DNA of 64,000 bases from a bacterium (GTDB lineage: Bacteria > Patescibacteriota > Gracilibacteria > UBA4473), in NCBI GenBank assembly GCA_009995455.1, contig JAACPJ010000005.1, positions 8,048-72,047 of the forward strand, given 5' to 3'. Of this stretch, positions 1 through 64,000 are shown piece by piece (position 1 is the stretch's first letter; each line of letters opens with the position of its first letter). The notes under the pieces were generated by a model that worked only from the letters and a program-made list of their open reading frames with translations, had not been told where the DNA came from and searched no databases. The position numbers and the translations under genes were made by a program.

Positions 1-837
1 AGACCTGTATTGGACGATTTTTTTAAAGCTAAAACGGTATATGAGCGTTATGATTTTGACCCCGAAAATGAAAATTTTAATGATTTGTTAAAGTCTAAGT
101 TAAACGTTGGTAAGTTTGATACGCTAGTGCTCGTGGGTGGAGATGGGACACTGCGTTCTGGGGTTAACTATCTGTACCATGAAAAATTAGTGGAATCTTT
201 TAAAGTGGTTTTTATTCCTTACGGAACGGGAAACTTAATGCGTGACGCATTAGGACTACCAACAGAAACGGATTCGATTTTGAACGCTATTAAACCAGAA
301 AAATTTAAAGTTTACCGGTATGGAATTTTTTGTGATGAAGTTTTTATGGTGGCGGCTTCGATCGGTAATATTTCGGCTTTAGCTGAAATAAATGATTTAC
401 CGTGGTTTAAAAAATTATTTGGGAAACTGAGTTACGTTTTGAAACTCATCGTTTCTGCGCCTGGATTTAAAAATAAATCCTTTGATGTCTCGTTTAACGA
501 CACCGAAAAAACCATTGAAGCGCATAGTATTTTAGTTGCACCGGGCGAATTTATTGGTGGTTTTATGGAAGCGCCAAAAGTGACGGATAAAAAATTCTGC
601 GTGATGTTTTTAAGTTTTGGGACTGATTGGTTGAAGCTCATTAAAGCCATTTTCTTTTTACTTTTTTTTGGCAAAACACCAAAGCCTGAAGTCTTTGAAA
701 CCAAGTCTATTACTATTAAAGGAAAGAATTTAACCCCATTACAAATTGATGGTGATTTAATTGATGATTCTCCAAGCGAGGTCTTTAATTTTTCTTTAGG
801 GCAGCAAACCTTAAAAATCTTAAGTTTTAAAGACTAA
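1..837 (+). CDS. Diacylglycerol/lipid kinase family protein (5'-partial, frame open to window edge)
   Basis: GGDGT, PYGTGN and LQIDGD motifs typical of YegS/DAGK kinases. Confidence 0.85.
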   Translation, partial: RPVLDDFFKAKTVYERYDFDPENENFNDLLKSKLNVGKFDTLVLVGGDGTLRSGVNYLYHEKLVESFKVVFIPYGTGNLMRDALGLPTETDSILNAIKPEKFKVYRYGIFCDEVFMVAASIGNISALAEINDLPWFKKLFGKLSYVLKLIVSAPGFKNKSFDVSFNDTEKTIEAHSILVAPGEFIGGFMEAPKVTDKKFCVMFLSFGTDWLKLIKAIFFLLFFGKTPKPEVFETKSITIKGKNLTPLQIDGDLIDDSPSEVFNFSLGQQTLKILSFKD

Positions 838-868
838 ATTTAATGAGGCAGATTTGACGGCTTATGAG

Positions 869-897
869 TTGCCTCAAATGTAGCTTTAACTTAAACT
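869..897 (+). promoter_or_regulatory. Sigma70-type promoter of pyrH
   Basis: TTGCCT-N17-TAAACT, then a GC-rich stretch, with ATG at 906. Confidence 0.5.
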
Positions 898-905
898 CGC
901 CGGCG

Positions 906-1616
906 ATGAAACCACAATACAAACGCATCCTACTAAAACTTTCTGGAGAGGCTTTACTGGGCGATAAAGAGTTTGGAATCGATTATGGAATTCTAGACCA
1001 AATTTGTTCGGAAGTAGAAGCAGTGCACAAAATGGGCGTTGAAATTGCCATTGTGATTGGAGCGGGAAATATTTGGAGAGGGAGTGATAATGGCGACTCA
1101 GGAATTGATCGAGTGCCATCAGATTATATTGGAATGCTGGGAACAGTAATGAACTCGGTTGCGTTGCAAGCGCATTTAGAAAAGCGGGGTATTTATACGC
1201 GCGTTTGTTCGGCTTTAGATATTCCATCGGTTTCTGAAAGTTATATTCGACGACGAGCTGAACGTCACCTAGAAAAAAATAGAATTGTTATTTGTGCGGC
1301 AGGAACAGGGAATCCTTATTTTACAACTGATTCAGCGGCGGCTTTAAGATCTTTAGAACTGGAGTGTGATGTGCTTTTAAAAGCGACCAATGTTGACGGT
1401 GTTTATGATTCAGATCCACGAATAAACCCAAACGCGACTCGATATAAATCGGTTACCTTTGATGAAGTTTTAGAAAAAAACTTGAAAGTTATGGACGGTA
1501 CGGCAATTGCGCAGTGTCGTGATAATAAAATGCCTATTGTGGTTTTTAAACTTATGGAACCCGGCAATATTTCAAAAGTTGTTTGTGGTGAAGACGTTGG
1601 TACAAGAATTAGTTAA
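906..1616 (+). CDS. pyrH: UMP kinase
   Basis: YKRILLKLSGEAL, GAGNIWRG, GTGNPYFTTDSAAALR; start placed at ATG 906. Confidence 0.97.
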   Translation: MKPQYKRILLKLSGEALLGDKEFGIDYGILDQICSEVEAVHKMGVEIAIVIGAGNIWRGSDNGDSGIDRVPSDYIGMLGTVMNSVALQAHLEKRGIYTRVCSALDIPSVSESYIRRRAERHLEKNRIVICAAGTGNPYFTTDSAAALRSLELECDVLLKATNVDGVYDSDPRINPNATRYKSVTFDEVLEKNLKVMDGTAIAQCRDNKMPIVVFKLMEPGNISKVVCGEDVGTRIS

Positions 1617-1624
1617 GTAATTCT

Positions 1625-2752
1625 TTAATCGAAGATCACATAATCAAAAGCCCCAATAGAGGTTCTTTCAGGAACTTCTATTTCAATTCGTTGTGAGAAA
1701 TCTTCCTGATTTACATCTGAAACAACGGTATAAGTATTAAGTGGGAAATGTGTTGGCGTGCTGCCATCAACATCTAATTTAAGCTGAAATGGAATACCAG
1801 GAACTTTATTTCCGGTAACCGTGTCACTTAATTTTAATAGTGGGCGAATAGTTAACTGGTAATCGCTACAAGTTTCACCAATTCTCACAGGTGGATTTGG
1901 GCCGCCAGCGGCGAAACAAGTCCAAAAATAGTCGAGTGAATCTGGCTTGGCTCCTGGTAAAACGCTGCCCGGAATAGCCGCATTGGCCCTAATAACAATG
2001 CCTCCTGAACTTATTGAAAGGAGATCATTTTCACATATATAACCCTCATTGCCTAAAAATCCGCTACATTCTTCATTGTTAGTTGGAATAAAGGTTTGAA
2101 CCCCTTGGACATTGTTTTTTCGGGTTAAAGACCAATCTATTAAAACTTCAGGATCAGCACTGCTATCTCCAAAATCGAAAGAACCTTTAAGTGGATCAAA
2201 CACTCCAGTTTGAAAGCCATAACGTTCTTCAAAATCAGTTAGAGCATCAGAAGTTGGAATATCTTCTGGGGTTTGAAAAAAGGTCAGTTCAAATTCATCG
2301 TTGATAAAGTTTGGTTCGTCGTAACGAGCGGCGCTTACTTGTGGAGCTTGTTGACTTGGGTTGGTAGAGATATCCCATTTAAAAGGGATTTTATAGGTTT
2401 GACCTTCTTTCAGTATATCTACAAAAATGGCATCATTGTTAATGGCGTTATCAACCTTGTCGGTTCGCCCTTCAATAGTCCAATTGGTGCTCGCGTTGAT
2501 ACTTGGGTGAGCGATTCTTTGCGAGGAGTGGGTGCCCGTAAAATTTACCCCGGAACCTCTTGAATTATGATGGAAAAAAGCCGCCTCAGCCCCTGATTCT
2601 GAAGCAAAAAAGAGCTGTGTACTTCTTTGTATATTAGAGGCCTGGTCTATAGATCTTCCAATGGAAGTTAATGTCGCAAAAGCCAGACTAAGAACTAAAA
2701 GTGAAGTTCCCATAGAGATAAAAATCGAGATGCCTTCAACTTTTGTTTTCAT
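1625..2752 (-). CDS. PilX-like minor pilin/pilus assembly protein
   Basis: Prepilin-like N-terminus (KVEG-ISIFISMG), FFASESGAEAA PilX-type motif; C-terminus (SIGAFDYVIF) resembles that of 60972..61814. Confidence 0.6.
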   Translation of the reverse strand: MKTKVEGISIFISMGTSLLVLSLAFATLTSIGRSIDQASNIQRSTQLFFASESGAEAAFFHHNSRGSGVNFTGTHSSQRIAHPSINASTNWTIEGRTDKVDNAINNDAIFVDILKEGQTYKIPFKWDISTNPSQQAPQVSAARYDEPNFINDEFELTFFQTPEDIPTSDALTDFEERYGFQTGVFDPLKGSFDFGDSSADPEVLIDWSLTRKNNVQGVQTFIPTNNEECSGFLGNEGYICENDLLSISSGGIVIRANAAIPGSVLPGAKPDSLDYFWTCFAAGGPNPPVRIGETCSDYQLTIRPLLKLSDTVTGNKVPGIPFQLKLDVDGSTPTHFPLNTYTVVSDVNQEDFSQRIEIEVPERTSIGAFDYVIFD

Positions 2753-2838
2753 ATTTACCGCCTTATTTTAGCATTTATTAAAGTATTTAGCGATTTCTTT
2801 TCTAGCTGATTCAAGCAAAGGGTATTACAATTTGATTG

Positions 2839-4350
2839 ATGAAAAAAGTATACCTCGTGATTTTAGATGGATTTGGATTAGCCGAACCGGGTAAAGGAAA
2901 TGCTGTGACACTTGCCCAAACGCCCTTTTTAGATTCGCTTTTACCCGCGGATAAAATATCTCATTTAAAAGCCCATGGTCATAGTGTTGGGTTGCCTGAA
3001 TTTCAAATGGGAGGTTCTGAAGTTGGTCATGTAACAATTGGCGCCGGACGGCCAGTAAAACATATTTTAACAAAAATTAATGATGAAATAGAAGCGGGTA
3101 CTTTTTTTGAGAAAGAAAATTTGAAAGATTTATTTACTAAAGCGCAAAAGAAAGGACGGATTCATTTTCTAGGACTCGCGAGTGATGGTGGGATTCATAG
3201 TTTTCTGCCGCACTTATTTGGCCTGAGCAAAATGGCCAAAAAATTTAAGATACCAGAAGTCTATGTGCACAGCTTTTTAGATGGGCGTGATGTGCCAGAG
3301 CGAACCGCTAAGACTTATCTTTCGGAAATTGAAAAACATGAAGTGGGAACTATGGCGACGATTGGCGGGCGATTTTTTGGCATGGATCGTGACACCAATT
3401 GGGATCGAACCAAAGAAGCTTATGATGTTTTGACAAGCAAAAAGAAAGAAGCTACCGATAAAAATTGGGAAACTTTGATTGATGAATTTTATAAAGAAGG
3501 GAAGAAATCAGACTATTATTTCCCCCCTCATTTGTTACATAAAAACGGTCAGATTGAAGAAGATGATGTCGTTATTTGTTTTAATTTTAGAACGGATCGT
3601 ATGCGCCAAATAATGGCCGCTTTTTGTGATGAAGAATTTGAAGGATTTGATAGACCTTTTGTTTGTGATCCCACTAATTTTGGAATCTTTGGAAATTATT
3701 ATGATCGGGCTAACATTATATTTTCGCTCTCTTCTGAGCCGATTAAAAATACGCTTGGGCAACTGGTTTCAGAGGCTGGAGGCAATCAATTAAGAGTCGC
3801 TGAAACTGACAAAGTAAATCACGTAACCTTCTTTTTCTCTGGGGAAAAGAAAGAACTGTTTGAAGGAGAAGATCGAATTCTGGTCGATAGTCCTAAGGTA
3901 CCAAGTTACGCGGATGCCCCTGAAATGTCAGCGGCTGAGCACACGACTAAAACGATCGCTAGAATCAAATCAGATAATTTAAACTTAGTCGTTCATAATT
4001 ATGCCAATGGAGATTTAGTCGGTCATTCAGCTGATATTCCAGCCACTATTAAAGCGGTGGAAACTTTAGATCGTGAATTACAAAGATTGATTCCGGTGGT
4101 TCAGGCCCAAGGTTTTGATTTAATTATTACAGCTGATCATGGAAATTGTGAAGAAATGATTATGCCTGATGGGGTAACACCGTGCCCAACTCATTCTAAA
4201 AATTTAGTGCCGTTTAGGCTTATTAAAGCCGATGGCTCTGAACCAGCGTTAATGAAAGAAGGCACCTTAGCCGATGTCGCTCCAACGATTTGTGAGTTAT
4301 TAGAGATTGAAAAACCAGAAGAAATGTCGGGCCATAGTTTGATCATTTGA
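2839..4350 (+). CDS. gpmI: 2,3-bisphosphoglycerate-independent phosphoglycerate mutase
   Basis: LVILDGFG, MGGSEVGH, GRFFGMDRD, FNFRTDR, DLVGHS, TADHGN motifs. Confidence 0.96.
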   Translation: MKKVYLVILDGFGLAEPGKGNAVTLAQTPFLDSLLPADKISHLKAHGHSVGLPEFQMGGSEVGHVTIGAGRPVKHILTKINDEIEAGTFFEKENLKDLFTKAQKKGRIHFLGLASDGGIHSFLPHLFGLSKMAKKFKIPEVYVHSFLDGRDVPERTAKTYLSEIEKHEVGTMATIGGRFFGMDRDTNWDRTKEAYDVLTSKKKEATDKNWETLIDEFYKEGKKSDYYFPPHLLHKNGQIEEDDVVICFNFRTDRMRQIMAAFCDEEFEGFDRPFVCDPTNFGIFGNYYDRANIIFSLSSEPIKNTLGQLVSEAGGNQLRVAETDKVNHVTFFFSGEKKELFEGEDRILVDSPKVPSYADAPEMSAAEHTTKTIARIKSDNLNLVVHNYANGDLVGHSADIPATIKAVETLDRELQRLIPVVQAQGFDLIITADHGNCEEMIMPDGVTPCPTHSKNLVPFRLIKADGSEPALMKEGTLADVAPTICELLEIEKPEEMSGHSLII

Positions 4351-4377
4351 TTTTCTTCATGGGGAGCTAAATGGAAT

Positions 4378-5640
4378 TTATTTAAGTAAATCTTTCAGTT
4401 TGTCTTCATCTAATTTTGGCCCAATACCGGCGAAGCGGAAGTTTTCGGGTTTGAGTAATTCTTTGGCGAGTTTGTTTACGTCTTCAAGTTTTACGGCTCG
4501 TACCTTTTCTTTCCAGTCTTCATAAGTTTCTACACTGCCATAAAGCAGCACGTTTTTAGCATATTCGTGGGCTACGTCTTCTGTGTCTTCGGTGCTAAGG
4601 TCTGTTTTCCCAACAATATAATTAATGGCTTTTTCGCACTCTAATTGTGAAATCCCTTTTTCTGAAATTTCATCATATTCATGACGGATCGCTTCGACCG
4701 CTTTCAGAACTTCACTTACTTTAACGCCCGCTCGAGTCGTCATTAAGCCCGTATCAGAATATTCATCCACATTGGTTCTAATTGAGTAACACAAACCTTG
4801 GGTTTCTCGTACCCGTTGAAACATGCGCGAGCTCATATTCCCTCCTAAAGCCACTCCAAGCACCTTTAAAGCTGGAAATAAGGGGTCGGTTTCGGCTGGT
4901 GTTTGGACGCCAAAAGATAGATGATATTGCTCGGTTTTTTTAACGCGAAGTTTGATCTTGTCGGTCGCAAAACTTGCCTCAAATTTAGTTGGTGGAATTC
5001 CCCGTGGTTTGTCGCTTACTGGGAACATTTTTTCCATTTTATCGAGCGTCGTTTTATCTACCGCTCCAGCGCAAACGATAATCATGTTATCGGCGGTATA
5101 TTGAGATTCTTTATAATCTACAAAAGCTTCACGTGTTATGTTTTTAATCACTTCAGCGGTCCCAATTTGATCCCATCCGAGTGGTTGATCACCAAAGACT
5201 AAGCGCTCAAAATCCCAACTAATTTGATACATCGGTGCGTCTTGATACATGGCCATTTCTTCCAAAATAACGCCGCGCTCCTTTTCAATTTCTTGTGCCG
5301 GAAAAGTCGCTTCAATTAACATATCAGATAACACATCAAGTGATGTATCTAAATTTTCTTTGCCGGATTTTACATAATAGCCAGCATATTCTTTGCCCGT
5401 AAAAGCATTAAATTCGCCACCAAAACTATCAACCGCTTCGCTGACTTCTATTGGTGTTTTGTACTTCTTAGCGCCTTTAAAGAACATGTGTTCTAGAAAA
5501 TGTGAGAGCCCTGTGTTTTCTTTGCTTTCGTAGCGTGAGCCCGCACCAACGAGCACAAGGGTTGTGACAACGTTGGTTCCAGGCATTGAAATAGCCTGCA
5601 GTCTCAGTCCGGATTTGGTAGTTCTTTCAAAAAGTTTCAT
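4378..5640 (-). CDS. M16 family zinc metallopeptidase
   Basis: Inverted zincin motif HFLEHMFFKG, NAFTGKE, GGNMSSRMFQRVRETQGLCY. Confidence 0.92.
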   Translation of the reverse strand: MKLFERTTKSGLRLQAISMPGTNVVTTLVLVGAGSRYESKENTGLSHFLEHMFFKGAKKYKTPIEVSEAVDSFGGEFNAFTGKEYAGYYVKSGKENLDTSLDVLSDMLIEATFPAQEIEKERGVILEEMAMYQDAPMYQISWDFERLVFGDQPLGWDQIGTAEVIKNITREAFVDYKESQYTADNMIIVCAGAVDKTTLDKMEKMFPVSDKPRGIPPTKFEASFATDKIKLRVKKTEQYHLSFGVQTPAETDPLFPALKVLGVALGGNMSSRMFQRVRETQGLCYSIRTNVDEYSDTGLMTTRAGVKVSEVLKAVEAIRHEYDEISEKGISQLECEKAINYIVGKTDLSTEDTEDVAHEYAKNVLLYGSVETYEDWKEKVRAVKLEDVNKLAKELLKPENFRFAGIGPKLDEDKLKDLLK

Positions 5641-5657
5641 CAAGCTGAGCTTACAAA

Positions 5658-5687
5658 AAAAAACCTAAGTGGCTACTTAGGTTTTTT
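5658..5687. terminator. Intrinsic terminator hairpin downstream of the SLH-inhibitor gene
   Basis: aaaaaacctaagt-ggct-acttaggtttttt perfect stem with A/T tracts on both sides. Confidence 0.75.
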
Positions 5688-5737
5688 AAATGTGAGATAT
5701 GAAATTTAACTCTTTTGGTTTTAAATTTCAGACAAGA

Positions 5738-7420
5738 TTATTGAGCTTTAGTTTTAGAAATAACTTCCACTAATTTGTAGGTATAAGCCCCTGCATCAGC
5801 TGGAACTGGTTCTGGTCTATTAAATCTTTCAATTTTTAGTTCGTAATTATAACCGGCTTCAAATTCGAATCCTTCAATTTGATCGTACCAATTTAGGCCA
5901 TCAACCACCAAACATTCCATTGGTCCAACCCCCATACAATCTCTGGTTTGTGGTGCGACGTTAACGACCATGATTTCACCGCTTGAAATTGCCGCTTGAG
6001 CGCCACCTTCAACTTCGTACTTAACGACCACGTTATTTTTTGTAGTAGCGTTAATTCGTCCTTGAATAAAATCTCTTGTCGTTGGTTGTGTTCTTCCATC
6101 TTTCTCAATGACCCGGAAAGGGACATTATTAATTTCAGCGAGTTCGATAGCTTCTTCAACCGTTAAGCCAATAAAATCTGGCTCCATAGGAACCACTTCC
6201 ATCATTTCTTCTCCGCCGCCTTCAACTTCGTAATCAACGACAAAGTTATTTTCAACGATTGCGTTGATTCGTCCCATTCTAAAATCTTCAGTCGTAGGTT
6301 GCATTTGACCGTCAATCATCACCACTCGGAAAGGAATTTCATTGATGTCAGCTAATTCCATCGCTTGTTCAACCGTCAGCCCAATGTAATCAGGAGATAC
6401 CGGCATGATTTCAAGTACTTCTTCTTCACCGCCTTCAACTTCGTAATCAACTACAATGTCGCCTTCAACGCTCGCGTTGATTCGACCTGGTCGGTAATCC
6501 ATTGTGATTGGCAAAAATTCACCATCTCTCATAGTAACTCTGAATGGAACCCCGTTTGTTTCGGCTAGTTCCATAGCTTGTTCCACACTTAAACCTACGT
6601 AATCAGGAGTTATAGGCATTACTTCAATAATTTCTTCTTCTGAGCCTTCAACGTTGTAATCAACCACAATGTCATTTTCAACCGTAGCGTTAATTCGGCC
6701 AGGTCGGTAATCCATAGTGGCTGGCAAAGGTTGCCCGTCCATCATGGTTACTCTAAACGGCACTCCATAAATAGCCGCTAATGTTTGCGCTTGTTCAACG
6801 TTTAAACCAATATATGGCATCTCTGTTTGTGTCGTAGTATCTTCTGCAGTAAGCGTGTTAATCATCATTTGCATTTCAGTAACGGTGAGAACGTCACTTG
6901 GTTGAATATCTTCACGTGGTGCTGCACCTAAACGACTTAACGTTTGAATGTACCCCCCATACCAAGTTGGGTGCATTTCTTTCGTCATTGGAAGCTCAAA
7001 AGCCAGAGTGGCAATTTTTGCGGCTTCAGCGTAAGTAATTTCTTGTTCTGGCTTAAAAGTGCCATCTGGGTTTCCCCCTACAATGTTTCGGCATGAAGCC
7101 ACTTGCAAAGCATTTCCATAAGAAGCCGACCAGTCAACGTCAGCGTAGTTGTAGGCCATTCGGCATTGCATGCTTACACTTTCGGCTGCCTCCATAATTT
7201 TTTGTAAAAAATCAGCTCTGGTAACAGCGGGCATTTTGGTACAGTAAGTTTCTTCATACCATTCCATAAAACTTCCCCCTAACTCGTTACATTCCATTTT
7301 GGTGTTGGCTTCTAAAAATTGAGTGCCTTCCATAAAAGAAAGCGCATTGGCAGAGGGGGCATGGAATAAAACTCCCATAGCCGTTAAGACTAAACCGTAA
7401 GTAGTAATGTTGGTTTTCAT
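5738..7420 (-). CDS. Secreted SLH-domain protein with four tandem I78/potato-I protease-inhibitor-like domains and a C-terminal DUF4377-like domain
   Basis: Signal peptide; SLH motif (IVGGNPDGTFKPEQEITYAEAAKI); four 71-aa repeats with T-x-D-[YF]-x-x-GRIN; C-terminal VAPQTRDCMGVGPMECL...IEGFEFEAGYNYEL. Confidence 0.75.
   Translation of the reverse strand: MKTNITTYGLVLTAMGVLFHAPSANALSFMEGTQFLEANTKMECNELGGSFMEWYEETYCTKMPAVTRADFLQKIMEAAESVSMQCRMAYNYADVDWSASYGNALQVASCRNIVGGNPDGTFKPEQEITYAEAAKIATLAFELPMTKEMHPTWYGGYIQTLSRLGAAPREDIQPSDVLTVTEMQMMINTLTAEDTTTQTEMPYIGLNVEQAQTLAAIYGVPFRVTMMDGQPLPATMDYRPGRINATVENDIVVDYNVEGSEEEIIEVMPITPDYVGLSVEQAMELAETNGVPFRVTMRDGEFLPITMDYRPGRINASVEGDIVVDYEVEGGEEEVLEIMPVSPDYIGLTVEQAMELADINEIPFRVVMIDGQMQPTTEDFRMGRINAIVENNFVVDYEVEGGGEEMMEVVPMEPDFIGLTVEEAIELAEINNVPFRVIEKDGRTQPTTRDFIQGRINATTKNNVVVKYEVEGGAQAAISSGEIMVVNVAPQTRDCMGVGPMECLVVDGLNWYDQIEGFEFEAGYNYELKIERFNRPEPVPADAGAYTYKLVEVISKTKAQ
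6002..6817 (-). repeat. Four in-frame tandem repeats, period about 213 bp
   Basis: Units [YF][IV]GLxVE[QE]AxxLA...PFRV...GRINA...YxVEG recur every 71 aa. Confidence 0.9.
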
Positions 7421-7579
7421 GATTAATAAGTTATAAAAATATTTCTTTTTTCGTCTGCGGTATCTTAAACGAGCGAAAAGTTAATTCGCAACAACTTTTT
7501 AATGAATAATTTGAAATTTAGTGGGAAAAAGCAGTTTTTGCCTTTTGTTAAAAGGAGGATTATTATCAATTTAAAAATT

Positions 7580-8056
7580 ATGGAAAATATTAAATCAGAT
7601 CAAAGTGTTATTGTTCGCGAGGCCTTTATTCTACCAGTTTTTAAGGTGATTTTATCTCAATTTTTCTTAGGGAATATCTTCTTTTTACTGGTGACTTTTT
7701 ATGAAATTGAATCGGTTATGGCGAGCATGATTTTATTTAACGCCTTAGAGGGTTCACAAATTTTATTAAGTGTGGCGATTTTTTTAGCTTGGTATCATCG
7801 TTCATATGAAATTTCTACGAATGAAATAGAAATTAAATCAGGATTAATACTGCAAAAAACCGCTTCTTATTCTTTAAATCATTTAGAATCGGTTACTTTT
7901 AGAAAAACTATGGGCGGTATTTTTTTTAACTATGGAAATGTGAAAGTATCGCTTCATTATGGCACCGATAGCAAAGTGATACACATAAACAACGTTAAAG
8001 AGCCGGTTAAATACGCTAAGTTATTAAATCAAAAATTAAAAAAACATACCCGGTAG
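7580..8056 (-). other. Placeholder note: no minus-strand feature here; see the plus-strand PH-domain CDS at the same coordinates
   Basis: No ORF or motif supported on this strand. Confidence 0.01.
7580..8056 (+). CDS. Membrane protein with bacterial PH domain (YdbS/bPH_2-like)
   Basis: Two TM segments, then YEIS..IEIKSGLI..LESVTF..GGIFFNYGNV; paralog of 49848..50387. Confidence 0.65.
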   Translation: MENIKSDQSVIVREAFILPVFKVILSQFFLGNIFFLLVTFYEIESVMASMILFNALEGSQILLSVAIFLAWYHRSYEISTNEIEIKSGLILQKTASYSLNHLESVTFRKTMGGIFFNYGNVKVSLHYGTDSKVIHINNVKEPVKYAKLLNQKLKKHTR

Positions 8057-8071
8057 GTATGTAATAAAAAA

Positions 8072-8146
8072 TGGTGGGTGGGGCGAGGATCGAACTCGCG
8101 GCCAACTGGTTAAAAGCCAGATGCTCTACCACTGAGCTACCCACCC
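8072..8146 (-). tRNA. tRNA-Lys(UUU)
   Basis: Cloverleaf GGGTGGGTAGCTCAGTGGTAGAGC..., anticodon loop CTTTTAA, GTTCGAT T-loop, encoded CCA. Confidence 0.96.
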
Positions 8147-8175
8147 ATCAGAAGATGGGAAAACTTTGTTAAATT

Positions 8176-8252
8176 TGGTGGAGCCTATCGGAGTCGAACC
8201 GATGACCTCCTGCGTGCAAGGCAGGCGCTCTAGCCAGCTGAGCTAAGGCCCC
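8176..8252 (-). tRNA. tRNA-Ala(UGC)
   Basis: GGGGCCTTAGCTCAGCTGG..., anticodon loop CTTGCAC, G3:U70 pair, encoded CCA. Confidence 0.96.
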
Positions 8253-8280
8253 GTTAATTTAACGAACTGTGATTATAATA

Positions 8281-8517
8281 CTAAACGCCTGGAATCATTG
8301 GGCCAAGAGTGGCCTGAAGAAAGGCTTGTAATCCGCCGGTGAGCCACATAAACGATAGAATCGAAATGGCTAACCCCATGAGCTTTACGAAAGTGTAGGT
8401 GCCGCCAGAGAGGAACCAACGCTCCGCGAAGTCAAAACGACCGGTGAAGTCTACGACGGGTTTGGTATAGACAATCATTAGAATGCCCCCCACAATCAGG
8501 ATTAAGCTTATAAGCAT
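8281..8517 (-). CDS. Small membrane protein
   Basis: 78 aa with two hydrophobic segments. Confidence 0.6.
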   Translation of the reverse strand: MLISLILIVGGILMIVYTKPVVDFTGRFDFAERWFLSGGTYTFVKLMGLAISILSFMWLTGGLQAFLQATLGPMIPGV

Positions 8518-8586
8518 GTGCAGACACGAAAAGAACTACCACAGTAGCCAGATATTAGGAGTACGCGGGCTTTTGTCAAAATTTAG

Positions 8587-8615
8587 TTGTAAAAATAGCT
8601 TACAGCCGCTATAAT
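8587..8615 (+). promoter_or_regulatory. Sigma70-type promoter of the triple-pilin operon
   Basis: TTGTAA-N17-TATAAT, 6 nt before ATG 8622. Confidence 0.65.
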
Positions 8616-8621
8616 AGTGGG

Positions 8622-9563
8622 ATGCTAAGAGCTTTACATAATCGTTTAAAAGCCCCAATTGCCGCCTTGCTGTTATTGGCGGTTATTAATATTTGGGTGA
8701 CACCAGTACTGGCACAAAGTCTTTTGCCTATGCCAGTTGAAGGCGCTTATGGAGGGATTCTAGAGAACAATCGAGTGGCTGATATTGTGGAAGAACAGTC
8801 GCAAAGTTATAACTTTTTCGAGAGTATAATTTATGGTGTCTTCAGTGATGAAAATATAAAATCTGCCAATGTGGTTATTGGAGTTGTAGCGATTGTTTAT
8901 TTAGTCGTTATTGGCACGCGTTTTATTTTATCGGAAGGAAAAGAAGAAGAAATTCAGACCGCCCAAAAGCACTTTGGGTTTGTTATTCTCGGTTTGCTGG
9001 TTATTTCGGTGGCTCAAATAGCCGGTTTTACCTTGTTAAATCCGGCTCAAAACGTGAATCCAGATTTCTTTGTGAATAATAATATTCAAGAGGTTTTCTA
9101 TGCGAAAGCGATGCAAATTAAACTCTTTATTCAAATTCTTATTGGGGGTATCGCGCTCCTTTCAATCATCACTTCGGCTTTCCGAATCATGAGTAGTACG
9201 GGTAATGAGGAAGTTATTGGTAAAGAAAAACAATTACTACAAAATTTCTTGTTTGCGACCGTATTAATTTTAGCGGCAGAAGTGATTGTGACGGGGGTGT
9301 TCTATATGCCTGGTGCAAACCGAGAAGGCGCTACAAATCAAGCCGTTAGTATTGGGATTGAGCAAATTATGGGCCTCATAACGGCTTTACTCAGCATCAT
9401 TGCGGCGGCCGCTTTGATTATGGTGATTTTAGCGAGCCTTTATTATGTGATCTCTTTAGGAGACGAAGAAAGAGCTGGACGAGCAAAAAAGCTACTTGTG
9501 GCGAACGTTATTGCCATCGTCATAATTTTCTCCGCCTATACCATTTTACGATTTTTCTTTTAA
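8622..9563 (+). CDS. Protein with three tandem VirB2/TrbC-like (T4SS_pilin) domains
   Basis: Signal peptide plus three hydrophobic hairpins with G[KND]EE-type loops. Confidence 0.7.
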   Translation: MLRALHNRLKAPIAALLLLAVINIWVTPVLAQSLLPMPVEGAYGGILENNRVADIVEEQSQSYNFFESIIYGVFSDENIKSANVVIGVVAIVYLVVIGTRFILSEGKEEEIQTAQKHFGFVILGLLVISVAQIAGFTLLNPAQNVNPDFFVNNNIQEVFYAKAMQIKLFIQILIGGIALLSIITSAFRIMSSTGNEEVIGKEKQLLQNFLFATVLILAAEVIVTGVFYMPGANREGATNQAVSIGIEQIMGLITALLSIIAAAALIMVILASLYYVISLGDEERAGRAKKLLVANVIAIVIIFSAYTILRFFF

Positions 9564-9566
9564 ACA

Positions 9567-10529
9567 ATGCGAAACCTTATTCTTGGTCTCGGGTTTCTGC
9601 TAATGACTTTTTTAAGTGTTGATAGTGTGATGGCTCAATCGGCAGTAACGCCAGATACAAACGCTATTTTTACGACGAATGTTATTTTTAATAAAGATAC
9701 ATTAAGTGATTACACAGGGGTGGAAGATTATGTAAATCCAAATCCAAACAGTGATATCAATCCTGGAACCTTTTTTATGCGTAATATTTTGGTCGTGGCT
9801 ATTCGATTTTTCGATAAGTTACTGGTTCCAATTGCTATATTACTGCTTACTTGGGCGGCAGTGATTATTGTGGTGAGACGGAATGATGAAGAACAATTTA
9901 AAAAAAGATCCTTACAGCTTGTGTGGATGGCGGTTGGTTTTGGGTTGGTAACGGCTTCATTTACCGTGGTTGATAAAATGTTTTTTGGGACGACTGGAGA
10001 AATTTTAAGAAATGATAGTTCTACAAATTTTGGATTGCTGGCTCGATTAGAAATGAATGGCTTGGCTGAATTTATTATGGCTTTCGCCATGGCGATTGGC
10101 GTGCTTTTTGTCATTATCAGTGCTGTAAGACTTATGTTTGCAGGTGAAAATGAAGAACAAATTGATAAAATTAAGCGTCATTTAACCTGGTCTGCGATAG
10201 CCATGCTTCTGCTTTTGATGAGTTATACAATCGTAAACCTGTTCTTCAATTTTGATGAACAAGGACGACTGAAAGGTTTAGATACGGTTGGTATATCAAC
10301 TGAACTTATTACGCTCTCGAATTTCTTCCTAGGCTTTGTGAGCTTCTTTGCGGTGATTGTGCTTATTTACGCTGGTATTCGAATGGTGGCTAATTTTGGT
10401 GATGAAGACGCTGTTAATGGAGCAAAAGACACGGCTAAATATGCCGTAATTGGTTTAGTACTCGCTTTTTCAGCCTTCACGATTATTCGTTTCTTTTTGT
10501 TGCCAGGAGGCGGTGTTTCGGGGGTTTAG
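9567..10529 (+). CDS. Protein with three tandem VirB2/TrbC-like (T4SS_pilin) domains
   Basis: Signal peptide plus three hairpins, e.g. [32 protein letters not shown]. Confidence 0.72.
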
Positions 10530-10640
10530 ATTTAAAGCGAGAGTTCAGGCAAAATTCGTGACTTTTTAGGGTTCATCTTTTAAAGTGGTGAGGAATATTT
10601 AGAGGAGATTTTTTAAGGCTCCACCCACACCCCATCACCG

Positions 10641-11711
10641 ATGTCTGAGTACCAAAAGTTCACGAGCTTGCTGGAAGATTGGTTTGCGCTTTACGGGCGA
10701 AATTTCCCATGGCGCGAAAATCGTGATCCTTATTATGTTTGGATTTCAGAAATTATGTCGCAGCAAACTCAAATTGATCGAGTGGCCGACAAATTTTTTC
10801 CTCGTTTTATTAAAACATTTCCTACCCTTCAAGACTTAGCGGCGGCTGAGTGGGAAGCAGTTTTCCCCGTCTGGGAAGGACTTGGCTATTACAATCGAGG
10901 AAAAAATTTACTAAAGGCCGCTAAAATAATCGTGGATAAACATGATGGTAAAGTGCCACAAACAGTGGCTCAATTAGAAGCTTTGCCAGGAGTAGGAAAA
11001 TATACCGCTCATGCGATTATGGCTTTTGCTTTTAATGAAAAAGTGCCCGCCATTGATACCAATATTAGTAAAATTATTACCATTTTATGGCCCGGCAAAG
11101 ATACGGTTAAAGTAGCCCAATCTTTAGTCGAGGCGGCGGATTCTGGATATGTTTGGAATAGTGCCATGATGGATTTGGCTTCAAAGTTAAGAGCGGATCA
11201 AATTATTGAAGGGGAATTAGGCCAAACCTATTTTGCAGAAGAAGCGATTCGAGAGTCTTTTAAACCCAAAAGAAAAAAAACACTGGTTAAAAAGAAAACG
11301 GAAAAGCAGAAGAAGAGAAAACATCGTATAGAAGTCGGGATTGCTTGTATCTGGCGTGATGGAAAATATTTGATTCAAGCGCGACCGAAAGGGAAAAGCT
11401 TTGAAGGCGCGTGGGAATTTCCGGGTGGAAAACGAGAAAAAGGTGAAAATTTTAGAGAATGTGTAAAACGTGAAATTCAAGAAGAAGTGGGTATTAATGT
11501 TTCGGTTAGGCCTCATTTTTACGAAGAGTTACATGAGTTTGATAGAACTGAGTTATTGCTGCGGTTCCACCGTTGCCAAATTCAAGCCGGTGAGCCAAAG
11601 GCGCTTGAGGAACAAGAAATTAAGTGGGTCGCTCCGGCTGATTTTGGTGAAATTGATTTTTTGAAAACGAATCATAAAGCGCTCGAGAAATTAAAAGGAA
11701 TGAGACTGTAA
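10641..11711 (+). CDS. mutY: A/G-specific adenine glycosylase (no Fe-S motif) fused to a Nudix hydrolase domain
   Basis: PWR, VWISEIMSQQTQ, WEGLGYYNR, HhH LPGVGKYTA, AIDTN; C-terminal GGKREKGENFRECVKREIQEEVG. Confidence 0.85.
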   Translation: MSEYQKFTSLLEDWFALYGRNFPWRENRDPYYVWISEIMSQQTQIDRVADKFFPRFIKTFPTLQDLAAAEWEAVFPVWEGLGYYNRGKNLLKAAKIIVDKHDGKVPQTVAQLEALPGVGKYTAHAIMAFAFNEKVPAIDTNISKIITILWPGKDTVKVAQSLVEAADSGYVWNSAMMDLASKLRADQIIEGELGQTYFAEEAIRESFKPKRKKTLVKKKTEKQKKRKHRIEVGIACIWRDGKYLIQARPKGKSFEGAWEFPGGKREKGENFRECVKREIQEEVGINVSVRPHFYEELHEFDRTELLLRFHRCQIQAGEPKALEEQEIKWVAPADFGEIDFLKTNHKALEKLKGMRL

Positions 11712-11767
11712 ATTCTTGTAGGGTTTATTACTTGCATACAAAGGCACCAGCACCATAATTCAAAGAC

Positions 11768-12910
11768 ATGAAAAACTTAATTTTTGCTCAGAGAACTGAT
11801 GAAAGCGCCTACAAAAGTAGTTGGCTAGAATTATTTTTTGATTTGGTGTTTGTGGCTATGGTGGCGCAACTAACGTACCATTTTAGCTATAATCATTATA
11901 CGTTTGTTGATTTTGTTCAATTAGGCCTCGTTGGGTATATGATTTTTTTAGCTTGGATGGGGACTACGGCGAATCGCAATTTACGACAGGAAGAAGATTT
12001 AATTGATATTATCGGTGTTCAGTGCCAGATGGCGCTCATTTTAGTGATGAGTTTGACTCTGCCACAAGCTTTTGCCGAGTATAAGTGGCTGTTTTTTGGC
12101 GCCATGGGACTTAATGGTTTTGTCGGTTTGTTTTTAATGAAAAGACTGTACCGCATGAATCCAAAGCAAAAACCGAATACACTTAATATTTGGTGGGGCT
12201 TGTTTGCGGCCTCGTTTTTATGGGGCCTAACGGGGTTTATGGAAGGTGTTTATTTGTATATCGTCGCTTTGATGGCCTTACTAACCCATATTGCGGCTCC
12301 AATGACCACCGGCAAGGGTAATGTTATGACGATGCTTGATATGGATCATCTCCTCGAGCGCCTCGGTTTGTTTTTATTACTTGTTATGGGTGAAGCCGTT
12401 TTAGTGGTCGCTTTAATTAATAGTGCCGCTGGTGAATTTACCATCGAACAATTTATTATTGTAATGTCTGGTTTCATGTTGATGGTAGCCCTTTGGTGGT
12501 GGTATTTCCCCTACATTCACAATCATGCTCAAGGTAAAAGAGCGCCTTGGTTTCAGTTAATGTTGCACGCTCATGGCTTTTTGTACGGCAGTTTGATTTT
12601 AATTGCAGGGGGTTTAAAAGACTTACTAAATAACCCTTACCAACCCTTAACGAGTGCTTGGATTTATATCACAGGGGTGATTATAATGGTGGTAACTTTT
12701 AACATTATTAGAGGCACCTTGACCCATCATCCCTGGGACTCTTTAAAGTCTATTTTCGGTTTTACTTTTGGTTTGTGCGGCATTGTTTTGACAGGGGTAG
12801 GCCTTGATTTATCGGTCTATTATTTAGTTTCTGCGGTGAGCGCTTGGATGCTGTTTTATGTAGCCATTGATTATCGTCGACATTTTGGCAGTAGTTGCGT
12901 CATTCACTAA
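11768..12910 (+). CDS. Low temperature requirement protein A (LtrA) family membrane protein
   Basis: WLELFFDLVFV and HLLERLGLFLLLVMGE signatures, LWWWYF. Confidence 0.88.
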   Translation: MKNLIFAQRTDESAYKSSWLELFFDLVFVAMVAQLTYHFSYNHYTFVDFVQLGLVGYMIFLAWMGTTANRNLRQEEDLIDIIGVQCQMALILVMSLTLPQAFAEYKWLFFGAMGLNGFVGLFLMKRLYRMNPKQKPNTLNIWWGLFAASFLWGLTGFMEGVYLYIVALMALLTHIAAPMTTGKGNVMTMLDMDHLLERLGLFLLLVMGEAVLVVALINSAAGEFTIEQFIIVMSGFMLMVALWWWYFPYIHNHAQGKRAPWFQLMLHAHGFLYGSLILIAGGLKDLLNNPYQPLTSAWIYITGVIIMVVTFNIIRGTLTHHPWDSLKSIFGFTFGLCGIVLTGVGLDLSVYYLVSAVSAWMLFYVAIDYRRHFGSSCVIH

Positions 12911-13039
12911 AGCCAAAAATTGAATTTTTTTATAAGATGAGAGGATATTATGAAATATTTTTTCCAATTTGGTTTTAGGGTTTGGGTACCAATAGTAACA
13001 AAGACGTGTGCATAGAAACTTGATGAGTGTAAAATTTTC

Positions 13040-14053
13040 CTAAAAAAAGATTCGTACAAACACCCACCACAAGGCTAAGGCTGATATGATGACGGCAAAA
13101 AATGGAACGAAATAGCGATCGAGTTTGAAGTGTTTTAAAGCCCATAAAAATGGGACAAATAAGGCTAGAACTACTAATTGCCCAATTTCTACTCCCACAT
13201 TAAAGAAAAGTAACGAAGGTAGTAATCGACTGGCTTCAGGAGCGACTTCGGCAAACACACCAGCAAAGCCGAGGCCGTGAAATAAACCAAACAAAAATAT
13301 GACGCCGAGTCGGGCGTGAGCTTGAGCAAACCAGGGATACTTTTTGCTGAGAAAAACGGTAGTAAAGGCCATATACGCAATTGAGGCGGCAATAATTGGC
13401 TCAACAATACTCCCAGAGATCGTCAGAATGTTTGTGCCTCCTAAAATTAAAGTTACCGAGTGAGCGAGGGTAAAAGCTGTTACCATCCCAATAATTTTTC
13501 GCCATGGAGGTAAAAGCAAAACTAAACTCATCACAAATAAAATATGATCGAGCCCGATCAAAATATGTTCGATGCCTAGTACAATGTAGTTTTTGGCAAA
13601 TTGTAACCAGTTTAGATCGTTTTGGGTTTTGTAGGCTTCGTCAAAGGTGTCGCCAATTTGGTTCAGCAACACGAGGTCGTTTAGCGAGAACGGACTTTCA
13701 TCAAAGCCATCGCCATCAACAAGCGTTTTAATTTTTTCAGCCCAATCAGTGTCTGCTAAAGAAGGTTGAGATTCTATGAAAGTTAGAATTTCAGGTTCGT
13801 TAGCGTCGGGATTATCTATTAAAAATTGAATTAGTTCCGGTGGCATATTAAAAGCTTGAGCATTGTCATCGGCCGTCCAGACTTCAGAGGTTTCATTTAA
13901 ACCAGACTCATCTAAAAAAGCCTGCATTTCTTCGTCACTTGCATCTGGGTTACTGGCCATAAAGGCGAGTAACTCTGGAGGAATACTGTGCGCATAACCA
14001 CTTCCGGAGAGTAACGAAAAACCAAGAGTTAGAGCGATGATTAATTTTTTCAT
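13040..14053 (-). CDS. HupE/UreJ family membrane protein with acidic N-terminal domain
   Basis: GIEHILIGLDHILF, TAFTLAHSVTL, FGLFHGLGFA, FNVGVEIGQL. Confidence 0.88.
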   Translation of the reverse strand: MKKLIIALTLGFSLLSGSGYAHSIPPELLAFMASNPDASDEEMQAFLDESGLNETSEVWTADDNAQAFNMPPELIQFLIDNPDANEPEILTFIESQPSLADTDWAEKIKTLVDGDGFDESPFSLNDLVLLNQIGDTFDEAYKTQNDLNWLQFAKNYIVLGIEHILIGLDHILFVMSLVLLLPPWRKIIGMVTAFTLAHSVTLILGGTNILTISGSIVEPIIAASIAYMAFTTVFLSKKYPWFAQAHARLGVIFLFGLFHGLGFAGVFAEVAPEASRLLPSLLFFNVGVEIGQLVVLALFVPFLWALKHFKLDRYFVPFFAVIISALALWWVFVRIFF

Positions 14054-14152
14054 TTTTGATATAAACCTAAAGCAATTTATATAACTTTTAAAATTTAAAT
14101 AAAAATTTAGAGTAACAGCGACTACTAAAACTCTTTTCTAGAATCTTTATAT

Positions 14153-14629
14153 ATGCATAAATTGCCTTACTTGCCAGCAGGAAGAGAGATTTTTTATGTG
14201 GATATTGACCACGATTTTATGCAGTTGGCCTTTAACGTCGCTAGGAAAGGTTCTCTTGATACCTTGCATCCAACGGGGGCTGTTTTAGTAAAAGATGGAG
14301 TGCCGATTGGGGCTGGAGCCAATGGTTCTAGTTTTCATACGCGCCTAGGTTGCGTTAGAAAACTTTTGAGGGTTCCAACGGGTAAATTTTATTCGCTTTG
14401 TAGTGGGTGTTCGCCAAAAAATCATGCAGAACAAAAAGCGATTAAAGACGCGTTAAAAAGAAAAAAGGATCCAAAAGGCGCTGATTTATATCTATGGGGA
14501 CATTGGTGGTGTTGTCAGTCTTGTTGGCAAGCCATGATTGATGCTGGAATTAGGGATGTTTACTTGCCTAAAGGGGCGTGGGATAAATTTGCAAAAGGGA
14601 GAATAGAAACCCCCCTTAAAGGTTTTTAA
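14153..14629 (+). CDS. Cytidine/dCMP deaminase family protein
   Basis: TGAVLVKDG, HAEQ and CCQSC zinc motifs. Confidence 0.8.
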   Translation: MHKLPYLPAGREIFYVDIDHDFMQLAFNVARKGSLDTLHPTGAVLVKDGVPIGAGANGSSFHTRLGCVRKLLRVPTGKFYSLCSGCSPKNHAEQKAIKDALKRKKDPKGADLYLWGHWWCCQSCWQAMIDAGIRDVYLPKGAWDKFAKGRIETPLKGF

Positions 14630-15050
14630 AAAATGTTAGGGCCAAAATTAGGGCGATAATTGTCCAGAGAATGAATGTTATTCGACCGACTTTCCACGGG
14701 TTGCCTAAGATTATTTTTGCCATCCTGTAGCATAGACTACGGTGCCTGGTGATCCATTTATAAATTCGTTCGCTTAAGGTTGAAAATCCAGGTAAATGCT
14801 GGTAGAGCCACCAGCCGCGGTTGTTATCTCCATAACTTAAGGCTTTAAAGGCCGCAGCACTACCTCGATAGATTTCGATTTCATTCACCACCAAATGAAT
14901 ACTTTTAGCACAGTCTATTTCGCTGATTCCAAACGTATTTGTTTGATAATCAATAAAGCTAATTTGCTTTTCTGTGACTTTCTTAAAGTAATCAACGCAA
15001 TACTGGCAAAATTCACAATCTCCATCGTATATTAAGCTTGGTTTTTGCAT
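14616..15050 (-). CDS. DCC1/DUF393 thiol-disulfide oxidoreductase-like protein
   Basis: IYDGDCEFC N-terminal motif and YKWITRHR. Confidence 0.82.
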   Translation of the reverse strand: MQKPSLIYDGDCEFCQYCVDYFKKVTEKQISFIDYQTNTFGISEIDCAKSIHLVVNEIEIYRGSAAAFKALSYGDNNRGWWLYQHLPGFSTLSERIYKWITRHRSLCYRMAKIILGNPWKVGRITFILWTIIALILALTFFKNL

Positions 15051-15182
15051 GTTTTTATTTTAGCTATACTTTTTTTGAAAAACACTTTTATTGATTTTCT
15101 AAAGTAGAGGATAATTTTTATCTATTTGACGAGTCTTTAAAGACTCTTAAATTGTATTCGATATAATTATCGTAAAAATAAA

Positions 15183-16214
15183 ATGAAATCGCCTACTGTT
15201 AAAATCTTCGCAATTTTTTGTTTAGGAGTTTTTCTTGGCATTGGTACTGCCTGGGCGTTAAGCGAAATAATTGATTTGAGAAATATCAAAAACTCAGAAA
15301 GAAGTTTTACTTTAGCGGCTCAATATACAAATCCATATTTGGAGTGTCCTGGCTTTAGTGGAAACGATATAAAGCTAGAGTCGGCTCGAGAAGAAATTTT
15401 AGATTTGATTGACGAAAGAGAAGAAAATGATGATAGCTTAGAAATTTCAGTTTATGCTCGTGATTTAAACAACGGTCCTTGGATGGGAATTAACGAAAAG
15501 CATACCTATGTTTCTGCGAGTTTAATGAAAGTGCCCGTTATGATGATTCTTTTAAAACAAGTTGAGGATGGGCGATTGAATCTTCAAGATAAATTAATTT
15601 ATGAGCCGGAAAAATTAGATCCAACTAGAGAGGTGAATAATGATGCCGTGGAAGCAGTGGCTTTAATGACACCGGGAGAAAGTTATTCAGTAATTGATCT
15701 AATGACGCGTATGATTGTTTACTCAAGCAACGAAGCTTTTTTTACTTTACTCACCATTACAGATATTGATGATCGTAATTCTTTTGAGAAAGCGGTAGGG
15801 GTAAATTGGAATGAACCTGAATACCCTGCTATGGTGAGTGTTAAAAACTACAGTGGGTTTTTCCGAGTGCTTTATAATGCGACTTATTTGAACCGTGAAA
15901 TGTCTGAGTTTGCCCTAAGTATCTTAGCGCAAACGCGTTTTGATTTTGGAGTCAGAGCTGGTACTCCGGAAGGGACGATCGTGGCCAATAAATATGGTAA
16001 CCAAGAACAGTATCAGCCAAATGACAAAGTGCTTGAAAGTCGTAATGAGCTTTATTTAAGTCGTAAAACTAAGTTTTTGCACGATTGCGGAATTGTTTAT
16101 CACCCCCTAGGTCCCTACGCCTTGTGTGTTATGACAAGTTCAGCCGAGAAAAGTAATATCGCCTTAAGCGAAATTATTGCTGATATTTCTGCGATTGTTT
16201 ACAAAAATCGTTAA
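15183..16214 (+). CDS. Class A beta-lactamase-like serine hydrolase
   Basis: SxxK (SLMK), MIVYSSN, ANKYG, HDCGIV; N-terminal membrane anchor. Confidence 0.8.
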   Translation: MKSPTVKIFAIFCLGVFLGIGTAWALSEIIDLRNIKNSERSFTLAAQYTNPYLECPGFSGNDIKLESAREEILDLIDEREENDDSLEISVYARDLNNGPWMGINEKHTYVSASLMKVPVMMILLKQVEDGRLNLQDKLIYEPEKLDPTREVNNDAVEAVALMTPGESYSVIDLMTRMIVYSSNEAFFTLLTITDIDDRNSFEKAVGVNWNEPEYPAMVSVKNYSGFFRVLYNATYLNREMSEFALSILAQTRFDFGVRAGTPEGTIVANKYGNQEQYQPNDKVLESRNELYLSRKTKFLHDCGIVYHPLGPYALCVMTSSAEKSNIALSEIIADISAIVYKNR

Positions 16215-16246
16215 ACCTTAATTTGAGAACGGCTTTTAATTACTTT

Positions 16247-18148
16247 ATGATGCCTAAAATGAACGGGCAAGAAAACAAAAATAAAGAATGGCTGCAAACC
16301 AATAATATTGGAGGTTTTAGTAGTGGGGTTGTGAGCGGGGCTCCGAACCGTCGTTATCATGGTTTGCTGTGCGCGAGTTTAAATCCGCCAACAGAGCGGC
16401 ACTTGCTAGTTTCACATTTAATTGAAACCGTTTTAATTGATGATAAATCATATGCTTTATCAACCGAGAATTATTTAAATCATCGTTCAGAGCCCGAAAT
16501 AGAAACTCGTTTTAAGCAGGCCCCTTACGCTCACTGGGACTACTCCCTAAAAGGAGGCCGTTTGGCCAAATCGATTATTATGATTCCGGATGAAAATACT
16601 ACGCTCGTGCGCTATGAGAATACGGGTAACTTACCATTAACTTTGTTTTTAAAACCTTTGCTAGCCTTACGTAATTACCATTCATTAAGAACCGAAACGG
16701 CCTCGGTTGAAGTTAAAATTGAGGGCAATACGGTTTGGGTTCAGGGTTGGGGTGAACCGAAAGTTTATTTATCGAGTAATGTCGCTAATTGGCAGAAAAC
16801 TGAAGACTGGTATCATCAGCTTTATTACCAGCAAGAGGCGGAGCGCGGTTTTGACTCGGTTGAAAAAAATTTTTCTCCCGCGGAACTTGAGGCCACCCTG
16901 CAGCCACAGAAATCGCTGGTGCTTAAGTTTAGCACGCAAGAGGGGCCCTTAAGTGAAAAGCCTTTTATTGCGGCCGATAAGGCCTACTTACCAACGAATG
17001 AAAAAGATCATTTTAAACTTGATATTGCCCGTGCGGCCAAGCAGTTTTTGGTGCACCGGGAATCAAGCAATACGCCCTCAATTTTAGCCGGTTATCCTTG
17101 GTTTACTGATTGGGGGCGAGACACTTTGATTGCTTTGCGTGATTTTCAAGATTTTATGCATCCATCTGAGGCCCAACAAATTATTAAAACTTTTTTGCAG
17201 TATGAAAAGAATGGTTTAATTCCAAATCGTTTTCCGGACGATGCGCACGATGAGATTGAATATAACACCGCAGACGCAACGCTTTGGCTGTTTTTGGCTT
17301 TATGGGAGTTGCAACAAAAACACCGAGACGACGACTTTTTAAAAGAGATTTTTCCAAAGTTAACGAATATTATTAAGTCCCATATTGTTGGCACTGATTT
17401 TGGAATTAAGGTGCATAATTCTGGTTTGCTGATGGCCGGAGAAGCGCCATGGCAACTGACCTGGATGGACGCAAAAATTGGCGATCAAATCTTTACGCCA
17501 AGACGTGGTTGTGCCGTGGAAATTAATGCGCTTTGGTACAATGCTTTAAAAATTTATCAGGCTTTTCAAAAATCTCTGAAAAACAATACCTTAGATATTT
17601 CGGCCTACATTAAGGCTTTTGAAAATCGTTTTACTTTAAATTTTTGGAATCCTAAAACTTTGGGACTTTATGACGTGATAGATGAACAGAATATTCCAGA
17701 TGAATCTATTCGACCTAATCAGGTGTATGCGCTTAGCTTGCCCTTCACTATTTTGCCAAAAGCGAAGCAAAAACTCGTTTTGCAACAAATTAGCGAAAAG
17801 TTATATACCCCTTTAGGATTGAGAACCCTGGATGTTAATGACCCGGCATTTGAGGGTTTTTATGAAGGCGATGCTTGGGCCCGTGACAAAGCCTATCATC
17901 AGGGCACGGTTTGGCCGTTTTTACTTCGAGAATACTATGTAGCCTACGAAAAAATTTATGGACGAAGTAAAACAAAGGGGGCGATAAATAAAGATTTAGA
18001 AAAACTTAAACATCACTTTTATAACGATGCTGGCATTGGCAGTGTTTCAGAAGTATTTGACGGCCTTAGCCCTGAATCAGGAAAGGGCTGCCCACAACAA
18101 GCATGGAGTGTCGCTGCCCTGTGGAAACTCGTAAAAATGGCAGACTAA
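16247..18148 (+). CDS. Glycogen debranching enzyme (amylo-alpha-1,6-glucosidase)
   Basis: EWLQTNNIGGF, RRYHGLL, AGYPWFTDWGRDT, LTWMDAK, RPNQ, YHQGTVWP, QAWSVA; exact start uncertain. Confidence 0.92.
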   Translation: MMPKMNGQENKNKEWLQTNNIGGFSSGVVSGAPNRRYHGLLCASLNPPTERHLLVSHLIETVLIDDKSYALSTENYLNHRSEPEIETRFKQAPYAHWDYSLKGGRLAKSIIMIPDENTTLVRYENTGNLPLTLFLKPLLALRNYHSLRTETASVEVKIEGNTVWVQGWGEPKVYLSSNVANWQKTEDWYHQLYYQQEAERGFDSVEKNFSPAELEATLQPQKSLVLKFSTQEGPLSEKPFIAADKAYLPTNEKDHFKLDIARAAKQFLVHRESSNTPSILAGYPWFTDWGRDTLIALRDFQDFMHPSEAQQIIKTFLQYEKNGLIPNRFPDDAHDEIEYNTADATLWLFLALWELQQKHRDDDFLKEIFPKLTNIIKSHIVGTDFGIKVHNSGLLMAGEAPWQLTWMDAKIGDQIFTPRRGCAVEINALWYNALKIYQAFQKSLKNNTLDISAYIKAFENRFTLNFWNPKTLGLYDVIDEQNIPDESIRPNQVYALSLPFTILPKAKQKLVLQQISEKLYTPLGLRTLDVNDPAFEGFYEGDAWARDKAYHQGTVWPFLLREYYVAYEKIYGRSKTKGAINKDLEKLKHHFYNDAGIGSVSEVFDGLSPESGKGCPQQAWSVAALWKLVKMAD

Positions 18149-18156
18149 AAGCTGTT

Positions 18157-19602
18157 TTATAGAGGAGATAGAGTCTGCCCATCTGCTTCGTCTTTCACAA
18201 TCCAGCCATGCTCTTTAATTTCATCTCTTAGTTTATCGGCCTCGGCCCAGTCTTTATTTAATCTGGCCTCTGATCTTTTTTGCAATAATATTTCAACTTC
18301 TTCCGAAAGGTTGTTTTCTTCGAAACTTAAGACAGCAAAGATTTCATTAAAATCTTGTTCTAAGAATTCTACCATCAAAAGGGCTTCGTCGGCCGAAAGG
18401 GCTTTTGAATCCCGTAATTTTAAGCCTTGAGCCACTAAGTCAAAAACAGCGGCTAAGGCCTCGGCGACATTTAGATCATCTGTTAAGGCGGTGGTGTAAT
18501 TTTTCCGCGCTTGATCTACCAAATCAGAATTTCTATCTTTTCCAAAATCGGGTTCTGCGTCACACAGCGTTTCAAATAAACGATGCGCTTCTTGAATTCT
18601 GGCAATAGAATTCCTCGCTTGAACTAAGCTGTCTTCGGTGAAATTTAAAGCCGTACGGTAATGAGCCGCCAATAAGGCATAGCGAATTTCAGCCCCCGTA
18701 TATCCTTTAGCCAGTAAGTCACGAATGGTGAAAAAATTGCCTTTTGATTTGCTCATTTTTTGTCCATCAACCAATAAATGTTTGGCATGCAACCAAACAG
18801 GAATGCGGTAGCTATGGCTGCACTCGTTTTGTGCGATTTCACATTCATGGTGTGGGAAAGCATTATCTTCACCACCAGTATGAATATCGGTGTGTGGTAG
18901 TAGGGCTTGGCTCATGGCACTGCACTCAATATGCCATCCCGGGAACCCTTTTCCCCAAGGTGATTCCCACTGCATTAGATGTTTTTCATCGGCGTTTTTC
19001 CACAGGGCAAAATCAAGTGGGTCCTCCTTTTCATCGTTTATTTCTACTCTGGCGCCGGCTTTTAAATCTTCAAGTTTATTTTTTGAAAGCTGTCCGTAGT
19101 CTTTAAATTTAGCAGTTCTAAAATAAACCGAACCATTGGCTTCGTACGCATAACCTTTATGAATTAAAGTTTCGGTCATAGCTATTTGCTCGGCGATAAA
19201 GTCTGTGGCTTTTGGCCGATGATCTGGAGTTTCAATTCTTAGTTCTTGTTCGTCTTCAACAAAAGCCTGCGTGTAAAAATCAGCTATATCCCAAGCGGTT
19301 TTCCCTTCGGCTTTGGCTTTTTTAGCGACTTTATCATCGCCGTCTGCGTCTGCTAAATCGTCATTAGTTAAATGGCCTACATCGGTTATATTTTGTACTT
19401 TTGTAACGCTGTAGCCCGCATATTGCAACATTCTGGTAAGAAGATCCGCCATTAAAAAAGATCGGAAATTTCCGATGTGCGCAAAATCGTAAACCGTTGG
19501 GCCACAACAATACAGATTTACCTGGCCTGGGGTTTTCAGTTGAGGATCTAAAGCTTCCTTTTTACCACTGAGTGAATTGTGAAGTTGTACGGGTTTTATC
19601 AT
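18157..19602 (-). CDS. cysS: Cysteine--tRNA ligase
   Basis: CGPTVY..HIGN, PGWHIECSAM, FPHHECE, KMSKS. Confidence 0.97.
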   Translation of the reverse strand: MIKPVQLHNSLSGKKEALDPQLKTPGQVNLYCCGPTVYDFAHIGNFRSFLMADLLTRMLQYAGYSVTKVQNITDVGHLTNDDLADADGDDKVAKKAKAEGKTAWDIADFYTQAFVEDEQELRIETPDHRPKATDFIAEQIAMTETLIHKGYAYEANGSVYFRTAKFKDYGQLSKNKLEDLKAGARVEINDEKEDPLDFALWKNADEKHLMQWESPWGKGFPGWHIECSAMSQALLPHTDIHTGGEDNAFPHHECEIAQNECSHSYRIPVWLHAKHLLVDGQKMSKSKGNFFTIRDLLAKGYTGAEIRYALLAAHYRTALNFTEDSLVQARNSIARIQEAHRLFETLCDAEPDFGKDRNSDLVDQARKNYTTALTDDLNVAEALAAVFDLVAQGLKLRDSKALSADEALLMVEFLEQDFNEIFAVLSFEENNLSEEVEILLQKRSEARLNKDWAEADKLRDEIKEHGWIVKDEADGQTLSPL

Positions 19603-19623
19603 CGAAAATCAGCATATAGATTT

Positions 19624-20493
19624 TTAGCATTGCTTCAATCCGCACGATTCACCTTTAAGTTCTATTTCAATGGTAACATGATGAATGTCTGCTTTTTCGA
19701 GTTCTGATCGGATCATTTTTTTCGCATTTTCGGCTTCCGCTTTATTTAAAATAACGGCATGAAGGCTGGCGACATGATGTTCTCCGTCCAAGCTCCAAAC
19801 ATGTAAATCATGAATGGAATCAATCTCTGCAATTTGTTTTAAGGTTTCTGAAAGGTCTCCTAAGCTGACATCTTCTGGAATACATTGCAGAAATATTTCA
19901 GCGCTTTCTTTTAATGCTTTAAAGGCGTTATAGAGAATAAAAAGAGAAACTCCAATGGCGAGTAAAGAATCAAGAATATACCAGCCCGTAAAATAAATCA
20001 CTATGGCTCCGACTAATACAACCGCCCAACCTAAAACATCTTCCCATAAATGCAGCGAAATAACCTTTTCATTCATTGATTTACCGCTTTGCATTTTAAA
20101 AACCGCAAAGCCATTCACCGTGACGCCAAAAACCGCCATTATTATCATCAGCGAAGACGCAACTGGTTCAGGGCTTAGAACCCGAGGGATGGTTTCTATT
20201 AAAATAAAGGTTGAGCCGCCAATTAAAATCAGAGCGTTAAACAAAGCGCCCATTAATGAAAATCTTTGCCAACCATAAGAATAGTTTTGGGTGCGAGGTT
20301 TACGAGCGAGTTTAGCAAGTCCCCAAGCAAGTAAAATCGATAAACAATCGCCTAAATCGTGCAAAGCATCTGAAATAATAGCGACGCTATTACTCAGTAG
20401 TCCGCCAATAAGTTCGATGATTGCAAAACCAAGGTTCAACCAGAATACCAGCTTTAAATTTTTTGTGCCGTTGTGATTATGTGAGTGAGACAT
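19624..20493 (-). CDS. Cation diffusion facilitator (Zn/Co/Cd) transporter
   Basis: His-rich N-terminus, SDALHDLGD, LHLWEDVLG, IHDLHVWSL. Confidence 0.92.
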   Translation of the reverse strand: MSHSHNHNGTKNLKLVFWLNLGFAIIELIGGLLSNSVAIISDALHDLGDCLSILLAWGLAKLARKPRTQNYSYGWQRFSLMGALFNALILIGGSTFILIETIPRVLSPEPVASSLMIIMAVFGVTVNGFAVFKMQSGKSMNEKVISLHLWEDVLGWAVVLVGAIVIYFTGWYILDSLLAIGVSLFILYNAFKALKESAEIFLQCIPEDVSLGDLSETLKQIAEIDSIHDLHVWSLDGEHHVASLHAVILNKAEAENAKKMIRSELEKADIHHVTIEIELKGESCGLKQC

Positions 20494-20607
20494 AGTTTAA
20501 CTTTATAATTCTGTTTGTTAATAATCGAGCTTATTATTGGTTTAGTGTCTCATGACGATTGATTTAATTCCGAATATGTGTTATAATATATTTTAATAAA
20601 TTAAATT

Positions 20608-22083
20608 ATGAATTTAGAAAAAAAGGTCTTATTTGTTTTTTTTGGAGCGCTTGGCCTGTTGGCTCTTAGTTTAATGCTTAGTTTTATAATCTCTCAGACT
20701 GAGTTGAGTTTACAAAGGCAAGTCTCAACTCCACCGTCAGATGTGGTTTTAGAAATCGCCGGAGAAGACTTAGACCGCGTAAATATTGAGACAGATGATT
20801 ACACTTCTTTAGATTATTTACCCGGCACAGTGCAAATAGTGGAATTTGATGAAGACTTAGTTCTTTCGGCACAAAGACCGATTAATTCTGAATTTATAGA
20901 ACAGCGTCCTATTACTCCAGAAAAAAGAACCGATACAAAAGAAAAATACTACGTTGCAGAAGGAACCCAATGCCAAGTAATTCGTTACGCTTGTGAGAGT
21001 GGTTGGGATTATTTTTCAGATGAAGTTGGCTGTGGTTGTGAAAAAGTAGTAGAGCCTGAGCTTAAAGAAGTTAAAAACACTGAAACCTTAGATTATCCGA
21101 TTGTAAAAAGTGATTGGGGACAAAACCTAAACCCTGCTGGAGAAGCCCCTTTAAATCAATGGCAAGCCTTTTATTTTAGTGCTACCAATCCTAATGAAGT
21201 GGTTAAAACTGAAGTGGTGGACCGCTTAAGTGTGAATTTCAATTGGTCTGATATGGATATTGAGTCAGAAGAATTTGCCGCCTATTGGGTCGGTGATTGG
21301 GAATTTGAAGAAGAGACGGTCTGGGCCATTAATGTGTCGCAAGGTTGGTCTAAGGCTCGAATATTTATTGATGATCGTTTAGTGTATGCGGGTGATTCAA
21401 GTGCAGAGCTGCTCCATGTTTTTACAGCCGGAACCCATCGTATTGAGGTAGAATATTTGAATGCTTGGCACACGGTAGATTTTTCGGCTAATTTTGGAGA
21501 GCCGGTGGAGCGTATAAGTAAAGAACGTTTACCGGAGTGGATTAAACTTAACCGTCTGGATTCCTTATCTTTGGGGTTGGTGAGTGTGTATGAATCTAAT
21601 AGTTTTGATACTCGAATTCCAATTTCGTTTGCTGATAAAAATGAGCCAGTATTGCTACTGCTTTCTTCATACAGTGGGGTTGAATGGAATTTAGATTTGA
21701 TGCCTGAATGGGTACGAGGTGTGGTGGTGGCTTCTTATGAAAATAGTACTCGTGCGGTCGGAGTGCCAGCGTCCGTACCTTTAATCTATTTAAATGATTA
21801 TTTGGATTTGCCGTATCGCTTGCAGCCTGAATGTAGTAGTTTTGGTGGTTATTCGCACTGTGAGCACACGGGTTTGGTGGGGATAGATGCGGTCATAGAA
21901 CCATTATTTGCAACGACTCCCAAATACTTTTCTGGAGCGTACAACACTCCAGGGTTAATGATGCCAGATCTTAGCATTTCTGACGATTTACGTAATAATA
22001 TTAGAACTTCATACGAAAAGTGGAAAGACCAGCAACGTAATGAGGCCAAAAAAAAGACTGACTTTGAGGGTTTGTTTGATTAA
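20608..22083 (+). CDS. Membrane-anchored protein with PA14-like domain
   Basis: N-terminal TM; FAAYWVG..ARIFIDDRLV..GTHRIEVEY resembles PA14; small Cys-rich motif. Confidence 0.55.
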   Translation: MNLEKKVLFVFFGALGLLALSLMLSFIISQTELSLQRQVSTPPSDVVLEIAGEDLDRVNIETDDYTSLDYLPGTVQIVEFDEDLVLSAQRPINSEFIEQRPITPEKRTDTKEKYYVAEGTQCQVIRYACESGWDYFSDEVGCGCEKVVEPELKEVKNTETLDYPIVKSDWGQNLNPAGEAPLNQWQAFYFSATNPNEVVKTEVVDRLSVNFNWSDMDIESEEFAAYWVGDWEFEEETVWAINVSQGWSKARIFIDDRLVYAGDSSAELLHVFTAGTHRIEVEYLNAWHTVDFSANFGEPVERISKERLPEWIKLNRLDSLSLGLVSVYESNSFDTRIPISFADKNEPVLLLLSSYSGVEWNLDLMPEWVRGVVVASYENSTRAVGVPASVPLIYLNDYLDLPYRLQPECSSFGGYSHCEHTGLVGIDAVIEPLFATTPKYFSGAYNTPGLMMPDLSISDDLRNNIRTSYEKWKDQQRNEAKKKTDFEGLFD

Positions 22084-22129
22084 ACCCAAGTATGACAAAT
22101 TCTAAGCTTTGAACTAAGCTTAGTGTAGC

Positions 22130-22951
22130 ATGAAAAAAGCTTTGCGATACGCGCTTCCAGTTCCCGTTAAAAAATTTTTAAAAACAACGGTTTATACAAT
22201 CCTTGATGTAAAAGATACTTTAACTGGGAAGCGTGATAAATCGTATCCTCCGCGGCGACTAAACTTTGTTGGTAGTGCTGATTTTAAAGCGGTTGGCGAT
22301 GAATTTGCCGGACTTTTTAAAGACTTAGGTGGCTTAAAGCCGACCGATAGAGTTTTAGATTTAGGTTCTGGAATTGGCCGAATGGCTTTGCCTCTAACCG
22401 ATTATTTAAAAAAGGGGGAGTATGAGGGTTTTGATATTGATGCTCGTGGCGTTGAGTGGTGTCAAAAACAGATTACACCAACCCATCCTAATTTTGAGTT
22501 TCAGTACGTTGATTTGTACAACAAATATTATAATCCGAAAGCGAGTGTGAAACCGTCGGAGTTTGAGTTCCCTTACGCCGATAACAGTTTTGATTTTGTG
22601 TTTGCGACCTCTGTTTTTACCCATTTGCTACCTGATGATGCCCAGCATTATTTAAAAGAAATTGAGCGCGTTTTAGCCCCGAATGGAACCGCCTTTTTAA
22701 CGTGGTTTATTTTAGATGAAGTTCGTCTGCAACAGATGAAAACAGAATACGCTAATGCTGATTTTGCTCATCGGTTTGAAGGTTCAGATTTCTGCTTCTA
22801 CTCTCATCCTGGAAACCCGGAAGCAGAAATTGCATACACCGAAAAATGGTTAAATCAAAAACTAGGACTCTATGAACAACATCGCGGCACATGGTGCGGT
22901 GAAGCGGGAGTTTCGTATCAAGATATAGTGATTTGGAACCCTAAAAAATAG
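22130..22951 (+). CDS. Class I SAM-dependent methyltransferase
   Basis: VLDLGSGIGR, FDFVFATSVFTHL, RVLAPNG. Confidence 0.88.
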   Translation: MKKALRYALPVPVKKFLKTTVYTILDVKDTLTGKRDKSYPPRRLNFVGSADFKAVGDEFAGLFKDLGGLKPTDRVLDLGSGIGRMALPLTDYLKKGEYEGFDIDARGVEWCQKQITPTHPNFEFQYVDLYNKYYNPKASVKPSEFEFPYADNSFDFVFATSVFTHLLPDDAQHYLKEIERVLAPNGTAFLTWFILDEVRLQQMKTEYANADFAHRFEGSDFCFYSHPGNPEAEIAYTEKWLNQKLGLYEQHRGTWCGEAGVSYQDIVIWNPKK

Positions 22952-23099
22952 TGTAAATAAAAGGCGCTAAAGCGGAGCCTTGTGTAAAAACAATTAGCAA
23001 ACCCAGTAACGTTAAAATTAAGAGTAGTGGAAACATCCAGAACTTTTTTCGTTCTACCATGAAGCCCCACATATCTTTAACGGTTTTTAGTTTGCTCAT
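22941..23099 (-). CDS. DUF5989-like small membrane protein (52 aa, missed by the ORF track)
   Basis: Hand translation MSKLKTVKDMWGFMVERKKFWMFPLLLILTLLGLLIVFTQGSALAPFIYTIF; RKKxW and APFIYT.F pattern. Confidence 0.8.
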   Translation of the reverse strand: MSKLKTVKDMWGFMVERKKFWMFPLLLILTLLGLLIVFTQGSALAPFIYTIF

Positions 23100-23120
23100 C
23101 GGCAGGTATTAAATGTTTTT

Positions 23121-23666
23121 TTAAGATTTTTGTCCAATTTGTGCGGCTCTAATTAATCCATACACCGCTAAACCACTTAGGGCCCCAATGGCATGACCTT
23201 GCCAAGAAACACCTGGCATAAAACCAAATACTAGATTGAGCAAAACTAAAACCCCAATCATTTGGGCCGTTTGTGGTTCATCTTGCCAGTAAAAATAAGC
23301 CAACACCATTAAACCCAGCCCAATACCAGAAAACCCGAGCACGGCTCCGGGGTTAAAGAAATAGAGCCCTAAAACCGTTAAGTTCCAAACGAGTAAAACC
23401 ATTAATAAATACCTCCACCAGCCCACATGACGCTCAAGTAGGACGCCCATAAAAAGAACTATCAGCAAATTAGACACTAAGTGAAGAAACGAATAATGAG
23501 AAAAATGGGCCAGCCATGCGTTAGCATTCATAGCTCCACCTACACTAATCGGAGCGTCAATAATACCCAAATTAATTAAAGCCCAAACCGCCACGGTGAC
23601 TACTGTGATTAGAAAAGTTACGGGTAAGTTTTTATGAAAATTCGGCCAATCAATGGGCGCAATCAT
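23121..23666 (-). CDS. Rhomboid family intramembrane serine protease
   Basis: HLVSN, GFSG catalytic Ser, SWQGHAIG. Confidence 0.88.
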   Translation of the reverse strand: MIAPIDWPNFHKNLPVTFLITVVTVAVWALINLGIIDAPISVGGAMNANAWLAHFSHYSFLHLVSNLLIVLFMGVLLERHVGWWRYLLMVLLVWNLTVLGLYFFNPGAVLGFSGIGLGLMVLAYFYWQDEPQTAQMIGVLVLLNLVFGFMPGVSWQGHAIGALSGLAVYGLIRAAQIGQKS

Positions 23667-23905
23667 GATTTTTTAATCGTTTTTTCAACCAAGACTTTAG
23701 CGCTCCAAACCGCCCAAATGGTAAACATTATAAACAACGGCCACGCGTTTAAATCCCAAGTATAGATAATAAGAAAAGTTGAACCAAGTAAGTTCATCAC
23801 TTCATCATAAATAGTGTTGTCATCTAAATCGCCTAAGTTTTTTAGAAAAAATGCGGCCAACATCATCGCGGAACCAATGGCACCAAAAAAATAAATGTAA
23901 TCCAT
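23663..23905 (-). CDS. Small membrane protein (CBU_0592-like)
   Basis: Three hydrophobic segments, YDEVMNLLGS pattern. Confidence 0.55.
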   Translation of the reverse strand: MDYIYFFGAIGSAMMLAAFFLKNLGDLDDNTIYDEVMNLLGSTFLIIYTWDLNAWPLFIMFTIWAVWSAKVLVEKTIKKS

Positions 23906-23998
23906 GGTTTTTATTATAGAATTTAAAAATTAATTTGGCGAGCTAAGACTTAAATTTGCATTTGAGTTTTGGTTCTGGCAAAGTCTTGGCGCTTCGTT

Positions 23999-24087
23999 TT
24001 TATCAAGAGACGGTAAGAGGTTTGGCTCTAAGACCCGTCAGCAACCAGCGCAACGCGCGCAAGGTGCTCCACCCAAAATTAGATAAA
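23999..24087 (+). ncRNA. SAM-I (S-box) riboswitch aptamer lacking P4
   Basis: P1 tttatc/gataaa, ATCAAGAG, P2 gacgg/ccgtc, GCAACC...GGTGC P3, L2 tttgg pairing with ccaaa; directly upstream of metK. Confidence 0.88.
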
Positions 24088-24098
24088 GATTGATTAAA

Positions 24099-24130
24099 AA
24101 GGAAGTCATTCATTATTTCCTTATTTTTTT
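24099..24130 (+). terminator. Putative terminator in the riboswitch expression platform
   Basis: aaggaag/tttcctt stem followed by attttttt, just before the metK ATG. Confidence 0.5.
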
Positions 24131-24135
24131 GTGTC

Positions 24136-25263
24136 ATGAGAACTATTTTTACTTCTGAATCGGTAACCGAAGGTCACCCAGATAAAATTGCCGATCAAAT
24201 TTCAGATTCGGTGTTAGATGCTTTTTTGGCTGCCGATCCAAATTCTCGGGTAGCTTGCGAAGTTTTAGTTAACACGGGTTTAGTGGTTGTTTCGGGTGAA
24301 ATTACTTCAAAAGCCGATTATATTGATATTCAAAGTATTGCCCGAAATCGAATTATTGAAATTGGATATAATCACGGTGATATGTGTTTTGATGGTCGTT
24401 CCTGTGCGGTGTTAACGGCGATTGATGAACAATCACCTGATATCGCGCAGGGGGTGAATGAATTACCAGATCATTTGCAAGGAGCGGGAGACCAAGGGAT
24501 GATGTTTGGTTTTGCTTGTGACCAAACGCCAGAACTAATGCCATTGCCAATTGCGTTAGCCCATAAATTATCTCGTCGATTGGCGGTGGTGCGTAAAGAT
24601 GGTACTTTACCTTACTTACGTCCAGATGGAAAAGTGCAAGTGTCGGTGGAGTATGAAGATGAAACGCCGGTTCGAGTAGCAGCGGTAGTGGTTTCAACGC
24701 AACACGCGCCTGAAGTTACCCAAGCCCAAATTCATGAAGATATTAAACGCGTGGTGGTTGATCCTATTTTAGGAAGTCTCGTTGATGCTCAAACGCTGTA
24801 TCATATTAATCCAACGGGTATTTTTGTCATCGGCGGGCCGCAAGGTGACTGTGGCTTAACGGGTCGTAAAATTATTGTGGATACTTATGGTGGCATGGGG
24901 CGCCACGGTGGCGGAGCTTTTAGTGGCAAAGATCCATCTAAAGTAGATCGAAGTGCGGCCTATATGGCTCGACATATTGCTAAAAGCTTGGTGGGGAACA
25001 ACTTAGCGAGAAAATGTGAAGTGCAATTAGCCTACGCAATTGGGGTGGCAGAGCCGGTTTCGGTTCGAGTTGATACCTTTGGAACAAGCTCCACTTCCGA
25101 AGAAAAACTAGCCTCTTTAGTGCGAGAAAAGTTTCCACTTCGACCTAAAGAATTGATTGATTATTTAGATTTAAAACGTCCAATTTATACACCTACAGCC
25201 GCCTACGGGCATTTTGGTCGAGAAGATCTAGATGTTAGATGGGAAGACATAGCTTCTCTTTGA
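24136..25263 (+). CDS. metK: S-adenosylmethionine synthetase
   Basis: [28 protein letters not shown]. Confidence 0.98.
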
Positions 25264-25314
25264 TATTGGTGAATCTTGGTTGCCCCAAAAAATTGATTTT
25301 GTAACATTGAAAAG

Positions 25315-26700
25315 ATGTCATTTAAGGTGAAAAAAATACGTGAAAATAAAGGGAAATTTGCCTGGTGGCTTAATTTTCAAGATGCCGTTGGGCCAAAGCT
25401 AGCAAAAGGGATATTAATGGCGATACCTTTAAGTGTATTGTGTTTAGTGGGGGTAGCAATGCTGCAAGCCGGTTGGATGAGTGGTGATGGCCCAGTTAGA
25501 ATTATTCCTAAATTTACGGCGCTGGAACAAACCGATGGTCATACTAATATGGTGTTTTTAGGGGTAGCGGGCCGGAACGAGCAAGGAGGGAATTTATCAG
25601 ACTCGATAATTTTACTTTCAATTAACGGTGCTAAGGGCACGGTCTCGATGCTGAGTTTGCCACGTGATTTGTATATTGATTCACAAGTAGGTTCGAGAAA
25701 AATTAATGAGATTTACGCTAATGCCAGTTATGGGGATCGTTATGAAAATGGTATTAAGGTGGTAAAAGAAGCCTTTAGTAATTTTACGGGGATTCCAATT
25801 CATTATGCCGCCGTGATTGATTTTAAAGTATTTGAACAAATGGTGGATGAGCTAGGGGGCGTTAAAGTGTTTGTAGCCGAGGACATAGTGGATCCTTATT
25901 ACCCAGACGTAAATTATGGGTACCAGACTTTTATTGTTCGAAAAGGGATTCAAGAGTTTGATGGAGAGATGGCTTTAAAATACGCTCGAAGCCGAAAAAC
26001 TTCATCCGATTATAGTCGAGCGAAAAGACAGCAGGATTTGCTGTTCGCGATTAAGGAAAAAGCGAAAGAAAGCGGCGCTTTATTTAACCCAAACCAATTG
26101 CGAAGTTTTTACCAAACTTTTAGTGAAAACGTAGTGACCGATATGGGCTTACCTCAACTACTTGAGTTAGGTAAAATTGCCGCTGGTGTTGATTATGATG
26201 GTTTAGTTTCGGCGGTATTGAACGATGATCCTTCTAATCGAGGAGGACTTTTATATGCTCCGGCTCGTGAGTTTTATAACGGCCAGTTTATCTTGCTGCC
26301 GTTGAATCTAAAGGACACGCAAAAATTTATTGAGCTGACGTTAATTACCCCAGAAATTTTGCTGGAAAATGCGCAAATGGCAGTGCTTAATGCGTCATCG
26401 GTGAGCGGCTTAGCTAATCAAGTGGCTCAACGGCTGCGACGACTGGGCTTTCATGTAATTGAAACGGGTAACTACGACTCAGAAACACCGGTCACTCAAT
26501 CTTTTTATAATCGAATTTCAAGTAATGAAACGCCTTTAACGGAAACCTTTTTACAAAATTATTTCGGCTTCGTTCCAATGACCGTTCAAGCCCCAGAAGA
26601 ACCAACGACTGAAAATGAAGCAGTAGAAACTACTCCAGAAATAGTAAATCTGATTGATATGAACATTGTTCTTGGGAGCACCTATACTTCTCCACAATAA
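25315..26700 (+). CDS. LytR-CpsA-Psr (LCP) family protein with LytR_C domain
   Basis: SDSIIL, LSLPRDL, KINEIY, ALKYARSR, RAKRQQ; VLNAS..GLA C-terminal domain. Confidence 0.9.
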   Translation: MSFKVKKIRENKGKFAWWLNFQDAVGPKLAKGILMAIPLSVLCLVGVAMLQAGWMSGDGPVRIIPKFTALEQTDGHTNMVFLGVAGRNEQGGNLSDSIILLSINGAKGTVSMLSLPRDLYIDSQVGSRKINEIYANASYGDRYENGIKVVKEAFSNFTGIPIHYAAVIDFKVFEQMVDELGGVKVFVAEDIVDPYYPDVNYGYQTFIVRKGIQEFDGEMALKYARSRKTSSDYSRAKRQQDLLFAIKEKAKESGALFNPNQLRSFYQTFSENVVTDMGLPQLLELGKIAAGVDYDGLVSAVLNDDPSNRGGLLYAPAREFYNGQFILLPLNLKDTQKFIELTLITPEILLENAQMAVLNASSVSGLANQVAQRLRRLGFHVIETGNYDSETPVTQSFYNRISSNETPLTETFLQNYFGFVPMTVQAPEEPTTENEAVETTPEIVNLIDMNIVLGSTYTSPQ

Positions 26701-26701
26701 T

Positions 26702-27790
26702 TTATTGCTGTGGCATCGATGGGGCCGTGAAGTCTTGCGGTAAAGTTCGGTGGGCTACATCTTGAGTAATCAAATCGTTACTCAGCAACCATTCGATAGT
26801 CTTCTTCATTGATACCATTCCGTCCATTTGTCCGGTTTCAATAACTGAATCGAGTTGGAAGGTTTTGTTGTCTCGAATCAAACTCGAAACAGCATAATTT
26901 TGGAATAGAATTTCAAAGGCGGCCACTCGTTTGTTTTCGTTTTTAAGCGGTAGTAAAGTTTGCCAAACCACGCAACGAAGTACATCGGCGAGTTGGGTAC
27001 GGATTTGATTTTGTTGATCTGACGGAAAAACATCAATCAGACGATTAACCGCTCCCGTCGCCCCGTTTGTATGCAAAGTTCCAAGTACTAAAGCCCCGGT
27101 TTCAGCGGCGGTAATGGCGGCTTGAATGGTTTCAAGGTTGCGCAACTCACCCACTAAAATAACATCGGCGGCTTGCCGTAAACACGAACGAATCGCTTTA
27201 CTAAAATCTTTGGTGTGAATTTCGAGTTCTCGTTGTTCAATCAGAGATAATTCATTGTGATGAATAAACTCAATCGGGTCTTCAATCGTTACAATATGTT
27301 TGTGATAATTTTTGTTAATCAGGTCGACTAGCGATGCTAGCGTGGTTGATTTACCAGAACCCATGGCTCCAGTAACTAAGACTAAGCCATTCTTATAATC
27401 GAGGGCTTTTTTAATTTGATTGGGCAGGTTTAGTTGCTCAAAACTCGGTACCACTTCAGGAATATAACGAAACACAATGGAGAGTCCGCCCATTTGCCAA
27501 AATACATTGGCCCGAAAACGTTTGCCGCTGTCTTCAGAACTGATGGCAAAATCGTATTCGGTTCTGTCTTTTAGCACGCCTTGGTTTTCTGCTCCCAGTT
27601 GGGCCATTAAATAGAATTCCAGTAGCGCATTAGTTACCGGCGGTTCATCATCAAAAAATATGGTTTTGTTGTTGATTCGGCAACTTGGCTTAGAGCCGGC
27701 TGATAAAAATATATCAGAAGCTCCAAGGTCCAGCGCGCGCTCTTTTAAAGCTTTCACTATCTCTACCGCATCCGCTGCATCTTTTTTCAT
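26702..27790 (-). CDS. pilT: PilT/PilU-family type IV pilus retraction ATPase
   Basis: GLVLVTGAMGSGKST, TIEDPIE, VGELR, GTLHT; start placed at MKKDAA. Confidence 0.85.
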   Translation of the reverse strand: MKKDAADAVEIVKALKERALDLGASDIFLSAGSKPSCRINNKTIFFDDEPPVTNALLEFYLMAQLGAENQGVLKDRTEYDFAISSEDSGKRFRANVFWQMGGLSIVFRYIPEVVPSFEQLNLPNQIKKALDYKNGLVLVTGAMGSGKSTTLASLVDLINKNYHKHIVTIEDPIEFIHHNELSLIEQRELEIHTKDFSKAIRSCLRQAADVILVGELRNLETIQAAITAAETGALVLGTLHTNGATGAVNRLIDVFPSDQQNQIRTQLADVLRCVVWQTLLPLKNENKRVAAFEILFQNYAVSSLIRDNKTFQLDSVIETGQMDGMVSMKKTIEWLLSNDLITQDVAHRTLPQDFTAPSMPQQ

Positions 27791-27813
27791 ATATCGGAGC
27801 ATTATACCAGAGC

Positions 27814-27842
27814 TTGAAATTATATACAAGTTGCGGTATAAT
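27814..27842 (+). promoter_or_regulatory. Sigma70-type promoter of the pilin operon, divergent from pilT
   Basis: TTGAAA-N17-TATAAT, 7 nt before ATG 27850. Confidence 0.65.
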
Positions 27843-27849
27843 GGGGGGA

Positions 27850-28374
27850 ATGAAAAAGCGCTCAAAGGTTTCTGTTAGTTCTATTTGCACGGCCATGATG
27901 TTGGCGGTGGTACTTAATTTGACGGTTGTATCAACGGCTGATGCCTTTCTAGGATCAATTAGCCAGGGGGTAGCGTCAATTGGTGCGGCAGTTCAAGCCG
28001 GGACGAATTTAATTAGTAGTATTCAAGGACTTTTCGGAGGCGGAGGCGGCGGAGGTGGTTTAGCGGTTTCTAGTGGCGTGCCAACCGTTCCAAATGGTGG
28101 AATTTTACCCGGGCCGGCAAATGCGGCTTACGGAGTTTCTTATGCCCGTGATGTGTTTTTACCAAATCTTACCAATTGGATTGTCTCTGTGGTTTTAGCG
28201 GGTTCGGTAATTGTGCTGATTGCCGCTGGCTTGATGTATTTAATTGGTGGTGGAAACCAGGAACTCCAAACCAAAGCTCGTGAAACAATTATCTGGGGAA
28301 TTTTAGGGATGGTGATTACGGTAATTTCTTACTCCATAGTAAGAATTGTTATTACGATTAATTATTTAGGCTAA
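27850..28374 (+). CDS. VirB2/TrbC-like pilin with poly-Gly linker
   Basis: Signal peptide, G8 run, C-terminal AGLMYLIGGGNQELQTKARETIIWGILG. Confidence 0.75.
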   Translation: MKKRSKVSVSSICTAMMLAVVLNLTVVSTADAFLGSISQGVASIGAAVQAGTNLISSIQGLFGGGGGGGGLAVSSGVPTVPNGGILPGPANAAYGVSYARDVFLPNLTNWIVSVVLAGSVIVLIAAGLMYLIGGGNQELQTKARETIIWGILGMVITVISYSIVRIVITINYLG

Positions 28375-28922
28375 TGAGACTTTTAATATCCGCGATTTTT
28401 GCCGCTACTGTTTTTGGTCTTTTGACTACTGGCAGCGCTTCGGCTCAGCTTGAACAACTAACGAACGGTATTAACCAAGCTAATAATGTAGTCAATCAAG
28501 TGGGTGGTATTGTGAATGATATAAATAGTATAACTGGCGGCGGTGGCGGAGGCGGTGGTTCAACCACCACTTCAGCTCCAGCACCTGGAGCCGGAATGTT
28601 TAACCCTGATACCGTTTTCCCCGCTTGGGGAGAAGGCGGTCAAGTAACAGGGGTAATTGGTAGTAATGTGGGCGCTTTAAATCAAGGTGAAGGCCGATTG
28701 CTGATTTATTTTATTCCTAAAATAGTCGAATTGATGATTTGGTTAGTCGCGCCTATTATCACCATTATGTTTTTATACTCAGGAATTATTTTTGTTTATG
28801 CCGGAGACCGAGAAGAAGAGGTTAAAAAAGCGCGTGATTTTTTCCGCTTTGCGGTGATTGGCTTGGTCTTCATTGTTCTGAGTTATTCTATTATGAAAGC
28901 GGTTTTCTTTATTATTGTGTAA
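28374..28922 (+). CDS. VirB2/TrbC-like pilin with poly-Gly linker
   Basis: Signal peptide, G8 run, YSGIIFVYAGDREEEVKKARDFFRFAVIGL. Confidence 0.75.
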   Translation: MRLLISAIFAATVFGLLTTGSASAQLEQLTNGINQANNVVNQVGGIVNDINSITGGGGGGGGSTTTSAPAPGAGMFNPDTVFPAWGEGGQVTGVIGSNVGALNQGEGRLLIYFIPKIVELMIWLVAPIITIMFLYSGIIFVYAGDREEEVKKARDFFRFAVIGLVFIVLSYSIMKAVFFIIV

Positions 28923-28928
28923 ATTTAT

Positions 28929-30305
28929 ATGAAATCTTTAGTTCCAAATATTCGTTTAATCATCTCATCGATTTTGGTGCTGGGTTTAATTTACTTTTTA
29001 TTTCCAGAAGTTCAGGCGGCTGGAATTCCTTATCCGGCACCAGGCGGTATTCCTGGAGCGTCACTTAGCAGTGGGGGCACGCCCCAAGGAGCGGTCGTCG
29101 CTTTTGCGGTTTTACTACAAAGAATTGCCGATGGTGCGGCTGCTTTAGCGGCTTCTGTCGCGATTTTATTTATGGTACTCAATGGAGCTCGTCTAACGTT
29201 TGCTTTTGGTAATTCTGAAGCTTTAGGAAAAGCCCGGAAGGGTTTAATGTGGGCGGCCGCCGGATTAGTACTGATTATTTTTGCTTATATTGTGACCAAA
29301 ACGGTTATTGCACTAACCTATTCAGGTTCAGATGGCAGTGCCGTCATTGGAACCGATAATTTAGCCCCAACTACAACCACCCCGGGGGAAATTGATCCGA
29401 TTAATGGAAACATTGAAGTCGGTGATGATGGTGTCAGTTATTTATCGAGCGGTCAAAGAACGTTGAGTTTTTATCAACAAGGCGCAGAAAGAACTTTCAA
29501 AATTTATGTTCCAACAGGATTAGATGCTAGTAAAGTGCATCCGGTAGTTATGATTTTTCATGGTGGAAATGGAAACGCGGATAGTGCTGCCCAGTTAAGC
29601 GGTCTTTCAACTGTGGCAAACACCGAAAAATTTATCGCTGTTTACCCAGAAGCAGGCGACCGACAATGGAACGATGGACGAGCGACTACGGCTTCAGCCA
29701 TTGATGATGTGGCTTATGTAAACACACTTATTAATCAACTGTTAAGTGATTGGAAAGCGGATCCTACTAAAGTTTTTGCCGCCGGAATTTCAAATGGAGG
29801 GATGATGACCCAAAGACTCGCCTGTGAGGGTGGAAGTGCTTTTGCTGGTTTTGGATCAGTGGCGGCAAATTTGCCTGAAGGGTTAGAAAATAACTGTGCG
29901 GCAAGTGGCGGTGTTAATTTAGTTATGTTTGGAGGAACTGAAGATCCAATCATGCCTTATGATGGTGGTGAAATTACCGATATTCCTGCTCTTGGAGTTG
30001 GGGCGGGTGGGTTTGTGCTTTCTTACCCTGATACGACTGAATTTTGGGCGGCTAGGAATCAATGTGGGACAGGTATTTTGACCGATATCCCTGATAGCAC
30101 AAACGACAACACAACCGTAGAAAAAATTACCTACGACACTTGTGCGCTAGGAAGTTTAGAAGGTTACAAAATTACAGGCGGTGGGCACAATTGGCCTGGT
30201 TCAACGGGCGCTTCGGCTTTAACGGGGAATGTAAGCCGTGATGTTCGCGCGACCAATGAAATCATCGATTTCTTCAAACGAAATGGTTTAAGTCCAGCCC
30301 TTTAA
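28929..30305 (+). CDS. VirB2-like pilin fused to a PHB-depolymerase/LpqC-type alpha/beta hydrolase
   Basis: Pilin hairpin (FGNSEALGKARKGLMWAAAGL), then FHGGNG, AVYPE, GISNGG nucleophile elbow, GTEDP, GGGHNWPG. Confidence 0.8.
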   Translation: MKSLVPNIRLIISSILVLGLIYFLFPEVQAAGIPYPAPGGIPGASLSSGGTPQGAVVAFAVLLQRIADGAAALAASVAILFMVLNGARLTFAFGNSEALGKARKGLMWAAAGLVLIIFAYIVTKTVIALTYSGSDGSAVIGTDNLAPTTTTPGEIDPINGNIEVGDDGVSYLSSGQRTLSFYQQGAERTFKIYVPTGLDASKVHPVVMIFHGGNGNADSAAQLSGLSTVANTEKFIAVYPEAGDRQWNDGRATTASAIDDVAYVNTLINQLLSDWKADPTKVFAAGISNGGMMTQRLACEGGSAFAGFGSVAANLPEGLENNCAASGGVNLVMFGGTEDPIMPYDGGEITDIPALGVGAGGFVLSYPDTTEFWAARNQCGTGILTDIPDSTNDNTTVEKITYDTCALGSLEGYKITGGGHNWPGSTGASALTGNVSRDVRATNEIIDFFKRNGLSPAL

Positions 30306-30347
30306 AAAAATCGCTCTGAAAAGTGTTTCTGTGTAGTGTGTTGAGTG

Positions 30348-30950
30348 ATGGAATTTAAAGACTTAGTACAAGCGCGGCGCTCGGTTCATAATTTTGAAAC
30401 GGGCTTTAAGGTAGATCAAAATACTTGGAATGAGCTTTTAGAATATGTGCGATTTACGCCTTCTGGTTATAACGCTCAACCGTGGAGTTTTAAACTTATT
30501 CAATCGGATTCAGAGCTGCAAAAAATGTACCAACTCTGCTATAAACAAAAGCATATTTTAACGGCTGGGAATTTAGTAGTGGTAATCGGTGATGTTAATT
30601 TTGGGGAAAATGAAGCGGAGAGAATTGTGAAAGAGTGGGAAGCTTTTCGTGACTTTTCGCCATCACAAGCCGAAGCGTTAAGAGCTTCTTTGGTTAAAGA
30701 AAGAGCGGACTGGAAAAAACGAGAAATGGTAATTCGAAATTGTAGTTTAGCGGCTATGACATTTTTATACGCCGCTGAAGATTTAGGCTTAGCGACTTGC
30801 CCGATGATGGGTTTTCGGCAGCTAGATTTAAAGCGTGAATTGGAATTGGAAGAAAATGAATTACCTATTCTGTTGATTGCTTTAGGTAAGTCTGAGGAAG
30901 CAGAAGCGGAGCGATTACCGCGTAAAAGTATAGAAGATATGAGTGCCTAG
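30348..30950 (+). CDS. Nitroreductase family protein
   Basis: RRSVHNF, TPSGYNAQPW, GLATCPMMGF. Confidence 0.9.
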   Translation: MEFKDLVQARRSVHNFETGFKVDQNTWNELLEYVRFTPSGYNAQPWSFKLIQSDSELQKMYQLCYKQKHILTAGNLVVVIGDVNFGENEAERIVKEWEAFRDFSPSQAEALRASLVKERADWKKREMVIRNCSLAAMTFLYAAEDLGLATCPMMGFRQLDLKRELELEENELPILLIALGKSEEAEAERLPRKSIEDMSA

Positions 30951-30978
30951 TTGACATTCGAGAGTAGCTTATTAGACT
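30951..30978 (+). promoter_or_regulatory. Promoter of tRNA-fMet
   Basis: TTGACA-N16-TAGACT followed by a GC-rich discriminator. Confidence 0.65.
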
Positions 30979-30998
30979 CGCGTGGCTTTAAGCTAGAT

Positions 30999-31073
30999 CG
31001 CGGAGTAGAGCAGTGGTAGCTCGTCGGGCTCATAACCCGAAGGCCGTTGGTTCGAATCCAACCTCCGCAACCA
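30999..31073 (+). tRNA. Initiator tRNA-fMet(CAU)
   Basis: C1:A72 mismatch, three G-C pairs in the anticodon stem (GGG CTCATAA CCC), encoded CCA. Confidence 0.96.
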
Positions 31074-31113
31074 AAAAATTTCTGTTATCCGGCAAGGATA
31101 CCAGAAATTTTTT
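31073..31113 (+). terminator. Terminator hairpin after tRNA-fMet
   Basis: aaaaaatttctg-t-tatcc ggcaa ggata-c-cagaaatttttt. Confidence 0.65.
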
Positions 31114-31175
31114 TATTACTGATTTTAATTTAGCGCTGAAGGCCTCGGCTAAATCGAAGTTGAGTAAGAAGTAGA

Positions 31176-31196
31176 CAACCTTCGCAATCAAAAATT
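31176..31196 (+). repeat. Degenerate copy of the tRNA-fMet 3' end (att-like scar)
   Basis: caaccttcgcaatcaaaaatt versus caacctccgcaaccaaaaaatt at 31059-31080. Confidence 0.5.
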
Positions 31197-31372
31197 AGAT
31201 CCCGGGATCAATTTTTGATGCCCACCGTTAGTTTGCGGTTAGAGGGCGGGTGTGATATTTTTTCTTTATCCAAAATGATGGGGCATAGTGATATAAAAAC
31301 AACCACAATTTATCTCACGGCAACGGCACATTATTTGCAAGAGCAGATAATTAAACATCCTTTAAACCTATA

Positions 31373-33772
31373 ATGCAGAATACAGAAAAGTCAGGGCTAA
31401 CATTTCTTCGTGAATATTTTAACAGCGAAAGTACACCATATTGGATCAAACTTTTGATTCTATATGTTATTGAATATGAAGAATTGTCTGACGATTTATT
31501 GAAAGTGGTCTTTGATGAGTTTTTACGAGAAAATGATTTAATTCAATTAGAAAATAACCAAATTATTTTACGATTTCCTGATGAGCTTACTAGTGCCGAA
31601 GAGGCGTTAGAAAATAAAATTCTTAAGTCTTTGACTCATAAAGAAGGTGTTAACGCTATCAAAGAGGGGGCATGTTTAAAATTCTCACCAAACTTAACTG
31701 TTATATATGGTAGTAATGGTAGTGGGAAAAGTAGTTATTACAGAATATTTACAAAAATCAGCTCGCAGCCAGGTCTTTATAAAATATTGCCCAACTGTAA
31801 AACTGCTGTTTTTGATAATGAGCAATATAATGCCCAAATAGAGTTTTCAGATAAAGTGCGGTTAGTCGAACCAAGATCTAAACACGAGTATTTAGTTGAA
31901 ATATTTGATCATAATCACACTGGGATTCTTATTAGCCCAAATTCTCATGATATAGAAATTGAACCATTGAAAATACATTTGATAGAAAAAGTGAGAGCGT
32001 ACTTAGATAAAATTGATAGTTTATTAAAAGAATTCATCTCTAAGAAATGCGTTGAGCAAAAAAACCTTAAAACGATTTTAGAAAACTCGGTATTGGAACT
32101 TAAAAATAAAGTAACAAATGAAACTATTTTTGAGTTGAAAAAAGAAATTGAGGAAGGTTCCTTATCTTTAATAAATACAGTTGAAAAATCTTCAGAGGAT
32201 TTAGAAAATGAGGTAGAGCAGCTCGGTTACGTTTATGATCAAATAAGTTCTGTAACAAAAATTTTAACACCAATTTACAAAGATAAAGATTTTGAGATTT
32301 TATTATTAAAAATAAAAACACAAAAAGAAATTTGTAAACAACAGCGTAAAAAATACAAAGCTATAAAAAATTTACCTTATATAGATAATTTTTTGTGGCA
32401 GAATTTTATGAAAAGTGGGAAAGCCTTCTTAAAAGAACATTCACATGGTAATTCTTTACAAGTACCAGAGAATTGCCCCTTTTGTAGTCAAAAAATAGTT
32501 AATGGAGAAGCTGCTTACGAACTTATAAAACAATATTTTGAGTTTTTAGAAGCAGATGCAAGTTCGGAGTTAGCAAAGTTGGAAAAAAAGCGTGATGAAA
32601 TACTTGAAACTCTTACTTCTATTAAAAAATATTCTGAAGTTGAGAAATCAAAAATTAACGACTCAACTTTGATTTTAGTGAAAAGCTTTCTTGAAACTTA
32701 CGAATCTTTATCAAATAGCATCATTGCTACAGAGACAGAATTACCAGAATCTGCTGTGGGTGAAGCACTAAAAACACTTAAAACAGCTTTATCATCAGAT
32801 TTAATTTTACTATTTAAGCAAAGGCACAAATTGACCGTTAGTAAACTTAACAGTTGCACTGTTTTAATATCTAAACTTAATCTTATTAAGTTAACTGGGC
32901 TTAAAAATAATGTTTCTGGAGTCAGTAAGAAAGCGCATAATGAGATTATTTCGGAACCCTTTGCCAAAAGTTTAAGAAATAATTTAGAAAAATTAGGCAG
33001 TACACAGTCTAGTACGATAAAGTTAACGACTTCGGGGGCTGGAGGTGTAACAAAAATAATAAAAAAGCTACATGGGCATAATGTAAAAGAAATAATGAGT
33101 GATGGAGAGCAAAGGATTTTGTCTTTTGCATTATTTTTAACAGAGCTTGAATACAAGCAATCGAAGAGGCCTGTTATTTTAGATGATGCTGTTACTAGTT
33201 TGGACTTTGAACATTTAGAATCTATTGCAAATTTTATTACGGAACTATCTAAATCACAACAAGTTGTTGTTTTTACTCATCATGCATATTTTCATGATTA
33301 TTTGAGTGATAAAGCGGACGATGAATTTGCTAATACACCAACCGTACTCAAAAAATGCCAAATAGTTTATGATCAAGAAAATGCAGGTGTAGTAATGTCT
33401 GAAAGGAATGATACATTTAGAGAGCTATTAGTTTCTGCAGGCAAATCACTTGGAGAAGTTGATAATTATAGACTTGAAAATGCAGGATGGTATCTTGCTG
33501 AAGCTATTGAGGCGTTTATCGATGAAAAAATTTTTTGTGGAAAACCATTGTTAATTGGTAGTGGAAGAACAAATGTAGTGAAAAGAAAATCAAATATTAG
33601 GTGGGGAACCTTAAAAAAAGTTTTAAGTAATGATCCTGATTTAGTTGATGATTTATCGAGTCACTACAGTTATTTGTCTGACACAAAACGACATCGTACG
33701 CCTAGGGATTCACAAATCACAAGACTAAGGGCAATAAAAGAATTTCTTGAGAATTCGGCTAGAGGTATGTAA
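31373..33772 (+). CDS. Rad50/RloC-like ABC-type ATPase with zinc hook, probably horizontally acquired
   Basis: Walker A GSNGSGKS, coiled coil with CPFC hook, signature MSDGEQ, Walker B/D-loop ILDDAVTSLD, H-loop FTHH; visibly more AT-rich than flanks. Confidence 0.75.
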   Translation: MQNTEKSGLTFLREYFNSESTPYWIKLLILYVIEYEELSDDLLKVVFDEFLRENDLIQLENNQIILRFPDELTSAEEALENKILKSLTHKEGVNAIKEGACLKFSPNLTVIYGSNGSGKSSYYRIFTKISSQPGLYKILPNCKTAVFDNEQYNAQIEFSDKVRLVEPRSKHEYLVEIFDHNHTGILISPNSHDIEIEPLKIHLIEKVRAYLDKIDSLLKEFISKKCVEQKNLKTILENSVLELKNKVTNETIFELKKEIEEGSLSLINTVEKSSEDLENEVEQLGYVYDQISSVTKILTPIYKDKDFEILLLKIKTQKEICKQQRKKYKAIKNLPYIDNFLWQNFMKSGKAFLKEHSHGNSLQVPENCPFCSQKIVNGEAAYELIKQYFEFLEADASSELAKLEKKRDEILETLTSIKKYSEVEKSKINDSTLILVKSFLETYESLSNSIIATETELPESAVGEALKTLKTALSSDLILLFKQRHKLTVSKLNSCTVLISKLNLIKLTGLKNNVSGVSKKAHNEIISEPFAKSLRNNLEKLGSTQSSTIKLTTSGAGGVTKIIKKLHGHNVKEIMSDGEQRILSFALFLTELEYKQSKRPVILDDAVTSLDFEHLESIANFITELSKSQQVVVFTHHAYFHDYLSDKADDEFANTPTVLKKCQIVYDQENAGVVMSERNDTFRELLVSAGKSLGEVDNYRLENAGWYLAEAIEAFIDEKIFCGKPLLIGSGRTNVVKRKSNIRWGTLKKVLSNDPDLVDDLSSHYSYLSDTKRHRTPRDSQITRLRAIKEFLENSARGM

Positions 33773-33865
33773 AGACTAAATACCGCTGAGTAGTACTTAA
33801 ATCCGTATGCCCCATAATCTGCATAAGCTTAAATAAATTCCTGTAGTTCAAACTGCGAATTTTCT

Positions 33866-35140
33866 TCACTCCCCTTGAAACAACACCACAATATAACTAC
33901 CCCCCGGTTCTTGGGTCACTCCGACGCCGGCTTTAGTGAAGCGTGAATTGCTGACATTGTTCCAATGCACGGCTGAATTTTTCCACCAACCAATCGCGGT
34001 TTGTGGGTCGCGCCGTCGCCACACAATGCTTTCGGCTACAAAGCCCGGAATACTGGCCAGTTTGGCGCGTTCAAACGGGTCGTTCCCCAGTTTATCGGAG
34101 TGAGAATAAATAGCGTTGATTACTAAATGTTCAGCAAAGTTTTGCGCCACGTCTTGTAAATCAGCGTTGAATTGCATGCGGTCTTTGCCGTTGGCGACGC
34201 GTTCATCGTTGACGCCTTTTAAGACTAAATTTCCAATTCGATTTGCTTCTTCTCGGCTGAGGGTTTTATTGCTTTCATTGGCCGCGTATTTAGCGGCTTG
34301 CCATTGAGAATAAGAGCTAATGTAACCACCACTCACTTGTGGGCCTGGTGGATTGGAGGCAACCACATACAACGGTGAAATCTCAAAATTACTGGCGTTT
34401 GGAGTGGGCGCCGGTTCAGCTGGAAAGGTGACGGTTGGTTTTTCAATAATGGGGGTAACCGCTTCTGGGGCGGGTAACGGCGTTGGGGTGACGTCTACAA
34501 TTGGTTTTACTTGAGTTGGGGCATCAAAAGCGAGTTCGGTCACGCCTTCAACCGGTGGCGGAGATAGGGTGACGGCTGGGTATTGGCTAAATTGCTGAAT
34601 AGCAAAAGCCATTTGTCCGCGGGTCAGCGCGCTCTCGGGGTCTTCATCGAAAAAAGTAAAAAAGGCGCGCTTTTTCTCTAAACCTTCATAGTAAGATAAA
34701 TACCAAGGGGCGGCTTTTTTTACCGGATCATCAAAATAAAACTGGTATAAAATTTTAGCGGCTTCAGCTTTATTAACCGTATTTTCAGCGCCAAAGCTGC
34801 CGTCGGCGTATCCATCAATTACTTCTCGGGTTTCGGCTACACAAACCGAAGGTCGGTACCAAACGGCGCTCGGGATATCACTAAAACAACTTTTGTCACT
34901 TTGCGCTTGGTAGTCCACTTGGCGCTGGTACTTAGTGGCCATTAAAATCTTAATAAACTCTGCCCGGTTAATCCCTTGTTTGGGCCGGTAGGTGTTATCT
35001 TCATAGCCCTTTACGATACCGCGCTTGGCGAGTTCGTTAATGGCTGGGGCGTAAGGGCTTTTGCTAATATCGGTAAAATCTGCGGCTTGCACCACTGGCG
35101 CAAAGCTGAAAATTAAAATCAATAATAGGAAATTTCGCAT
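33866..35140 (-). CDS. SLH-domain protein with Pro-rich linker and CAP (SCP) domain
   Basis: GYEDNTYRPKQGINRAEF SLH repeats; VNDERVANG..HS..AESI..WWKNSAVHWNN CAP domain. Confidence 0.85.
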   Translation of the reverse strand: MRNFLLLILIFSFAPVVQAADFTDISKSPYAPAINELAKRGIVKGYEDNTYRPKQGINRAEFIKILMATKYQRQVDYQAQSDKSCFSDIPSAVWYRPSVCVAETREVIDGYADGSFGAENTVNKAEAAKILYQFYFDDPVKKAAPWYLSYYEGLEKKRAFFTFFDEDPESALTRGQMAFAIQQFSQYPAVTLSPPPVEGVTELAFDAPTQVKPIVDVTPTPLPAPEAVTPIIEKPTVTFPAEPAPTPNASNFEISPLYVVASNPPGPQVSGGYISSYSQWQAAKYAANESNKTLSREEANRIGNLVLKGVNDERVANGKDRMQFNADLQDVAQNFAEHLVINAIYSHSDKLGNDPFERAKLASIPGFVAESIVWRRRDPQTAIGWWKNSAVHWNNVSNSRFTKAGVGVTQEPGGSYIVVLFQGE

Positions 35141-35222
35141 ACTTTCGTATTTAACGTTTTAAACCGAAAATTGTGAACTTTTAAGATTTGACCAGATTTG
35201 TAATTAATTTAAAAAACTAATA

Positions 35223-35582
35223 ATGAAGAAGATTGAAATCGGAACTGAATTACTTTTTCCACAAGCAAATACTTTAGCCTTTAGAGTTTTAAGAGTGATT
35301 GATTTGCCCGATGGGACTATAGAAGCTGATGCTTATCACATTCCTCATCAGTCTTCTGATCAAGAGATTTTTGATCATTTCGAACAAATTCGATCTTGTG
35401 GTTTTATGCGACAATATCAGGCAGTACAAACACAGCGTGTGGCTATGCCAGAGGTGTGGTATCAAATTAATTATATTATGTCGCTTAGTTTTCCGTCTCA
35501 AGTTGATGCAGCTGGAGCCGAGTGGATTCCTCCATATCCTCGATTTGATTGTGAACCTTTTATTGTGAAGCCACTTAATTGA
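35223..35582 (+). CDS. Hypothetical protein
   Basis: 119-aa ORF filling the gap between known genes; no motif recognised. Confidence 0.5.
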   Translation: MKKIEIGTELLFPQANTLAFRVLRVIDLPDGTIEADAYHIPHQSSDQEIFDHFEQIRSCGFMRQYQAVQTQRVAMPEVWYQINYIMSLSFPSQVDAAGAEWIPPYPRFDCEPFIVKPLN

Positions 35583-35630
35583 TGCGCTTGCGAGACCTCA
35601 AATTTTTAATAGGATTTGACCGCCTTCGAT

Positions 35631-35718
35631 GCACGAGTGGCGAAACGGTAGACGCGCTAGCTTGAGGGGCTAGTGAGATTCATTTCTCGTGGAGGTTCAA
35701 ATCCTCTCTCGTGCACCA
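35631..35718 (+). tRNA. tRNA-Leu(GAG)
   Basis: GCACGAG/CTCGTGC acceptor stem, anticodon loop TTGAGGG, long variable arm, encoded CCA. Confidence 0.95.
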
Positions 35719-35796
35719 CTTCATCGATGACTTCAAATCTTTCATTTAAAAAAAATTACAGATTTTTCGTAATCAATTCCTTTTTCAAAAAAACCT

Positions 35797-35824
35797 AAAA
35801 CTCCCGCCTTCGCGGGGCTTTTTT
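35797..35824 (+). terminator. Intrinsic terminator after tRNA-Leu
   Basis: cccgc-cttc-gcggg stem followed by a T tract. Confidence 0.6.
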
Positions 35825-35910
35825 GAATACTATCTGAAATAGTTTTTATTCTGCTTTTAAACCACTAGACGTGCTGGTTTTTTTGCTTAAAATCTGGTAG
35901 AATAAAACCC

Positions 35911-38358
35911 ATGGCTAAAGCCCATCCAAAAACTATTTTACGCCTTGAAGTACCGCGCGGAAGTGCGCGGGGTCCTTTGGCGTTTGAGCAGGTTTTGGCA
36001 ACATTGCATGGCTTGCTGCTCAAACAAACTTCACAAACGGGGGATGAAAGTGTGAGTTTTGAAATCGCTCGTGTGAAAGGGAGGATTTATTTTTATATTG
36101 TGGTGCCAAGTCACTTGCGAACTTTAATCGCTTCGCAGATTTATTCCCAATATCCAGGGGTAGAAATTAAAACCGTCCCAGAGTACTTCACCCAAAGCCT
36201 GGTGAAAGATAAACAAGTTTTTACCGCAACCTTGCGACCGCAAAATAATTGGGTTTTTCCGTTTAAAAGGTATCCGCAGTTTGAAGACAAACTCAACCAA
36301 TTATTTGAAGACCCATTAGGGCCAATGACGTCTGGTTTATCACATTTAAACGTGGCTGATGATGCAGCGATATTACAATTTGTGGTCGCGCCTATTAACC
36401 GAAAATGGAATGAGATTGCGCAAAAAACGCTACGTCGATTTATGGGAGGTGGGGTGTGGAAATATGAATGGTTTAGAAATATGTACCAATGGGCGCGTTT
36501 GAGTCCTAACAAAAAAGAACGGCAAATACGGTCTCCGATTTGGATACTTTGTTTAGTATTGTTTGGCTGGAAAGGCGCGCCTACGTTAGACGGAAAATCT
36601 AATTCGGGTGACGAAGACGATTTGGATCGACAATCAAAATCATCTAGCCGGCATGACCAAGAAACAACCTTTACGGCCGCTTATGACAAATTGATTCGTT
36701 TGAATTTTGCGGTTAATATTCGGGCGGTTTATATTCACTCTGATCCAGATGTGATGCATGCTGAAGCCAAAATTCGTGAACTCGCCGGAAGTTTTCAGCA
36801 GTTTAGTTTAGCCGATAGCAATAGTATGGGGATTTCAACACTGGCGCGAGATCGTCAGTCAGAAGCCTTTAAAAATGTGTTGCACCGACGTCCAAATGAT
36901 CCGTTTGCGCTGAGCCAAGAAGAATTAGCCACTATGTATCATTTGCCGACCGAAACGGTCACTACGCCCTCAATTCAGTGGGTTGATAGCCCAAAATTAG
37001 AACCGCCTTCACACCTGCCCGGTCCAGAAGAACCAGATATTACTTTGATGGGGCAAACCAACTTTAGAGGGCAAAATAATAAATATGGCATTAAGCTCGA
37101 TGACCGTCGTCGTCATGTTTATGTGATTGGTAAAACGGGTATGGGAAAATCTACCTTGCTGGAAAATATGATTCGAGCCGATATTGAAGCGGGTAAAGGG
37201 GTAGGGGTTATTGATCCGCATGGTGATCTCGCCGAAGCGGTGATGCGATTTATCCCGAAACATCGAACCAATGATGTGATTGTGTTTGATCCGTCTGATC
37301 GAGGGTTTCCGATTGCCTTTAATATGCTGGAAGGAAAAAACGTGGAGCAACGGGCGGTGATTGCTTCTGGTTTGGTAGGCGTTTTCAAAAAGCTGTATGC
37401 CGAAAGTTGGGGGCCGCGGCTTGAGCATTTTTTACGAAATACAATTTTGGCTTTAATTGAAGCCCCTGATACAACGATTTTAGGGATTCCACGAATGCTG
37501 GTGGATAAAGATTATCGCGCTAAGATTTTACATTTTGTAGAGGACCCAATGGTGCGAAGCTTTTGGGAAACCGAGTTCAATGCTCTTCCGCCGGCAAAAT
37601 TGGCAGAGGCCGTCGGGCCCATTCAAAATAAAGTGGGACAGTTTTTATCCACTTCAATTATTCGAAATATTGTTGGACAACCTAAATCCACACTCGATTT
37701 ACGGTTTGCGATGGATAAAGGGAAAATAGTGATAATTAATTTATCAAAAGGAAAAATTGGGGAAGATAATTCAACTATGCTCGGGTCAATGTTGATTACT
37801 AAGTTTCAAATTGATGCGATGAGCCGCGCTGATACACCAGAAAAAGATCGCCGAGATTTCTCGCTTTATGTGGATGAATTTCAAAATTTTGCGACCGACA
37901 GTTTTGCGACTATTTTATCTGAGGCTCGTAAATATCGTTTAAGTCTGACAATGGCGAATCAATACATCGAACAAATGAGCGAGGAAGTTCGAGCGGCTGT
38001 GTTTGGAAATGTAGGGTCTTTGGTTTCTTTTCAAGTTGGGATAGATGACGCTAAAGTCTTATCAGAGCAGTTTGATGAAGAGTTAGTTTTGCCGGCTCAT
38101 TTAGCTGGATTACCCAAATACAAAGTTTATAACCGAATTATGGTGGATGGGATGACGACGCCTGTTTTTTCTGGCGACACTCTGCCACCACCTGAACTTG
38201 AAACCGATGAAGACCCAGAAGAACGCGCAAAGAAAATTGTGAATTTTTCACGGCAACGTTACGCCAAACCCCAAGCCGATGTAGAAGAAAAAATTAAGCG
38301 CTGGAGTCGCAGTGAACACGAGAAAAAAGGCAAAGAGAAAGGCGGTCATAAATCTTAG
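35911..38358 (+). CDS. VirD4/TraD(TrwB)-like P-loop ATPase with N-terminal extension
   Basis: RRRHVYVIGKTGMGKSTL, IDPHGDL, LYVDEFQNF, LSEARKY, ANQYIEQ. Confidence 0.88.
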   Translation: MAKAHPKTILRLEVPRGSARGPLAFEQVLATLHGLLLKQTSQTGDESVSFEIARVKGRIYFYIVVPSHLRTLIASQIYSQYPGVEIKTVPEYFTQSLVKDKQVFTATLRPQNNWVFPFKRYPQFEDKLNQLFEDPLGPMTSGLSHLNVADDAAILQFVVAPINRKWNEIAQKTLRRFMGGGVWKYEWFRNMYQWARLSPNKKERQIRSPIWILCLVLFGWKGAPTLDGKSNSGDEDDLDRQSKSSSRHDQETTFTAAYDKLIRLNFAVNIRAVYIHSDPDVMHAEAKIRELAGSFQQFSLADSNSMGISTLARDRQSEAFKNVLHRRPNDPFALSQEELATMYHLPTETVTTPSIQWVDSPKLEPPSHLPGPEEPDITLMGQTNFRGQNNKYGIKLDDRRRHVYVIGKTGMGKSTLLENMIRADIEAGKGVGVIDPHGDLAEAVMRFIPKHRTNDVIVFDPSDRGFPIAFNMLEGKNVEQRAVIASGLVGVFKKLYAESWGPRLEHFLRNTILALIEAPDTTILGIPRMLVDKDYRAKILHFVEDPMVRSFWETEFNALPPAKLAEAVGPIQNKVGQFLSTSIIRNIVGQPKSTLDLRFAMDKGKIVIINLSKGKIGEDNSTMLGSMLITKFQIDAMSRADTPEKDRRDFSLYVDEFQNFATDSFATILSEARKYRLSLTMANQYIEQMSEEVRAAVFGNVGSLVSFQVGIDDAKVLSEQFDEELVLPAHLAGLPKYKVYNRIMVDGMTTPVFSGDTLPPPELETDEDPEERAKKIVNFSRQRYAKPQADVEEKIKRWSRSEHEKKGKEKGGHKS

Positions 38359-38395
38359 ATTGACTTTATTATGATAAGTTTTAAAAATTGTTTAG

Positions 38396-39172
38396 ATGCT
38401 AGAACAATTTGAGGCTGCTTTAAGAGTGTCTGAATGGCCAAAAATCAAAACGCCTCCTCGGGTTTTAGATTTTTTAAAAGGAAATGAGGTAGATATTCCA
38501 GGCTTAGGGCCAGATAGAGAATCATTACAACGCCACTTTTCTCTGAACTTTTTACAGCAAGATTTGCCTGATATTTTATTTAAAAGTCATATGTCTGCCG
38601 CAGGCAGAGGTTTAATTGTTTTTCGTGATCAAGTGAGTCTTCGCTCAAAGCGGGTCTTAAGTTTTTTAGATTGGCCAGAAGGTTGGAACCATCCGCACAT
38701 AAATCCAATGGATGCGGGTGTTGAAAATGCGATAGAAGCCAATATAGATCTAGGACTATTAATTATGACTAATCTTTATACTCGCATGCTGCTGGCTTAT
38801 AGTGATGCAAATAAAGAACCGAACTTTAAAGCCATCGAAACGGCTTGTTTAAAGGTGGCTCGAAAGGTTATGCAGCTAGCAGGAGAAAATGACACGGTGC
38901 GCGATATAGAGTCAATCTTAGGCTGTTTTGATGATCGTAATACGCCCGTATTTGAACTAAACGCGGCACAAAATATAGATGTCACTACTCAAACCAGGTG
39001 TCAGCTAATGAGTGTCATGAATCGTGATATGGAAATTATGAATTTATTAGCGCTTGAAAAATGCCCGGCTTTTTATCATGGGTTTATTAATCAATACACC
39101 AAAACTATGACCCAGGTTGCCATAGAATCACAAACTACAGACAGCGTTGGGGTTTTACCGCAAAGCGTTTAA
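38396..39172 (+). CDS. Hypothetical protein
   Basis: 258-aa ORF; no motif recognised. Confidence 0.6.
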   Translation: MLEQFEAALRVSEWPKIKTPPRVLDFLKGNEVDIPGLGPDRESLQRHFSLNFLQQDLPDILFKSHMSAAGRGLIVFRDQVSLRSKRVLSFLDWPEGWNHPHINPMDAGVENAIEANIDLGLLIMTNLYTRMLLAYSDANKEPNFKAIETACLKVARKVMQLAGENDTVRDIESILGCFDDRNTPVFELNAAQNIDVTTQTRCQLMSVMNRDMEIMNLLALEKCPAFYHGFINQYTKTMTQVAIESQTTDSVGVLPQSV

Positions 39173-39541
39173 AGCGCGTTCAAATTCACGCCTGGCTTGG
39201 CTGGCCGTTTTTTCATAGACTTCAAAATTTGGTTCATGTGCCGCTAAATTTCTGGTGCGATGGAGTTTCCAAATAATTTTTTCATTCGGAAGCCTTTTAA
39301 CAACTTTTTTTATTAAAGTCGCTCCGTTGGTGCGACTGGCTGGGTACATGCTTTGTAAGGCCGAAATAAAAGCTTTGTGGGCATCCATTAATCCATGGTT
39401 GGGGTCCAAGTTTTTAGTTTTACTGATGTTTTCTTTAGCCCTGAAAAAATTGTTTTTACTGAGTTTTGGCACTCGGCTGAGTTTCCAAACAATAAATCCT
39501 AAAGCGATTGCTACTACGGGTGAGAGCCAAATAAATTCCAT
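39155..39541 (-). CDS. Membrane-anchored protein with HEPN-like RxxxxH motif
   Basis: N-terminal TM, HRTRNLAAHE. Confidence 0.5.
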   Translation of the reverse strand: MEFIWLSPVVAIALGFIVWKLSRVPKLSKNNFFRAKENISKTKNLDPNHGLMDAHKAFISALQSMYPASRTNGATLIKKVVKRLPNEKIIWKLHRTRNLAAHEPNFEVYEKTASQARREFERALNALR

Positions 39542-39596
39542 AGCCCTAGCATACCGATAGTCACTAAAATGTCGACGAACAGAACCACGGTAAGGC

Positions 39597-40592
39597 TTAA
39601 GGCGTGTTTGGTTGCCGTATTGGTCTACGCATCATTTGTCTTTCTCCATCTAGGATTGGTGGGCGATTTTCCAGCATTCTATCTCTCACTTTGCCTCGCT
39701 CACCATTAGTCGTTTGGGACTCAATCTCATTTTTAATTTTAGTTCTTAACTCTGGGCTTGGTCTCTCGCCAGCATTTTTTGCTGCTTCTAATTGGGCGCG
39801 AGTCTCGGGGCTTAATCTAGATTCGACTTGGGCCCTTAGTTCAGGTCTTTCTCGAAAGCGATCTTCAATTCGTTTTTGAATATGCTCTTGTATTAGGGCG
39901 CGCTCAAATTGCTCTGGTTCAAAGTGTTTATCATCTTTAGCCTGGCCTTTCATTTTCATAATTTGTCCGACTTCTGGAGCGGTTTTCATCGGAGTATTTT
40001 CACCAAATGGCACTTCCCAACTTTTTCCATAGGGTCCTTCAAGAGTCATCAACTGATTTTCTTCATCTACCGAAATAACTCTTCCTGAAAGTCGGCCTTT
40101 TTCACTCGGATTCCCCCAAAATTTTTGGTGTTTTTCTCGCATCCCTTCATAAAATGAAACTTTTTCTTCTAACGTTTCTTCAATAACTTCAGCCCCCCCA
40201 GCGGCATAAAGCCCGGTTCCTAGCACTACACTGGCTAAAACATTACTGCCTACCAAGGTTAAAAGCGCAATTCGGTAGCCACGTTTAGTGTGCTTAAGTC
40301 CCACTATTCCGACGCCAACAGCAATCCCAATAAATAACATCCAGAGTAGTGGTAAAAGGGTTAACCATTGTTCTAGTAGTTCTTCGGTTTCTACAAATTG
40401 TCCAATAGCAAAATCGGTGTTAAAGCTGGCGTATAAAACAATTGCAAAACTGATAGCTCCTAAAATTATAGCTGCAGCAAATAGCCCCCAAAACAAAATG
40501 TTTTTGGCATAAAAATAATATTTAGATCGAGGTTCGATATGCTCCTCTTTAATCTTTTTTAAGATATCGTCAGCCAATTTAGATGGATTCAT
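39597..40592 (-). CDS. Membrane protein downstream of an ECF sigma factor (putative anti-sigma)
   Basis: Three TM segments; 2 nt from the sigma stop codon. Confidence 0.55.
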   Translation of the reverse strand: MNPSKLADDILKKIKEEHIEPRSKYYFYAKNILFWGLFAAAIILGAISFAIVLYASFNTDFAIGQFVETEELLEQWLTLLPLLWMLFIGIAVGVGIVGLKHTKRGYRIALLTLVGSNVLASVVLGTGLYAAGGAEVIEETLEEKVSFYEGMREKHQKFWGNPSEKGRLSGRVISVDEENQLMTLEGPYGKSWEVPFGENTPMKTAPEVGQIMKMKGQAKDDKHFEPEQFERALIQEHIQKRIEDRFRERPELRAQVESRLSPETRAQLEAAKNAGERPSPELRTKIKNEIESQTTNGERGKVRDRMLENRPPILDGERQMMRRPIRQPNTP

Positions 40593-40594
40593 TT

Positions 40595-41173
40595 TTAAGA
40601 TGTAAATTGTCTTTGGTAACTCTCTTTAAACTGTGTTTTCGCCCGATTGAGTAAGGTGGCAATTGTGCCACCTGGTTTCATGAGAATGTCGCTCATTTCT
40701 TCGTAGCTTTTGTCTTCAATAAATCTTAAGATCAAGACTTCACGGTAATTTTCAGGTAAGGTTTTCAGAATAGTTTGCACTTCAACGGCAGTCATTTTTT
40801 GGTCAATTTCTTCAATGAAATTATTTTCATCGGGCAAATTTTCAAACAATTCTGGTTCAATGATAGATCGGTTTTCCTCGCCTCTGGATTTTGATTTTCT
40901 GAAGGCTGATATTGTTTCGTTGTGGGTGATTCGGTAAATCCAAGAGGAGAATTTTAAGGTTTCATCAAATCCATTTAGATTTTTCCAAGCTTTTACAAAC
41001 ACGTCTTGAAGTATTTCTTCGGCCTCTAGTTCAGAAAAATTAGAGATTCTTAAGATATAATATTTCAGCTTTTGTTCGTACCTTTCTACCAAAATGGCAA
41101 AGTGGGCTAAATCTTTTTGGGCCGCTTTTACAATAGCTTCGTCAGAGAGGTTTTTTTCAGAATGCATAGACAT
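40595..41173 (-). CDS. ECF (sigma-24/SigW-like) RNA polymerase sigma factor
   Basis: AEEILQDVFVKAW, FSSWIYRITHN, LPENYREVLILRF..SYEEMS. Confidence 0.92.
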   Translation of the reverse strand: MSMHSEKNLSDEAIVKAAQKDLAHFAILVERYEQKLKYYILRISNFSELEAEEILQDVFVKAWKNLNGFDETLKFSSWIYRITHNETISAFRKSKSRGEENRSIIEPELFENLPDENNFIEEIDQKMTAVEVQTILKTLPENYREVLILRFIEDKSYEEMSDILMKPGGTIATLLNRAKTQFKESYQRQFTS

Positions 41174-41340
41174 GAGGAAATCTAGCAGAATTAATTAATG
41201 TTGCGAGCTTGAGGAAACTAGAAGCTTCCCCAATCGGAATTATAAACGGTTTTTGCTTTTGCAAAGAGCGGCGTATTGATTTGCGATTTCGAATGCCAGA
41301 ATTTGAAGAGATTCATGATTTTTTGATAAGTTCATGAGTT

Positions 41341-41369
41341 TATACGCAGAGGGGCTGATTTTTATTTCA
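41341..41369 (-). promoter_or_regulatory. Putative ECF-dependent autoregulatory promoter
   Basis: TGAAAT-N17-CGTATA on the minus strand upstream of the sigma gene, resembling the SigW-type TGAAAC/CGTA consensus. Confidence 0.45.
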
Positions 41370-41412
41370 CAAAAAATTTGAATTATGTATAAATTATTTT
41401 AATTTATGGTTT

Positions 41413-41880
41413 ATGGGATTGAAATTTTTAGGTTCTCTTGCCGCATTAGTCACGCTAGAAGCTGGCTGTAGCCAAAATCTACCTGAACTTGAGGGTGGTT
41501 TTAGAACGCCAAACATTTCAAGCTTGCAGAGTTTGAGGATTCAAAGACAAGCCAATTTAACCCGAAAATGTGTCATACGGGTTTTGGGGCGAGACGAGGT
41601 TCAAACGATTGTTTTAATTGAAGGTGTCATGAATGGAGAAAGTTATTCGGCTATGAGTAGTCATTTAGAGGCTTCTTATTTAGAAAATGCGACCCGAGAA
41701 AGTGTGTTCCTTCAGCTTACACAATCTGACCCTGGTTTAGGGATTGTCATCTATAATATTTATTTACCACCAAACGAAATTGTGGGGGATCCAGGAGGCG
41801 ATTTTAGAGTGATCGTGCCGCTGCCTCCGCAGGAATTAGAAATAATGAGGGATAGAATTGAAACCCATTGTGCTCATTAA
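41413..41880 (+). CDS. Hypothetical protein, possible lipoprotein
   Basis: Hydrophobic N-terminus ending in EAGC. Confidence 0.5.
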   Translation: MGLKFLGSLAALVTLEAGCSQNLPELEGGFRTPNISSLQSLRIQRQANLTRKCVIRVLGRDEVQTIVLIEGVMNGESYSAMSSHLEASYLENATRESVFLQLTQSDPGLGIVIYNIYLPPNEIVGDPGGDFRVIVPLPPQELEIMRDRIETHCAH

Positions 41881-41882
41881 AC

Positions 41883-41916
41883 AAAAACCCGGAGAGCCGT
41901 AAGGCTTCCGGGTCTT
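41883..41916 (-). terminator. Intrinsic terminator hairpin
   Basis: acccggaagcc-ttac-ggctctccgggt followed by ttttgttt on the minus strand. Confidence 0.7.
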
Positions 41917-41924
41917 CATCCCTC

Positions 41925-42040
41925 TTTATAACAGTTTCTGGGACAGCAATTTTTAGCCTCAGTTCTTGAGTCTGCAAAGCAAGACAGTTTAACCGAGGCA
42001 TAAGTTAATACGCATTGAACCAGATTTTGTTTCACCAGTG
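41925..42040 (-). ncRNA. Candidate structured ncRNA (rod with central bubble, 6S-like)
   Basis: Nested stems aaca/tgtt, tctgg/ccaga, gcctcggtt/aactgaggc and an apical hairpin, followed by a terminator. Confidence 0.45.
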
Positions 42041-42110
42041 TCGTAACTTAGGCTACAAAAATGGCTAAACGAGTGGCTTGTAATTAAGACTTTTTTGCTC
42101 TATAAAAAAG

Positions 42111-43040
42111 ATGATGAGTATTCGGAGAAACATATTATTAGGGGTAAAACAATGGTTTCAGGGAAAAAATAATTTCCCGCCAAATGTGATTGTTTCTTCT
42201 CCTCACGGAAGCTCAAAAGTGCCTTTGTCGGTTTTTCCTCACTTAAGACCCGATTATCAAACTTCTTCGCGTTTGCTTCTTAATTTTTCAGATTACGGTA
42301 CAAAATATTTACTGGAAAAAGTACCCCTAAACCAACAAGTGGTGGCGCATTACGGGCGAATTGTCGGAGACGCTAATAGGAAGAGAGATGCCGAAGATGT
42401 GATTCGATTTGAAGATTTTAATGGCGTGCCGATTTTTAGACCTAAATTCCAAAAACGTCTGAAAACTTCTTGGTTACGCCCTTTTTGGCTGAGAAAACTT
42501 TTGCTGCATTCTTATGAACCTTTTTATCGAGATGTTTTTTCGGCGATTGATAGAGCGGTTCAAGACCCACGAAATGAAGGACGACCAATTATCATGCTTG
42601 ATGTTCATGATACAGGAAACCGTTTGCTTGGACGTACTTGGCGAGAAGATGTAACTCGAATAAAACAAAAAATGCCGCCGTTAGTGCTATCAAATGCGCC
42701 TGATTTAGAAGTAGATGAAGGCCGATTTGGCACCGCTCCTATTTCTTTTTTGTATGATTTTAGAGAGAAAATTGCTGATAAACTGGGTTTGGACGAAAAA
42801 GAAATTGAGATAAATTCAATTTTTAAAGGGGCGAATGTTATTCGTTATTTTGGTAATCCGAGCGCCAATAGAAGACTGCGAAAAATACTGAGAGGCAAAG
42901 AAATTTATGCCATTCAAGTTGAGTTTGATCGAGCCCTTTACCTAGATGAAGTCACACAAAGACCAATTGGTTGGAAAGTGGCTTCGGTGCGAAACTGTTT
43001 TATGGAAACGATTATTGAACTTAACGAAATGCTCGATTAG
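42111..43040 (+). CDS. N-formylglutamate amidohydrolase family protein
   Basis: SSPHGS, DANR, LDVHD, AIQVEFDRALY. Confidence 0.78.
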   Translation: MMSIRRNILLGVKQWFQGKNNFPPNVIVSSPHGSSKVPLSVFPHLRPDYQTSSRLLLNFSDYGTKYLLEKVPLNQQVVAHYGRIVGDANRKRDAEDVIRFEDFNGVPIFRPKFQKRLKTSWLRPFWLRKLLLHSYEPFYRDVFSAIDRAVQDPRNEGRPIIMLDVHDTGNRLLGRTWREDVTRIKQKMPPLVLSNAPDLEVDEGRFGTAPISFLYDFREKIADKLGLDEKEIEINSIFKGANVIRYFGNPSANRRLRKILRGKEIYAIQVEFDRALYLDEVTQRPIGWKVASVRNCFMETIIELNEMLD

Positions 43041-43339
43041 TCTTTGAGCAGCTTTATAACAGCACCGAGTAATATCACCGCTAACGTAAAAGGAAATAAA
43101 AACACAACCATTAAAACGGAAAACCAAAAGGGAATGGCTTTAATGTCGGTTTTTACCAGTCGCAATAAATAGCGAGTTTGAAGCGCAAAAAGTTGAACAT
43201 AAAATAAAAACAAAAAACCAACCAACATCAATATCCAAAGCAACGCTCCAATAATAAAGCCGGCTGGATTTGCTGGGTTTTCCCAGTGTGGAAACTGTGG
43301 ATCTTCATAGCTTGATCGAACACGTCTGACTTGGTTCAT
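43037..43339 (-). CDS. Small membrane protein
   Basis: Two hydrophobic segments; TATAAT 6 nt before ATG. Confidence 0.6.
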   Translation of the reverse strand: MNQVRRVRSSYEDPQFPHWENPANPAGFIIGALLWILMLVGFLFLFYVQLFALQTRYLLRLVKTDIKAIPFWFSVLMVVFLFPFTLAVILLGAVIKLLKD

Positions 43340-43381
43340 GTGGTGATTATAAATATTTTATTTTTTTAGTCACAGAAATCT

Positions 43382-43488
43382 TAGCCCCAACGTCATCTTT
43401 AACCAGAGGGGTTTAAGCCATTTTCCAGTTCGCTGGAGAGTGGCTTTTTCTTGTTTGGGGTGAATACTTCCTCCTAGATAAACCCCCT
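43382..43488 (+). ncRNA. Candidate pseudoknotted structured RNA of unknown class
   Basis: Crossing stems 43384-90/43455-61 and 43408-15/43479-86 enclosing a long UUCG-capped hairpin. Confidence 0.45.
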
Positions 43489-43502
43489 TAAAAAGAGCTC
43501 GC

Positions 43503-43535
43503 TTTACTTAGGGAACCTACAAGACCCTAAGTAAA
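43503..43535. terminator. Hairpin downstream of murC
   Basis: tttacttaggg/ccctaagtaaa 11-bp perfect stem. Confidence 0.55.
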
Positions 43536-43545
43536 CACACAGACT

Positions 43546-44823
43546 TTAAGATTTCATAAATTGGTGGGCGAATTCTGAGATTTTACCCGCTCCCATAAAC
43601 AACAGAATATCGCCGTCATTTAAACTTTTTGCTAATAAGTTGGCTTCATCTAGGCTTGAAAACTGTTTTAGTTTTGGATTGTCTTCAACAAAGTCTGCTA
43701 AGCTAACTGCCGCTTTGTCGGCCTGGGTGTCGCGGGCTTCGTAAATTGGAAACAAGGCACAATGGTCGGCATACCTAAAAGCATCCGCAAACTCATTAAA
43801 AAACTGGGCCGTGCGACTGTATTGGTGTGGTTCGTAAAAGAGAGCAATTTTAGATTTAGGATGTCGGCTCTTAAAGGCGTTTAAGGTGGCTTTTATTTCG
43901 GTTGGATGATGACCGTAGTCGTCGTAAACTTTTATCGTTTTACTCCCGAATTTTTTGTCGCCTAAAAATTCTTGCCGCCGGCCAGCGCCTTTATAGTGGC
44001 TTAAACCTTTTTTAAAGTTATCAGTATTAACTTTTAAAAAGTAAGCTAAAGCCAAGGCTAAGGTGGCGTTTTGTTGATTCGCTTCTCCCCAAATATTTAA
44101 AATCGCTTCCCATGAGTTTGGGCTTTGAGCCGGAATCGACAGTTTATTGGTGTTAACGTCTTCAAGCAAGGCTTGCACGGCTTCATCATTTTGATGAAAG
44201 AGCACATTTTTACTTTTACTGGCGATGCGTTTGAAGGCTTCAAAGTAATCTTCTTCCGATTTATAAAAGTCTGCGTGATCCCATTCTAGGTTAGTGATAA
44301 TTAAAACTTCTGGTTTTAGAAATTTAAAATTATCACGGTATTCACAGGCTTCAGCGATTAAGAATTTATTACTGCCAGCTTTGAAATTTCGCCCTTCTAA
44401 AATATCGAGCGTTGAGCCGACTAAAATAGTGGCGTCAAAATCAGTATTCGCTAACCCCGCCGCTATTAAACCAGTTGTGGTGGTTTTTCCGTGCGTTCCA
44501 GCGACCGCTATGGTTTGATAATTTTTAGAAATTTCCCCTAAATATTCGAAATAACTTTTTTCGGGGATGCCTAATTCTCGGGCTCGTTCGCGTTCTGGGT
44601 TTTCTGGAGGAACGGCTTCTGAATAAATGAGCAAATTGGTGGCCGGGGCTAGATTATGAGCGTCATGAATGTCGTAAAGATTTGAAAAACCTTCTGATTT
44701 TAGTTTTTCTAAAATTAAGTTTGAACCCAAATTTGAACCTGAAATTTCATGACCTAAATGCGCACAGAGTTGTGCCAAGCCCGAAGTGCCAATGCCGCCG
44801 ATCCCTACAAAATGAAGTTTCAT
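43546..44823 (-). CDS. murC: UDP-N-acetylmuramate--L-alanine ligase
   Basis: HFVGIGGIG, AGTHGKTTT, EACEY, DHADFY, DDYGHHPTE, PHQYSRT. Confidence 0.93.
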   Translation of the reverse strand: MKLHFVGIGGIGTSGLAQLCAHLGHEISGSNLGSNLILEKLKSEGFSNLYDIHDAHNLAPATNLLIYSEAVPPENPERERARELGIPEKSYFEYLGEISKNYQTIAVAGTHGKTTTTGLIAAGLANTDFDATILVGSTLDILEGRNFKAGSNKFLIAEACEYRDNFKFLKPEVLIITNLEWDHADFYKSEEDYFEAFKRIASKSKNVLFHQNDEAVQALLEDVNTNKLSIPAQSPNSWEAILNIWGEANQQNATLALALAYFLKVNTDNFKKGLSHYKGAGRRQEFLGDKKFGSKTIKVYDDYGHHPTEIKATLNAFKSRHPKSKIALFYEPHQYSRTAQFFNEFADAFRYADHCALFPIYEARDTQADKAAVSLADFVEDNPKLKQFSSLDEANLLAKSLNDGDILLFMGAGKISEFAHQFMKS

Positions 44824-44934
44824 GTTGAGTCTTGATTTTAAAAAAATTGCCGTAAAAGGCGAGGCAATTTAATATTGTTTAAAATTTATACACTTCTGTT
44901 GATTTTATTTGAATTTAAATTATTTAGTTAAATA

Positions 44935-45705
44935 ATGAAGTTGAGTTCTCTGGTAACGAGTGCGGCCATAGCCGCCACGCCAGTTCAGGCGGAAGATTTT
45001 AGTTTGGTTGACCCTTTCCGGCTCTATCCACTTTCACCTGAGGTAGCCCAATTTAATGAAACGGTTCCCCAAGCTTTAATTGATTTACAGACGTGTGTTC
45101 GTGAGCGATTCGAAGGTTTAGGGGTTGTGACGGAAGATGGCAGTACGATTTATATTCTGACGCTGCCTTTGGCTGATTCCGAAAAAACCTACGATATTAC
45201 TTTTCCCAATGATTTAGCGGCTGGGATTACGAGTGTTGGAATTTATGAAACGCAAGAAGTTGTGGGAGTAGATGGAGAAACTTTCGTAAGCGAAACGACG
45301 GGAGAGGCGGTTAATTTCGAATTTCCAGTGAGTCAAGAGAGTCTCTTTAGAGAAGGAATGTTTGCTCAAATATACCCAGAACGATTTCAGTCGAATCATA
45401 TAGGCGCTTTGCAAAGAAGAGTGGCGAATTTAAGCCGACTTTGTGAGTCTGGTCGTTTGCAAGGTGAAGATTTTGCGGCTCAGTATGCCGCTTATTGGGA
45501 AAGTATGAGCCTCGCCCATCAAGCTGCACGGGATAAGCTTTCGGCTTGTTTGCAATACGGCCCTGCAGATCAAGAGGCCCTGCAGATTATTTTAGAAGCC
45601 TACTCTGGGCCAATCGATCAATTTAACCAGCTGGGCTTTGAGCAACCAGAAGATGTAATTTATGAGTTAGATCAAGCATACGCACTTGGTTGTGCGGAGT
45701 CTTAG
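44935..45705 (+). CDS. Hypothetical secreted acidic protein
   Basis: Signal-peptide-like N-terminus ending VQA; four Cys. Confidence 0.55.
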   Translation: MKLSSLVTSAAIAATPVQAEDFSLVDPFRLYPLSPEVAQFNETVPQALIDLQTCVRERFEGLGVVTEDGSTIYILTLPLADSEKTYDITFPNDLAAGITSVGIYETQEVVGVDGETFVSETTGEAVNFEFPVSQESLFREGMFAQIYPERFQSNHIGALQRRVANLSRLCESGRLQGEDFAAQYAAYWESMSLAHQAARDKLSACLQYGPADQEALQIILEAYSGPIDQFNQLGFEQPEDVIYELDQAYALGCAES

Positions 45706-46628
45706 TGTTCTAAACTGGTCAAATAGGCTTCAGCATCAAGTGCTGCCTTGCAGCCAAATCCGGCAGCGGTAATGGCTTGTTGATAGTGCCAATCGGCGAC
45801 ATCACCGCCAACAAAAACAGAAGGAACCGAAGTGCCTGTTTGGTTTGTAACTTTAATATAGCCGTTTTCGAGCTCAATTGAGTCGTCTAAAAATTTAGTC
45901 GCTGGGTCATGACCAATTCCCATAAACAAGCCATCAATTTCAAGCTCTGATTTTGCTCCCGTGTCAGTATCAGTTAATTCAACTGACTTTAGCGTTGGCT
46001 CTCCTCTAAGTTCTGTTACGTTTTGGTTCCAGATCATTTCAATTTTTTTGTTTTCAAACACCCGTTTTTGCATTGGTTTACTCGCTCGCAGTTCTTTGCG
46101 ACGGTGAACTAAATATACTTTGTCGGCAAACTTGGTTAAAAAAGTGGCTTCTTCACAAGCTGAATCACCGCCTCCTACAATGGCAACCGTTTTACCACGG
46201 AAGAATGCCCCATCACATGTCGCACAAGCGGTGTAACCTTTTCCCCAGTATTTTTCTTCCCCTCGACCAAGGTTTAACCAACGAGCGCTTGAACCGGTCG
46301 CAATAATGACCGAATCGGCGGTAATTTCTGTGCCATCAAGATCTAGTTTTAAACATTTTGGATCTGAAAAATTAACCTTAGTAACGGCTTTCATTTGGCA
46401 ACGAGCCCCAAAGCGCTCCGCTTGTTTGCGCATGTTATCAATCAATTGTGGACCCATAATACCTTCCGGAAATCCAGGAAAATTTTCTACATCCGTGGTA
46501 GTCATTAATTGTCCACCAGGATGTGGGCCTTCAAGCACTAGTGGGGCCAAATCTGCCCGTGCGGCGTAAATAGCGGCGGTTAGTCCAGCAGGGCCAGAGC
46601 CTAAGATAACGAGTTTTTCAGTATTCAT
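45702..46628 (-). CDS. trxB: Thioredoxin-disulfide reductase
   Basis: GSGPAG, CATCDG, GGGDSACEE, QAITAAG. Confidence 0.97.
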   Translation of the reverse strand: MNTEKLVILGSGPAGLTAAIYAARADLAPLVLEGPHPGGQLMTTTDVENFPGFPEGIMGPQLIDNMRKQAERFGARCQMKAVTKVNFSDPKCLKLDLDGTEITADSVIIATGSSARWLNLGRGEEKYWGKGYTACATCDGAFFRGKTVAIVGGGDSACEEATFLTKFADKVYLVHRRKELRASKPMQKRVFENKKIEMIWNQNVTELRGEPTLKSVELTDTDTGAKSELEIDGLFMGIGHDPATKFLDDSIELENGYIKVTNQTGTSVPSVFVGGDVADWHYQQAITAAGFGCKAALDAEAYLTSLEH

Positions 46629-46640
46629 AAGAAAGAGGGT

Positions 46641-47225
46641 TTAGTTTGAAGATTTATTAATGGGGCAAGCTCCTCCGGGACAGGCAGGGGCAATCTCGGG
46701 TTCTTTAATTAATTTAAGTCGAATTAAACCGTAATAAATTTTGCAGCCGATACAAATTCCAAAACTAGTTTCGAGCCACATAAAAGTGAGGCACATTAAG
46801 CAAACGGCTAAGTTTATTGGCCCTCTCACTTCAAACACGTAGAGCAATACAATCATTAAGCTGGCCATAGTAAGGCCGATGCTCCAGGCAAAACGTTTCT
46901 GAATAGCTCCGACAAACTCAGGTTTTTGTTTTCGAACGATTAAATTTGAAATATGAGAAATAATTGAAAATTTTGGTCCTAAAATTACCTTCGTAAAGAA
47001 ATCGATAAAAAAGATGACGACGACTATTTTTAACGCCCGAAAGTCTTGGCTTAATAAAGCGAGTGCAAAAGCGATTGAGCCCATTACAAACATAATGCCG
47101 GCGCCAGCACGTACCGCTCGTTCATTTAACACCGGGTAAGGCGCTGGTTTCCCATTGATGCTTAACTCTGGAATGATTTTCCCAGGCATAAAGAGGCCGT
47201 ACTTAGTTTTAAGCGTTGTGATCAT
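46641..47225 (-). CDS. DUF4395 family membrane protein
   Basis: NERAVRAGAG, QKRFAWSIG, FGICIGCKIY, CPGGAC; start overlaps the repressor stop (ATGA). Confidence 0.8.
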   Translation of the reverse strand: MITTLKTKYGLFMPGKIIPELSINGKPAPYPVLNERAVRAGAGIMFVMGSIAFALALLSQDFRALKIVVVIFFIDFFTKVILGPKFSIISHISNLIVRKQKPEFVGAIQKRFAWSIGLTMASLMIVLLYVFEVRGPINLAVCLMCLTFMWLETSFGICIGCKIYYGLIRLKLIKEPEIAPACPGGACPINKSSN

Positions 47226-47455
47226 TTTTTTAAAATTAAAGGGAGTAGTTTTTGAATTTTTTGGTGATCGTTGTTCTGAAGGCATTGCTCTAGATTTTCT
47301 TCTAAGAAAACCCGAAAAGCTCCATCTAGTGCCGATTGGGCCGCTTGGAATTGTAGCAAGATCTTTTCGCAGTCTTCTTGGTTTTCAACTAAGCGAAGGA
47401 GCGCTTCGATTTGCCCTTTGTTCCTCTTTAAGCGGTTTATTATTTTCACGTTCAT
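47222..47455 (-). CDS. CsoR/RcnR-family repressor, CstR-like
   Basis: RLKRNKGQI..DCEKILLQFQA..ENLEQC. Confidence 0.88.
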   Translation of the reverse strand: MNVKIINRLKRNKGQIEALLRLVENQEDCEKILLQFQAAQSALDGAFRVFLEENLEQCLQNNDHQKIQKLLPLILKK

Positions 47456-47465
47456 TAAATTCTTT

Positions 47466-47482
47466 ATACCCCCTAGGGGTAT
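47466..47482. promoter_or_regulatory. CsoR-family operator
   Basis: ATACCCC-CTA-GGGGTAT palindrome with C/G tracts, 10 nt upstream of the repressor start. Confidence 0.8.
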
Positions 47483-47605
47483 TCTGTAAACTCTAAAAAT
47501 CACAAAATTAAATACCTCATAAATCTAGTGATTTTTAGCGCCTTTAAAAATCTGGCCTACTCAGCTGAGCTGGTGACCCGTAAAAAGACATGATAAAAAG
47601 AAAAA

Positions 47606-47682
47606 TGGTGGGCACGCCAAGACTTGAACTTGGGACCTCCTCCTTATCAGAGAGGCGCTCTAACCAGCTGAGCTACGCGCCC
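47606..47682 (-). tRNA. tRNA-Ile(GAU)
   Basis: GGGCGCGTAGCTCAGCTGG..., anticodon loop CTGATAA, encoded CCA. Confidence 0.96.
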
Positions 47683-47783
47683 TTCCACCAATTTTTCTTT
47701 TACTCTAAGTTGTCAGAGCTAGCCAATAGTAAAAAAAAACTAACGGCTGTCAAAAAAATAAGCCGGCTCGGATCTTAGCGTCC

Positions 47784-47966
47784 TTACTTCTTTTTTGTTT
47801 TAGCGGTTTTTGACTCCGAAGCTTTTTCTAAAATAAAAGCCATTACAATTGGCACTAAGGTTGAAGCCAACAGTTTTGCATTTTTCTGGCTCATGCCGGT
47901 TTTTTTTGCGAGTTTAGTAATCAGCCAAGTGGCTAAAAAGTTTTCGGTTAAAAATTTAAAGTTCAT
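47784..47966 (-). CDS. Small basic hypothetical protein
   Basis: LAKKTGMSQKNAKLLASTLVP; start uncertain. Confidence 0.45.
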   Translation of the reverse strand: MNFKFLTENFLATWLITKLAKKTGMSQKNAKLLASTLVPIVMAFILEKASESKTAKTKKK

Positions 47967-48087
47967 ATTTGGTAAATAATTTGATTCAAACATAAACAAA
48001 AATCTATTCTGTTGCAAAAAAGCTGTTATTCCTACCAGGTTATGGTTAGAATGTGTCTTGAAAAATAAAAATTAAAATTTAAACGGC

Positions 48088-49767
48088 ATGTCTTTTTTTC
48101 GTAAAACTCGCTCTGCTGCTACTCCAAAGGTAGCTTATTTCTCTATGGAATATGCCTTTGATGCCCAAATTCCCAACTACGCCGGAGGCTTAGGGGTACT
48201 AGCCGCTGATATGATGCACTCTGTCGCTGACATGGGCTATCCGGCGGTTGGGGTTGGTTTGATTTATCACCAATCTGAAGAATCTGATAAAAAGTTCCAC
48301 CCAGAGTACTTCATGAAAAAATTACCAAATACGGTAAAAGTTCAGATTGAAGATCGTCAGGTAACGGTTGGCGCGTGGCAATACGACGTGCAAACGAAAG
48401 ATGGCAACACGATGCCGGTTTATTTTTTAACCACTTTTTGTGGCGATAATGCGGAATATGATCGAGATATTACCAAATATTTATACCCTAGCACGGGCTA
48501 TCACCGGATTGCACAAGAAGCTATTTTAGGGATTGGAGGCGTGAAAATGCTTAAAGACTTAGGGATTGCAAGTATTGAGTATTACCACTTAAACGAAGGG
48601 CACGCGGCCTTTTCTACTTTAGAAATATTGAAAGAGCACAACTGGGACGACGAAGCGGTAAAAAGTATAACTCGATTCACGACTCACACGCCGGTTCCAG
48701 CCGGGCACGACAAATTTGATTACGAATTAGCCTACCAGGTTTTAGGTGATCAATTGCCGTGGCATATTCGAGAACTCGCTACGCAAAATCAGCTAAGTAT
48801 GACGGACTTAGCTTTAAACTTGAGTGGCCGAACTAATGGCGTTTCAAAAAAACACCAGCTGGTTTGTTTTGATATGTTCCCAGGGCACAGTTTTGAGGGC
48901 ATCACTAACGGAGTGCACTTAACACGTTGGGCGGCTCCCGCTACGGCGGCGTGTTTAGATAAACATCTGCCTAAGTGGAGAAAAGATCCAAGTGTGCTAA
49001 ATGATGCGGCCACTAAAATTCCGATGAAAGCGATTCAAGAAATGCGCTATGCTAATAAAGAGCGTTTGCTCAATTGGGTGAATGATAACCCAAATTTCTT
49101 TCACTTTGAGGATGATTTAAAGAAAACCGATTTACTAGAAATGGATCGTTTGACGATTGTGTTTGCGCGACGATTTGTGCCCTACAAACGGCCTCTTTTA
49201 CTTTTCCGAGATCTTGAAAGATTGAAACGCATTGGGAATAAAAAAATTCAAATTGTGTTTGCGGGGCATTGTCATCCAGATGATTATTTCTGTAACAATA
49301 AAAAAGAATCTTTACGTAACTTTGCGCAACAACTACGAGGCAGTGTGAAAATTGCAGTGGTACCAGATTACAATATTGATATTGCGGATAAATTGGTAAG
49401 TGGAGCTAATATTTGGCTTAATAATCCGATTCCCCCGCGTGAAGCGAGTGGAACTAGTGGGATGAAAGCGGCTTTAAATGGCGCGCTAAATTTATCGGTG
49501 CTAGATGGTTGGTGGATTGAAGGTTTAAAACGTAAGAAACGAGCTGGGTGGGGATTTGGTGAAACCATAGACCCAAACTGGAGCGACGACGAAAGAGATG
49601 ACGCGCATGCGAATGAACTTTATGAATGTCTTGAAAAAGCCGTTGATTTGTTCACTAAACGCCCAGACGAATGGCTAGAAAATGTCGCTCAATCTATGAC
49701 TCTTGCTGGGCACTTCAACACGCATCGAGTAATTGAAGAGTACGACGAAAAAATGTGGCGCGAGTAA
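48088..49767 (+). CDS. glgP: Alpha-glucan (glycogen/maltodextrin) phosphorylase
   Basis: YAGGLGVLA, HLNEGH, FTTHTPVPAGHD, ARRFVPYKR, EASGTSGMK. Confidence 0.9.
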   Translation: MSFFRKTRSAATPKVAYFSMEYAFDAQIPNYAGGLGVLAADMMHSVADMGYPAVGVGLIYHQSEESDKKFHPEYFMKKLPNTVKVQIEDRQVTVGAWQYDVQTKDGNTMPVYFLTTFCGDNAEYDRDITKYLYPSTGYHRIAQEAILGIGGVKMLKDLGIASIEYYHLNEGHAAFSTLEILKEHNWDDEAVKSITRFTTHTPVPAGHDKFDYELAYQVLGDQLPWHIRELATQNQLSMTDLALNLSGRTNGVSKKHQLVCFDMFPGHSFEGITNGVHLTRWAAPATAACLDKHLPKWRKDPSVLNDAATKIPMKAIQEMRYANKERLLNWVNDNPNFFHFEDDLKKTDLLEMDRLTIVFARRFVPYKRPLLLFRDLERLKRIGNKKIQIVFAGHCHPDDYFCNNKKESLRNFAQQLRGSVKIAVVPDYNIDIADKLVSGANIWLNNPIPPREASGTSGMKAALNGALNLSVLDGWWIEGLKRKKRAGWGFGETIDPNWSDDERDDAHANELYECLEKAVDLFTKRPDEWLENVAQSMTLAGHFNTHRVIEEYDEKMWRE

Positions 49768-49847
49768 GTGCCTGTGATTTAAATTAAGTTTGCCTAGCAG
49801 TAAGGGAGTATGTTACAAGTATATACTGCCTGACTTTAGGCGATTTA

Positions 49848-50387
49848 ATGACAAACAAATACAACACCCCAACTCTAGAGTCGCTGATGATTATTCGGCA
49901 GTCTAAAGTATTGCTTGGTGCCAGGGTGGCGATTGTTCATTTGTGTTTTGTGCTAATAACGACTGTTTTTTTTATATTTACCTCAGCCCCGGATGTGTGG
50001 TCATTTTTGACCGTCTTGTTGGCAGTGGGCTTTGTGGAGATGATTGTTTTATTTTATGCCGTGATTCGTTGGCACAATCACTACTACATGCTTCGTTCAG
50101 ATAGAATTTTAACCAGTCGTGGTGTTTTTTTGCGTCGACAACGTTTGTTTGCGATTAAAAATATTGAATCTATTTCAGTGCGTCAGGGGATTATTGGTAA
50201 AATTTTTAATTTTGGAACGCTTCATTTATATGCCCCAACACTTAATCATCAGATTAAGATGCTCGGGGTAAACGATCCATGCCACAAAGAAAAAATAATT
50301 GAGGAGCTCTTGCCGAATGCAATTAACGGCGAACAACGGTTACGAAATTTATTTATCGCACCAGAAAATCGCAGCCAGGCTGGCTGA
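49848..50387 (+). CDS. Membrane protein with bacterial PH domain
   Basis: Two TMs, then RGVFLR..IESISVRQGIIGKIFNFGTL. Confidence 0.75.
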   Translation: MTNKYNTPTLESLMIIRQSKVLLGARVAIVHLCFVLITTVFFIFTSAPDVWSFLTVLLAVGFVEMIVLFYAVIRWHNHYYMLRSDRILTSRGVFLRRQRLFAIKNIESISVRQGIIGKIFNFGTLHLYAPTLNHQIKMLGVNDPCHKEKIIEELLPNAINGEQRLRNLFIAPENRSQAG

Positions 50388-50504
50388 GTGTATTTGTCAT
50401 AGATTAACTTTCATAATTGATGCCTTTTGCTCCTCGCCGTAACACGATGTAAAAATGTTGAAAGGGTGGTTTACTTTTTTTAAAAAAGATTTAAAAGATC
50501 TTTA

Positions 50505-51272
50505 ATGAGAAAGTTAAATGAAGCGAGAGCGGATATTCTAGAAGCTAATGTTATCGAGCTAGGGTGTGGCGCTGATTATGGTTTAGTGCCCGCTTTACTG
50601 CGCCAAGACAAATTAGCGGTTGGAGTCGATCTTGATCTAACGGGGTTAAATCAAGATCTTTTACCTTCAGAAATAATGCTAAGAACTAGAGATATTAGTC
50701 TTAATCAAGGGGAATCCGGCTTTTCTTGTTACCGTTTTTATCCACCAGAAATAACAAACCAATTAGAAGCGGCCACTTTTTTAAAGGCTCAAGTCGAAGC
50801 GGCTAAAATTAGAGATCAAATATTTGCTGAACATCTTGGCGTTGTTAGTACGCGTCCAGACTTAATGGAGCGAGGAAGGGCTTTAAGCCTCCCCAGAGTT
50901 GAAAGAGATTCGAGCATTGAAAACAGGTTGTTTGAGGGAGACGCCCTTCAAGCTTTAGAGCATGGCGGAACCTTTTCAGAAATCTATGCTTCAGACTTTC
51001 TTCATAATATTCAACTTCTGGGGGAACTGCAGGGCTGGCTTGACCGAATAAAGTCCTGTTTAAATAAAGGTGGTACATTAATGCTTATTAACGATGAAGA
51101 GCATTTTGGGCCTCTGTTGGCGCCCTTAGTTCAAAACGGTTTTAAATTAAATGAAGCAGAGGAACTTTCATCTCAGAGCGAATGGTTGTCTTTACGCATT
51201 CAAGGTCAGAATACCAATCCTGCAGTGGTTTATTTTGGAGCAAAAATAATGGCTACCTTTGAAAAAATTTAA
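50505..51272 (+). CDS. Divergent class I SAM methyltransferase-like protein
   Basis: VIELGCG, AVGVD, GDAL, LNKGGTL. Confidence 0.55.
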   Translation: MRKLNEARADILEANVIELGCGADYGLVPALLRQDKLAVGVDLDLTGLNQDLLPSEIMLRTRDISLNQGESGFSCYRFYPPEITNQLEAATFLKAQVEAAKIRDQIFAEHLGVVSTRPDLMERGRALSLPRVERDSSIENRLFEGDALQALEHGGTFSEIYASDFLHNIQLLGELQGWLDRIKSCLNKGGTLMLINDEEHFGPLLAPLVQNGFKLNEAEELSSQSEWLSLRIQGQNTNPAVVYFGAKIMATFEKI

Positions 51273-53551
51273 GCTTCCTCAACTTTTTCAATGGGGGCGA
51301 CACTGGCAACAATTTTTTTGATCCCCATCCCTTTAAAGGCGGCTGAAATGACATCTCCAGCAATTAATATAATGGTGCCTTCGCCCCATTCGGCGTGACG
51401 AATCGTATCACCCGTTTTATATTGCGTTTGGTTTTCGGCAACACCAAAAACCGCTTCGGTACGGCTGCCAGGCACTTTTCCCAGCGGTTGGCCACGAAAG
51501 GTGTTACTATCATCTACGTTATTAGCGCCCGGGGTTGGGTGTAATAAGGAGTGAGAGAAATTTGGTTTGTTACTCCGCTGACTGACAAATCGGCTACCAC
51601 TATCGCCTTCATATTGATTGTGCTCGCTGCATTCTTCATCGAGTTCACTTAAAAACTTTGAAGGCGCCGCGTATTGGGTTTGCCCAAAAAGTAAGCGCTG
51701 TCGTGCATATGAAATGTAACAACGTTCTTCGGCGCGGGTAATCGCCACGTAACCGAGTCTTCGTTCTTCTTCTAATTGCTCTCCATCAAACTGACTGCTT
51801 GAACTGGGGAAAATCCCTTCTTCCCAACCGGGAAGAAAGACCACTGGGAATTCGAGTCCTTTTGACGCGTGCACCGTCATTAAGGTCACTGATGACTGTC
51901 CGTCATCTACATTGTCTAGATCCGAAATTAACGCCACGCCCTCAAGGAAGGCTGCCAGAGGGTCTTCGGCTGTGTCGTATCTTCCGGCGACGGAGAACAG
52001 CTCTTTTACATTCTGCTGGCGTGATTCACCTTCCATGGTGCCGTCATCGAGCCATTTTAAGAATTGGGTCGCTTCGATTAAGTCTTCAAGTAACAAAGAA
52101 ATTAAGCGCGTGTCTTTTGCCGCTCTCAGTTTAGAGATGGTATTGTAAAACTCTTTTAATACGGCTCGCTTAGCGTGAGGGAGTTCTTCAAGTCCGTCGA
52201 CTTCTTCCAAAATATCAAATAATGAAAGATTATACTCGTTCGCGTATTTTTTGATTACCTCTAGTGTAGCTGCCCCCAGCTTTCGAGATGGGACGTTGAT
52301 TATTCTTAAGAAGGCGATGTCATCACGCGGATTAAAAATAAGTCGCAGGTAAGCCATAATATCCTTCACCTCTCTTCTATCGAAGAAACGAGTGCCTCCC
52401 ACAATTTGGTAGGGGATTTGGTGGCGCATTAAAGCCTCTTCTATGGCCCGAGACTGCGCATTCATCCGGTATAAAATAGCCATGTCAGCCGCTGTGTAAT
52501 CACCACTATCGATAAGTTTCTTAATGGTGTCGCCGACAAAACGACCTTCGTCTTTTTCATCAAAGACGCCGTAGACTTGAACCATTTCTCCTGGACTTTG
52601 TTCGGTCCAAAGGTTTTTAGCGTGTCCGGTTTGGTTGTGGCCAATTAGTTTATTGGCGTTGTTTAAAATGTTGGCACTCGAACGGTAGTTTTGTTCTAGT
52701 TTAACAGTGACTGCCGTTGGGAAGTCTCGTTCAAAATCTAAAATGTTTCGGTAATCAGCGCCGCGAAAAGAGTATATAGATTGATGATCATCCCCCACGA
52801 CACACAAGTTTTGGTGACCATCACACAAAAGTCGTATTAAACGGTATTGAGCAAAATTGGTATCTTGGTATTCATCAACTAAAACCTGCTGCCAACGTTG
52901 TTGGTAGTATTTAAGGGTGTTGTTATCTTCGTCTTCCCATAGTTTTACGACCTTTGTTATAAGGTCATCAAAATCAACAGCGTTGTGCTCAATCAATCTT
53001 CGTTGGTGCACGGGGTAGAGTTCAGCCACGGCATCAGAAAATTTATTACTGCCCATGCCAATCGCTTCAAAATGAGCTTGGGGTGAATTTAAAGAACTTT
53101 TAATAGCACTGAAATGATTTAAAATCGCTTTCGGTTTGTATTCCTTAATATCATAATGACGATCTCGCATAATGTTTTTAAGAAGGCTCAAACAATCATC
53201 GGTATCAAATATAACAAAGCTACGCGTATAACCTTGTCCTAGGTGTTCAATGTCTCTTCTTAAAATTCGAACACATATAGAATGGAACGTCCCAATGCTG
53301 GGAGCCCTGCCTGCGGGAATAAGTTTTTCAACTCGAGCCTGCATTTCTTTCGCCGCTTTGTTGGTAAAGGTTACCGCTAAGATATTGTCGGCCGCTGTTC
53401 CGTGGGCCATTAAATTCGCAATTCGTGAAGTTAGAACTTTTGTTTTTCCGCTGCCTGCACCCGCTAGAACGAGTAAAGGACCGCTGAGGGTTTCAACGGC
53501 TTGACGCTGTGGTTCGTTAAGGCCTGAGAGCAAATTTGAGTTATCCTGCAT
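51269..53551 (-). CDS. pcrA: UvrD/PcrA ATP-dependent DNA helicase
   Basis: AGAGSGKT, DEYQDTN, LEQNYRS, HASKGLEF, EERRLGYVAITRA, C-terminal Tudor-like domain. Confidence 0.95.
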   Translation of the reverse strand: MQDNSNLLSGLNEPQRQAVETLSGPLLVLAGAGSGKTKVLTSRIANLMAHGTAADNILAVTFTNKAAKEMQARVEKLIPAGRAPSIGTFHSICVRILRRDIEHLGQGYTRSFVIFDTDDCLSLLKNIMRDRHYDIKEYKPKAILNHFSAIKSSLNSPQAHFEAIGMGSNKFSDAVAELYPVHQRRLIEHNAVDFDDLITKVVKLWEDEDNNTLKYYQQRWQQVLVDEYQDTNFAQYRLIRLLCDGHQNLCVVGDDHQSIYSFRGADYRNILDFERDFPTAVTVKLEQNYRSSANILNNANKLIGHNQTGHAKNLWTEQSPGEMVQVYGVFDEKDEGRFVGDTIKKLIDSGDYTAADMAILYRMNAQSRAIEEALMRHQIPYQIVGGTRFFDRREVKDIMAYLRLIFNPRDDIAFLRIINVPSRKLGAATLEVIKKYANEYNLSLFDILEEVDGLEELPHAKRAVLKEFYNTISKLRAAKDTRLISLLLEDLIEATQFLKWLDDGTMEGESRQQNVKELFSVAGRYDTAEDPLAAFLEGVALISDLDNVDDGQSSVTLMTVHASKGLEFPVVFLPGWEEGIFPSSSSQFDGEQLEEERRLGYVAITRAEERCYISYARQRLLFGQTQYAAPSKFLSELDEECSEHNQYEGDSGSRFVSQRSNKPNFSHSLLHPTPGANNVDDSNTFRGQPLGKVPGSRTEAVFGVAENQTQYKTGDTIRHAEWGEGTIILIAGDVISAAFKGMGIKKIVASVAPIEKVEEA

Positions 53552-53639
53552 GGAGTCAGATTTTAGAAAAACTGAGTCGTTTGGTCGAGGGAAATTCTGA
53601 GGTTTTTACCTATATCTTTTAAAAACGGTCAAAAAGAGG

Positions 53640-53667
53640 TTGACAGGTGATTGGTCACTGTTAAGAT
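53640..53667 (+). promoter_or_regulatory. Promoter of the infA-alpha operon
   Basis: TTGACA-N16-TAAGAT with extended TG and GC-rich discriminator cgcgcggc. Confidence 0.7.
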
Positions 53668-53700
53668 CGCGCGGCTTTTTTGAAGGTTTGTCCACACTAT

Positions 53701-53931
53701 ATGTCAAAGGAAGAAAATATCGAAGTTGAAGGGAAGGTTAAAGAATCCCTACCAGGCTCAAAGTTCCTGGTGGAGCTGACAACTGAAGGTTTCGAAGGGC
53801 ACATGGTGACGGGCGAAATGTCAGGAAAAATCAGAATGCACTCCATTAAGATTGTTCCCGGCGACAAGGTTCGGTTAAGTATGACCCCTTATAACCTCGA
53901 AATTGGTAGAATTACTTACCGTTTAAGATAA
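53701..53931 (+). CDS. infA: Translation initiation factor IF-1
   Basis: [35 protein letters not shown]. Confidence 0.95.
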
Positions 53932-53932
53932 A

Positions 53933-54085
53933 ATGAAAGTTGTAAATTCCCTAAAATCTCTCAAAAAAATGGCTGGTAGCCGTGTGGTTACTCGTCGTGG
54001 TGTTAAATTTATTGTTAACAAAAAGAATCCTCGTGCTAAAGCGCGTCAAGGAGGCTTGGCTAAAAAGAAGAATAAAAAATACTAA
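53933..54085 (+). CDS. rpmJ: 50S ribosomal protein bL36, zinc-free type (missed by the ORF track)
   Basis: Hand translation [50 protein letters not shown]; lies between infA and rpsM. Confidence 0.92.
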
Positions 54086-54100
54086 TCCTTATTTAACTTA

Positions 54101-54478
54101 ATGCGTATTGCAGGTGTACAGATTCCAACCGACAAACGACTAATTATCAGTTTAACTTATATTGCAGGAGTAGGTCCTAAGCGTTCCGTAATTGTTTGCG
54201 AGAAAGCGAAGATTGATCCAAGCGTTCGAGTTAAAGATTTAACAACAGATCAAGAAGAGAAGTTGCGAAAAGTGCTTCAAGAACTTGGTTATGTGCTCGA
54301 GTCAGATTTGCGTCGAGAAATTCAATTAAACGTTAAACGTTTGCAAGATATTGGTTCTTACCGTGGTTTCCGTCACCGACGAAAACTTCCAGTACGTGGT
54401 CAACGTACAAAAACAAACTCGCGAACTAAACGTGGGAAGAAGGTAGCTATTGCCGGTAAGAAAAAAGTTACTAAATAA
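54101..54478 (+). CDS. rpsM: 30S ribosomal protein uS13
   Basis: [25 protein letters not shown]. Confidence 0.98.
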
Positions 54479-54497
54479 TCATTGCTCAATTTAATTA

Positions 54498-54878
54498 ATG
54501 GCCGTTACATCTAAAAAACGTATCCGAAAGACATTTGAAGCCGGCAAGGTTTTCATCCGTGCTCTATACAACAATACTATTGTTACCCTTACGGACCCCG
54601 ACGGGAATGTATTGGCTTGGAGTTCGCCTGGAGCGAATGGTTTCAAAGGAGCTAGACAATCTACGCCTTATGCAGGACAAATTTCTGCAGAAGCGGTAGC
54701 TGAAAAAGCACAAGCCTTTGGGATGCAGTCAGTAGAAGTAGTCATTAAAGGTGTGGGGCCAGGCCGTGATCAAACGGTGCGAGGTTTAATGAATGGAGGT
54801 CTAGACGTTACGTCTATTACCGATAGAACACGAGTGCCACATGGCGGTTGCCGACCTGGTCGACAACGAAAAACTTAA
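54498..54878 (+). CDS. rpsK: 30S ribosomal protein uS11
   Basis: NNTIVTLTD, GFKGARQSTPYAG, PHGGCRP. Confidence 0.98.
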   Translation: MAVTSKKRIRKTFEAGKVFIRALYNNTIVTLTDPDGNVLAWSSPGANGFKGARQSTPYAGQISAEAVAEKAQAFGMQSVEVVIKGVGPGRDQTVRGLMNGGLDVTSITDRTRVPHGGCRPGRQRKT

Positions 54879-54915
54879 ATCAAGAAGTTACAAACTCTAT
54901 TACTAAAAATTTTAC

Positions 54916-55530
54916 ATGCGATATACAGGTCCAAAAGCGCGACTATGCCGACGAGAAGGAGTAAATCTATTCGGTTCTCCTAAATACCAAAAAATTATTG
55001 GACGAAGTCCAAATGTTCCAGGTATGCACGGTGGTAAACGTCAAGGGAAAATGACGGAGTACGCTAAACAACTTCGTGAAAAGCAAAAAGCTAAACGAAT
55101 GTTTGGTTTATCTGAAAAACAATTCAGAAATTACTTTGAAAAAGCGAGTAGCTCTAAAGTGGTTACCGGAGAACGATTGCTAGAACTTCTAGAAACTCGT
55201 TTAGATAATGCGGTATACCGATCTGGAATGGCGCTAACTCGAATGCAAGCACGACAATTTGTTTCTCATGGGCTTTTCATGCTAAACGGACGACGAGTCG
55301 ACGTTCCATCAATGGTGGTTAAGCCAGGCGACGTTATTGAGGTTCGAGCCTCTAAGAAAGGTTCATCTGTTTTTAAACACAATTCTGAGGAATTGGCTCA
55401 GTACGAAGTACCAAGCTGGCTCAATGTAGATGCTAAGAAATTATCTTTCGAGGTTGTTTCTCAACCAGAGCAAAAACACTTCGAAGCGCTTATTAATACA
55501 CAACCAATCGTTGAATTCTACTCTCGATAA
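54916..55530 (+). CDS. rpsD: 30S ribosomal protein uS4
   Basis: YTGPKARLCRREG, QLREKQK, LETRLDN, IVEFYSR. Confidence 0.98.
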   Translation: MRYTGPKARLCRREGVNLFGSPKYQKIIGRSPNVPGMHGGKRQGKMTEYAKQLREKQKAKRMFGLSEKQFRNYFEKASSSKVVTGERLLELLETRLDNAVYRSGMALTRMQARQFVSHGLFMLNGRRVDVPSMVVKPGDVIEVRASKKGSSVFKHNSEELAQYEVPSWLNVDAKKLSFEVVSQPEQKHFEALINTQPIVEFYSR

Positions 55531-55567
55531 AACTAAAACCTAAATTCTTTTTAAACCTCCCTTCAAT

Positions 55568-56578
55568 ATGCATATTCTTCATGAAGCGATCGGCGTTCCT
55601 AAGCTAAAAATTGAGAGCCAAAGTAAAACGCAAGCCGTTCTTACTATTGCTCCGCTTCCTTCTGGTTTTGGAATGACGATTGGTAATGCTCTACGTCGAA
55701 CTATTCTTTCTAGTTTGCCCGGTACGGCCGTTACGGCGGTCAAAATCACAGGTATTACTCATGAATATACTACTATTCCTGGAGTACACGAATCAGTACT
55801 CGATTTAGTGCTTAACGTCCGAGAACTTCGTTTAAAAAAACACTCTAAAGATCCCGAAGTGATTGAAGTGCCTTTAGTCAAATCAGGAACAATTACCGCA
55901 AAAGATCTTAAAGTTTCAAGTGACATTGAAATCTTAGATCCTTCACAAATTATTTGTCACTGTGATGGCGCTGATTCTAAAAAGAAAATCCAACTACGAA
56001 TTGAAAAAGGCGTTGGATACCGAATTATTTCTAATGAAGAAAACGCGGCCGAAGAAGATCCAGAATTTATCTTGGTTGACGCGAACTTTTCTCCGATTAA
56101 AAGAGCTAAGTACGAAGTAAGCCCAGCTCGGGTTGGAGATCAAACCGATCTTAATACTCTAACACTAGAGGTTGAAACAGACGGAAGTTTAGAAGCCGAC
56201 AACGCTATTAAACTTTCAGCAGAAATTCTTCAAAGTTACTTCGGACTCTTTAATGAGAACGACGCTTACACCGATGAAGATTTCACTACTAGCTTTTCTG
56301 CTATCAAAGCTAAAGAAGACGCGGAACGTCAAGCAACTGCCGCTGCCGCAGAAGAATCTTTCACTCCAATTGATATTCTTGGTTTCTCACAACGAACGCT
56401 TAATGCACTCGTTAACGGTGGAATTACTTCGGTTGAAGAACTTCTAAAAACACCTATGAGTCAACTAACTCAGTTGCGTGGATTCGGACAAAAAGCTAAA
56501 ACAGAACTTGAAGAAGTATTAAGAGAGCGTGGTTACACGCCAGGAGCTGGTATGCCCTCTAGCAGTGCTGCAGAATAA
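55568..56578 (+). CDS. rpoA: RNA polymerase alpha subunit
   Basis: GFGMTIGNALRRTILSSLPG, RVGDQTD, alpha-CTD. Confidence 0.97.
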   Translation: MHILHEAIGVPKLKIESQSKTQAVLTIAPLPSGFGMTIGNALRRTILSSLPGTAVTAVKITGITHEYTTIPGVHESVLDLVLNVRELRLKKHSKDPEVIEVPLVKSGTITAKDLKVSSDIEILDPSQIICHCDGADSKKKIQLRIEKGVGYRIISNEENAAEEDPEFILVDANFSPIKRAKYEVSPARVGDQTDLNTLTLEVETDGSLEADNAIKLSAEILQSYFGLFNENDAYTDEDFTTSFSAIKAKEDAERQATAAAAEESFTPIDILGFSQRTLNALVNGGITSVEELLKTPMSQLTQLRGFGQKAKTELEEVLRERGYTPGAGMPSSSAAE

Positions 56579-56601
56579 TCATTCAGAATTAAATTTAAAT
56601 T

Positions 56602-56958
56602 ATGAGACATCGAAATACGAAAGCCATCTTAAATCGCCCTGCTGATCAGCGGAAAGCCTTAGTGCGCAACTTGCTAACAAATTTGTTTGAGCACGGAACG
56701 ATTAAAACCACTGAAGCGAAAGCTAAAGCAGCTGCCCGCGAAGCGGAAAAGCTTATCACTCGGATTAAAGGTCGAGAGGAAGCCCACAACGCGATTCGTG
56801 ATTTAAAACAAGTGATCTTTACAGAGAAAGCTTCTAAAAATGCGCTAGCGTATGCTGATAAAAGCACTAAAACTTCAGGATTTACTCGAGTGACTAAACT
56901 TGGGTTTCGAGCTGGAGACAACTCACTTCTCGTTCAAGTAGAACTTATTCAAGACTAA
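56602..56958 (+). CDS. rplQ: 50S ribosomal protein bL17
   Basis: MRHR, IKTTEAKAK, GFTRVTKLGFRAGD. Confidence 0.97.
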   Translation: MRHRNTKAILNRPADQRKALVRNLLTNLFEHGTIKTTEAKAKAAAREAEKLITRIKGREEAHNAIRDLKQVIFTEKASKNALAYADKSTKTSGFTRVTKLGFRAGDNSLLVQVELIQD

Positions 56959-56960
56959 CC

Positions 56961-57413
56961 ATGGCCATGATGCAAAAAACGACTCTCCGACAAAATGTTA
57001 AAGACGCTGACCGTCAATGGTTTGTGATCGATGCTGAAGGTAAAACTTTGGGCCAAATCGCAACAGATATTGCGGTGGTACTTCGTGGGAAACACCGAGT
57101 AGATTTTACCCCTCACGCTGATGGTGGTGATCACGTAATTGTTTTGAACGCGGATAAAGTTGGCGTTACCGGAGATAAAGAAAACCGCAAACTTTACTAC
57201 CGACATTCGGGGTATCTTGGGAATCTTAAGGTTCAAGCTTTAGGAGACGTTCGTTCTAAAACACCTGAACGGATTCTTGAACAAGCGGTTAGCGGTATGC
57301 TTCCAAAAAACAAACTTCGAAAGTGTTACCTACGACGTTTACACTTAGTCGTTAACGGAGCTGAAAATCCACACGCAGCTCAAAAACCTCAACCTCTTCC
57401 AACTAACATTTAA
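56961..57413 (+). CDS. rplM: 50S ribosomal protein uL13
   Basis: WFVIDAEGKTLG, GKHRVDFTPH, YYRHSGY, GMLPKN. Confidence 0.97.
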   Translation: MAMMQKTTLRQNVKDADRQWFVIDAEGKTLGQIATDIAVVLRGKHRVDFTPHADGGDHVIVLNADKVGVTGDKENRKLYYRHSGYLGNLKVQALGDVRSKTPERILEQAVSGMLPKNKLRKCYLRRLHLVVNGAENPHAAQKPQPLPTNI

Positions 57414-57424
57414 TAGAACTTACT

Positions 57425-57823
57425 ATGGCCAAAGGTGCTTACTTTTACGCAAACGGAAAACGAAAGAACGCAATCGCTACGGTTCGTCTTTACCCAGAAG
57501 GGCAAGGAGAATTAAGTGTTAATGGAGTGAAACTTCGAGAATGGGCGGATGATGAACACATGGTGTTCACGGTTAACCAACCACTAGAAACTCTAAGCGC
57601 TAAAAAAGAAGTGGATATTGAGATTATCACTCGTGGTGGTGGTAAAAAAGCTCAAGCTGAAGCGATCCGTCTTGGAATTGCTCGTGCTTTTGTTAAAAAA
57701 GATATGACGCTTCGTGAACAACTCAAAGCGGAACACTTCCTAACTCGAGATTCAAGAGTTAAAGAACGAAAAAAACCAGGTCTACGTGGAGCACGTCGAT
57801 CACCACAATGGTCAAAACGTTAA
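57425..57823 (+). CDS. rpsI: 30S ribosomal protein uS9
   Basis: GKRKNAIA, GGGKKAQAEAIR, ERKKPGLRGARRSPQWSKR. Confidence 0.98.
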   Translation: MAKGAYFYANGKRKNAIATVRLYPEGQGELSVNGVKLREWADDEHMVFTVNQPLETLSAKKEVDIEIITRGGGKKAQAEAIRLGIARAFVKKDMTLREQLKAEHFLTRDSRVKERKKPGLRGARRSPQWSKR

Positions 57824-57847
57824 GAATCTTTTTCTTATTTTATTTAC

Positions 57848-57882
57848 AAGAATCCCCTGCAAAGTGTTGGGGATTTTTTTTT
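57848..57882 (+). terminator. Terminator of the ribosomal operon
   Basis: aatcccc/ggggatt stem followed by a T tract. Confidence 0.75.
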
Positions 57883-57904
57883 ACCGCCCTATAATCATCC
57901 TACT

Positions 57905-58993
57905 ATGGGTATAGAAATTTTTTTGGTTATCGGCATAGTGTTTGTGTTGATCGGCTTGGCCGTTGTGGGTTATTTTTTGTGGCAACAGCAACAAGCGCCT
58001 AAAGATTCACCAGAGCTGCAACAATTACTAGAATCTCTTAATCGAGACAAAGAAGATCGCTACCGGGAACAAGAAAGTTTAAAGAATGAACTGCGTGAAA
58101 ATTCGAAGCATTTACGAGAAGAATTCTTTCGGGTAAACAAAACCGTTGATACAAAGCTAACAGAAAGCTCTAAACAATTGAATGAACGACTTGATAAGTC
58201 ATCGAGTGTGATTGGAAGCTTGCAAAAAGAGCTTGGGAAAATGGGTGAGATTGGTTCTAAGATTGAAAATCTCGACAAAATTCTACGGGCTCCAAAAGGG
58301 CGCGGTTCAATGGGCGAAGAAGGTTTAGAAGAAATTTTAGGGACGGTTTTTCCGCAAGCCTTATGGGAACGTCAATACGCTATGGGAACAGGGGCTACGG
58401 TTGATGCGGTGGTTAAGACAAACAATGGGATTATTCCGATTGATGCCAAATTTCCTTTACCGGCCTTTGAGATGATTGTTAATGCCGAGACAGCCGAGCA
58501 ATCAACTTTGGCTCAAAAAGAGTTTCAGAAGGCCTTAAAAGCCCGAATAAACGAGGTAGCGAAGTATATCAAGCCAGAACTAAATACTTTAGATTTTGCC
58601 ATTATGTTTTTGCCAAGTGAAAGTATTTATTACGAAGCGGCCATTCGGTCTCGTGAAATTTACGAATACTCCCGTGAAAAAAAGGTTTTGCTAACGGGTC
58701 CCAATACTTTGGTTTACGTCCTTCAAGTAATTTTAAGTGCTTACCAAAGCCAACAGTTTGCGAAACAGGCTCAAGCCGCGTTAGCGCAATTAGGGGGGGT
58801 AAAAAAACAAGCCGAGAAATTAGATGAAGCGGTTCGTTTAACCGCGACCCATTTAGGGCGAGCTTCAAGCCAAATTACGTCGGTACAAACCGAAAACGAT
58901 AAACTTCAAAATCAAATTGAACGGGTTTCGAGCTTAGATGTGAGCGCGAGTGCAGAATCTTTAGAAACCGAAGAACGCCCTAGTTTACTTTAA
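57905..58993 (+). CDS. rmuC: DNA recombination protein RmuC
   Basis: N-terminal TM, coiled coil, RGSMGE, IPIDAKFP, FAIMFLPSESIY. Confidence 0.9.
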   Translation: MGIEIFLVIGIVFVLIGLAVVGYFLWQQQQAPKDSPELQQLLESLNRDKEDRYREQESLKNELRENSKHLREEFFRVNKTVDTKLTESSKQLNERLDKSSSVIGSLQKELGKMGEIGSKIENLDKILRAPKGRGSMGEEGLEEILGTVFPQALWERQYAMGTGATVDAVVKTNNGIIPIDAKFPLPAFEMIVNAETAEQSTLAQKEFQKALKARINEVAKYIKPELNTLDFAIMFLPSESIYYEAAIRSREIYEYSREKKVLLTGPNTLVYVLQVILSAYQSQQFAKQAQAALAQLGGVKKQAEKLDEAVRLTATHLGRASSQITSVQTENDKLQNQIERVSSLDVSASAESLETEERPSLL

Positions 58994-59063
58994 AACAATA
59001 TCATTAAATCCCAGCATGACAGCCTGATTTTTTTTTCTATACTGTCGCTGAAAAATCTTTCCT

Positions 59064-60356
59064 ATGACATTAAAACTCGATTGGTTTGCTGATAACGCCT
59101 TAGAACTTTTAGCCGAGCACCGCATTGCTTTGAAGCTAGATGAAGCTCAAGATTTACAAAAAAAATTAGGTCGCCCAATGACCTTGGCCGAAGCGACAAT
59201 TTTTGGAATTCAATTATCAGAACACTGTAGTTATAAAAGTTCTCGTCCACATTTAAGTGGATTTCCAACCAAAGGGCCAACCGTGGAACTTGGACCCGCC
59301 GAAGATGCCGGTGTTTTGCGGGTTTTTGAACATGAAGGTGAAAGATACTGTATTGCGGTGGGGCATGAATCGCACAATAGCCCGAGTCGGATTGTACCGT
59401 TTGAAGGTGCGGCTACCGGAATTGGAGGCATTGTGCGTGATATTATGTGTATGGGCGCTCGTCCGGTTGGGGTTCTAGATTCTCTTCGGTTAGGTGATAC
59501 CATCGACCCAGAACAACGAAATATTGCACAAGGAGTTGTGGCCGGAATTGCCGGTTATGGAAATCCACTAGGCGTACCCAATGTGGGGGGAGATGTTTGG
59601 TTTGATAAAGCTTTTAACGGTAACTGTTTAGTTAATGTTACCGCTTTAGGTTCACTTAGAGCTTCAGACCTTATTCACTCTTACGTGCCGAAAGAAGCGG
59701 CTGAAGAAAAATGGGAACTGATTATTATTGGCAAGCCAACTGATAACTCTGGTTTCGGAGGCGCTAGTTTTTCATCTGAAGGATTTAGTGAAGACGACGA
59801 TTTAGAGTTTAAAAAAGCGGCGGTTCAAGAGCCAAATCCTTTTTTAGAACGACATTTAGTGGCTTCGATTATGGATTTAATCGACTCACTTAAAGCAACC
59901 AATGAACTTCACAAAATAGCCTGTAAAGATTTAGGGGCTGGTGGTGTGCTTTGTGCCACCGTAGAATTATGTGAAGGCGGTGGTTATGGGGCCGATGTTA
60001 AATTAGATGACTTACATGTAGCCAAAGAAGGTTTTTTACCACATGTAATTGCGTGTTCTGAAACTCAAGAACGATTTTGTTTTGCGTGTCATCCTTCACA
60101 AACTCAACGCATTATTGACCACTTTGAAAAAAAGTGGGAGCTGGGAAAAGTCGCGGCACACGCTGGAGCTTCAAAAGTCGGTGTGGTTCGAGCTGATGGC
60201 CAGTATAAAGTCACCTACGGAGATGAATTACTGTGTGATGCACCAGCCAGCTTAATTACCGAAGGGATTATCTACGATCGTCCTTATACTTCTAAAAAAC
60301 TTGAGCCTCAACAAAAAGAAGTGAAGTATGAAAATGGAATGGTGCTGTTTGCTTAA
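59064..60356 (+). CDS. purL: Phosphoribosylformylglycinamidine synthase PurL, N-terminal half only
   Basis: SEHCSYKSS, ESHNSPS, GAATGIGGIVRDI, DLGAGG, SETQER; ends after the first PurM-like domain. Confidence 0.8.
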   Translation: MTLKLDWFADNALELLAEHRIALKLDEAQDLQKKLGRPMTLAEATIFGIQLSEHCSYKSSRPHLSGFPTKGPTVELGPAEDAGVLRVFEHEGERYCIAVGHESHNSPSRIVPFEGAATGIGGIVRDIMCMGARPVGVLDSLRLGDTIDPEQRNIAQGVVAGIAGYGNPLGVPNVGGDVWFDKAFNGNCLVNVTALGSLRASDLIHSYVPKEAAEEKWELIIIGKPTDNSGFGGASFSSEGFSEDDDLEFKKAAVQEPNPFLERHLVASIMDLIDSLKATNELHKIACKDLGAGGVLCATVELCEGGGYGADVKLDDLHVAKEGFLPHVIACSETQERFCFACHPSQTQRIIDHFEKKWELGKVAAHAGASKVGVVRADGQYKVTYGDELLCDAPASLITEGIIYDRPYTSKKLEPQQKEVKYENGMVLFA

Positions 60357-60365
60357 TGACTAAGA

Positions 60366-60944
60366 ATGCCTTTCAAAGAAAAAATTCTAATCGCGCTGAA
60401 CCTCATTATTTTATTGTTAGGCAGTATTTATTTTCTGCAATCTCTTAATTTTGAGTTTGTGCTTTATGTGGCGGTGTTAGTGCTTTTGGCAGCTTTTGTT
60501 TACCGGCTGCATCGAAAATTTAACCTAAGTTTTACCGTTTTACTCGGTTTATCAATTTGGGCCTGGTTGCATATAGCGGGTGGCAGTCTCCCTTTCGAGG
60601 GATCGGTTTTGTATAATTGGCAAGTACTAGATTTAATTGGTGAGCCCTACGTAATATTTAAATACGATCAGTTTGTGCACTTTTTCGGATTCGCGGTGAC
60701 CGCATTGCTGTTTAGTGAATGCTTAAAACCATCATTATCTCAATCGGCCCGATTAACGCTGGCTGTTGTCTCTTTTTTTGCGGCAATGGGCGCTGGGGCG
60801 CTGAACGAAATTGTAGAATTTGTAGCGACGGTTTTAGTCCCCGAGACGAATGTGGGAGGCTATTATAATACGGCTTTAGATTTAGTCTTTAATGCGGCGG
60901 GCGCATTAGTGGCTGGCCTTTATATCTTCTTTAAAAAAAATTAG
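60366..60944 (+). CDS. DUF2238/YjdF-like membrane protein
   Basis: LHIAGG, YDQFVHFFGF, GALNEIVEF, DLVFN. Confidence 0.78.
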   Translation: MPFKEKILIALNLIILLLGSIYFLQSLNFEFVLYVAVLVLLAAFVYRLHRKFNLSFTVLLGLSIWAWLHIAGGSLPFEGSVLYNWQVLDLIGEPYVIFKYDQFVHFFGFAVTALLFSECLKPSLSQSARLTLAVVSFFAAMGAGALNEIVEFVATVLVPETNVGGYYNTALDLVFNAAGALVAGLYIFFKKN

Positions 60945-60971
60945 CAGAAACGTCCTTGAGCAAACGGTTAT

Positions 60972-61814
60972 TTAATTTAGGCCACCTTCACTGTGCAAGA
61001 AGCTGAAGTCGAATAACGAACCGAGGCTTTTTTGCGCGTAATCAAAACGAATGTGTTTTTCTCGGTTTAAATGGGTTCCAACCGAATGAATATGGGCCGC
61101 ATGTGGAGCCATGGTGGTTCCAGAGAAAGTATAGGCCACTGGGGCGGTTTGTAAGTTTTGAATGGAGATAAAGCAGGTATTTTTGTCTACCGTGCTCCAG
61201 CTGTTGAAATTAGTGTTGTTCCCATTATCTTCAAATCCATTGGTGGTTAATAAATTTGAAATGTCTGCATTGGCTTCCGCTTGAAGCGCCACGGTTGCTC
61301 CGGTTATAGAATCTTCACATAAAAATCTCCAAAAGTAACGTCCCGCCGTATCTAAATTAACCGCTACCGTTCCCGTTACCGGGCTGGTTGTCGTTCCAAT
61401 AGCCGCGTCCGTATCTTGTTGAAATCTAAATTTTTGGCTTTCGAGTGGTGGTAAAATAAATTCGAATTCATCGTCTGGAAAGTTGTCGGCGGTGGTATCG
61501 ATTATGTTTCTAATCGAGACTTCTGTATGGGCATCTTCAAGCTCTGGGATGATATTCGCGAGATCTGGTTCAACATGATTAATCGGATCGTTTTTCAGTT
61601 GCCATAAGGCTTTCTCGACCCCAGATTCCGCACTGAAATAGGCTTTTTCAGATAAAAACAAATCGGCTGAAAGTTCCAGTTCACGCACTGCTAAACGCGC
61701 CGACATAACCCCAACGGTAATCATTAAACCAGACAGCACAATGCTGATAAGCATGGCTGAACCTTCGGTTTTCACCTTTGGTTTTCTTAGTTTTATGAAT
61801 TTAATTTTAAACAT
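60972..61814 (-). CDS. PilX-like minor pilin
   Basis: KTEG-SAMLISIV N-terminus, AYFSAESGVEKAL. Confidence 0.75.
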   Translation of the reverse strand: MFKIKFIKLRKPKVKTEGSAMLISIVLSGLMITVGVMSARLAVRELELSADLFLSEKAYFSAESGVEKALWQLKNDPINHVEPDLANIIPELEDAHTEVSIRNIIDTTADNFPDDEFEFILPPLESQKFRFQQDTDAAIGTTTSPVTGTVAVNLDTAGRYFWRFLCEDSITGATVALQAEANADISNLLTTNGFEDNGNNTNFNSWSTVDKNTCFISIQNLQTAPVAYTFSGTTMAPHAAHIHSVGTHLNREKHIRFDYAQKSLGSLFDFSFLHSEGGLN

Positions 61815-62464
61815 TAATATTGTCGGGAAGAAATGGTGGTTTGGCTTGCAATGGCTAAATCTTGGTAGGCTCCGTTTTGTGGGCTTACCTCAATGTAAAC
61901 CGTTACCTTGGGCTGCATTTGATCGTTGGCTAAAATCTGTGGATTATCGGCCGGTGAAAAAGAAAAATTTAGTGAAGTCACATTAAACTTTTTTGGCGAA
62001 AGTAGAGGTTGAGCATTAGACTTTGCATCGGCAAAACTAGCTGGGTCGCTTCCCATTATAAATGATTCGGCCACGGTATCTGAATCTAAATCAGCGTGCT
62101 CGAAATAGTAATAGGTCCCATTAGGGTCAATTAGGCATAGTTGTTTACTACCACCCGCATTAACGGATGCACAGTTTTGTCCAGCCGGAATCGCTACGTA
62201 GGCTTCATAATCAATACTGGTAGAACGTACTTTGTCTGCAAAACGATTTAAAGCAAAACGTATTTCACTTTGAAGTTCTCGGCTCATCGCCATTTTTTGT
62301 TGGGTTTGCAAGAAAGTCCAATAACTGGCTAACACTAAGGTCAGCATTATTCCGGTAATTACCATGGCGACTAGAAGTTCGATCAGTGTAAAACCACTCG
62401 GTTTTGTTTGAATTTTTTTAAGTTTCAAACGCATTTTATTAGAAGCAAAATTTAATTTTTTCAT
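61814..62464 (-). CDS. Type IV pilin-like protein (PilW-like)
   Basis: G-FTLIELLVAM N-methylation motif; start uncertain (62464 or 62434). Confidence 0.85.
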   Translation of the reverse strand: MKKLNFASNKMRLKLKKIQTKPSGFTLIELLVAMVITGIMLTLVLASYWTFLQTQQKMAMSRELQSEIRFALNRFADKVRSTSIDYEAYVAIPAGQNCASVNAGGSKQLCLIDPNGTYYYFEHADLDSDTVAESFIMGSDPASFADAKSNAQPLLSPKKFNVTSLNFSFSPADNPQILANDQMQPKVTVYIEVSPQNGAYQDLAIASQTTISSRQY

Positions 62465-62465
62465 C

Positions 62466-63020
62466 TTAGTTTTTGCGCCAATTAGTAAGCGTTTGGACGG
62501 CCGATACGTTTTGAGGTCTACCATTAAATTCCCAATTGACTCGACATTCCAAATCGAGTGTTTCGGTATTTGAATCGGGATCAACATGTTCCATAACTCT
62601 GGTATAGAGAGTGTCTTCTGGATCAGCTAAAACGGGGAAATGGGTTAAAGTACTTCCTTCTTTCCAAACGACATCATTCCCTGAACCGAGTGTTTCAATT
62701 TTGATAGCGGCCGGCATATTGTTGCAAGCGCCTCCGACATTTACAGAGCCGGTATTTTGTGAAGAGAGCACGAACTCATCTCCCACATTTCCAAAGGCAC
62801 AGTCCCAAGGACGGTAATTGACCCAGGCCGTATCGCGTAGGTTTCTCGCTAACTCTGTACACTCTTGAGCTAAATAAACCGCTTTGGTGCGCTTTAAATT
62901 TTGTTGTGTTGAAAATACCACCGTGGTTAATAAATAAAGCGCAGCAGTCATGCTGCTTGCCAAAATAAACATTACAATTAATGCCTCGATCAAAGTGAAA
63001 CCCTGTTTAACTTTCATCAT
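62466..63020 (-). CDS. Type IV pilin-like protein (PilV-like)
   Basis: QG-FTLIEALIV motif. Confidence 0.85.
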   Translation of the reverse strand: MMKVKQGFTLIEALIVMFILASSMTAALYLLTTVVFSTQQNLKRTKAVYLAQECTELARNLRDTAWVNYRPWDCAFGNVGDEFVLSSQNTGSVNVGGACNNMPAAIKIETLGSGNDVVWKEGSTLTHFPVLADPEDTLYTRVMEHVDPDSNTETLDLECRVNWEFNGRPQNVSAVQTLTNWRKN

Positions 63021-63514
63021 GGTGTATCGGTCGTTACCAAGCCTGATTTTGTATACAATGTTAAGTCTGAAGTAAGCCCTATATTATCTAGTATAATTGT
63101 GAGCGGATCGGTGCTGGCTGGAGTAACAATCTGCATGTCACCATGTGGTGCTAAGAATTTCACAGAAAAGTCAGCGCTATTAATTAAAGTATTGCCTTCA
63201 AGTGGATGTTGAAAACTCCCACTAGCGGCATTGCTAATGGCAGTTCTTGTCGTACATATGTAATCATCACATTCAAAAACTAAATAGTGATCGGCGCCAC
63301 TATTGCCTTCTAAAAAATAATGCTTTGATCTAGACCGGGCTTGCGAATAAGCTTCACTAAAACCCGTTTGTAATAAACTAGTACTATTTTTTAAATCAAT
63401 TTTTTGTCGAAACTTTAAATAATCAGGCGCAGCTATAACGGCTAGAATTCCTATTAGAACAATTACTACCAGGAGCTCGATTAACGTGAAAGCGGCCGCG
63501 CGAGCTTTCATCAT
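63017..63514 (-). CDS. Type IV pilin-like protein (FimT/FimU-like)
   Basis: A-FTLIELLVVIVLIGILA motif. Confidence 0.85.
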   Translation of the reverse strand: MMKARAAAFTLIELLVVIVLIGILAVIAAPDYLKFRQKIDLKNSTSLLQTGFSEAYSQARSRSKHYFLEGNSGADHYLVFECDDYICTTRTAISNAASGSFQHPLEGNTLINSADFSVKFLAPHGDMQIVTPASTDPLTIILDNIGLTSDLTLYTKSGLVTTDTP

Positions 63515-63518
63515 TTAT

Positions 63519-63998
63519 TTAAGCGGTAGAAGCAAATAAGTCTTGGAGGCCAAAGATAGGCATTAATACAGCGAAAATCAGGAAGGCTACCGCGACTCCA
63601 ACAAAAAGAATAATGATCGGTTCAATAACCGTCGATAGATTTTTAAGCTGAGCTTCAACTTCTAGATCATATTGATCTCCTAGTTTCTGCAGTACTTCCG
63701 CCATATGTCCTGTTTTTTCTCCTACTTCTAAAATTTCACCCACCACCGAATCAATGTTGTTTGATTCTAAAAAAGATTGGTGCAAAGAAGCTCCGTTTCG
63801 AACTTTCATCTCGATATCAAAAATATCATCGCCAATAATTTTGTTTGGAATAATTTCTCCCATTACTCTTAAGGCCTTACTTAATGGTATTCCTGCCGCC
63901 ATAAGGGTCGCAAAATTTTGACTAATTTTGGTCACCTGAATGTTGCTTACCAGTTCTTTTGTTGGTGGAAAATCTAAAATAAATCGATGCCACGATCT
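63519..63998 (-). CDS. pilC: Type IV pilus platform protein PilC/GspF, C-terminal part (runs off window)
   Basis: AGIPLSKAL, VGEKTG, IEPIIILFVG..LMPIF; frame open to window edge. Confidence 0.88.
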   Translation of the reverse strand, partial: RSWHRFILDFPPTKELVSNIQVTKISQNFATLMAAGIPLSKALRVMGEIIPNKIIGDDIFDIEMKVRNGASLHQSFLESNNIDSVVGEILEVGEKTGHMAEVLQKLGDQYDLEVEAQLKNLSTVIEPIIILFVGVAVAFLIFAVLMPIFGLQDLFASTA

Positions 63999-64000
63999 TT

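Follow-up and report, generated by a model that had tools for sequence, protein, structure and literature searches.

Introduction

Canonical inhibitors of the CI-2 type are familiar from textbooks as plant and leech proteins, and multi-headed canonical inhibitors are represented by ovomucoid, other multi-Kazal proteins and the potato type II inhibitors. To our knowledge, the known members of potato inhibitor I are plant and leech proteins of one domain each, the I78 family rests on a single fungal protein, and a tandem array of CI-2-fold heads has not been described. The binding loop of potato inhibitor I is held by a network of P2 Thr, an acidic P1' and P6' Arg, with Arg or rarely Trp at P8', and natural members vary in P1, as exemplified by rBTI, which has Arg at this position and binds trypsin (PMC3115953). 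For bacterial proteins, the literature searched gave no biochemical result on I78-like members; one expression attempt is reported (PMC12620975), which failed. No description of tandem or SLH-linked bacterial inhibitors of the I78/CI-2 type was found in open-access full texts.

Here we report on a gene of a small-genome groundwater bacterium, located in the window (the whole 64,000-nt stretch of DNA that was analysed). Its product carries four tandem repeats behind an N-terminal SLH region. We interpret this array as a wall-anchored canonical serine-protease inhibitor of multiple specificity, a reading to which we give a probability of about 0.7.

Results

Domain organization and predicted anchoring

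As shown in Table 1, the protein (P0001) consists of a signal-peptide-like N-terminus, an SLH region, four repeats of 71 aa and a DUF4377 tail. This organization had been read from the DNA letters in the first-pass annotation, and both the ORF reading and the Pfam scores bear it out. When read by eye, residues 1-26 begin basic, continue as a hydrophobic segment and close with an A-x-A-like motif, and the N-terminus is conserved between P0001 and its homologue P0002 (56% identical). The SLH model (PF00395) scored 42.5 bits on whole P0001 and 46.6 bits on residues 1-200, which passes the cut-off of 20.8 bits. Two SLH stretches were placed in P0001 by Pfam, which detected no third motif. The N-terminal region was also matched in the SLH profile scan of the bacterium's own genome, where, by our count, about 18 open frames carry 38 SLH matches in total. 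The same genome has a match to the pyruvyl-transferase model (PF04230) at 53.3 bits. The protein had been called S-layer-anchored; the SLH motifs are indeed present, but "wall-anchored" is more exact because these motifs attach proteins to wall polymers.

Table 1. Features of the array gene and its 3' side (positions within the window).
Feature	Residues	Position	Strand	Basis and remarks
Whole gene, P0001		5738..7420	(-)	Single ORF, 560 aa, stop codon included; predicted secreted multi-domain protein
Signal-peptide-like N-terminus	1-26	7343..7420	(-)	Read from sequence; same pattern in P0002
N-terminal region, SLH motifs and Cys-containing leader segment	27-200	6821..7342	(-)	Pfam SLH
Best Pfam SLH stretch	92-134	7019-7147	(-)	Pfam
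Repeat 1, CI-2-like	201-271	6608..6820	(-)	Predicted P1 Met236, codon 6713-6715
Repeat 2, CI-2-like	272-342	6395..6607	(-)	Predicted P1 Met307, codon 6500-6502; copy modelled and docked
Repeat 3, CI-2-like	343-413	6182..6394	(-)	Predicted P1 Glu378, codon 6287-6289
Repeat 4, CI-2-like	414-485	5966..6181	(-)	Predicted P1 Arg449, codon 6074-6076
DUF4377 domain	488-556	5753..5959	(-)	Pfam and model; all-beta, OB-like small barrel
Terminator-like hairpin and U-run		5655..5687	(-)	Between array gene and downstream M16 peptidase gene

With starts at residues 201/202, 272, 343 and 414, the repeats recur every 71 aa, and Tandem Repeats Finder gave a 213-nt period with a score of 454. Identity to repeat 1 is 69% for repeat 2, 61% for repeat 3 and 47% for repeat 4. 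No Cys is present in any of the four. The loops of repeats 1 to 4 are PATMDYRPGRIN, PITMDYRPGRIN, PTTEDFRMGRIN and PTTRDFIQGRIN, exactly as they had been quoted at first. All four have P2 Thr, P1' Asp and P6' Arg, and all four have Asn at P8'. Among 1.84 billion proteins, the repeat profile matched at least 1424 representative proteins (clusters at 50% identity) at E≤0.001 and 281 at E≤1e-10; chance is therefore no explanation for the repeats.

Predicted fold of repeat 2

The AlphaFold2 model of repeat 2, built on a 32-row alignment, had a pLDDT of 94.9. It contains a helix at residues 8-17 and strands at 22-27, 43-48 and 51-57, with the Thr-Met-Asp loop between strands. All Foldseek matches listed at ranks 1-50 against the PDB were CI-2, eglin c, other potato-inhibitor-I proteins or AFUEI. 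The best was CI-2A (5fbz_D; E 6.9e-3, probability 1.00, TM 0.64/0.61, 27% identity, 62 columns), and no PDB match reached E≤0.001. VIA, run on 48,161 chains, gave Z 6.5 for CI-2A (55 aligned, 2.9 Å), 6.4 for DCHP, 6.3 for eglin c, 5.2 for CMTI-V and 4.2 for AFUEI (I78). For the potato-inhibitor-I structures as a group, Z ran from 6.5 to 5.2, and 55-56 of the 60 residues could be aligned at 26-29% identity. The top matches of the two tools together also include rBTI. The CI-2-like fold expected from the loops was recovered, the predicted structure matching CI-2 and eglin c first and AFUEI after them. Judged by this model, the repeats have the CI-2 fold, in which one helix packs against a small sheet and two strands flank the binding loop.

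As is expected for a domain of only 60 residues, the fold matches scored modestly, and the top Z of 6.5 lies under VIA's own safe level.

Relation to I78 and potato inhibitor I

As tested with hhalign, 27 domains of the repeat family (A5) and 13 genuine I78 domains (A4, each above the Pfam cut-off) are homologous at a probability of 95.7% and E 9.7e-9 over 48 columns; the alignment pairs T-M-D with T-M-D and GRIN with DRLN. An HMM search with Inhibitor_I78 and potato_inhibit had been suggested as a check, and both models stayed under their cut-offs on whole P0001: I78 (PF11720) scored 20.7 bits (cut-off 23.6; 14 bits in the own-genome scan) and potato_inhibit (PF00280) 11.7 bits (cut-off 24.5). 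Single repeats reached no Pfam cut-off, their I78 scores being at most 14.9 bits. The assignment to I78/potato inhibitor I holds in fold, loop and profile homology but not by the Pfam cut-offs, so P0001 is related but divergent and does not count as a listed member.

Summed I78 scores over the cut-off were obtained for the multi-repeat relatives P0004 (36.2 bits), P0006 (25.2 bits), P0007 (28.0 bits), P0043 (46.9 bits) and P0044 (35.9 bits). The last of these has five repeats and a summed potato_inhibit score of 41.7 bits; at E≤0.01, potato_inhibit matched 1 of 32 relatives. The I78 model gave zero matches at E≤0.01 in 4 of 4 genomes that do contain members of the repeat family. No inhibitor was found among the PDB sequence matches of either the repeat profile or the four-repeat segment, and the best of these matches were unrelated (E 0.1 or worse). 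Most likely, the repeats belong to a Cys-free family related to I78 that Pfam misses domain by domain.

Conservation of the loop and diversity of P1

Conservation was calculated from 319 distinct domain instances in 178 proteins. The entropy was 0.36 bits at Thr35, 0.14 at Asp37 and 0.03 at Arg42, against 2.71 at position 36. Arg23 and Asp28 are also invariant and may help to hold the loop. P2 Thr was present in 305 instances, P1' Asp in 314 and P6' Arg in 318, and P8' was Asn in 245 and Thr in 64. Position 36 was occupied by Met (137), Arg (44), Lys (35), Glu (31), Leu (20), Ala (20), Ser (7) and Thr (7). The claim that P1 varies on a conserved scaffold agrees with these counts: within the loop it is the residue after Thr that varies, and this position has the most within-protein difference of the columns tested. 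The proposed comparison of P1 across homologs showed that 106 of 111 multi-domain proteins have unlike residues at position 36 among their heads, above all of 2000 shuffles (mean 87.8, maximum 99), where the representative proteins are related and such counts are not independent events. At 20 other variable columns, 56-94 of the 111 proteins had within-protein differences. On the aligned sequences, the heads of one protein avoid a common P1 across the family.

Met occupied position 36 in 48 of 67 single-domain proteins, and many relatives are lipoproteins of ~100 aa with one domain each. A paralogue in the genome combines one CI-2-like domain (P1 Met) with an MliC lysozyme-inhibitor domain (38.8 bits), and a fusion to MliC occurs in P0005 as well. 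Weak Pacifastin_I matches were present in 4 of 32 relatives.

The DUF4377 tail

DUF4377 (PF14302) scored 69.6 bits on whole P0001 and 74.9 bits alone (cut-off 25), covering profile positions 2-75 of 75. Its model (pLDDT 92.6) did not clearly resemble any solved structure: Foldseek gave at best E 0.33 (ribosomal proteins), and VIA at best Z 4.8 (generic OB-folds). A likeness to potempins was considered and rejected, its Z of 3.0-3.2 lying inside the noise. Short relatives of DUF4377 were searched for and none was found. The domain recurs fused to other hydrolase-inhibitor domains. In Acinetobacter CipA, DUF4377 is reportedly required for binding the serine protease factor I.

Modelled complex with the bacterium's own subtilase

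The genome encodes one S8 subtilase and one HtrA/Trypsin_2-type protease. The subtilase carries a signal or anchor segment at its N-terminus and has a region resembling a propeptide; its gene lies on another contig and is not a neighbour of the array gene. The modelled complex of repeat 2 with residues 115-410 of the subtilase scored 0.85, whereas the best control scored 0.01; it passed the docking mark, as did 58 of 80 solved complexes and 2 of 110 mismatched pairs. Between docking runs, at least 98% of contacts were the same, and the pLDDT of the partner was 89 or higher. In the model, Met36 contacts the catalytic Ser339, Asn279 and the segments 249-250 and 276-278 of the subtilase, and Thr35 contacts His186 and Asp153. 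The residue after Thr, earlier taken as P1, is thereby placed at the catalytic Ser/S1 region of the enzyme. Complexes of CI-2 and of eglin with subtilisin have already been solved, so this pass may come from memorized structures and shows likeness only.

Genomic context, distribution and RNA

The hairpin at the 3' side of the gene had a predicted RNA fold of -14.5 kcal/mol with a z of -5.74, and 0 of 200 shuffles were as stable; it was absent from the list of the consensus terminator scan. A functional link to the M16 peptidase was considered and dropped because this terminator-like hairpin lies between the two genes. When 26 related loci were compared with 3-kb flanks, the neighbours (M16 peptidase, bPH protein, small membrane protein and pilin) were kept in the closest relative (L021) alone, and no protease target adjoining the gene was found in this comparison. 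The CI-2-like domain has a patchy distribution, being present in 7 of 43 genomes of the order (this one included) and in 1 of 4 other genomes of the genus. In an RNA-library run, a single contig of 154 nt was identical to positions 6272-6425. It was not counted as transcription because the rest of the gene was uncovered in the same run and DNA carry-over is possible.

Discussion

The protein would be exported by the Sec route and then held at the cell wall by its N-terminal SLH motifs, which probably fix it to a pyruvylated wall polymer. There it would display four tandem heads of the CI-2/potato-inhibitor-I fold, from a Cys-free branch related to MEROPS I78. Each head is predicted to be a canonical (standard-mechanism) serine-protease inhibitor, whose loop of the pattern P2 Thr - P1 X - P1' Asp - Tyr/Phe - ... 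- P6' Arg, rigid and exposed, would dock in a substrate-like manner with P1 filling the S1 pocket. The Met heads would be directed to subtilisin-, chymotrypsin- or elastase-like enzymes, the Arg head to trypsin-like enzymes and the Glu head to glutamyl endopeptidases. With Met at two of the P1 positions and Glu and Arg at the others, one molecule should cover differing S1 preferences, and the protein may guard surface structures against surrounding proteases. The Arg/Trp at P8' and the Cys pair of I78 are missing, so the loop may be held differently or less rigidly.

The same mechanism could be aimed inward. The target would then be the cell's own secreted subtilase or HtrA-like protease, and the array would serve for self-protection or latency at the surface and not as a shield against foreign proteases. 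Two possible targets are encoded in the genome and docking with one of them passed, although a pass is expected for any subtilase, like complexes having been solved. There is also a precedent in the potempins, surface-anchored inhibitors of the cell's own secreted peptidases (PMC9890683); the array would in this case resemble the outer-membrane-anchored potempins of Tannerella or the Streptomyces subtilisin inhibitor. We consider an endogenous target unlikely, as five heads (Met, Met, Glu and Arg, with a further Met in the paralogue) stand against only two candidate serine proteases, the subtilase gene is on a different contig, and P1 residues that are not shared within proteins fit many targets better than one.

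A function other than inhibition, with the CI-2 fold kept in spacer, adhesion or wall-binding modules and the loop binding another ligand, appears improbable. A common fold is no proof of function, the fold scores are moderate, and the repeats lack P8' Arg as well as the I78 disulfide, but the residues conserved are those of the canonical loop network while the specificity position varies. The repeated fusion to hydrolase inhibitors (MliC, and weakly Pacifastin_I) argues in the same direction, as do the many single-domain relatives, a single-domain lipoprotein of ~100 aa being the usual form of periplasmic and surface inhibitors. The Pfam PASTA model (PF03793) might be cited for such a function, and for the more specific view that the repeats are PASTA domains binding peptidoglycan fragments, as it scored 37.3 bits summed over P0001 (cut-off 23.2) and PASTA structures are in the VIA list. 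In each repeat its match runs only from position 4 to position 28 or 29 of the 64 in the profile. This N-terminal strand-helix segment of ~25 residues is alike in sequence and partly in structure, and the remainder of the repeat, including the conserved loop, is unmatched. PASTA chains aligned over 39-44 residues at Z 2.2-3.4, about half of the CI-2 scores, and were not among the Foldseek matches listed. A PASTA or other non-inhibitor fold had been named beforehand as the outcome that would speak against inhibition; this comparison placed PASTA clearly lower and left the inhibitor reading standing. According to the models, the repeats are very unlikely to be PASTA domains, and the peptidoglycan-binding view is hardly credible.

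If the array is a wall-anchored inhibitor of multiple specificity, current domain models overlook a large bacterial family of the CI-2 fold (at least 1424 clusters at 50% identity), which uses this fold in wall-tethered multi-headed arrays, with an own P1 for each head, and combines it with lysozyme inhibitors. The family would be a natural library of disulfide-free inhibitor scaffolds with diversified P1, a handle on surface defence in small-genome cells of the Patescibacteria type and a first functional hint for DUF4377. Only tentatively do we extend this to a widespread, so far undescribed modular "anti-hydrolase armour" of bacterial envelopes, in which Cys-free CI-2-like heads with deliberately non-redundant P1 would be shuffled with MliC, a pacifastin-like six-Cys module (a weak resemblance), Kazal and DUF4377. 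DUF4377 would then be a new protease-binding or inhibitory domain, and such arrays might decide whether small-genome bacteria whose surface structures are exposed survive the proteases secreted by hosts, competitors or grazers.

Potato inhibitor I (MEROPS I13: CI-2, eglin c, rBTI, CMTI-V) has the same order of helix, strand, binding loop and strands as the repeats, shares with them P2 Thr, acidic P1' and P6' Arg, and likewise does without disulfides. The two differ at P8', which is Asn or Thr in the repeat family and Arg or Trp in potato inhibitor I, and P0001 is a four-domain, wall-anchored bacterial protein in contrast to the single-domain members of plants and leeches. I78, with the Aspergillus fumigatus elastase inhibitor AFUEI (PDB 3w0d) as type member, has the motif T-x-D-[YF]-x-x-[DG]-R-[LI]-N in common with the repeats, P8' Asn included, and its bacterial members are often small lipoproteins, as are many relatives of the repeat family. 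A Cys near the domain start and a Cys-Gly at the end, a presumed disulfide, are present in 10 of 13 I78 domains and absent from all four repeats, and the repeat 2 model is closer to CI-2 (Z 6.5) than to the AFUEI structure (Z 4.2). The potempins of Tannerella forsythia and the MliC/PliC lysozyme inhibitors are also envelope- or surface-anchored bacterial hydrolase inhibitors (PMC9890683), but their folds and targets are unrelated to the array, and potempin genes adjoin the genes of their target peptidases, unlike the array gene. Ovomucoid, other multi-Kazal proteins and the potato type II inhibitors likewise carry tandem heads with different P1 on one chain and thereby have several specificities; the array differs from them in its CI-2-like fold, its bacterial origin and its anchoring to the wall.

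Architecture of the gene and its product

P0001, the product of the predicted inhibitor-array gene, has the parts that the first-pass annotation had assigned to it (Table). At the N-terminus stands a Sec-signal-like stretch that is kept in the homologue P0002 (56% identity), the SLH and DUF4377 matches exceeded their Pfam cut-offs, and the four 71-aa repeats were found exactly as quoted, with the loops PAT-M-DYRPGRIN, PIT-M-DYRPGRIN, PTT-E-DFRMGRIN and PTT-R-DFIQGRIN. Repeats 2, 3 and 4 share 69%, 61% and 47% identity with repeat 1, and a 213-nt period is visible in the DNA of this region. Between the gene and the M16 peptidase gene downstream of it lies a terminator-like hairpin.

A Cys pair lies at residues 44–60 of P0001. 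It is perhaps related to a short two-Cys module (C-D-E-x-G-N-R-Y ... G-A-T-Y/M-C) of P0002 (about residues 396–460), P0010 (about 45–80) and P0183, which recurs between the repeats and DUF4377 in several relatives.

Table. Positions of the predicted inhibitor-array gene, its domains, its paralogue and its neighbours
Feature	Position	Strand	Basis or content
Whole gene, one 560-aa ORF	window 5738..7420	minus	reading frame
SLH motifs	P0001 27-200, best stretch 92-134	minus	Pfam 46.6 bits, two stretches, cut-off 20.8
Four 71-aa repeats	P0001, starts 201/202, 272, 343, 414	minus	sequence
DUF4377 domain, full-length	P0001 486-560 (last 75 residues)	minus	Pfam 74.9 bits, cut-off 25
Strong hairpin and U-run	3′ of stop codon	minus	-14.5 kcal/mol, z -5.74
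M16 (insulinase-type) peptidase gene, both halves	window 4378..5643	minus	directly downstream of the array
313-aa membrane protein, C-terminal T4SS_pilin (TrbC/VirB2-like)	window 8622..9563	plus	46.2 bits
320-aa membrane protein, C-terminal T4SS_pilin (TrbC/VirB2-like)	window 9567..10529	plus	67.8 bits
Paralogue, 268 aa, lipoprotein-like	L005 1021..1827, own-genome contig C9	minus	one repeat, six-Cys module, MliC

Fold of the repeats

Pfam by itself was ambiguous on the identity of the repeats. PASTA matched P0001 with 37.3 bits, over profile positions 4–28 of 64 only (first strand and helix). The match to I78 takes in the loop region; I78 stayed under its cut-off (20.7 versus 23.6 bits) and potato_inhibit reached 11.7 bits.

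An AlphaFold2 model built on 32 aligned rows (28 short relatives in addition to the four repeats) had a pLDDT of 94.9, with one helix, three main strands and the Thr-Met-Asp segment on a loop between strands. Foldseek against the PDB gave no match for this model at E 0.001; the best match had E 6.9e-3 (probability 1.00, TM 0.64, 27% identity, 62 columns), and all listed rows were CI-2, eglin c, other potato-inhibitor-I proteins or AFUEI. The VIA search of 48,161 chains, which is independent of Foldseek, returned CI-2A (Z 6.5, 55 residues aligned, 2.9 A), the carrot homologue DCHP (Z 6.4, 55 residues), eglin c (Z 6.3, 55), CMTI-V (Z 5.2, 56) and AFUEI (Z 4.2, 53). In absolute terms such scores are moderate, which is to be expected of 60 residues.

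Where Pfam was ambiguous, the predicted structure speaks for a CI-2-like fold. Because the Foldseek and VIA matches were to CI-2 and potato-inhibitor-I proteins, the PASTA or other non-inhibitor fold that the first-pass annotation had named as its refutation was not borne out. We consider the PASTA identity, to which the partial Pfam match points, very improbable; PASTA domains reached a VIA Z of 3.4 or less over 39–44 residues versus 6.5 for CI-2A.

Predicted reactive loop and variable P1

The profile of the four repeats detected 1424 representative proteins at E≤0.001 among 1.84 billion. Loop statistics were drawn from 184 proteins, of which 178 yielded 321 domain instances (319 distinct). 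Entropy over the distinct instances was 0.36 bits at Thr35 (P2), 0.14 at Asp37 (P1′) and 0.03 at Arg42 (P6′) versus 2.71 at position 36, the predicted P1 (M137, R44, K35, E31, L20, A20, S7, T7), in agreement with the earlier claim of a conserved scaffold with a variable P1. Position 44 (P8′) was Asn in 245 and Thr in 64.

The comparison across homologues, which carry up to seventeen repeats, extended this claim: position 36 differs among the domains of one protein in 106 of 111 multi-domain proteins (mean 87.8, maximum 99 in 2000 shuffles), and 20 other variable columns differ in 56–94 of the 111. Met occupies position 36 in 48 of 67 single-domain proteins. With two domains, the patterns often seen are Glu-Met (21), Lys-Met (20) and Arg-Met (14); they probably reflect common ancestry to a large extent, and the events counted are therefore not independent. 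In close relatives, the repeat nearest repeat 3 (Glu) has Arg and that nearest repeat 2 (Met) has Leu.

P0043 (2281 aa) has 15–17 repeats, with predicted P1 L, Y, F, R, K, M, S, A and D, following RMC1_N and RMC1_C domains of eukaryotic type (58 and 132 bits); either the protein is eukaryotic or its gene model is a merger.

Relation to I78

Fourteen I78 matches over the Pfam cut-off were found in 11 of 151 genomes, all in one proteobacterial class, and 13 were aligned (L058 has an in-frame TGA). The domain-only alignment of the repeat family held 27 members from the window and 23 of 26 related loci, leaving out L030 and L039 (in-frame TGA) and L046 (partial match). hhalign matched the two with 95.7% probability (E 9.7e-9, 48 columns), T-M-D falling on T-M-D and GRIN on DRLN, which indicates that the repeat family is homologous to I78 at the profile level. 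The I78 model did not detect the repeat family in any of 4 genomes that encode it. With the scores of their domains summed, relatives with three to seventeen repeats exceed the I78 cut-off, and one multi-repeat relative exceeds that of potato_inhibit.

The TGA codons of the Gracilibacteria-labelled loci L030 (3001-3171) and L039 (3001-3180) fall exactly on family-conserved Gly (G of Y-I-G-L, G of D-G), as expected if TGA is read as Gly (code 25). No such reassignment is called for in the window's genome, and the window reads well with the standard code.

Paralogue and domain fusions

The repeat of the paralogue has the loop VTMDYRVGRVN with predicted P1 Met. Its six-Cys module matches Pacifastin_I weakly (17.1 bits, cut-off 27.9) and its MliC lysozyme-inhibitor domain scored 38.8 bits. 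The six-Cys module, with a C-T-x-x-x-C segment of variable third residue, also occurs in P0007, P0008, P0010, P0109, P0137 and P0150.

Other relatives join the repeat to MliC, META or DUF4377, and ESM Atlas clusters fuse DUF4377 to Kazal or META domains (Kazal_1-DUF4377: 126 members, Kazal_1 in 95%). This recurrence of DUF4377 beside hydrolase inhibitors (Kazal_1, META, MliC, the CI-2-like repeat) hints at a related role. In Acinetobacter CipA, complement inhibition is described as depending on DUF4377, and factor I binding as depending on an intact DUF4377 (PMC9361855).

Distribution and neighbourhood

The genome has 1.32 Mb in 23 contigs (93% complete). Among named relatives of the gene, the nearest carry Peribacteria, Peribacteraceae and Gracilibacteria labels, and the more distant ones Saccharibacteria, Paceibacteria, Parcubacteria, Opitutaceae, Rubritalea, Hellea, Neomegalonema and Pseudomonadales (26 loci). 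Of 43 genomes in the order, 7 have the repeat family, this one counted. Within the genus it occurs in one of four other genomes, and two of these four are single contigs at 99% completeness; given this patchy occurrence, the gene is accessory. Its DNA was found in aquifer and spring metagenomes.

SLH domains bind pyruvylated wall polymer. Such anchoring is frequent here: the genome has 38 SLH matches (about 18 open frames by our count) and a pyruvyl-transferase family match (53.3 bits), which would fit such a system. Among the relatives, the M16 gene adjoins the array only in the closest one, L021, which also keeps one of the two adjoining T4SS_pilin genes next to the array gene.

Possible targets of the predicted inhibitor

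Repeat 2 was folded together with the S8 subtilase that the genome itself encodes (residues 115-410). The model scored 0.85 (best control 0.01). Of 80 solved complexes 58 reached that mark, as did 2 of 110 mismatched pairs; three runs shared at least 98% of contacts, with partner pLDDT of at least 89. The modelled interface comprises inhibitor residues 21-25, 31-39 and 58-59. Met36 contacts the catalytic Ser339, the oxyanion Asn279 and segments 249-250 and 276-278, and Thr35 contacts His186 and Asp153. This canonical, substrate-like pose supports the P1 assignment. Since CI-2/eglin-subtilisin complexes are already solved, the pass may only reflect structures known to the predictor; it is evidence of likeness rather than of binding.

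We put at about 70% the reading of P0001 as a wall-tethered, four-headed standard-mechanism serine protease inhibitor that carries Met, Met, Glu and Arg at P1. A CI-2-like fold is not proof of inhibitor function; its non-inhibitory use is unlikely, though less so than a PASTA identity. The cell's own subtilase, the docked partner, is less favoured as the target of the inhibitor: five heads stand against only two endogenous candidates (one secreted-type S8 subtilase and one HtrA-like protease), and heads of one protein avoid the same P1. For these reasons foreign or mixed foreign and own proteases are favoured.

Comparison with known inhibitors

The P1 of potato-inhibitor-I type inhibitors enters the S1 pocket, as described for Arg45 of rBTI in trypsin, and their loop network is given as P2 Thr, P1′ acidic, P6′ Arg and P8′ Arg/Trp (PMC3115953). 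Three of the four positions are conserved in the repeat family too, whereas P8′ is Asn or Thr. I78 has a Cys...Cys-Gly pair in 10 of 13 genuine domains, which the repeat family lacks, and Pro-Gly before the loop where the repeats have Asp-Gly. The sole reported expression attempt that we found for a bacterial I78 protein failed, according to PMC12620975. In the open-access literature searched, there was no description of bacterial tandem arrays of CI-2/I78-type heads, their SLH anchoring or the MliC fusion. The mechanism is already known in kind; what is new is a Cys-free bacterial family with non-redundant multi-headed arrays, wall anchoring and modular fusions.
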